Under the pieces are notes generated by a model that was not told the origin of the DNA, did not search any database, and was given only the letters and a program-made list of their open reading frames with translations. The translations under genes were made by a program, and so were the position numbers. Positions 1 through 26,310 of a stretch of 26,310 bases of DNA are shown here, in pieces; position 1 is the stretch's first letter; each line of letters starts with the position of its first letter. Location of the stretch: positions 1 through 26,310 of IMG/VR virus record IMGVR_UViG_3300030330_000631. One strand, given 5' to 3'. Source of the stretch: a virus. Taxonomy: Duplodnaviria > Caudoviricetes.

Positions 1-86
1 TAGTGTCTGTTGTGACTGGTGCAATGACCGGAGCATTTGCTATCTGGTTAGGAAAGGAAACACATAATGAAAGCTCTATACGATAA
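1..86 (+). CDS. 3' end of a small membrane protein (holin-like), truncated by the window start
   Basis: Manual translation from position 3: VSVVTGAMTGAFAIWLGKETHNESSIR*, TAA at 84-86. Hydrophobic helix, located in the lysis cassette. Confidence 0.6.
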   Translation, partial: VSVVTGAMTGAFAIWLGKETHNESSIR

Positions 87-231
87 GTTAACAGATCGAC
101 AGAAGAAAACTATGGAGAAACATAGTAAGCATCATAGTAAGAAACATATGATGGCAATGACTAAGATGATGGTAAAAGGATCGTCGTTCACAGCGGCACA
201 TAAGAAAGCAAAGAAGATGGTGGGTAATTGA
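67..231 (+). CDS. Small basic His/Met-rich phage protein (54 aa)
   Basis: Not in the ORF track. MKALYDKLTDRQKKTMEKHSKHHSKKHMMAMTKMMVKGSSFTAAHKKAKKMVGN*. AAGGA upstream; stop overlaps the next start (TTGA). Confidence 0.7.
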   Translation: MKALYDKLTDRQKKTMEKHSKHHSKKHMMAMTKMMVKGSSFTAAHKKAKKMVGN

Positions 232-593
232 TATTCAAAGCACTACAACTTGTGGGTGGTATGGCATCTACATGGATAGAATCCAAAGCTGAATCACAGA
301 AACTTAACCTGGAGATAAAAAAGAAGCAGTTGACTGGAGATATTGACTGGGATTTGGAGGCTATGAAGGGTTCGCAGTCTTCTTGGAAGGACGAATACCT
401 TGTAATTTTATTTAGTATTCCTCTTATTCTTTGTTTCTGTGGTTCTTGGGGGAGAAACATTGTAGAACAGGGCTTCAGAGCCTTAGAAACGATGCCTGAG
501 TGGTATCAGGTAACTTTAGGTTGTATTGTAGCCGCCAGCTTTGGCATACGCTCAGTGACTAAATTCTTTGGGCTACGAAAGAATGGGAAATAA
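228..593 (+). CDS. Putative holin (GTA 3TM-holin-like)
   Basis: Hydrophobic segments YLVILFSIPLILCFCG and WYQVTLGCIVAASFGIR, SWKDE motif, basic C-terminus, directly upstream of the endolysin. Confidence 0.7.
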   Translation: MIFKALQLVGGMASTWIESKAESQKLNLEIKKKQLTGDIDWDLEAMKGSQSSWKDEYLVILFSIPLILCFCGSWGRNIVEQGFRALETMPEWYQVTLGCIVAASFGIRSVTKFFGLRKNGK

Positions 594-663
594 TTGGGAA
601 AAACGTCGTGAGAATCTTCGTTTACATAGGGACTGGGATATTAGAAATTTTAGGAGGTATAAT

Positions 664-1131
664 ATGGCTTTTAAATTATCACAAAGATCACTGGATAGAC
701 TGGATGGAGTACATCCTAAGCTTGTTGAGGTTGTTAAGAAAGCGATTGAGTATACTGATGTCGACTTTGGAGTAATCTATGGTGTTCGTGATTTAGAAAC
801 TCAAAAGAAACTATTTGATTCTGGCAAATCGCAGACAATGGCTAGTAAACATTTGATTCAGGAAGATGGGTATGCACACGCTGTTGACCTTATGGCTTAT
901 GATGGCAGTAATCCATCTTGGGATATTGTGGATTATGATAACATAGCTGATGCTATGCGTAAGGCGGCAAAAGAAGTTGGTATTGATTTGGTTTGGGGTG
1001 CGGCATGGCACAAGTTACTAACAGTATCACCGGATAGTGCAGAGGATTTGATGAATGACTACATCGACACAAGACGAAAAGAAAATAGACGACCCTTCAT
1101 CGATGGACCTCACTTCCAACTCCACACCTAG
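664..1131 (+). CDS. Endolysin, M15 family Zn peptidase (L-Ala-D-Glu peptidase-like)
   Basis: Motifs R..Q..L, SKH...HAVDL, WG..W and C-terminal DGPHFQL. AGGAGGT SD before ATG 664 (MAFKLSQRS); the ORF track start at 568 is probably too early. Confidence 0.9.
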   Translation: MAFKLSQRSLDRLDGVHPKLVEVVKKAIEYTDVDFGVIYGVRDLETQKKLFDSGKSQTMASKHLIQEDGYAHAVDLMAYDGSNPSWDIVDYDNIADAMRKAAKEVGIDLVWGAAWHKLLTVSPDSAEDLMNDYIDTRRKENRRPFIDGPHFQLHT

Positions 1132-1210
1132 TCAGTTAGCTTTTGACTTTGATGATTACGATGGGCCGCCAGAGTTGTGGCTAGAATACTTGTGGTCACT
1201 TCTTCCCTAG
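1103..1210 (+). CDS. Possible 35-aa acidic peptide
   Basis: MDLTSNSTPSQLAFDFDDYDGPPELWLEYLWSLLP*. Fills the gap between the convergent gene blocks; no clear SD. Confidence 0.3.
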   Translation: MDLTSNSTPSQLAFDFDDYDGPPELWLEYLWSLLP

Positions 1211-1459
1211 TTTACTATGAACTTCTTCTTCAAAATGTTTCACAAAAGCTTTGTCTATTTTATTAGGCTTTTTTGAGTTTCTTTCTGCAAGTATTTTTTC
1301 ATTATAATGATCTCGCCATTTCTTTTCTTCTCTTGTGTTAAGAAGAATATCAGCAACAGCTTCTCTTACTTCTTGTCTTATTCTTTCTCTGAATTTTTTA
1401 TTATCAAATAAAGAAAATCCTAATGCACCTATTATAAATTTTTCACTTACTTTTCCCAT
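1196..1459 (-). CDS. Hypothetical protein
   Basis: 87-aa ORF overlapping the upstream gene's stop; last gene of the - strand block. Confidence 0.65.
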   Translation of the reverse strand: MGKVSEKFIIGALGFSLFDNKKFRERIRQEVREAVADILLNTREEKKWRDHYNEKILAERNSKKPNKIDKAFVKHFEEEVHSKLGKK

Positions 1460-1659
1460 AGCTTTTTCCTTTCTATATATAAAGCAATGATATCTTCAAA
1501 GTTATCTGGTTTGCGAGGTGGTACTGTGCTGTAGATGTTGTATGCTTCAAAACATCTGTTTTCGTTATAGACTTGTTCGCTTAGTTTCTGACATTCTCTT
1601 GCAGACTCGAGATCAATAGTCAGCATGAGAATGATAGTGTGTGTCATCTTTTCTATCAT
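1447..1659 (-). CDS. Hypothetical protein (70 aa)
   Basis: Start reassigned to ATG 1659 (MIEKMTH...), preceded by GGAGATAACT. Confidence 0.65.
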   Translation of the reverse strand: MIEKMTHTIILMLTIDLESARECQKLSEQVYNENRCFEAYNIYSTVPPRKPDNFEDIIALYIERKKLWEK

Positions 1660-1679
1660 AGTTATCTCCGCTGGTAAAA

Positions 1680-1719
1680 CTAGGAGGTCTGGCAAGCAGA
1701 GCAGTATTAGACCTCCTAG
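1680..1719 (-). terminator. Perfect 11-bp hairpin with 18-nt loop, terminator-like
   Basis: CTAGGAGGTCT (1680-1690) pairs with AGACCTCCTAG (1709-1719); followed by TTTT on the - strand, downstream of ssb. Confidence 0.55.
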
Positions 1720-1722
1720 CAT

Positions 1723-1765
1723 GTTTTAGGATTAGTTTATTTGGAGAAAACTATGTTCCTAAAAC
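1723..1765 (-). ncRNA. Candidate antisense (anti-RBS) RNA hairpin in the ssb 3' end
   Basis: - strand: GTTTTAGGA-ACA-TAGTTT-[TCTCCAAAT]-AAACTA-A-TCCTAAAAC. Contains CATAGTTTTCTCCAA, complementary to the RBS plus ATG of the genes starting at 6537, 3496, 7202 and 1659. Confidence 0.55.
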
Positions 1766-2142
1766 GGTATTTCATCATCTTGAAGTTCTTTGTCAATATT
1801 ATTTTGGTCTGCTGATGCTCTTTTTTCTGTAACCTCGAGCGATAATATTTGACCAGCTTTCGAGTCTTTTAGCCAAGCGGCAATACGCTTCTCTCCAGAG
1901 TTAACACCTATTACACCAGATATCTGTGGTGCTGATGGATTGTCTGAGGAGTTATCCCACATGCGTCCTACTTTAACATACACATCTCGAACAACTGTTC
2001 CGTCTGGCATTGTATCTCTTGTGATAGCAATACGCTTTTCCTCACCATCATCATTAAGAGTACCAGTACCAATCAGACTAAGATTTGTTTTTGTCTGCAT
2101 GTAAAGCACACCTTTGTTATTGTTATCGTATTGTTGATCCAT
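1759..2142 (-). CDS. Single-stranded DNA-binding protein (phage type)
   Basis: Acidic C-terminal tail LQDDEIPF, beta-rich body, AGGAGGT SD, follows the exonuclease and annealing-protein genes. Confidence 0.75.
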   Translation of the reverse strand: MDQQYDNNNKGVLYMQTKTNLSLIGTGTLNDDGEEKRIAITRDTMPDGTVVRDVYVKVGRMWDNSSDNPSAPQISGVIGVNSGEKRIAAWLKDSKAGQILSLEVTEKRASADQNNIDKELQDDEIPF

Positions 2143-2153
2143 ATTACCTCCTA

Positions 2154-2657
2154 TTAAATTAATGGATTTTTAGTATTTTTATTATTTCCAGGCTCATACT
2201 TATTGCCGTCATATTTACCAAGAAACATATCTGCATCACATCCTATGTGCGATAGAGCTTTTGTTAGGGCATCGGTCATTGCTGATTTAGTAGCTTCTTC
2301 ATCACTAATTCTTCTGACTAAAGGCTTGCCATTAACTTGTGCATTAGAAATAAATGTTCGACACCCAGCAACTGGTCCAAATTTATTTTCTGGTAGAGTA
2401 TGCCAAACAGTGACACGCGCAACTACCATCATCACATCAGCATGACATGGATAATCATACTCGACATCATATCCCCATCCCATACCAACTGGACCAAATG
2501 TTTCTGTCATCTTTTTAATCTGATACTGAGCATCAACAGTATTAAAAGATCGAGAGCCTATACTTACTTTCTTCATATGCTTCTGATCTGTTTCGCATAT
2601 TGCGTTCCATATAGCCATTCTATCTTCATACAGCTTTGATTTTTCTATCTTACTCAT
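2154..2657 (-). CDS. Single-strand annealing protein, Rad52/Sak-like
   Basis: Motifs MTETFGPVGMGWGY and EATKSAMTDALTKALSHIGCDAD; located between the YqaJ and SSB genes. Confidence 0.75.
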   Translation of the reverse strand: MSKIEKSKLYEDRMAIWNAICETDQKHMKKVSIGSRSFNTVDAQYQIKKMTETFGPVGMGWGYDVEYDYPCHADVMMVVARVTVWHTLPENKFGPVAGCRTFISNAQVNGKPLVRRISDEEATKSAMTDALTKALSHIGCDADMFLGKYDGNKYEPGNNKNTKNPLI

Positions 2658-3496
2658 GCTTGCTCCTTTACTTTAATAGTTCTTCTTTTGTCGGTTATGT
2701 TTACAGTTAATAAACTACAATCCATCTGGTATACATCAGGTGGTATGTGGCTCATCAATCTCTTCTTGGCTGACTCGTTCTTCTTTGCAGACTCGAGCGT
2801 ATCTACATAGTCATGCGCGTCTGACATCCACTCGTTGTCTCTGTTCATATCCATCTTGACCTTCCTATCAATCGCGATGCTTGAGATATCTGGGGTCACC
2901 GCATCACGATTGCTAGGAGGTTTCTTCTTGACTACATGTTTCCAAAACTCTTGAATTTTACCAAGCATTTTGTATGAGTATTCTGGGTCGTATGCAATAT
3001 GCTTTGACTCCCATTTACTGTTGCCAAATATAACAGATAAGAAACATCCATCTGGTTTGTAGTTGTACTCTTCACAATGTTTATTATGTAAGTGCATATA
3101 GAACTGTATCTGTGGCATGTATCTCTCGATAACATCAGTCATGTTTGTAAACGCATTGGTGTGCTTTGCTTCTACAATGTAGCTTTTATTTGCGCTGTCT
3201 ACACACATCATGTCTGCTGTACCTTTGAGGGGTACATAGCCATCATCGTATCTGAACTCAAATTGAAGTTCACGCTCTGTACCAGCCATTGCATAGCCAG
3301 GTGAGTACGATTGCACCCACCAGTCGAGATTGAACTGCTCTGTGTGTACACCCAGCTGAACAGCTAGCACCTCTGATAAATCTTCTGGTTCTGTAAGCCC
3401 TACCTTCTCTTGGTACAGCTCCAGCCACTCTCCATTCATAATTCTGATAGCATCTGTGCCACCGATAAAATCTTTTCTATCGTTAATGATTCCCAT
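2654..3496 (-). CDS. YqaJ/lambda-exonuclease-like recombination nuclease
   Basis: R..FIGGTDA..I, LYQEK.G, G.H.E, GTAD...IVEAK and YMPQIQFYM motifs; SD AAGGAG. Confidence 0.9.
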   Translation of the reverse strand: MGIINDRKDFIGGTDAIRIMNGEWLELYQEKVGLTEPEDLSEVLAVQLGVHTEQFNLDWWVQSYSPGYAMAGTERELQFEFRYDDGYVPLKGTADMMCVDSANKSYIVEAKHTNAFTNMTDVIERYMPQIQFYMHLHNKHCEEYNYKPDGCFLSVIFGNSKWESKHIAYDPEYSYKMLGKIQEFWKHVVKKKPPSNRDAVTPDISSIAIDRKVKMDMNRDNEWMSDAHDYVDTLESAKKNESAKKRLMSHIPPDVYQMDCSLLTVNITDKRRTIKVKEQA

Positions 3497-3520
3497 AGTT
3501 TTCTCCTTATTTATATGGCT

Positions 3521-3549
3521 ATATTAGTTTCACTTCTGCAACTCGTCAA
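3521..3549 (-). promoter_or_regulatory. Sigma70-type promoter for the exo-SSAP-SSB operon
   Basis: TTGACG (3549-3544), 17-nt spacer, TAATAT (3526-3521), about 25 nt upstream of ATG 3496. Confidence 0.65.
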
Positions 3550-4015
3550 CTTTATTCTGGAACAATTCGAGATAAATTTTACGCATCTCATACTCTTTCT
3601 TTACCAAAGCGTAAACATCAGAGTAAGGTGGTAGAATACGAAAACTTTTAATAGATTGATTGTAGATATGCATAATGCAATCTGCTGGTAAATCTATCAA
3701 ACTCTCGATCATAATATCTACACGCGTACTACACTCATCCATACTCGTTTCATAAGGACGCTGGAACAAGTACTTCCATCGAGAGAACAACTGCTCAACT
3801 CTCTCTCTTTTGTGTGGTGTTAGATATGCTTCGATATTTGCAACGGCGGCAATGGCATCAGAAAGTTTATCGACCTCGATGTTAATACCATTTACGCGAA
3901 CAGTGGATAACGCATTGAGTTCACGAACCATTTGTGCATTTGCTTTTGATGGATCACGAAAAGAAAGAAGAGTAGCGACATTGCCACCCTCACTGATTGA
4001 TACGACTTTAGACAT
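3530..4015 (-). CDS. Hypothetical protein (possibly helicase-loader-like)
   Basis: 161 aa, SD AAGGAG, coupled start (TAATG). The L.DLP.D...F...P...V pattern is only loosely reminiscent of phage loader proteins. Confidence 0.7.
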   Translation of the reverse strand: MSKVVSISEGGNVATLLSFRDPSKANAQMVRELNALSTVRVNGINIEVDKLSDAIAAVANIEAYLTPHKRERVEQLFSRWKYLFQRPYETSMDECSTRVDIMIESLIDLPADCIMHIYNQSIKSFRILPPYSDVYALVKKEYEMRKIYLELFQNKVDELQK

Positions 4016-4347
4016 TAGTTCTCCTTATTTATTAAATTTTTAAATGTTGATTCCCATACTCGGTCACTAATTACTACACAGTATCGAGGGTCGCCAGTCT
4101 TCCGCTTGCATACTGCGATATCCCTATCTTCAAGAAGATTAAATACATTTGGAAAAGAACTCTTATCTCGATACTTTACTTCTACAAAGAGAACCTGACC
4201 ATCAATCTCGATAGTCAAATCCCCTTTGTATTCACCACCTAAACTGCCCGATAGTGGTTGTTTCTTTGTCTTTATACCTAAGTTATTCCATAGCTTTAGA
4301 AACCATCGTTCGTGATAGCTTCCTTTTGCTTTATTTTTGCTAACCAT
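4015..4347 (-). CDS. Holliday junction resolvase, Hjc-like PD-(D/E)xK nuclease
   Basis: N-terminal K.KG..HER, SGS.GG, GDL...VEVK; SD GAGGAGG. Confidence 0.85.
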   Translation of the reverse strand: MVSKNKAKGSYHERWFLKLWNNLGIKTKKQPLSGSLGGEYKGDLTIEIDGQVLFVEVKYRDKSSFPNVFNLLEDRDIAVCKRKTGDPRYCVVISDRVWESTFKNLINKEN

Positions 4348-4526
4348 GTATCCTCCTCATAGCACTTGTGACATATCAAACTGCTCTTATATAGAAAGAC
4401 TACAAAGTATTGAGTCTGTTGACCACAAGCATCACATCTTTGCCATGCTCTTTGCACCTCTCCTTTATTTTTTTTGGAGCGTCGCAAGTTGGTCAATAGC
4501 TCTTTCAATCTTGATAGCAGTGTCAT
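4296..4526 (-). CDS. Small Zn-finger protein (start uncertain)
   Basis: CDAC...CHKC pair; fills the gap between the HTH and resolvase genes and overlaps both. Confidence 0.55.
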   Translation of the reverse strand: MTLLSRLKELLTNLRRSKKNKGEVQRAWQRCDACGQQTQYFVVFLYKSSLICHKCYEEDTWLAKIKQKEAITNDGF

Positions 4527-4656
4527 ATCTTAGTTCAGTGCCTTTTAGTTGTCTGTAGTAGGTAGTCTTTGATAGACCAGCCCAGTTAAAAGCATCACGC
4601 AAACTGACCTTCTGATTCTCTGATTGAATTGTTAGCTGTTCCAAATAACTTTTCAT
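4465..4656 (-). CDS. Cro/XRE-like HTH DNA-binding protein
   Basis: 63 aa; SLRDAFNWAGLSKTTYYR HTH followed by a recognition-type segment LRYDTAIKI. Confidence 0.75.
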   Translation of the reverse strand: MKSYLEQLTIQSENQKVSLRDAFNWAGLSKTTYYRQLKGTELRYDTAIKIERAIDQLATLQKK

Positions 4657-4987
4657 AGAGAATAGGTCTACTACGCTTTGCTTGTAAAGACAAGTATCTA
4701 TTGATTGTTTTGTTACCTAATGCGGTAATAAAATATTTTCTGACTAGTCCAGGTGCTTTTGGATTGGCATACAGTATGCGTTCATTATCTTGCATCTGTA
4801 CTGATATGATAAATCCATAGCGATGCTCGAGCTGGTGTAACGTCGTGCTGATTGTTCCATGCTTGAGATCAGGCAGCTCTTTCCGAAAAGTAGAATATGA
4901 TATTCTTGGTGGTTTTGGGTTTGACTTATCTGTATATAGTTTTACTGTAGCTAATATACGAACTTGATTAGACGTTAGTTTTTTCAT
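4595..4987 (-). CDS. Winged-helix DNA-binding protein
   Basis: Start at MKKLTSNQ (GAAGGA SD). LT..Q..IL start, GTISTTLHQLE..GFI helix, RKYFITALG wing. Confidence 0.7.
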   Translation of the reverse strand: MKKLTSNQVRILATVKLYTDKSNPKPPRISYSTFRKELPDLKHGTISTTLHQLEHRYGFIISVQMQDNERILYANPKAPGLVRKYFITALGNKTINRYLSLQAKRSRPILYEKLFGTANNSIRESEGQFA

Positions 4988-5007
4988 GTTATAGTATCCT
5001 TCAAACT

Positions 5008-5086
5008 GGGGAGGCTCCGACACCTCCCCTTTTTTGTATCAGACCACGCTGGTTACTGGATGGTGGTTTGTGCCAGAACTGATACA
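5008..5086. other. Two adjacent intergenic stem-loops
   Basis: GGGGAGG/CCTCCCC (5008-5029) followed by T6 on +. TGTATCAG/CTGATACA (5035-5086) encloses ACCAC/GTGGT. Confidence 0.55.
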
Positions 5087-5088
5087 TG

Positions 5089-5280
5089 TTATGGTTGCAT
5101 TGCTTTTTCAGTTAGGTTTTCAATAACCAAGTCCATTAGAACTTCCATCGGGACATTAGTTGTTTTGATACCTACTTCATCACAATAGTTTAGAAGATCA
5201 AGGCAAGGCATTGCGTTTACCTTATCCTCGATCTCTTCTAGTATGATAGTATTAATTGGATGTGACATCATCGCTCCCAT
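5089..5280 (-). CDS. Hypothetical protein
   Basis: About 60 aa in the tightly packed - strand operon; true start may be 5271 or 5268 (GGAG SD). Confidence 0.6.
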   Translation of the reverse strand: MGAMMSHPINTIILEEIEDKVNAMPCLDLLNYCDEVGIKTTNVPMEVLMDLVIENLTEKAMQP

Positions 5281-5527
5281 AATGTATTTTCCGACCAGCT
5301 ACTTTGTCTTCACCATTGGTCGGTATATTGGTTTCATTTCTAGTGTCGTCTACAAATGCATAGTAGTCTACGATTTCTTTGATTGCATCTTTGACTCTTT
5401 CGATATCATAACGAACACTACTTGATGGTATACGCTGTTTATCTTCTGATAATGATTCATAGAACAGCATATCTCTGCGTAGTCTTTCTTCAAGTGTTAC
5501 CATTTCTTTACCTCTTATTGTTTTCAT
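5252..5527 (-). CDS. Hypothetical protein
   Basis: Coupled to the upstream stop (TAATG); alternative start 5503 with GAGGT SD. Confidence 0.6.
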   Translation of the reverse strand: MKTIRGKEMVTLEERLRRDMLFYESLSEDKQRIPSSSVRYDIERVKDAIKEIVDYYAFVDDTRNETNIPTNGEDKVAGRKIHYGSDDVTSN

Positions 5528-5859
5528 TAGAATAGTTCCTTCTGTTGTGGCTCATCGCCTAGTTTTTGTTTTAAGCTGGACAGAAACTCCTCATTGCTAG
5601 TTGGTTCATCACAATGAGTTGTGCCGCCGTAATGCTCTGATCTACGCGCCAGCATGTACGAGCGATACCCAGTTTCTGTCAGCGGACTCTTTACTTGATT
5701 ACCATTTACATCGGTTACATTGAGTTCAAAGTGATCTACTACATAGGGCATACCATGCTCTGAATAGTTTAGATAATCACGACAAACTCGCACACTGTGT
5801 GTCAATTTATTCCACACAAATGTTCCTACATTCTCAAAAGCTTTCTGCATATTTTGCAT
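5527..5859 (-). CDS. Hypothetical protein with PLTETGYRS motif and C-terminal QKELF
   Basis: 110 aa, operonic position; the C-terminus resembles a beta-clamp-binding motif. Confidence 0.7.
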   Translation of the reverse strand: MQNMQKAFENVGTFVWNKLTHSVRVCRDYLNYSEHGMPYVVDHFELNVTDVNGNQVKSPLTETGYRSYMLARRSEHYGGTTHCDEPTSNEEFLSSLKQKLGDEPQQKELF

Positions 5860-6175
5860 AATCCTTTTGCCAGAATGGTTTCATCATAGGAGCTACAGAT
5901 TGACCAGCAAGCTCAGCATTCATAGTCATCTTTAGATCTTTCTCATAGTCTTTACGAAACATATATCTTGCAAAGTGAACACCGTTTTTTGTTTCTCTGA
6001 TTGCTATGATGTCTGCTCCGTTTGTATTTAAATCATGGATTCTCGATGCGAGTCGCCGACAACCGAAACCTAAAGCTTCTTTGTCTGTTATAGATCCGTG
6101 TAGTCTTATAGATGCAAGAACTAATCCGCATTGCGAATCAGCCCTCGGTTCAATGAAGTATTTCTCATTGGTCAT
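5834..6175 (-). CDS. Phage winged-HTH protein (HTH_39-like)
   Basis: Q...VL....HGSIT..EA..FGC.RLASRIHDL...G.DI pattern; GGAGGT SD. Confidence 0.75.
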   Translation of the reverse strand: MTNEKYFIEPRADSQCGLVLASIRLHGSITDKEALGFGCRRLASRIHDLNTNGADIIAIRETKNGVHFARYMFRKDYEKDLKMTMNAELAGQSVAPMMKPFWQKDYAKYAESF

Positions 6176-6537
6176 TAGTTTACCTCCGTTGTAAATTGTA
6201 ATTCCTGGACTGGTGAATCAGGTCCACTTTCGATATGAATATCAAGTGTACGACATAACTCCGGTGCATACACTCTCTCAAGCGTATTGATTACATTATC
6301 TTTCTTGTCGTAAAACTTAATTGTATAGTCATCAGCCCAAGTAAGATCAACGTCAACACGACCTTGATGCTTGAATCCATTGGTATTCATTTTGATACCA
6401 GCTCTTCTTTCTTTTGATTCTGGTAATGCAAAACAGTTCATACCTACGATAACTCCCCAGCAGTTCATTGCATTTGGATCTGCATACTGAATCTGTCGTA
6501 GTATTTCTTTAGCGTAATAAAATGTTTGATCGTTCAT
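6175..6537 (-). CDS. Hypothetical early protein
   Basis: Start at MNDQTF, preceded by TTGGAGAAAACT; L.WADDY.I motif. Confidence 0.75.
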   Translation of the reverse strand: MNDQTFYYAKEILRQIQYADPNAMNCWGVIVGMNCFALPESKERRAGIKMNTNGFKHQGRVDVDLTWADDYTIKFYDKKDNVINTLERVYAPELCRTLDIHIESGPDSPVQELQFTTEVN

Positions 6538-6570
6538 AGTTTTCTCCAATTCTAATTATAGATTAATTTT

Positions 6571-6930
6571 TTAACAAAAGCCACTCTTTACTCTGTACAA
6601 TCCATTGATGTATCTTGTTTGAAAATCAACATACCATCTCATGAATGTATCGTTTGTAACCATACTTCTTACATAACCTGATTCATGTTCAGATTCTTCA
6701 TCGCCATATCTGGCTCTCCAACACCAACAGGCTTGACCATATGATTTGTCTACATAAAAGTATATATCAACTACATCATAATTATTGTTCCAATGCTTAC
6801 AGCTGGCATAAAACAAATCATCATAATCTAGTTCTTCTTTGAACTGTGGTTTGAACTGAATGACCTTGTAAGGAATTAACTTTTTAGAATTAGCCATTGC
6901 AAGTTTTGGTGTGTACTTAATCATGTTCAT
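6571..6930 (-). CDS. Hypothetical early protein
   Basis: 119 aa, GGAG SD. Confidence 0.65.
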   Translation of the reverse strand: MNMIKYTPKLAMANSKKLIPYKVIQFKPQFKEELDYDDLFYASCKHWNNNYDVVDIYFYVDKSYGQACWCWRARYGDEESEHESGYVRSMVTNDTFMRWYVDFQTRYINGLYRVKSGFC

Positions 6931-6941
6931 ATCTCACTCCA

Positions 6942-7202
6942 TTAATCAGCAATATGTTTATATTTATTTTTATAAAGATACCAAAAAACACCAGCCATCA
7001 TCGCATCAGCTAGTCTTTTATATGAATGTGATCGCCGTGTTTTGTTACAGAAAACTTCCCAAACAATTTTACCATTTTTCATCACATCCCATATCTGGAT
7101 ATCTCCATCTTGTTTCAAACGATAATACTCAATACTAGTAAACTCATCATCATACATATGATCTACACCATAATGTTTATATACTTCACTAAGCTTTATC
7201 AT
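6942..7202 (-). CDS. Hypothetical early protein (86 aa)
   Basis: Start at MIKLSEV, preceded by TGGAGAGAACT. Confidence 0.65.
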   Translation of the reverse strand: MIKLSEVYKHYGVDHMYDDEFTSIEYYRLKQDGDIQIWDVMKNGKIVWEVFCNKTRRSHSYKRLADAMMAGVFWYLYKNKYKHIAD

Positions 7203-7228
7203 AGTTCTCTCCATTAAATTTATAACAC

Positions 7229-7316
7229 CTCGAAAAGCACTACGATTTCCAAGCGTCAAGGTCGCAACGCGCCGAAGGGAAACCTTGATGCGAGATGGAA
7301 ATCATGTGCTATCGAG
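7229..7316 (+). promoter_or_regulatory. Long imperfect hairpin with T-shaped end; candidate single-strand promoter or origin element
   Basis: Stems CTCGA/TCGAG, AGCAC/GTGCT, GATTTCCA/TGGAAATC and GCGTCAAGGT/ACCTTGATGC, capped by CGC-AAC-GCG and CC-GAA-GG. The structure is seen directly; the function is inferred. Confidence 0.55.
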
Positions 7317-7426
7317 ATCAAATTTTGATTATCAAATCATTCATGAACTTGCGTAAATATCATTGCGCTGGCGCGGCAACACTCTCGCTAACGCGACCCC
7401 CCACCGATGTAGTGAGTGAGTGTGCT

Positions 7427-7466
7427 AAACCAGTTGTGGGTTGGCTTGGTTCGGCACAACTGGTTT
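7427..7466 (-). terminator. Perfect 12-bp hairpin with 16-nt loop
   Basis: AAACCAGTTGTG/CACAACTGGTTT, directly after the stop of the 22-aa ORF. Confidence 0.5.
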
Positions 7467-7535
7467 CTACACCGCTATATGACACAAGATGATTATGCCA
7501 CTAGCTATCACAATGATGTTAAATAAGTCTGTCAT
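7467..7535 (-). CDS. 22-aa hydrophobic membrane peptide
   Basis: Not in the ORF track. GAGGT-AATC-ATG; MTDLFNIIVIASGIIILCHIAV*. Confidence 0.5.
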   Translation of the reverse strand: MTDLFNIIVIASGIIILCHIAV

Positions 7536-7551
7536 GATTACCTCAATGTAA

Positions 7552-7582
7552 TGAGAGCCACCCCAGTATGAGGTGACTCCCA
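7552..7582 (-). other. mRNA hairpin downstream of the 253-aa gene
   Basis: - strand TGGGAGTCACCTCA-TAC-TGGGGTGGCTCTCA: 14 bp with three G-U pairs, which fixes the strand as -. Confidence 0.6.
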
Positions 7583-7591
7583 ATGTTATAG

Positions 7592-8353
7592 TTATACGTT
7601 GTTAGATTCTGGAGATTCATCAGCTTCATGCTTCTGAGTCACCTCATTGTTCTGACCATTTAAGACAGATTGGATAAGTTTTTCTCTGTCTAGATCCTCT
7701 AACAACTTAGCACCTGACTTAGCAGATTGCTCAGAATATGTTTGGTATGTATCTCCAGTAGTTGCTAAGTACCACATCTCGATAACCTTAGTGATTCTTA
7801 GATTATCTTGAGCAACATCGATGTTAGTCTTACCAACTTGAGCAAGATGACGTAGCTGTGTATCTGTGTCACTGTTCTTGCCCAATGCTCGATCTAGGAT
7901 ACGTCGTTCAGCCTTTGCGATCTGATTACCTCCAATGTTTAACTGTCTGGTAATAGCATCATTAAACTGACCATTCTTATCAGTCTTACGAGTACCCCAA
8001 AGTAAAGATTCCCAATATGGAACAGCTGACATTTTGCCAACTGGAATCATTTCATCAGTTTCTTCCCATATGGTATTACCAAGAGAATCTTTACCATTAG
8101 CTTTTCTATGAACATGCTTCTGACTATCAATGTCATACTGCATCTCATATGGATTATGTACCATGTCATTACCCATCATAAAGTTAAGTACATGTAACAT
8201 GCATAACTCAACTCCTCTTGGTGAAGATAGTTTGGAAAGAATAGATTGAATAGTCTTACTCTCATATTCTTTTTGTAGTTTCTTATAATCGTTAATTAAT
8301 TCATCTTTACTAAATCTAGTACTAGTTACTTCTATATTATTATCTAAAGCCAT
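7592..8353 (-). CDS. Hypothetical protein, first gene of the early block (253 aa)
   Basis: Long ORF with strong AGGAGGT SD; no family recognised. Confidence 0.85.
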   Translation of the reverse strand: MALDNNIEVTSTRFSKDELINDYKKLQKEYESKTIQSILSKLSSPRGVELCMLHVLNFMMGNDMVHNPYEMQYDIDSQKHVHRKANGKDSLGNTIWEETDEMIPVGKMSAVPYWESLLWGTRKTDKNGQFNDAITRQLNIGGNQIAKAERRILDRALGKNSDTDTQLRHLAQVGKTNIDVAQDNLRITKVIEMWYLATTGDTYQTYSEQSAKSGAKLLEDLDREKLIQSVLNGQNNEVTQKHEADESPESNNV

Positions 8354-8382
8354 TATGACCTCCTATATTAAGATTAAAATTA

Positions 8383-8664
8383 AGTACACACACAACGATA
8401 TGTACAGGTTCGAAAGCCTATAAATCTGACATGGTTCTCAATACCGAAACAACTCCGCGAGTTGCTTGGTGCAGAAAAGGGGACAAAGTTTTTGACACAG
8501 CCGAGATATGCAGAAAAGAAACAAAGCAGTGAGTGTGGCAAAAAGTTTGCAAGCAAGGGAGAAATAAATCAGGCTTGCCTTTTCTGGATTTCGGTATTTA
8601 GGTTCTGGCAGATTTGTAGGACGGTCATCATGCCTATGATATAATCGTTAGATGTGTGTGTATT
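8383..8664 (+). other. Large branched fold-back (about 280 nt) in the divergent control region
   Basis: Nested stems 8384-8393/8654-8663, 8394-8399/8644-8649, 8417-8428/8609-8620, 8440-8449/8589-8598, 8472-8480/8578-8586 and 8484-8499/8534-8549. G-T pairs favour the + strand. Confidence 0.7.
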
Positions 8665-8665
8665 C

Positions 8666-8828
8666 GTGTCAATTGTGAGTAAGATTCTACGATTATCTAA
8701 GCGATATGTAACGTAGTGTGTATTGAGGAACGAGATACACCGAAGTGGAATATGGCTTACCATTCCGAGAACCCGAAGGGCATGCGTCTGCATTGCATAT
8801 CCTGACACAAAGCTGGTTACACGAAGTG
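8666..8828 (+). other. Second structured domain with GAA mini-hairpins
   Basis: GTGTCA/TGACAC (8666-8671/8803-8808), wobble-rich stem 8703-8723/8782-8801, CCC-GAA-GGG (8772-8780), CAC-GAA-GTG (8820-8828). Confidence 0.5.
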
Positions 8829-8856
8829 CAAATATTAAGAATCTTGAATTAATGTA

Positions 8857-8886
8857 TTGACACTAGCAGAATAAATGACGCAAAAT
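8857..8886 (+). promoter_or_regulatory. Sigma70-like promoter for terS
   Basis: TTGACA (8857-8862), 18-nt spacer, CAAAAT (8881-8886); predicted +1 close to ATG 8894. Confidence 0.45.
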
Positions 8887-9262
8887 GATCGGCATGGAAC
8901 TTACAAGGATAACAGAGAAACAGAAGAAGCTAGTTGATACACTAGTAGCAAAAGGATGTAGTGTAAAACAAGCCAGTGAAGAAGCTGGATATGCACAAGG
9001 AGAATCAGGTAGAGTCAGTGCAAGCAAGGCGTTGAAGACACCACATGTGCAACAGTATATGATGCAACAGATAGCAGACAGTATAGGAATCAATGCTACG
9101 ATAGCCAGTAATAAACTGCTAAGACTAGCAAGTGGAGCTAAATCTGAGTATGTACAGCTTGAAGCTAGCAAGGATATACTAGATAGAGCTGGGTTTAAAG
9201 CACCAGATAAGGTAATGCATAGCCATGTAGGTAATATAAATGTTAAGATAGACTTGAGCTGA
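8885..9262 (+). CDS. terS: Terminase small subunit (start 8885 or 8894)
   Basis: ITEKQKKLV...KQASEEAGY....ASKALK.P.V HTH; QLEASKDILDRAG oligomerisation helix; upstream of terL. Confidence 0.85.
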   Translation: MIGMELTRITEKQKKLVDTLVAKGCSVKQASEEAGYAQGESGRVSASKALKTPHVQQYMMQQIADSIGINATIASNKLLRLASGAKSEYVQLEASKDILDRAGFKAPDKVMHSHVGNINVKIDLS

Positions 9263-9392
9263 TTATTGTCTGTAAGCTACACAGGTATAGGGGCTACCCC
9301 AAAAAGTAGCACACCTACAAATAACAATGGTATAGCCCTAGCATTTTTTTCCAAAAAGGTACTTCATCACAGAAAAGAAAAAGGAGAGTAAC

Positions 9393-9761
9393 ATGAGAGT
9401 AGGAGTTATGATGGCTGGTCTGTTAAAAAAGTTATTGCATACAAAACAGAACGTAGATAGTCTTTCTGAAGAGGAGATAGTCAATGGCGAAGACACCACT
9501 GTGGCAGAGAAAGGGAGGGAAGAATCCCAAAGGCGGTCTAAACGCGGCAGGTCGAAGGTCAGCAAAAGCTCAAGGGATGAATCTCAAAGCACCAGTAAAG
9601 TCAGGCGACAATCCTCGAAGAGCCAGCTTTCTAGCAAGAATGGGAAACGCTCGAGGACCGGAATACAAGGACGGAAAGCCGACTCGACTTCTTCTCAGTC
9701 TAAGAGCATGGGGAGCATCAAGCAAAGCCGACGCACGAAAAAAAGCGGCGGCAATAAGTAA
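9393..9761 (+). CDS. Possible overlapping Ser/Lys/Arg-rich protein
   Basis: Own SD (AAGGAGAG 9381-9388; second AGGAG before ATG 9408); overlaps 9484..9792 in another frame. Confidence 0.35.
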   Translation: MRVGVMMAGLLKKLLHTKQNVDSLSEEEIVNGEDTTVAEKGREESQRRSKRGRSKVSKSSRDESQSTSKVRRQSSKSQLSSKNGKRSRTGIQGRKADSTSSQSKSMGSIKQSRRTKKSGGNK

Positions 9762-9792
9762 ACGCAACAAAGCTAAGAAAAAGAAAGGGTAA
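9484..9792 (+). CDS. Basic phage protein (DUF6321-like, from memory)
   Basis: MAKTP.WQRK.GKNPKGGLN..GR and RRASF.ARM motifs; GAGGAG SD. Confidence 0.8.
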   Translation: MAKTPLWQRKGGKNPKGGLNAAGRRSAKAQGMNLKAPVKSGDNPRRASFLARMGNARGPEYKDGKPTRLLLSLRAWGASSKADARKKAAAISKRNKAKKKKG

Positions 9793-9795
9793 GCT

Positions 9796-9951
9796 ATGTA
9801 TGGTAGTAGTAAGACTATGGGATCAGCTCGCAAGATGAAGAAGAAAGAGAATGGTTCTAATGGAATGAATGGTTTAACAGCCAAGCAAAAGACTCTTCCA
9901 AAAAATTTACAGATGCTAATTCTAAAGAAGAAAAAGAAGAATGGCAGTTAA
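9796..9951 (+). CDS. Small Lys-rich protein (51 aa)
   Basis: Not in the ORF track. MYGSSKTMGSARKMKKKENGSNGMNGLTAKQKTLPKNLQMLILKKKKKNGS*; fills the gap exactly. Confidence 0.7.
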   Translation: MYGSSKTMGSARKMKKKENGSNGMNGLTAKQKTLPKNLQMLILKKKKKNGS

Positions 9952-10108
9952 TGCGGCTGGTAACTATACCAAACCAAAGATGCGTAAGGCTTTATTCAAC
10001 TCAATAAAAAATAGAGCTGTTCAAGGTACGGCGGCTGGTAAGTGGTCAGCAAGAAAAGCGCAACTCCTGGCTAAACTTTATAAGAAGCGTGGAGGTGGTT
10101 ATACCTAG
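9941..10108 (+). CDS. Small basic protein (55 aa), N-terminal half of a DUF5872-like family
   Basis: Not in the ORF track. MAVNAAGNYTKPKMRKALFNSIKNRAVQGTAAGKWSARKAQLLAKLYKKRGGGYT*. Confidence 0.75.
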   Translation: MAVNAAGNYTKPKMRKALFNSIKNRAVQGTAAGKWSARKAQLLAKLYKKRGGGYT

Positions 10109-10394
10109 TGATCCAAAAGAAGGTACTGGGAAAAAACCAAAGGGATCTGGTCGTAGACTTTATACAGATGAGAATCCTAAAGATACTGTTTCTATAAAGT
10201 ATGCAACAGTTGGTGATGCCAGACGTACTGCTAATAAGGTAAAGAAGATTAATAAACCTTATGCGCGAAAGATACAGATACTTACTGTAATGGAGCAGAG
10301 AAGTAAATATGGTGGTAAGCCAGAACAAGCGCGTATTGCAAAGATGGCAAAGATTCAACTAAGAAAGAAGAAGAATGAAAAAGTCACAACGTAG
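10089..10394 (+). CDS. Basic phage protein (start uncertain)
   Basis: DPK.GTGKKPKGSGRRLYTDENPKDTV motif; only GTG (10089, 10095) or ATA (10101) starts are available. Confidence 0.75.
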   Translation: MEVVIPSDPKEGTGKKPKGSGRRLYTDENPKDTVSIKYATVGDARRTANKVKKINKPYARKIQILTVMEQRSKYGGKPEQARIAKMAKIQLRKKKNEKVTT

Positions 10395-10617
10395 TTTAAA
10401 AGCATGGGGGGAACAAGATTGGCAAACCAAAAGTGGCAAGAAGTCTTCCGTGACTGGGGAAAGATATCTACCAAAGAAAGCAATCCAAGCTCTTTCAGCA
10501 GAAGAGTACGCACGAACCACAGCAGAGAAAAGAAAAGCAAAGAAGAAAGGGAAACAATTTTCTTCACAACCAAAAGCAATAGCAAAAAAGACAGCTCTCT
10601 ATAGGAGATTCTCATGA
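10375..10617 (+). CDS. Small basic protein, C-terminal half of a DUF5872-like family
   Basis: SQRSLK.W..QDW.TKSG....TGERYLPKKA...LS..EY..T...KR....GKQF motif. Confidence 0.75.
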   Translation: MKKSQRSLKAWGEQDWQTKSGKKSSVTGERYLPKKAIQALSAEEYARTTAEKRKAKKKGKQFSSQPKAIAKKTALYRRFS

Positions 10618-10817
10618 GCTTTATAAATAATCTCAAGCCAGAAGAACATAGATATTTAAGACGTATAGTTAAAGAAATACACTTTCAATACTTTGATGAG
10701 AAACATGGAGCTTCTTTTGTCACCAATAAAATGCTGGATAACATAATAGAAAACATTGGACCTGAAGTTGCAGAGTCAATGATAAGAACTGGTGTAGATA
10801 AAGGTGACAGAGTTTAA
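10614..10817 (+). CDS. Hypothetical protein
   Basis: ATGA-coupled to the previous gene; GGAG SD; overlaps the terL start. Confidence 0.7.
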   Translation: MSFINNLKPEEHRYLRRIVKEIHFQYFDEKHGASFVTNKMLDNIIENIGPEVAESMIRTGVDKGDRV

Positions 10818-12324
10818 GTACAAGCCTGACGGCAATGTTCTAAAAAATTTTATGAAGGATGATAGTTTCTTTCGTGGTATCCGCGGCCCAGTTGGTTCTG
10901 GTAAATCTGTTGGATGCTGTGTCGAAGTATTCCGAAGAGCATTAGAACAGAAGCCAAATGATGATGGAGTGCGTAAATCTCGATGGGCTGTCATCCGAAA
11001 CACTAATCCCCAGCTAAGAACAACAACAATTAAGACATGGTTAGACTGGTTTCCAGAATCAGATTGGGGAAACTTCCATTGGTCAGTTCCTTATACTCAC
11101 CACATAAAAAGAAATGATCTAGACCTAGAGGTAATTTTTTTAGCATTAGATAGACCAGAAGATGTAAAGAAACTTCTTTCTCTCGAACTTACTGGTATCT
11201 GGATTAATGAAGCAAGAGAGATTCCAAAGAGTATAGTTGATGCATGCACCATGCGTGTTGGTCGATTCCCAAGTATGCGAGAGGGTGGTGCTAGTTGGTC
11301 TGGTGTTATCTGTGATACAAACGCACCAGAAGAAGATCATTGGTGGGCTATTATGGCTGGAGAAGTTCCTATACCAGATCACATACCTCGAGAACAAGCG
11401 GCGATGTTGGTAAAGCCTGATAACTGGAAATTTTTTATTCAACCCCCAGCTATGATAGAAAAATTAAATGACCGCAAAGAAATTACTTCTTATTCTCTCA
11501 ACACAAAAGCAGAAAATAAAAAGAATATTTTAGAGAGTTATTATCCAAACCTAATTCAAGGTAAGACAAAAAACTGGATAGATGTATATGTAATGAATCG
11601 ATTAGGATTAATACAGGAAGGTAAGCCTGTATATCCTGACTTTGTTTCAGAAACACATATAGCAGATGAGGAGATACCTATAGCGGTAGGCATACCTTTA
11701 TACGTTGGTATTGACTTTGGCTTGACTCCTTCTGCTGTTTTTGGTCAGAAGGTTCGAGGTCGATGGTTGGTACAAGCTGAGATTGTAGCTGTTGATATGG
11801 GTGTAGTTCGTTTTGCTGAGTTACTACGACAAGAAATAGCAACACGATTTAATGGTCTTGATGTTTATATTTATGGTGATCCAGCTGGTGATTTCAGAGC
11901 GCAGACAGATGAATCAACTCCTTTTCAGATTCTTAGGGGTGCTGGTCTGAAAGCAGTGCCAGCTCCAAGTAATAGTGTCGATCTAAGATTAGAGTCTGTT
12001 GCTTCTCAGTTAACAAAGATGTCTGAAGGATTGCCAGCATTTCTAATTGATAGAAGATGTCCTACACTAATCAAAGGTTTTCAAGGTGGCTACTGTTATA
12101 GACGTATGCAAGTATCTGGAGAAAGATATGATGATAAACCTGATAAAAATATGTACTCCCATATCCATGATGCCTTGCAATATATGATGTTAGGAGCTGG
12201 AGAAGGTAGAACATTAATAGCTGGTCAAAAACCAGTGAAAGCGTTTAATGCAAGAAAAGGCTTTGATATTTTTAGAAGATCGCCTATTAATAGAAAAGGC
12301 GGTTCTTTTTGGAACAGATTATAG
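10804..12324 (+). CDS. terL: Terminase large subunit
   Basis: Walker A GPVGSGKS, Walker B IWINEARE, coupling motif DTN, RNase H-like GIDFG and HIHDALQY. Confidence 0.95.
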   Translation: MTEFKYKPDGNVLKNFMKDDSFFRGIRGPVGSGKSVGCCVEVFRRALEQKPNDDGVRKSRWAVIRNTNPQLRTTTIKTWLDWFPESDWGNFHWSVPYTHHIKRNDLDLEVIFLALDRPEDVKKLLSLELTGIWINEAREIPKSIVDACTMRVGRFPSMREGGASWSGVICDTNAPEEDHWWAIMAGEVPIPDHIPREQAAMLVKPDNWKFFIQPPAMIEKLNDRKEITSYSLNTKAENKKNILESYYPNLIQGKTKNWIDVYVMNRLGLIQEGKPVYPDFVSETHIADEEIPIAVGIPLYVGIDFGLTPSAVFGQKVRGRWLVQAEIVAVDMGVVRFAELLRQEIATRFNGLDVYIYGDPAGDFRAQTDESTPFQILRGAGLKAVPAPSNSVDLRLESVASQLTKMSEGLPAFLIDRRCPTLIKGFQGGYCYRRMQVSGERYDDKPDKNMYSHIHDALQYMMLGAGEGRTLIAGQKPVKAFNARKGFDIFRRSPINRKGGSFWNRL

Positions 12325-12333
12325 GAGGTCAAT

Positions 12334-12612
12334 ATGTGCTTTGGCGGCGGTGGTAGTCCAGCTCCTGAACCAGTGAGCGAACCAGTAAAAGAGCAACAGA
12401 AAGCTCAAAAAGAAGAAGAAACCAAAAGAAAAATAGAACGTAGGCAAGAAGAGAAAGAAGATACTATTCAAGCTGAAACTCCTATAGCAACATCCTTAAC
12501 ATTTGAAACTGGTGCTAAAGCTGGTCAAAGAGTTATGAGAGGTAGTAGAGGTAGACGCGCACTATACACTTCTCAAAGAGGTGGCATAGGTTATAGAAAT
12601 CCATTACTCTAG
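12334..12612 (+). CDS. Small virion protein preceding the portal (T7 gp7.3-like position)
   Basis: MCFGGG N-terminus, RG.RGRRAL..S C-terminus, AGGAGGT SD. Confidence 0.7.
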   Translation: MCFGGGGSPAPEPVSEPVKEQQKAQKEEETKRKIERRQEEKEDTIQAETPIATSLTFETGAKAGQRVMRGSRGRRALYTSQRGGIGYRNPLL

Positions 12613-12620
12613 GAACTATT

Positions 12621-14177
12621 GTGGATCAAGATAAAGAACTCATAGAACGCTTTATTCAAAAGTATGAAAGAGCAAAAACTATCAGAAGACGATGGGAGAG
12701 TTTATTTGATGAGTGCTATGAGTTTGCAATGCCTATGCGTCAGACATTTGCTACACAATCTATTGGCGAAAGAAGAGATGATAAGATATTTGATGAAACA
12801 GCTGTTGTTGGTGTTCAAGAGTTTGCATCACGATTGCAAGCTGGATTAGTTCCTAACTTTGCACGATGGGCTGACTTTACGGCTGGTAGTGAGATACCAA
12901 AAGAAGCTCGAGAAAAAATAGATAATGATTTAGAGGAAGTAACTGATTATGTATTTGAGGTTCTTCAAAACTCTAATTTTGGTCAAGAGGTTCATGAATC
13001 ATTTATGGATCTGGCAATCGGTACTGGTGTATTACATGTCGAAGAGGGTGATGCTGTTAATCCAGTTAACTTTACTGCTTTGCCTTTACCTCATGTTGTT
13101 TTGGATGTTGGTCCTGACGATCATATCGATCATGTATATAGGGAAAGGGACATTAGGTATTCTGATATAAAAATACTTTATCCAGATGCTACTATTGATG
13201 ACAGGCTAAAAGGTGCAATGATGGCTAATCCTGATGGTCGAACACAGATATTGGAAATCATTTGCAAAAACTATGAGAAAGTAAATGAAGAGGCTTTCTA
13301 TTGTATTATTTTTGATATGGGTACACGCTGTTTATTGAAGTATGAAGAGTTTAAAGGAAATGGTAGTAATCCATTTATATGCTTTCGCTGGAGCAAAGAT
13401 CCCGGTGCGGTCTATGGTCGAGGTCCACTTATTAGTGCATTGAGTGCAATCAAAACTACTAATCTAACAATAGAACTTATATTAGAAAATGCACAGATGG
13501 CTATATCTGGTGTCTATCAAATGGATGATGATGGTGTTATTAATCCAGATACAATTAATCTAGTGCCTGGAACTGTAATACCTAAAGCACCAAACTCTGC
13601 TGGTTTACAACCAGTAAAGGCGGCTGGATCATTTGATGTTGCTCAGTTAATTCTATCAGATATGAGAAATAATATTAAGAAAGCATTGTATAATGATATG
13701 CTTGGTAATCCAGATCGAACACCAGCTAGTGCTACAGAGATAGCAGAACGTATGGCAGATTTATCAAGACGTATTGGATCTGCTTTTGGTAGATTGCAAG
13801 CTGAGTTAGTACAACCAGTTCTACAGCGTGTTGTTTATATTTTAAAGAAGCAAGGTCGTATTGAGATACCTACGTTGAATGGCAGACAAGTAAAAGTACG
13901 GTCTGTAAGTCCTTTATCACAAGCACAAGCCAACCAAGATATATCATCTGTTAATAGATTCTTGGAAGTCGTACAAACACGATTAGGACCAGATCTTGTA
14001 AACATTCTCATCAACTCTGAGCAAGTAGCAACTTACCTTGCTAAAAAGTTTGGTGTACCAGATAATTTAATTAGAGATTTAGAAGAGCGTAAACAGATAA
14101 TCGAGTTTGCTCAACAGCTACAGCAACGACAAGCAACAATGCAACAAGGACAAATGCAAAATGAACAAGCAAGCTAA
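12621..14177 (+). CDS. Portal (head-tail connector), T7 gp8/BPP-1-like
   Basis: 518 aa; DL...GTG, RW....G.VYGRGP and SATEI..R motifs; Gln-rich C-terminus; synteny. Confidence 0.95.
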   Translation: MDQDKELIERFIQKYERAKTIRRRWESLFDECYEFAMPMRQTFATQSIGERRDDKIFDETAVVGVQEFASRLQAGLVPNFARWADFTAGSEIPKEAREKIDNDLEEVTDYVFEVLQNSNFGQEVHESFMDLAIGTGVLHVEEGDAVNPVNFTALPLPHVVLDVGPDDHIDHVYRERDIRYSDIKILYPDATIDDRLKGAMMANPDGRTQILEIICKNYEKVNEEAFYCIIFDMGTRCLLKYEEFKGNGSNPFICFRWSKDPGAVYGRGPLISALSAIKTTNLTIELILENAQMAISGVYQMDDDGVINPDTINLVPGTVIPKAPNSAGLQPVKAAGSFDVAQLILSDMRNNIKKALYNDMLGNPDRTPASATEIAERMADLSRRIGSAFGRLQAELVQPVLQRVVYILKKQGRIEIPTLNGRQVKVRSVSPLSQAQANQDISSVNRFLEVVQTRLGPDLVNILINSEQVATYLAKKFGVPDNLIRDLEERKQIIEFAQQLQQRQATMQQGQMQNEQAS

Positions 14178-14427
14178 TATCAGTGGTCTTGATGGATTCC
14201 CTAGAGGAACAGAAGATGAACAACAAATATCTTTAAATTTTGTTTCTCTGTTTTCATCACCAGCTGGTAAACAAGTATTGAAGTATTTAAGAAGTGTAAC
14301 AATAGAAGCAGTGCATGGATCTGCTGTAACTAATGATACTCTTCGACATGCAGAAGGTCAGCGATATATTGTTGGCTTAATTGAAAGACGTATTCAACAT
14401 GGACATAAGGTGAAATCAAATGAGTGA
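14161..14427 (+). CDS. Bbp19-like small protein downstream of the portal
   Basis: LFSSPAGKQVLKYL and EGQR.IV..I motifs; start reassigned to ATG 14161. Confidence 0.75.
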   Translation: MNKQANISGLDGFPRGTEDEQQISLNFVSLFSSPAGKQVLKYLRSVTIEAVHGSAVTNDTLRHAEGQRYIVGLIERRIQHGHKVKSNE

Positions 14428-15145
14428 AGAACAACAAACAGAAACTACTGAGCAAACAACTAATGAAACAATAGAAGTACCTCAGGAGTATGCAGATGAA
14501 AGACCAAATTGGTTACCAGAAAAATTTAAAACACCAGAAGATATGGCTAATTCTTACTCTAATCTTGAAGCTAAGATTGGACAAAAAGAAGAAGATATAC
14601 GATCTGCTGTAATGAAAGAAATGGAAGAAACTGCTTTCTCCGAAAGACCAGCTACTTCTGATGATTATATATTGCCTGAGTCTATCGATTTAGATCAAGC
14701 CGCAGATAATAAATTATTAAACTGGTGGGCTGAACATTCTTATGAAAATGGCTTCTCTCAAGAAGAGTTTCAAAAAGGTATAGAAGCATTTAAAGATTCA
14801 ATGGATGATGGCTATAATGCTGAAACAGAGATGGAGCAGTTAGGTGATAATGCAGAAGATCGTGTTGAAGCTGTTGGATTATTTGTACAGCAAAACTTTC
14901 CAGAAGAAGTTAGAGATGCTGTAGATAGTTTATGTGCTACAGCAAATGGTATTAAAGCTATGGAAATAATTATGAACAATATGAAGCAGACTCCTGTTAA
15001 TGGATCATCTTCTCCCACTGCTGTTCTAACAGAAGACAAGTTGCGAGAGATGATGAACGACCCTCGTTATTTTAATCCTAGCCAAAGAGACGCTGGTTTT
15101 GTTAGGATGGTAGATGACGGTTTTAAAAAGATGTATAACAAATGA
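14420..15145 (+). CDS. Capsid assembly scaffolding protein (T7 gp9-like)
   Basis: Acidic; RP.WLPEKF....DMA.SY..LE.K.G; C-terminal MM.DPRY. Confidence 0.85.
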   Translation: MSEEQQTETTEQTTNETIEVPQEYADERPNWLPEKFKTPEDMANSYSNLEAKIGQKEEDIRSAVMKEMEETAFSERPATSDDYILPESIDLDQAADNKLLNWWAEHSYENGFSQEEFQKGIEAFKDSMDDGYNAETEMEQLGDNAEDRVEAVGLFVQQNFPEEVRDAVDSLCATANGIKAMEIIMNNMKQTPVNGSSSPTAVLTEDKLREMMNDPRYFNPSQRDAGFVRMVDDGFKKMYNK

Positions 15146-15701
15146 CAAAGAAAAAAGTAAAAAAGCCAATAAAATATTGACTTATATCAAAAGAGGTAAC
15201 CTTGAGTTTCGACCATGTGTTATTTCTGATGTTGATATTATTGTCGATAATATGCGCCTACCTGATATCAGAGAGTGTGCATTGGTTGGGGTATCACCAA
15301 AGTTAGCCCTTCATGTTCCTTTTGTAGAAGATGGAGCAAGAGGATTTACTATTTGCCATAATAATAAACCTATAGCTATGTGTGGTATAACACCTATGGA
15401 TAAGTATATGCATACTGGCAAGATATGGTTTCTTGGTACTGATGATGTAGATAAAATATGGAAATCTTTTTATAAACACTCTAAGTTAATACTTAGTTTC
15501 TTGTCTATTGACTATGATGTAGTAGAAAATTATGTACCAATAGATCATCATAAAACTATCAGATGGCTAAAATGGATAGGCTTTGAGGTAGAAAATCAAC
15601 AATATTTCATAGATCATCATGAGTTTGTTAGAGTTTTCTATTGCAATTTAAATAAATTTGAGTCTAATAATAGATTAAGTGAAAGACCCGTACTGCATTA
15701 G
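15114..15701 (+). CDS. T7 gp13-like / GNAT-fold protein (start uncertain)
   Basis: NMR..D..EC, AMCG, G.IWFLGT, VENYV......TIRWLKWIGF motifs. Confidence 0.7.
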   Translation: MTVLKRCITNDKEKSKKANKILTYIKRGNLEFRPCVISDVDIIVDNMRLPDIRECALVGVSPKLALHVPFVEDGARGFTICHNNKPIAMCGITPMDKYMHTGKIWFLGTDDVDKIWKSFYKHSKLILSFLSIDYDVVENYVPIDHHKTIRWLKWIGFEVENQQYFIDHHEFVRVFYCNLNKFESNNRLSERPVLH

Positions 15702-15748
15702 AGAAGCCCACTACGGACAACTTTGTTGAAAAATGCACAGGACAATCT
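15684..15748 (+). promoter_or_regulatory. Structured capsid-gene leader with two nested ACAA-bulge motifs
   Basis: AGA-CC...GG-ACAA-TCT encloses TGCATT/AATGCA, which encloses GAAG-CC-CACTAC-GG-ACAA-CTTT. Confidence 0.5.
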
Positions 15749-15786
15749 GAATCGTAAATTGAAACTCTAACTAATGAGGTGCTTAA

Positions 15787-16599
15787 ATGGCTAATACTAT
15801 TGACACAGCCTTTATCAAGCAGTTCGAGTCTGAAGTTCACCTTGCTTATCAGCGTATGGGTTCTAAACTAAGGAACACTGTGCGTATGGCAAACAATGTG
15901 ACTGCAAGTGTTGTACGCTTTCAGAAGATTGGAACTGGAACTGCGAGTACCAAGTCTAGAAATGGTCTTGTTACTCCAATGGAACTAGCGCATACAACTG
16001 TTGAAGCGACAATGAGTGACTTCTATGCCGCAGAATATATCGACAAGTTGGATGAGTTAAAAATCAATATCAATGAGCGACAAGCTGTTGCAACTTCGGC
16101 GGCGGCGGCACTTGGTCGTAAAACTGATGAACTCCTATACACAGCTATGGATAGTGGTGCTAATTCAACTCAAATACATGATACAAGTTCAGCTCTTGAA
16201 AAAGCTGATTTGCTTTCATTATTTGAAACATTTGGTACTGCTAATATTCCAGAAGATGGCAATAGGTATCTTGCAATGCATCCAAAGGGATATGCTGACT
16301 TGTTTAATATAACTGAGTTTGCATCATCTGACTTTGTTGGTGAGCAAAATCTACCCTTTGCTGGTGGAATGTCCATGAAGGAATTTCTTGGTTTCAAGAT
16401 ATTCTCAACTGCCGCTATTACAGCTGGTAAGAATATGGCGTACCATACATCTGCTATAGGATTAGGTATTAACTCTGATGTTCAGACAGAGATTAACTAT
16501 ATCGCTGAAAGAGCATCACATCTTGCAACATCTATGATGTCAATGGGTGCTGTTGTTATTGACGACAATGGTATCTATGAAGTCTTAGATAACAATTAA
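15787..16599 (+). CDS. Major capsid protein
   Basis: AFIKQF..EVH.AYQ..GSKLR.TV, ID.LDELK and A.ALGRKTD motifs of BPP-1/T7-like capsids; GAGGT SD. Confidence 0.92.
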   Translation: MANTIDTAFIKQFESEVHLAYQRMGSKLRNTVRMANNVTASVVRFQKIGTGTASTKSRNGLVTPMELAHTTVEATMSDFYAAEYIDKLDELKININERQAVATSAAAALGRKTDELLYTAMDSGANSTQIHDTSSALEKADLLSLFETFGTANIPEDGNRYLAMHPKGYADLFNITEFASSDFVGEQNLPFAGGMSMKEFLGFKIFSTAAITAGKNMAYHTSAIGLGINSDVQTEINYIAERASHLATSMMSMGAVVIDDNGIYEVLDNN

Positions 16600-16613
16600 T
16601 AGGAGGTATTGAA

Positions 16614-16877
16614 ATGGCTTATAGTGCTAGTGGATTATCTCGATTGGCTGGTGCATCAAATCTTAACTTGTGGGCTTACACAACTACAGACGCTATTGGT
16701 ACTGTAAATACCGCTGGTTATTTTAATGATGCCGCGAACATGCTAGCTGTTCGAGATGTTATTATGGTTGCTGATACAAACACTCCTACGACACATTTTG
16801 TGACTGTTTTGTCAAATACTGGTAGTGTAGTAGATGTATCTGATGGTACAGCTATTGCCGAAACAGACGGCGACTAA
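16614..16877 (+). CDS. Small virion protein (putative capsid cement/decoration)
   Basis: Directly after the capsid gene; strong SD; Ala/Thr/Gly-rich, YTTTD....V...GYFN. Confidence 0.65.
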   Translation: MAYSASGLSRLAGASNLNLWAYTTTDAIGTVNTAGYFNDAANMLAVRDVIMVADTNTPTTHFVTVLSNTGSVVDVSDGTAIAETDGD

Positions 16878-17464
16878 TGACTTCAACTGCGGCAGATAGC
16901 GCAATAGATATTTCTAGTCGTGCTTTGATTCTGATAGGTGCTGAACCTATTACATCGTTTACCGATGGAACAACAGAATCTTTAGTGGCTTCGAATCTTT
17001 ATGAAGATATCTGCCGTAGTGCCTTATCTAATACAAGATGGCGATTTGCAACAGACCAACGAGTGTTAAATAGATTAACAGAAGCACCAACTGGTCGATA
17101 TGATTTTGCTTATCAATTACCATCCAATCATTTAATAACACATGCTGTTACAGTTAATGATTTGCCGATAGGTTATCAGATATATGGCGATATGGTATAT
17201 GCTGATACTTCTTCTCAGGATATTGTTATTGCTGATTTTACATTCAGACAAACAGAAGAAAACTTTCCAAGTTATTTTACTGTAGCTCTGCAATACGCAC
17301 TAGCATCTGCTTTTGCTACATCTATAGCTCGAGATGCAACATTGATGCAGTTAATGACAACTATGGCAGATCAGGCTATGCTCAAAGCAAGAAATATAGA
17401 TTCGCAACAGCAAACAACAAGAACAATACCACAGACTAGATTTGCTCTAACAAGGAGGAGTTAA
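16877..17464 (+). CDS. Tail tubular protein A / adaptor (T7 gp11-like)
   Basis: DI.SRAL..IGA.PI.SF, WRFA, YQLP and FP.YF motifs; synteny. Confidence 0.88.
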   Translation: MTSTAADSAIDISSRALILIGAEPITSFTDGTTESLVASNLYEDICRSALSNTRWRFATDQRVLNRLTEAPTGRYDFAYQLPSNHLITHAVTVNDLPIGYQIYGDMVYADTSSQDIVIADFTFRQTEENFPSYFTVALQYALASAFATSIARDATLMQLMTTMADQAMLKARNIDSQQQTTRTIPQTRFALTRRS

Positions 17465-19728
17465 TGCGTAAAGCAAAAATACCTCTTACCAATTTTCAGT
17501 ATGGTGAGTTAAGTCCTAGTCTTATATCAAGAACAGATACTAGAGTGTATAATGCTTCTGCTCAGAAAGTAGAAAACTTTTTTTTAAGAGCAGAGGGCGG
17601 TGTAATAAAACGCGCTGGATTATCTAAAATATTTGAATTTGATACAACTATTGATGATAGTAAAGTGCAACAGCATAGATTAGTTCCATTTATATTTTCT
17701 GATGATGAAAGATATATTGTATCTTTAGAGCATCAAAAAATAAGAGTATTTCAGATTGATACTAATAATGCAGTATCATTGGCAACTACAATTACGCAAG
17801 ATGCTAATAGTGCAACCCTACCTTTTACAAATGAAAATATACATCAGGTTACATACGCACAATCTGGTGATGTAATGTTTATTGCTCATCAAACATTCAT
17901 GGTAAGAAAACTTGTACGAACTGGATTAACATCGTTTCAAGTAGAAACAAAAACATTCGACACACAATCTGCTGGAGCAAAAATATACCAGCCATACTTT
18001 CAGTTCCAAGATCTTGGTGTTACATTAGATCCGTCAGCTAGTTCTGGTAATGGTATTACTCTAACTACAAGTGCCGCATATTGGGATACTACTGGATCAC
18101 AATCTGGAGGCAACTTTCCTGATTCCAAACATGTTGGAACTACTATTCGTTATCATGGTCAGGAAATAGAGATTACTTCTGTGCAATCCACTACACAAGC
18201 AACTGGTAATTGTTTAGCGACATTAAAGAAAAAATTAAAGGTAGATTCTTTTCGCACAGATAATGGAGTAGCGACAGTAACAGTAACATTAGTTAATCAT
18301 GGATTTTCTGCTAGTGATGCTTTTGTTATCTCTAATGCTGATACTGTTGGGGGTATAACTGCCAGTAATCTAAATGGTTCTCGAACTGTTTCAGAAGTTA
18401 TAGATGATAATACTTTTACATTTACAGCTGGTGGTAATGCTAATGATTCTACTGTGGGTGGAGGTACACCTTTCTTAGAAACACATGCACCAGCTACTAA
18501 TTGGTCAGAACAATCTTATTCTACACTAAGAGGCTTCCCTGGAGCTGTTACTTTTCATCAAAATAGACTGTGGTATGGAGGTACAATATCACAACCTGAT
18601 GGACTATGGGCTAGTAAGTCTAATGAGTTTTTTAATTTTGATACTGGTGAAGCGGCAGATAATGACTCTATAGATATTCGTGCATCTATTGGTGAAGTAA
18701 ATACAATTCGACATTTAGTATCAAATAGAGATCTTCAAGCCTTCACAACTACAGATGAATTTATTGTGCCAGCTTTTGTTGAAAAGCCTACAACCCCTAC
18801 AAATGCTACAATCAAAAGACAAACTTCTTTTGGTTCTTCTTTTGTGAAGCCTTTTGTTTATGATGGTGCAACAGTGTATGTGCAAGGATCAGGAGAGATA
18901 GTTCGAGAAATGCTTTTTGATGATGGTCAGCAAGCCTATACCGGTCAACCCATATCGAATCTTTCTTCACATCTTATTAAAAATCCTATTCAAGCAACTA
19001 CACTAGCTGGTGGTATTGATAGAGCAGAAAGCTATTATTTCTTAGTAGATGCTGATGGTACTCTAGCTATATTTAATTCTAATAGAGCAGAGCAAAGATA
19101 TGGCTGGACACAGTTTACGAGTCAAGGTTCTTTTCATTCTCTTTGCACAGTTGATACTAGGGTGTATGCTGTAGTTAAGTTTGATAAAGGTGGTGATACA
19201 AATAAATATATTCTCTGTGAGTTTGATAGTAGTTTTAATACTGATATGGCTAAAACATATTCTGGTAGTAACGGAGTCTTCTCCGTCAGCTCTGACTTTG
19301 CTAACGGTGCAGTCCTCGATGTGGTCAGTGGCACTCATTATCTTGGTCAGTTTACTGTGGCTAGTGGGAACATCGATGTATCGGCTGTGGACAATTCTCT
19401 TTCATCAGCAGAAATAGGATTTAAGTTTGATGTTACACTTACAACAAATCCTATTGATACAGCCACACAACAAGGAGTATTATCTGGTGAGCCAAGAAGT
19501 CTAAATAAAGTTATTGTAGATTTAAGTAATACTTTGTCTTGTTCTGTTAACAATAAAAACTTAATTATTAGACAAGTAACAGATGATTTAAGTCAAGCGC
19601 GAGTAGCAATTACTGGTAAGAAAGAATTTAGATTACTTGGATTTTCAAAAGATCCTCAAGTAACTGTAAGTCAATCTGCACCATTATCATTACAAGTTAA
19701 TTCAATTATAGCGGAGATTACATTTTAA
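17464..19728 (+). CDS. Tail tubular protein B / nozzle (T7 gp12-like)
   Basis: NF..GELSP, GG..KR.G, AQS.DVM..AH and GFP..VTFHQNRL motifs; 754 aa. Confidence 0.9.
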   Translation: MRKAKIPLTNFQYGELSPSLISRTDTRVYNASAQKVENFFLRAEGGVIKRAGLSKIFEFDTTIDDSKVQQHRLVPFIFSDDERYIVSLEHQKIRVFQIDTNNAVSLATTITQDANSATLPFTNENIHQVTYAQSGDVMFIAHQTFMVRKLVRTGLTSFQVETKTFDTQSAGAKIYQPYFQFQDLGVTLDPSASSGNGITLTTSAAYWDTTGSQSGGNFPDSKHVGTTIRYHGQEIEITSVQSTTQATGNCLATLKKKLKVDSFRTDNGVATVTVTLVNHGFSASDAFVISNADTVGGITASNLNGSRTVSEVIDDNTFTFTAGGNANDSTVGGGTPFLETHAPATNWSEQSYSTLRGFPGAVTFHQNRLWYGGTISQPDGLWASKSNEFFNFDTGEAADNDSIDIRASIGEVNTIRHLVSNRDLQAFTTTDEFIVPAFVEKPTTPTNATIKRQTSFGSSFVKPFVYDGATVYVQGSGEIVREMLFDDGQQAYTGQPISNLSSHLIKNPIQATTLAGGIDRAESYYFLVDADGTLAIFNSNRAEQRYGWTQFTSQGSFHSLCTVDTRVYAVVKFDKGGDTNKYILCEFDSSFNTDMAKTYSGSNGVFSVSSDFANGAVLDVVSGTHYLGQFTVASGNIDVSAVDNSLSSAEIGFKFDVTLTTNPIDTATQQGVLSGEPRSLNKVIVDLSNTLSCSVNNKNLIIRQVTDDLSQARVAITGKKEFRLLGFSKDPQVTVSQSAPLSLQVNSIIAEITF

Positions 19729-20171
19729 TGGATATTTTTTCAGCATTAGGTTTTGCAAGTTCTTTATTTGGTGCGGCGGCAACTATTGAAAGAGGTCGTG
19801 AGATTCGCCGACAGAAAGAAGCAGAAGCACAACAGTTAGAGCAAGAACGTAGACAAGCTGAGATTAATACACTCCAGCAACATAATGATTTACTAGCAGA
19901 ACTAGATCAGGCTGAAGATGTTAATAGAGCTACCTTTGCTTTTCTTAATAGAGATGATGATAATTCTGTTAGAGCCTTTAATGAAGCACAGACAGAGATA
20001 TCAGATAGAGATATTAGACGTATTGATGCACAAGGATTATATGCTAGTGAGCAGTTACGATTAAGAAGTGTTGGTGCTTTAAGAGCTGGTCGAGCCGCAG
20101 AGAGGGCGGCTAACCTAAATGCTATGGCTACTATATTCTCTGCATCATATAAGGCTACACAAACAGGATAG
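19728..20171 (+). CDS. Small internal virion (ejection) protein, gp14-like
   Basis: Hydrophobic Gly/Ala N-terminus, coiled-coil middle; position after the nozzle gene. Confidence 0.7.
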   Translation: MDIFSALGFASSLFGAAATIERGREIRRQKEAEAQQLEQERRQAEINTLQQHNDLLAELDQAEDVNRATFAFLNRDDDNSVRAFNEAQTEISDRDIRRIDAQGLYASEQLRLRSVGALRAGRAAERAANLNAMATIFSASYKATQTG

Positions 20172-20176
20172 TTATA

Positions 20177-23100
20177 ATGGTAGTACGACAGAAACAAAGA
20201 TTTAGAAATCAACAAATAGGTGTCATTCGTGCTGATATGTCAGTAGCAAATAGTCTTGCTGATATATCAAATAGCATGGAGCGTATATCTAATACAGCTT
20301 TTAGAGAAGCCGCAGTTCGAGCAGAAGAAAAAGGCAGAAAGTTTGTAGCTGATTTACCTGATAATCAAATCATGGGTATTGATGAAAAAGGTCAACCAGT
20401 CAATCTTCTAAATGATCTTAGAACATCTCTTTCTACTAAAGGCTATGGAACAATAGCCAAAAGAACTATCGAGCGTGAGATAAGAAGACGTTTTGCAACA
20501 GTTGCTAAAAATACTTATGTAAATAAAGCGGCAGAACTATCAGCTAAATATCGATTTCAGCCAACAAAATTTCAAGAAGAATTTTCTAACTTTCTCTTAA
20601 CACAAGCCCAGCCTTATGATGGAGAATATCGTAATGCAATATTAGATGGTGGAACTGCATATGGTGCGGCAGTCAAAAGCAATATTGTTAAAAACTCACT
20701 TATAAATCAGCAAAGAATATCCGCTGAGAACTGGTCAGTAGAAGCAGAAAAAACATATGCTAATGATTATGCGTTAGGAATAGCTAATCTCGGTAGCGAT
20801 ATTGCTGGTTTTGAAAATGTTATGAAAGAAGATCTTGCTCATAATGAAACTAAAAATATTGCTACTAATCTACAGTTTAATGGCGCACTTAAAATAAATG
20901 GTAATGGTTATACTAATACTAGGAAGTCAAACTATGGTCGGGGTGTTGTTATGGGATTTCACCAGCAACTACTTGATTCAGATCCTTTATTAGCAAATGA
21001 TTTACAGCGCGCTATTACGAATAAAAATAAAACACTTCGAGGACTAGATAAACTCAAAGAAAAATTAGGTGAAGAAGGTGTTAAACGTATATCAAAAGCT
21101 TTATCTTTTGTGGAAAACAATGGAGATATACTTGATCTTGAGCGATCTGTTACAAAACAAAAGGTAGTAGCATCTAATAGAAATTCTTTGATATCCGCTC
21201 AAGAATCAGAGATAGATGAAGCATTTCAAGAAACAGTATTACAAAACAATGAAGCTATTCAAAATGAATTACTAACACCAGATTTTACTGATCGATTTGA
21301 AAAAGAAATAAGTATAGCTAATGATTCTGTTGAGGTCGGTAAGATACTCGAGAGATTTATTAATGACACATACAGTAAAGGTCTTACTAAGCAAAAGATA
21401 ACTGTTGGTGATAGGACAATAGAAGCTAAGAACTCTCCTTTAACACAAATACAAGTAAGCGGAGTTATTGCAGATCTCCGTAAATCAGCAGAAACAGAAA
21501 TTGCATCTAGGCTTATAAACTCTACAAAAGATACTGCTGGTAATGTAAACCTTGTAAAAGCTAATAGAATAATAAGATATCTAGGTGATACTGACGTTAG
21601 AAACTTAGCTGGTTTTTCTCAACCAGAGATTACTAGACTAAGGCAGTTTGAAGACTTTACATCTTTACCAAGAGAGGTTGTAGAAAAGATGTATCCATTT
21701 GGTCCACAGATACAGCCTTCACAATATTCTAAATCTATTCGAGCAAGTATTGCTAATAGTATGGCAAATATTATTGATGATATTACTTCAAACAAAGGCA
21801 TTACAGAAAAACAAGCGGCTACTCAATCATATTACAATCAATTAGGTAAAGGTGCTGTTATGATGGGTAATAGCACAAATTCTCAAAGAGAAAATGTAGA
21901 TGATTATGTTTTCGGAGATATTCCCAACTTACCTAAAGAGCAACGTCCTCGACTATATTTTGATCCCAGTTTTGTAACGAGTCCAGATTTTGCTGATGCA
22001 CGAACACGCATAGCACAACTGGTTATTAATCAAAATGCTATGCCAGAATCTTTAAGAAAATCAATGCAAGCTTTTGTTGCTGGAAATAATATTAATTCTC
22101 AACAATTTGCAGCTTATCGAACATTTATAAAAGGTTTTGTTGAAGATACAACATTTGATGAAAAAACTAATACTGTTGCTCAGAAGAATGTTTTTGCTAA
22201 TCACTCTGTAAATACTGAGGTTACATTTATTAAACAGCTTGAGGCGGCTATTGAAATAAATGGTGAGGAGAACGCTTTTTCTACATATCAAAAGTTTATT
22301 GAATTACAAAATGATAGAGAAAGACTTAATAATGCTATTACTGAAATATTTCAAAAAGAAGAAAAGTATGGAGGTAAATCTGGTCGTTCTCTAATGTTTG
22401 AGATTGTTGCAAGAAAAACTGGTGGTAGAAATACTGTACCTTATCGATTGCTAACTCAGCAAAATGGTGCGGCTCTTGATATGTATATATATAGAAAGCT
22501 ATCTACAAACAGAGGATTCGAATCTACAAAAGATTTTGGTAAGTTTATAGAACAAACACTAAAGCAAAGTTTTGGTAGTGGTGATGGGTTTATTCTTGAA
22601 TCACATATGATAAATGCCAGCGATGGTGAGAAGTTAACACGCTTTGCTCCTATGATTCTTTTTGGTGGTAATAAGGAATATGCAAAAGGTTTTAAAAAGT
22701 TTTCAGCAGATCAGGTTACTGTTTTAACTGATGGCAAGGTAAATCTTATTGCCGGAACAACAAATGGTTTTGGTGGGGATGATACACAGGTTGGTAACTT
22801 CTTTTCTCTTAGTCCTGTCACAGCAGAATCACAAGCACTGAAGGGATTTCTTATTCCTGAGAATGATGCTTCTATTGTACCTATTACTTCTCTTGATGAA
22901 GAAGAGTTTGAGATTCGAGAGCAGAATAAGATACGCACATCTTTTCTTTTATATGTATCCTACAACGGAGAGCTTGTGCCTTACATCCGTGAGATTAGTC
23001 CTAATGAAAGAGATTTTGTTCGTATATCTTTAAAAGATTATGCAAAGTTTAAGAACTTTGAAAAAGGTATTGTGATTCCAGCAGAAGCAATTACTCAGCC

Positions 23101-23332
23101 AGATGATAAGAGCTTCTTATCTATTGATCTAAATAAAGAAACACCAGCTGAAACAGAAGAAAGAAAACAAGAAGAACAAGATAAAATGGAATCTTTAGAA
23201 CTTCTTCAACAACAACTTATGACTCCAGGTGTTCTTGATAGCAAGAAATCTAAGCTGGTTGAAAGAATTATGCGTACACCAATGTCACCAGAAGCAAAAA
23301 TAAGAGAACTACAAAAGATTAGAGATCAATGA
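20177..23332 (+). CDS. Internal virion (ejection) protein, gp15-like
   Basis: 1051 aa, helical composition; second of three genes after the nozzle. Assignment is by synteny. Confidence 0.65.
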   Translation: MVVRQKQRFRNQQIGVIRADMSVANSLADISNSMERISNTAFREAAVRAEEKGRKFVADLPDNQIMGIDEKGQPVNLLNDLRTSLSTKGYGTIAKRTIEREIRRRFATVAKNTYVNKAAELSAKYRFQPTKFQEEFSNFLLTQAQPYDGEYRNAILDGGTAYGAAVKSNIVKNSLINQQRISAENWSVEAEKTYANDYALGIANLGSDIAGFENVMKEDLAHNETKNIATNLQFNGALKINGNGYTNTRKSNYGRGVVMGFHQQLLDSDPLLANDLQRAITNKNKTLRGLDKLKEKLGEEGVKRISKALSFVENNGDILDLERSVTKQKVVASNRNSLISAQESEIDEAFQETVLQNNEAIQNELLTPDFTDRFEKEISIANDSVEVGKILERFINDTYSKGLTKQKITVGDRTIEAKNSPLTQIQVSGVIADLRKSAETEIASRLINSTKDTAGNVNLVKANRIIRYLGDTDVRNLAGFSQPEITRLRQFEDFTSLPREVVEKMYPFGPQIQPSQYSKSIRASIANSMANIIDDITSNKGITEKQAATQSYYNQLGKGAVMMGNSTNSQRENVDDYVFGDIPNLPKEQRPRLYFDPSFVTSPDFADARTRIAQLVINQNAMPESLRKSMQAFVAGNNINSQQFAAYRTFIKGFVEDTTFDEKTNTVAQKNVFANHSVNTEVTFIKQLEAAIEINGEENAFSTYQKFIELQNDRERLNNAITEIFQKEEKYGGKSGRSLMFEIVARKTGGRNTVPYRLLTQQNGAALDMYIYRKLSTNRGFESTKDFGKFIEQTLKQSFGSGDGFILESHMINASDGEKLTRFAPMILFGGNKEYAKGFKKFSADQVTVLTDGKVNLIAGTTNGFGGDDTQVGNFFSLSPVTAESQALKGFLIPENDASIVPITSLDEEEFEIREQNKIRTSFLLYVSYNGELVPYIREISPNERDFVRISLKDYAKFKNFEKGIVIPAEAITQPDDKSFLSIDLNKETPAETEERKQEEQDKMESLELLQQQLMTPGVLDSKKSKLVERIMRTPMSPEAKIRELQKIRDQ

Positions 23333-26310
23333 GAAGATTAGATGAAAAAGTTTATAGCTATGATCCAAAGCTAAGATTTACTGAACAAGTATTTCCAGAT
23401 CAAGCACAGAGTCCTTCTTGGTTTGATACTCTTAATGCTTCTCTTGCCTATCAATATCAACCTTATATAAATGCAATGCACAATCGCAGTCGTTATGCGC
23501 GTATTCAACCTGATCCAGAATATGTACCAGCGGATGATATTGAAGGCTATGAACAGTATAAAAATGATTTGCTACATGCAAAAACAAAAGAACACATGAA
23601 TGATCTAAAAGCACAAATAGATCATATGAAGCAAACACGAGAAACTATTGCTAACTCTTCACTAATGAATCAATTTACAACCCAGCTATTTGATCCTATT
23701 AATTTATTTGCTTTGCCTTTTGGCGGCCCAACTCTAGGTATAGCTAAGTCAGCAATTAGAGTTGGAGCTGGTGCTACTGTTATTCAAGCTCCGCTCGAGG
23801 CTGGTAGACAAATCTATGATCCTACTTCTACACCAGCAGAGTCAGTAATAAATATGGGAACTACTTTTGCTATTGGTTCTACTTTGGGCGGTTTGTTGGC
23901 AGTGCCAAGTACAATGAGAGCAAACACATTCTTAAAAACTCAACAAGAAATATCTGAGATGAATAATGCTATAGCCTTAACATCACCAGAACAAAGACTG
24001 CAAATAGGTAATAGAGATATAAGAATATTTGATCCAGAAGGATTGAAGATAGATATGAATAGGTTTTCTGATGCTGATGTACAACGACTAACTAATGAGT
24101 TTGAGGCAAAGGCATATTTGCAAACAGAGTTTGGTTTTTTTGATACTAAAGTTACTCAAGACTTTTCTAAATATATGAAAGGTGAAAATGCATTACGCAC
24201 ACTCGAAACTAAAAAAGGTGCGCCTAAGAGTGCCTATAGCCTAAAAGAAAATTTATTTACACGAAGCTGGTTGTATAAAGGTATAACTACACCATTCAAA
24301 AGAACTCTACAAAATAAACGTATAAGCCAAGAAACAAAGTTTGATTTTATTAGGCTAATGGGAGATCACGGTGTTGCTATGGAGGGCAACCAAGTTGGTG
24401 TTAAAACTCCTCATTCTGTCTATATCAAGGCATCTGAATATGAAGGAGAGTGGGTAGCAGTACATGACCAGCTTATGACTTTGTATGGAGAAGCATCAGG
24501 TAAAGGTAAACCATTCGGTGCATCTTTTGATTATGGTACATTCTTTCGTAGAGGTTATGATGATTGGCTTTCTGAAACATGGAAAAAGAGTTTACTGCAA
24601 CCAGATAATCTTAATGAAATAGAAGAAGCAGCAGTGCAAGCATGGAATGGATTCTTTGATAAATGGGATGATAGATTGCAAGCATCTGGTCTAATTGCTA
24701 ATGAGGCTAATCTATCTGCAAGAAATAGACAATTATCTACTGTTCTTGATGACTATGGTAAGGAATATAACTTAACTAAAACTATCAAATTAAAATCTGG
24801 TGAAGAGATTAAACAGCCATTATCTGCAAGAGTTGATGATAAAATAAGTGAAGTATTTGAAGAGTTAGATAATAATACATCTATTAAACCTAATGAAAGA
24901 AACATACTTAAAAATCAGATAGCAAAACTAAAAGACGAGAGAGATCAGGTTAGAGCTAATCTTAAAAAACAAGAAGGCGATGTACCATTGCCAACTCTTA
25001 AAGAAAAGTTTTTCCCTCGATTCTGGAATAAGCAAGCTATCAATGATCGTATGGAAGACTTTAAAGAGATACTTAGAAAGCATTTTAAAACAAAAGCCTA
25101 TGATATTGTTAAGACAACTACACCTCGAGGTAATGTTAAGTTTGAAAGACAGCTGGTAAATCTATCAGAAAAAGAAATAGAATCTAAGATAGATGCTACC
25201 ATAAATAAGATACTCTATGGACAAGACGATCCTATGGCTGATGATGCAATATTCTATGGGTATGGTAAGTCTAAGCATTTTAAACATAGACAGATTGAGA
25301 TAGCAAATAGTGAGGTTGTAGATTTTATAATACAGAATCCAGTGCAAGTTATGATGGCATACACGAATCGAACAGCGGCACAACATGAGTTTGTAAAAAG
25401 CTTTGGTCATGCTGATCCTGAGATTGTTGCTAATAATATTCTTCTCCGTGAAGCTAAACAAGGAATGGATATAAATAATATAAATAAACTTAGAAGAGAT
25501 TTTTTGCATAGCTATGATCGTGTTGCTGGTGTTGTCTTGCAGAATCCAGAAGCACTCAGTAATAGAATAGCTGATGTACTAAAGAACCTTGCTACTCTTA
25601 ACTATCTTGGTAGTGCTGGTTTCTCTACTCTTCCTGATGCCGCGGCAATCATGATGACTAATGAACTAAAGCCTTTGTTTAAGCAGTTATTTAGAGTTTT
25701 AAATGATGAGCGTGTTCGTATGAATGCTAATGAAGCACGACTTGCTGGAGAAATGCTGGAGATTCTAAAAGGCGATGTGCATATGCGTCTTATGGAAGAT
25801 AGCATGAATAATGTTTTTAATAATGGGATTGTATCAAAAACTAAGAATGTTTTCTTTCAATTAAATCTATTAGGTCCAATGACACGCATTATGAAGCATA
25901 TGTCATCTATGGCACACTCTCATACTATTATTGATTACTCTGTAAAAATGGCACAGAAAAGAGCATCTAATCTAGAACTAGAATATTTATCACGATATGG
26001 AATGGACTTAGACGATGCTAAAAAGATAGATCAGCTTGTTAAAGATAATGTTATTGAGAATAGTAATGGTTTTTATTTAGCCAATACCAAAGCCTGGAAG
26101 GATGAAAATACAGCTAGAATGTTTAGGAGAACTCTTAATGCTACTGTAAAGAATACTGTACTTATGGGGTCACCAGCAGATAAACCAATAAATGTTGATG
26201 GTGTTTTTTATATTCCTATGCGTGTTGCTAGGATGATGGGTATGAAAGAGGATAGACGAATAAAAGGCTATGCTCGAGTAGAGAACGCTTTGATTGGATT
26301 GCCATTTCAA
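23329..26310 (+). CDS. Large internal virion (ejection) protein, gp16-like, truncated at the window end
   Basis: Absent from the ORF track, consistent with no stop in the window. ATGA overlap at 23329; frame reads MRRLDEKVYSY...ENALIGLPFQ (994 codons, spot-checked rather than fully translated). Confidence 0.75.
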   Translation, partial: MRRLDEKVYSYDPKLRFTEQVFPDQAQSPSWFDTLNASLAYQYQPYINAMHNRSRYARIQPDPEYVPADDIEGYEQYKNDLLHAKTKEHMNDLKAQIDHMKQTRETIANSSLMNQFTTQLFDPINLFALPFGGPTLGIAKSAIRVGAGATVIQAPLEAGRQIYDPTSTPAESVINMGTTFAIGSTLGGLLAVPSTMRANTFLKTQQEISEMNNAIALTSPEQRLQIGNRDIRIFDPEGLKIDMNRFSDADVQRLTNEFEAKAYLQTEFGFFDTKVTQDFSKYMKGENALRTLETKKGAPKSAYSLKENLFTRSWLYKGITTPFKRTLQNKRISQETKFDFIRLMGDHGVAMEGNQVGVKTPHSVYIKASEYEGEWVAVHDQLMTLYGEASGKGKPFGASFDYGTFFRRGYDDWLSETWKKSLLQPDNLNEIEEAAVQAWNGFFDKWDDRLQASGLIANEANLSARNRQLSTVLDDYGKEYNLTKTIKLKSGEEIKQPLSARVDDKISEVFEELDNNTSIKPNERNILKNQIAKLKDERDQVRANLKKQEGDVPLPTLKEKFFPRFWNKQAINDRMEDFKEILRKHFKTKAYDIVKTTTPRGNVKFERQLVNLSEKEIESKIDATINKILYGQDDPMADDAIFYGYGKSKHFKHRQIEIANSEVVDFIIQNPVQVMMAYTNRTAAQHEFVKSFGHADPEIVANNILLREAKQGMDINNINKLRRDFLHSYDRVAGVVLQNPEALSNRIADVLKNLATLNYLGSAGFSTLPDAAAIMMTNELKPLFKQLFRVLNDERVRMNANEARLAGEMLEILKGDVHMRLMEDSMNNVFNNGIVSKTKNVFFQLNLLGPMTRIMKHMSSMAHSHTIIDYSVKMAQKRASNLELEYLSRYGMDLDDAKKIDQLVKDNVIENSNGFYLANTKAWKDENTARMFRRTLNATVKNTVLMGSPADKPINVDGVFYIPMRVARMMGMKEDRRIKGYARVENALIGLPFQ

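Follow-up and report, generated by a model that had tools for sequence, protein, structure and literature searches.

Immediately downstream of its ssb gene, a marine phage genome fragment carries a minus-strand segment complementary to a shared RBS "address" at the starts of several early genes. Across relatives, this post-ssb segment and the early-gene starts have very probably been under selection for pairing with each other. Because the segment and the early-gene RBS change together across relatives, the element is likely an RNA that silences these genes as a group, and trans repression by a small RNA seems to us the most likely mechanism, held at somewhat better than even confidence. Here, "early" denotes non-structural genes on the ssb strand and is defined by position, not by timing.

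The window, meaning the whole 26,310-nt stretch of DNA that was analysed, is a 26.3-kb virus record with an estimated completeness of 80%. Its plus strand holds a podovirus-type late block, and its minus strand gathers small genes, an exonuclease, an annealing protein and an SSB in one block. The nearest cultured relatives are all distant: Pelagibacter phage Hodr is the closest by capsid (51%; exonuclease 33%), and the annealing protein matches those of HTVC035P and Lederberg at 41–43%. A genome scan with the exonuclease gave nine loci at 31–40% identity, none pointing to a host; one exonuclease relative (40%, L253) sits on a 15-kb contig in an archaeal-labelled MAG and is probably a mis-binned phage contig. 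The minus-strand genes and promoter-like site that matter here are as follows.

6942–7202, minus strand: 86-aa gene, putative target
6175–6537, minus strand: 120-aa gene, putative target, with no PHROG or Pfam family and only unnamed viral clusters
3521–3549, minus strand: promoter-like site of the exo-SSAP-ssb operon, from a promoter scan, TTGAC kept in relatives
2654–3496, minus strand: YqaJ/RecE-like exonuclease gene (exo), first of the operon (phrog_434, E 2e-25; YqaJ, E 9e-4, under the curated cut-off)
2154–2657, minus strand: single-strand annealing protein (SSAP) gene, matching its putative counterpart in HTVC035P at 42.8%
1759–2142, minus strand: ssb (phrog_18154, E 2e-6), whose own RBS lacks the address
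1447–1659, minus strand: 70-aa gene just downstream of the element
1196–1459, minus strand: 87-aa gene with a weaker address-like start

For two target proteins, protein-atlas searches turned up no function. When window positions 1196–1459 and 1–1213 were compared with relatives, the 87-aa gene was absent or replaced in several near ones. SSB alleles (~53% identity) are swapped among near relatives, and the element stays nearly identical. Elsewhere on the minus strand, 375 non-coding nt at 7215–7590, between the 253-aa and 86-aa genes, form several strong hairpins (−137.9 kcal/mol, a raw energy without shuffle comparison), possibly an origin or another RNA. A long structured region lies upstream of the first early gene, at 8363–8880 (minus); it contains a UUUCUCCC stretch near 8563 and is partly conserved (~74% identity) in L053, L112 and L113. 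We considered a second copy of the element at about 8563 (minus) and rejected it: the copy is present only in near-identical genomes, and paralogy found no support.

The element occupies about 1765–1676 on the minus strand, beginning near the ssb stop and closing with hairpin 2; with this second hairpin it is larger than the single hairpin of the sequence-only reading. Its parts, and a candidate promoter box just upstream, are listed below.

1791–1796, minus strand: TTGACA, candidate −35 box within the ssb tail; the stop codon ends 38 nt downstream
1723–1765, minus strand: hairpin 1, whose basal stem lies over the ssb Phe and stop codons and encloses the anti-RBS segment
1741–1755, minus strand: anti-RBS segment CAUAGUUUUCUCCAA (anti-SD, spacer and anti-AUG), assigned from complementarity and covariation with the exo RBS
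1676–1719, minus strand: hairpin 2, an 11-bp terminator-like stem with a large loop, then four U
1699–1705, minus strand: loop motif ACUGCUC in hairpin 2, conserved in near loci

Folding 1723–1765 on the minus strand returned the hairpin described in the sequence-only reading, with 9-bp and 6-bp stems and a 9-nt loop (−12.2 kcal/mol, z −4.67; none of 200 shuffles was equally stable). Opening the 15-nt anti-RBS segment is predicted to cost 5.4 kcal/mol, and opening the loop seed 0.04 kcal/mol. The same reading had named four early-gene starts as complementary, and each match was confirmed at its full length; a fifth site is weaker.

7200–7213, minus strand: address copy at the 86-aa gene start, 14 bp with one G-U pair
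6535–6549, minus strand: address copy at the 120-aa gene start, 15/15
3494–3506, minus strand: address copy at the exonuclease start, 13/13, about −20.7 kcal/mol
1657–1669, minus strand: address copy at the 70-aa gene start, 12/13, 70 nt downstream and able to pair in cis
1457–1469, minus strand: weaker address-like site at the 87-aa gene start, −14.3 kcal/mol

With duplex energies of −22.0, −21.2, about −20.7 and −16.9 kcal/mol, the four named sites are the segment's best partners on both strands of the 26-kb window after its own complement. The other 11 minus-strand starts reach −4.1 to −12.1 kcal/mol and 18 plus-strand starts −2.2 to −11.9 kcal/mol. Allowing one mismatch over 13 nt, the 45 nt after the ssb stop match 4 of 16 minus-strand starts, and none of 3419 other 45-nt windows exceeded two starts in the same test. 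Complementarity is restricted to non-structural genes of the ssb strand; the SSAP RBS does not match the segment in the window and does so in some relatives. Positions 1743–1755 (plus) hold the window's sole exact inverted address copy. In the lysis region, an address copy with one mismatch at 102–114 (plus) gives a second near-complement on the minus strand.

To follow the element through relatives, we gathered loci by protein searches and by DNA patterns, which select for the seed and, in one case, not for the spacer. The element was present in 220 of 259 loci; 11 of these lay outside the family and were dropped before counting, leaving 209. The loci are redundant and related to one another. 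TTCTC lay within 45 nt in 114 of the 127 (redundant) loci with an SSB hit and 40 nt beyond it, and the seed was absent from 13 protein-found loci having the most distant SSBs. Identity between exo RBS and anti segment over spacer positions 3–6 was 75/112 (28 distinct pairs, 159 loci), against a shuffled mean of 44.1, and no shuffle among 200,000 was as high. The matched states include AAAACT, AAAGCT, AAAGCA, AACACT, AACCAA, AACCAC, AACGT and AACTAA. Same-genome controls gave 22 of 28 distinct pairs matching at 4 nt beyond GGAG for exo, vs 0/28 for the RBS of ssb itself, 11/38 for SSAP and 0/24 for the next gene. The exonuclease start is listed here as the most consistent predicted target, and the covariation anticipated in the sequence-only reading holds strongly. 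Pairs that failed to match at 4 nt numbered 6 of 28, and 7 of 23 in a protein-picked set (best 80 per scan).

In an exonuclease tree of 52 rows dereplicated from 89 (built by a quick method that gave long-branch warnings), the anti state has changed 9 times, against 12 changes of the RBS state and 13 of the joint state, and 46 of 52 rows match at 4 nt. Shared descent accounts for the association and, judging from these sequences, not for the complementarity in each state. A set of 158 further loci, picked by SSB protein alone through an alignment of distant SSBs (best 80 per scan, some contigs repeating), repeated the pattern. Within the best 80 per scan, 113 of 157 loci had TTCTC no more than 45 nt past the stop, and the seed occurred in 47 of 70 distinct ones, vs a shuffle rate of 5.8%. 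A complement of at least 8 nt to the locus's own exo RBS was present in 19 of 42 rows (best 80 per scan), vs 0/42 for its own ssb RBS. The longest complement averaged 7.0 nt for exo and 4.7 nt for ssb (42 dereplicated rows of the best 80 per scan, misses included); swapping partners gave a mean of 6.04, and 7.0 was never reached in 100,000 draws from this best-80-per-scan set. Sixteen of its 23 distinct pairs match at 4 nt, again among the best 80 per scan. The seed was missing in 44 of the 157 SSB-picked loci (best 80 per scan), many of which still have a GGAGAA-type exo RBS, so the address can persist without the element. The predicted element is common among relatives, not universal.

The number of matching starts bears on how the segment would act. 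Across relatives, the own-state 4-mer occurs at 161 of 585 same-strand starts vs 8 of 210 opposite-strand starts. All eight opposite-strand matches belong to the window's group, in which 4 nt show no enrichment (8/107 early-strand vs 8/63 opposite starts) and 5 nt are enriched on the early strand (8/107 vs 1/63). In long loci of the two nearest groups, means of 3.9 of 12.3 and 4.3 of 11.4 starts match (5 nt, G-U allowed), and in the AACAT/AACGT groups merely 1–2 starts per locus match at 5 nt. Several targets per genome would therefore be hard to serve in cis. This makes it unlikely, in our estimate, that the 3′ tail of the exo-SSAP-ssb mRNA acts chiefly by folding back over a long range on the exo RBS, with the other sites secondary. 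Such folding has a reported precedent in Staphylococcus aureus icaR (PMC3868564), would suit the exo RBS as the most consistent partner, and is compatible with a terminator scan (of sequence, not of mapped transcripts) that called no minus-strand terminator-like site between 3496 and 1765. However, sites that pair equally well or better are found 4.8 and 5.4 kb upstream, and the ssb tail carries promoter-like boxes suggestive of a separate short RNA.

A more skeptical reading treats the address as a DNA-level repeat, a protein-binding site or a product of recombination, with one inverted copy and no RNA pairing. Both strands fold alike (plus strand of 1723–1765, −11.8 kcal/mol, z −3.31), and the phage encodes a recombination pair, whose homogenisation would also yield identical copies within each genome. 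Yet the forward copies stand exactly at SD distance from ATG, and the inverted copy is fixed between a promoter-like box and a terminator-like hairpin beside SSBs of 45–55% identity and lower. In the window's group, 9 of 17 sites are in the neighbouring state that keeps a G-U pair, vs 3 of 45 in the reverse case (A-C). This asymmetry also speaks against a DNA repeat and fits RNA pairing, but also fits a recent change from ancestral AAAGC; in the substitution spectrum of all groups (A>G 8, G>A 6, C>T 4, T>C 7), G-U changes are not clearly in excess. We regard the DNA-level reading as having a very small chance of being right.

Among 21 distinct relatives, the two outer stems are conserved in prediction: the basal stem of hairpin 1 is paired in 95.2% of cells, with one compensatory pair (7 of 21 rows) falling at a synonymous codon position, and hairpin 2 in 98.3%, with compensatory changes at three pairs. 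Both-sided changes occur in 19 cells, a number reached by none of 500 shuffles, a control that ignores relatedness. We rejected a conserved inner stem, since RNAalifold omits it and just 61.7% of its cells are paired in those relatives. The 6-bp inner stem, as predicted, is present only in the window's clade, and the loop seed that then unzips a stem, put forward in the sequence-only reading as the anatomy of the RNA, is accordingly a clade-specific arrangement. Distant groups have a canonical terminator after the seed, which there is either unpaired or part of a different hairpin. Judging by these predicted folds, relatives conserve no single structure but the exposure of a UUCUCC seed following the ssb stop.

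Hairpin 2 is likely the 3′ end of the modelled RNA. It is absent from the terminator-scan calls, and that scan accepts loops of 3–8 nt; loop length in the two nearest groups runs from 10 to over 20 nt. ACTGCT is found in 118 of 118 loci of these two groups, and ACTGC in 33 of 58 AACA/AACG loci; it is absent from 32 others. We looked for a target of the ACUGCUC loop and rejected the candidates: complements occur in 57 distinct contexts on the early strand vs 20, many of them resembling Glu-Gln codons, and no conserved start site is among them. As a separate observation, a palindrome, ACTGCA-N4-TGCAGT, lies between the −35 and −10 of the exo promoter in the distant relatives L123–L135, L166, L178 and L192. 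It resembles a repressor operator, the window's 3521–3549 keeps a half site only, and the hairpin 2 loop motif resembles such a half site. An Rfam search of window positions 1–11000 (E up to 5) returned two unrelated weak hits, none at the element.

The source of the RNA was originally placed at the 3′ end of the exo-SSAP-SSB transcript. The position agrees with this; as the sole source it is not supported, as a candidate promoter in the ssb tail may start the RNA. Every one of the 28 distinct ssb tails from the two nearest groups has TTGACA at the same place, and its Asp codon is always GAC, vs 74 GAC and 212 GAT for the other Asp codons of these genes. Such a fixed −35-like box suggests an RNA with its own promoter; a small-RNA promoter within a coding sequence reportedly has a precedent in MicL. 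The window's −10 position reads GAAATA, a weak match. In 35 of 44 tails of the AACA/AACG groups, a TTG-led hexamer precedes the stop by 18 nt, and the stop then comes to lie at the −10 position, 6–8 nt before the seed; a start there would explain why complementarity in these groups ends 4–5 nt past GGAG. AACACT tails and most AACC tails have no promoter-like box, and the basal stem, including its compensated pair, reaches upstream of the start implied by the internal promoter. The operon promoter proposed at 3521–3549 was found by the scan, but the scan yields fewer such sites than shuffles do, and so this promoter rests mainly on the conservation of TTGAC, which lies at about −53 in most near relatives. 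Contigs from one possible RNA run cover 1871–2818, with the element outside and strand and ends not readable.

If the RNA begins inside the basal stem, it could also reach the next gene. The predicted probability of cis pairing with the 1669 site is 0.06 with the basal stem intact and 0.99 if the RNA starts at 1760. A local switch, in which the segment pairs with the next-gene RBS once the basal stem opens, for example through a ribosome ending on ssb, would build on this shift and on the next-gene pairing energies, which for most rows of the two nearest groups lie between −13.6 and −17.7 kcal/mol. However, the pairing falls to just −3.5 kcal/mol in L036/L039 and to −4 to −10.5 kcal/mol in distant groups, which have a terminator between, and exo pairing remains stronger in nearly all rows. 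As the main function, then, such a switch has little to recommend it, though it may be a side function in the window's clade.

The sequence-only reading had itself offered a way to dismiss the element, namely that its plus-strand copy is simply the RBS of a 20-aa antisense peptide (1753–1815). The window does have a good RBS and ATG there. Across the 209 loci, however, an ATG at RBS distance appears in only 47, all in the window's group, where 16 of 63 are without it, and the frames run to 8, 19, 20 or 107 codons. With the frame not conserved, this peptide is largely refuted, and we give it almost no weight.

Taken as an RNA, the element is probably a small RNA that pairs in trans with early messages and blocks their translation, a view we favour without strong conviction. 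An RNA of ~85–90 nt would arise from the promoter inside the ssb tail or be cut from the operon 3′ end. Its exposed UUCUCC would seed pairing, which would then extend over the spacer and, in the window, also over the AUG. Binding of the 30S subunit would be blocked at about 3–5 genes per genome, with ssb always spared, and the outcome would be negative feedback lowering early proteins after early transcription has run. A timer for the early-to-late switch is one possible consequence of such pairing. Alternatively, the pairing might act mainly against incoming related phages, an RNA-based exclusion in which address states are specificity groups. The address has changed at least nine times with the seed fixed, as might be expected of specificity determinants, and internal promoter-like boxes would permit expression apart from the operon. 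But drift with compensation accounts for these changes equally well, and no integrase was found among the 39 window ORFs or the 8 ORFs of a close relative's remaining region, giving no sign of a lysogen to protect. We consider exclusion as the main role improbable.

Trans repression of early genes by a small RNA may have analogues in cultured phages. In seven of seven HTVC010P-like pelagiphages (L022, L023 and L268–L272, from 19 records), a pyrimidine stretch after the gene in the ssb position contains a CCCUUUC segment, placed in a large hairpin and complementary to AGAAAGGG-type early RBSs; two of the genes in the ssb position were tested and have no Pfam family. At an arbitrary threshold of ≤−12 kcal/mol, the segment pairs with 19 of 106 same-strand starts vs 2 of 169 opposite-strand starts. 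Rank tests failed to reach significance in HTVC010P (p 0.51) and Lederberg (0.07), the best partners of the segment do not include the nuclease start, and the motif hardly varies among the seven phages, so it carries no covariation signal. The likeness to the post-ssb element is drawn as an analogy and makes no claim of homology. Hodr has no such element after ssb. Separately, at 12030–12380 of Hodr (L143), a long inverted repeat upstream of the first early gene includes the complement of that gene's RBS. A pelagiphage transcriptome paper (PMC12753301) deals with two other phage types, and its available text does not contain the words sRNA, non-coding or antisense.

A further comparison is offered by the start-associated sequences (SAS) known from mycobacteriophages of Cluster K and from Microbacterium phages of Cluster EF; their function is left unexplained in the available text of both reports (PMC3203893, PMC7302621). 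Like the address, which has four early-strand copies in the window, the SAS is an over-conserved RBS repeated before non-structural genes. Four K1 phages are described as having one SAS in the opposite orientation without a gene start (PMC3203893, PMC7302621), and the window's lone inverted copy without a gene start is 1743–1755 (plus). The two systems differ in copy number (11–19 vs 3–5 here), and their sequences and phage groups are unrelated; the published 13-bp consensus (PMC3203893) is unlike the window's address outside GGAG. The SAS system also has extended inverted repeats upstream; in the present family, a palindrome is seen in the exo promoters of distant relatives. In the text available, moreover, no antisense role is proposed for the inverted site, whereas covariation is seen here. 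Scanning the right 36 kb of one genome, Anaya, we found 16 forward SAS and one inverted, intergenic copy between genes 96 and 97 (L273 34871–34883; Anaya 59870–59882). Its anti-SD core falls in a hairpin loop in one fold prediction, beside a very strong hairpin.

It is tempting, though we would put it somewhat short of even odds, to propose that lytic phages widely use a private, evolving RBS address together with a promoter-driven antisense RNA. The resulting repressor regulon would time early shut-off, may define exclusion groups, would explain the Cluster K SAS and would operate in HTVC010P-type pelagiphages. This would offer a testable function for the SAS, unexplained in the accessible text of the 2011 and 2020 papers (PMC3203893, PMC7302621). 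The analogous loops in seven of seven cultured HTVC010P-like pelagiphages mean that a host-phage system exists for testing, and naturally matched RNA/RBS pairs would supply translational repressors ready to use.

Several known systems share parts of this arrangement. Fold-back is known from T7 gene 1.2. Phages also have an RNA that acts in trans on phage RBS regions, C4, which controls an antirepressor operon in temperate phages. The P1/P7 C4 antisense RNA is catalogued as Rfam RF01695 (PMC2864571), and the element differs in matching neither RF01695 nor any other Rfam family. OppZ and CarZ of Vibrio cholerae are autoregulatory 3′-UTR sRNAs for which RNase E processing and Hfq were shown (PMC7398697). 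As with them, an RNA from an operon 3′ end would pair with its own transcript, and both the location and the exo complementarity are found here. Going by the parts of that report at hand, they differ in being host genes processed by RNase E, whereas promoter-like boxes here suggest a primary transcript instead, and OppZ has one target transcript vs a several-gene shared address. In icaR, a 3′ anti-SD motif likewise pairs with the SD of the same mRNA, but the account available (PMC3868564) concerns a single gene with no multi-gene address and leaves cis or trans unresolved. Cuckoo sRNAs of alphaproteobacteria, described as 2–4 adjacent hairpins each with CCUCCUCCC in the loop (PMC4615179), similarly present an anti-SD motif in hairpin loops; here there is a single UUCUCC loop, the second loop differs, and the spacer tracks the phage's own genes.

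A functional parallel drawn here is with T4 RegB, through which early messages are shut off via an extended GGAG motif in the SD region, as described in the available text of PMC3014915. RegB is a protein nuclease, whereas the putative reader here is an RNA; among the 39 window ORFs there is no PHROG hit to the RegB family, though many early ORFs have no family and a distant RegB is possible. In the main texts of the open-access literature, we found no description of a phage RNA that reads a shared early-gene RBS. The class of mechanism is already known; several genes addressed by a phage's own RNA would be a variant of it for which we found no published account in that literature. If true, it would be an RNA counterpart to T4 RegB, shutting off early genes as a group via a shared RBS address.
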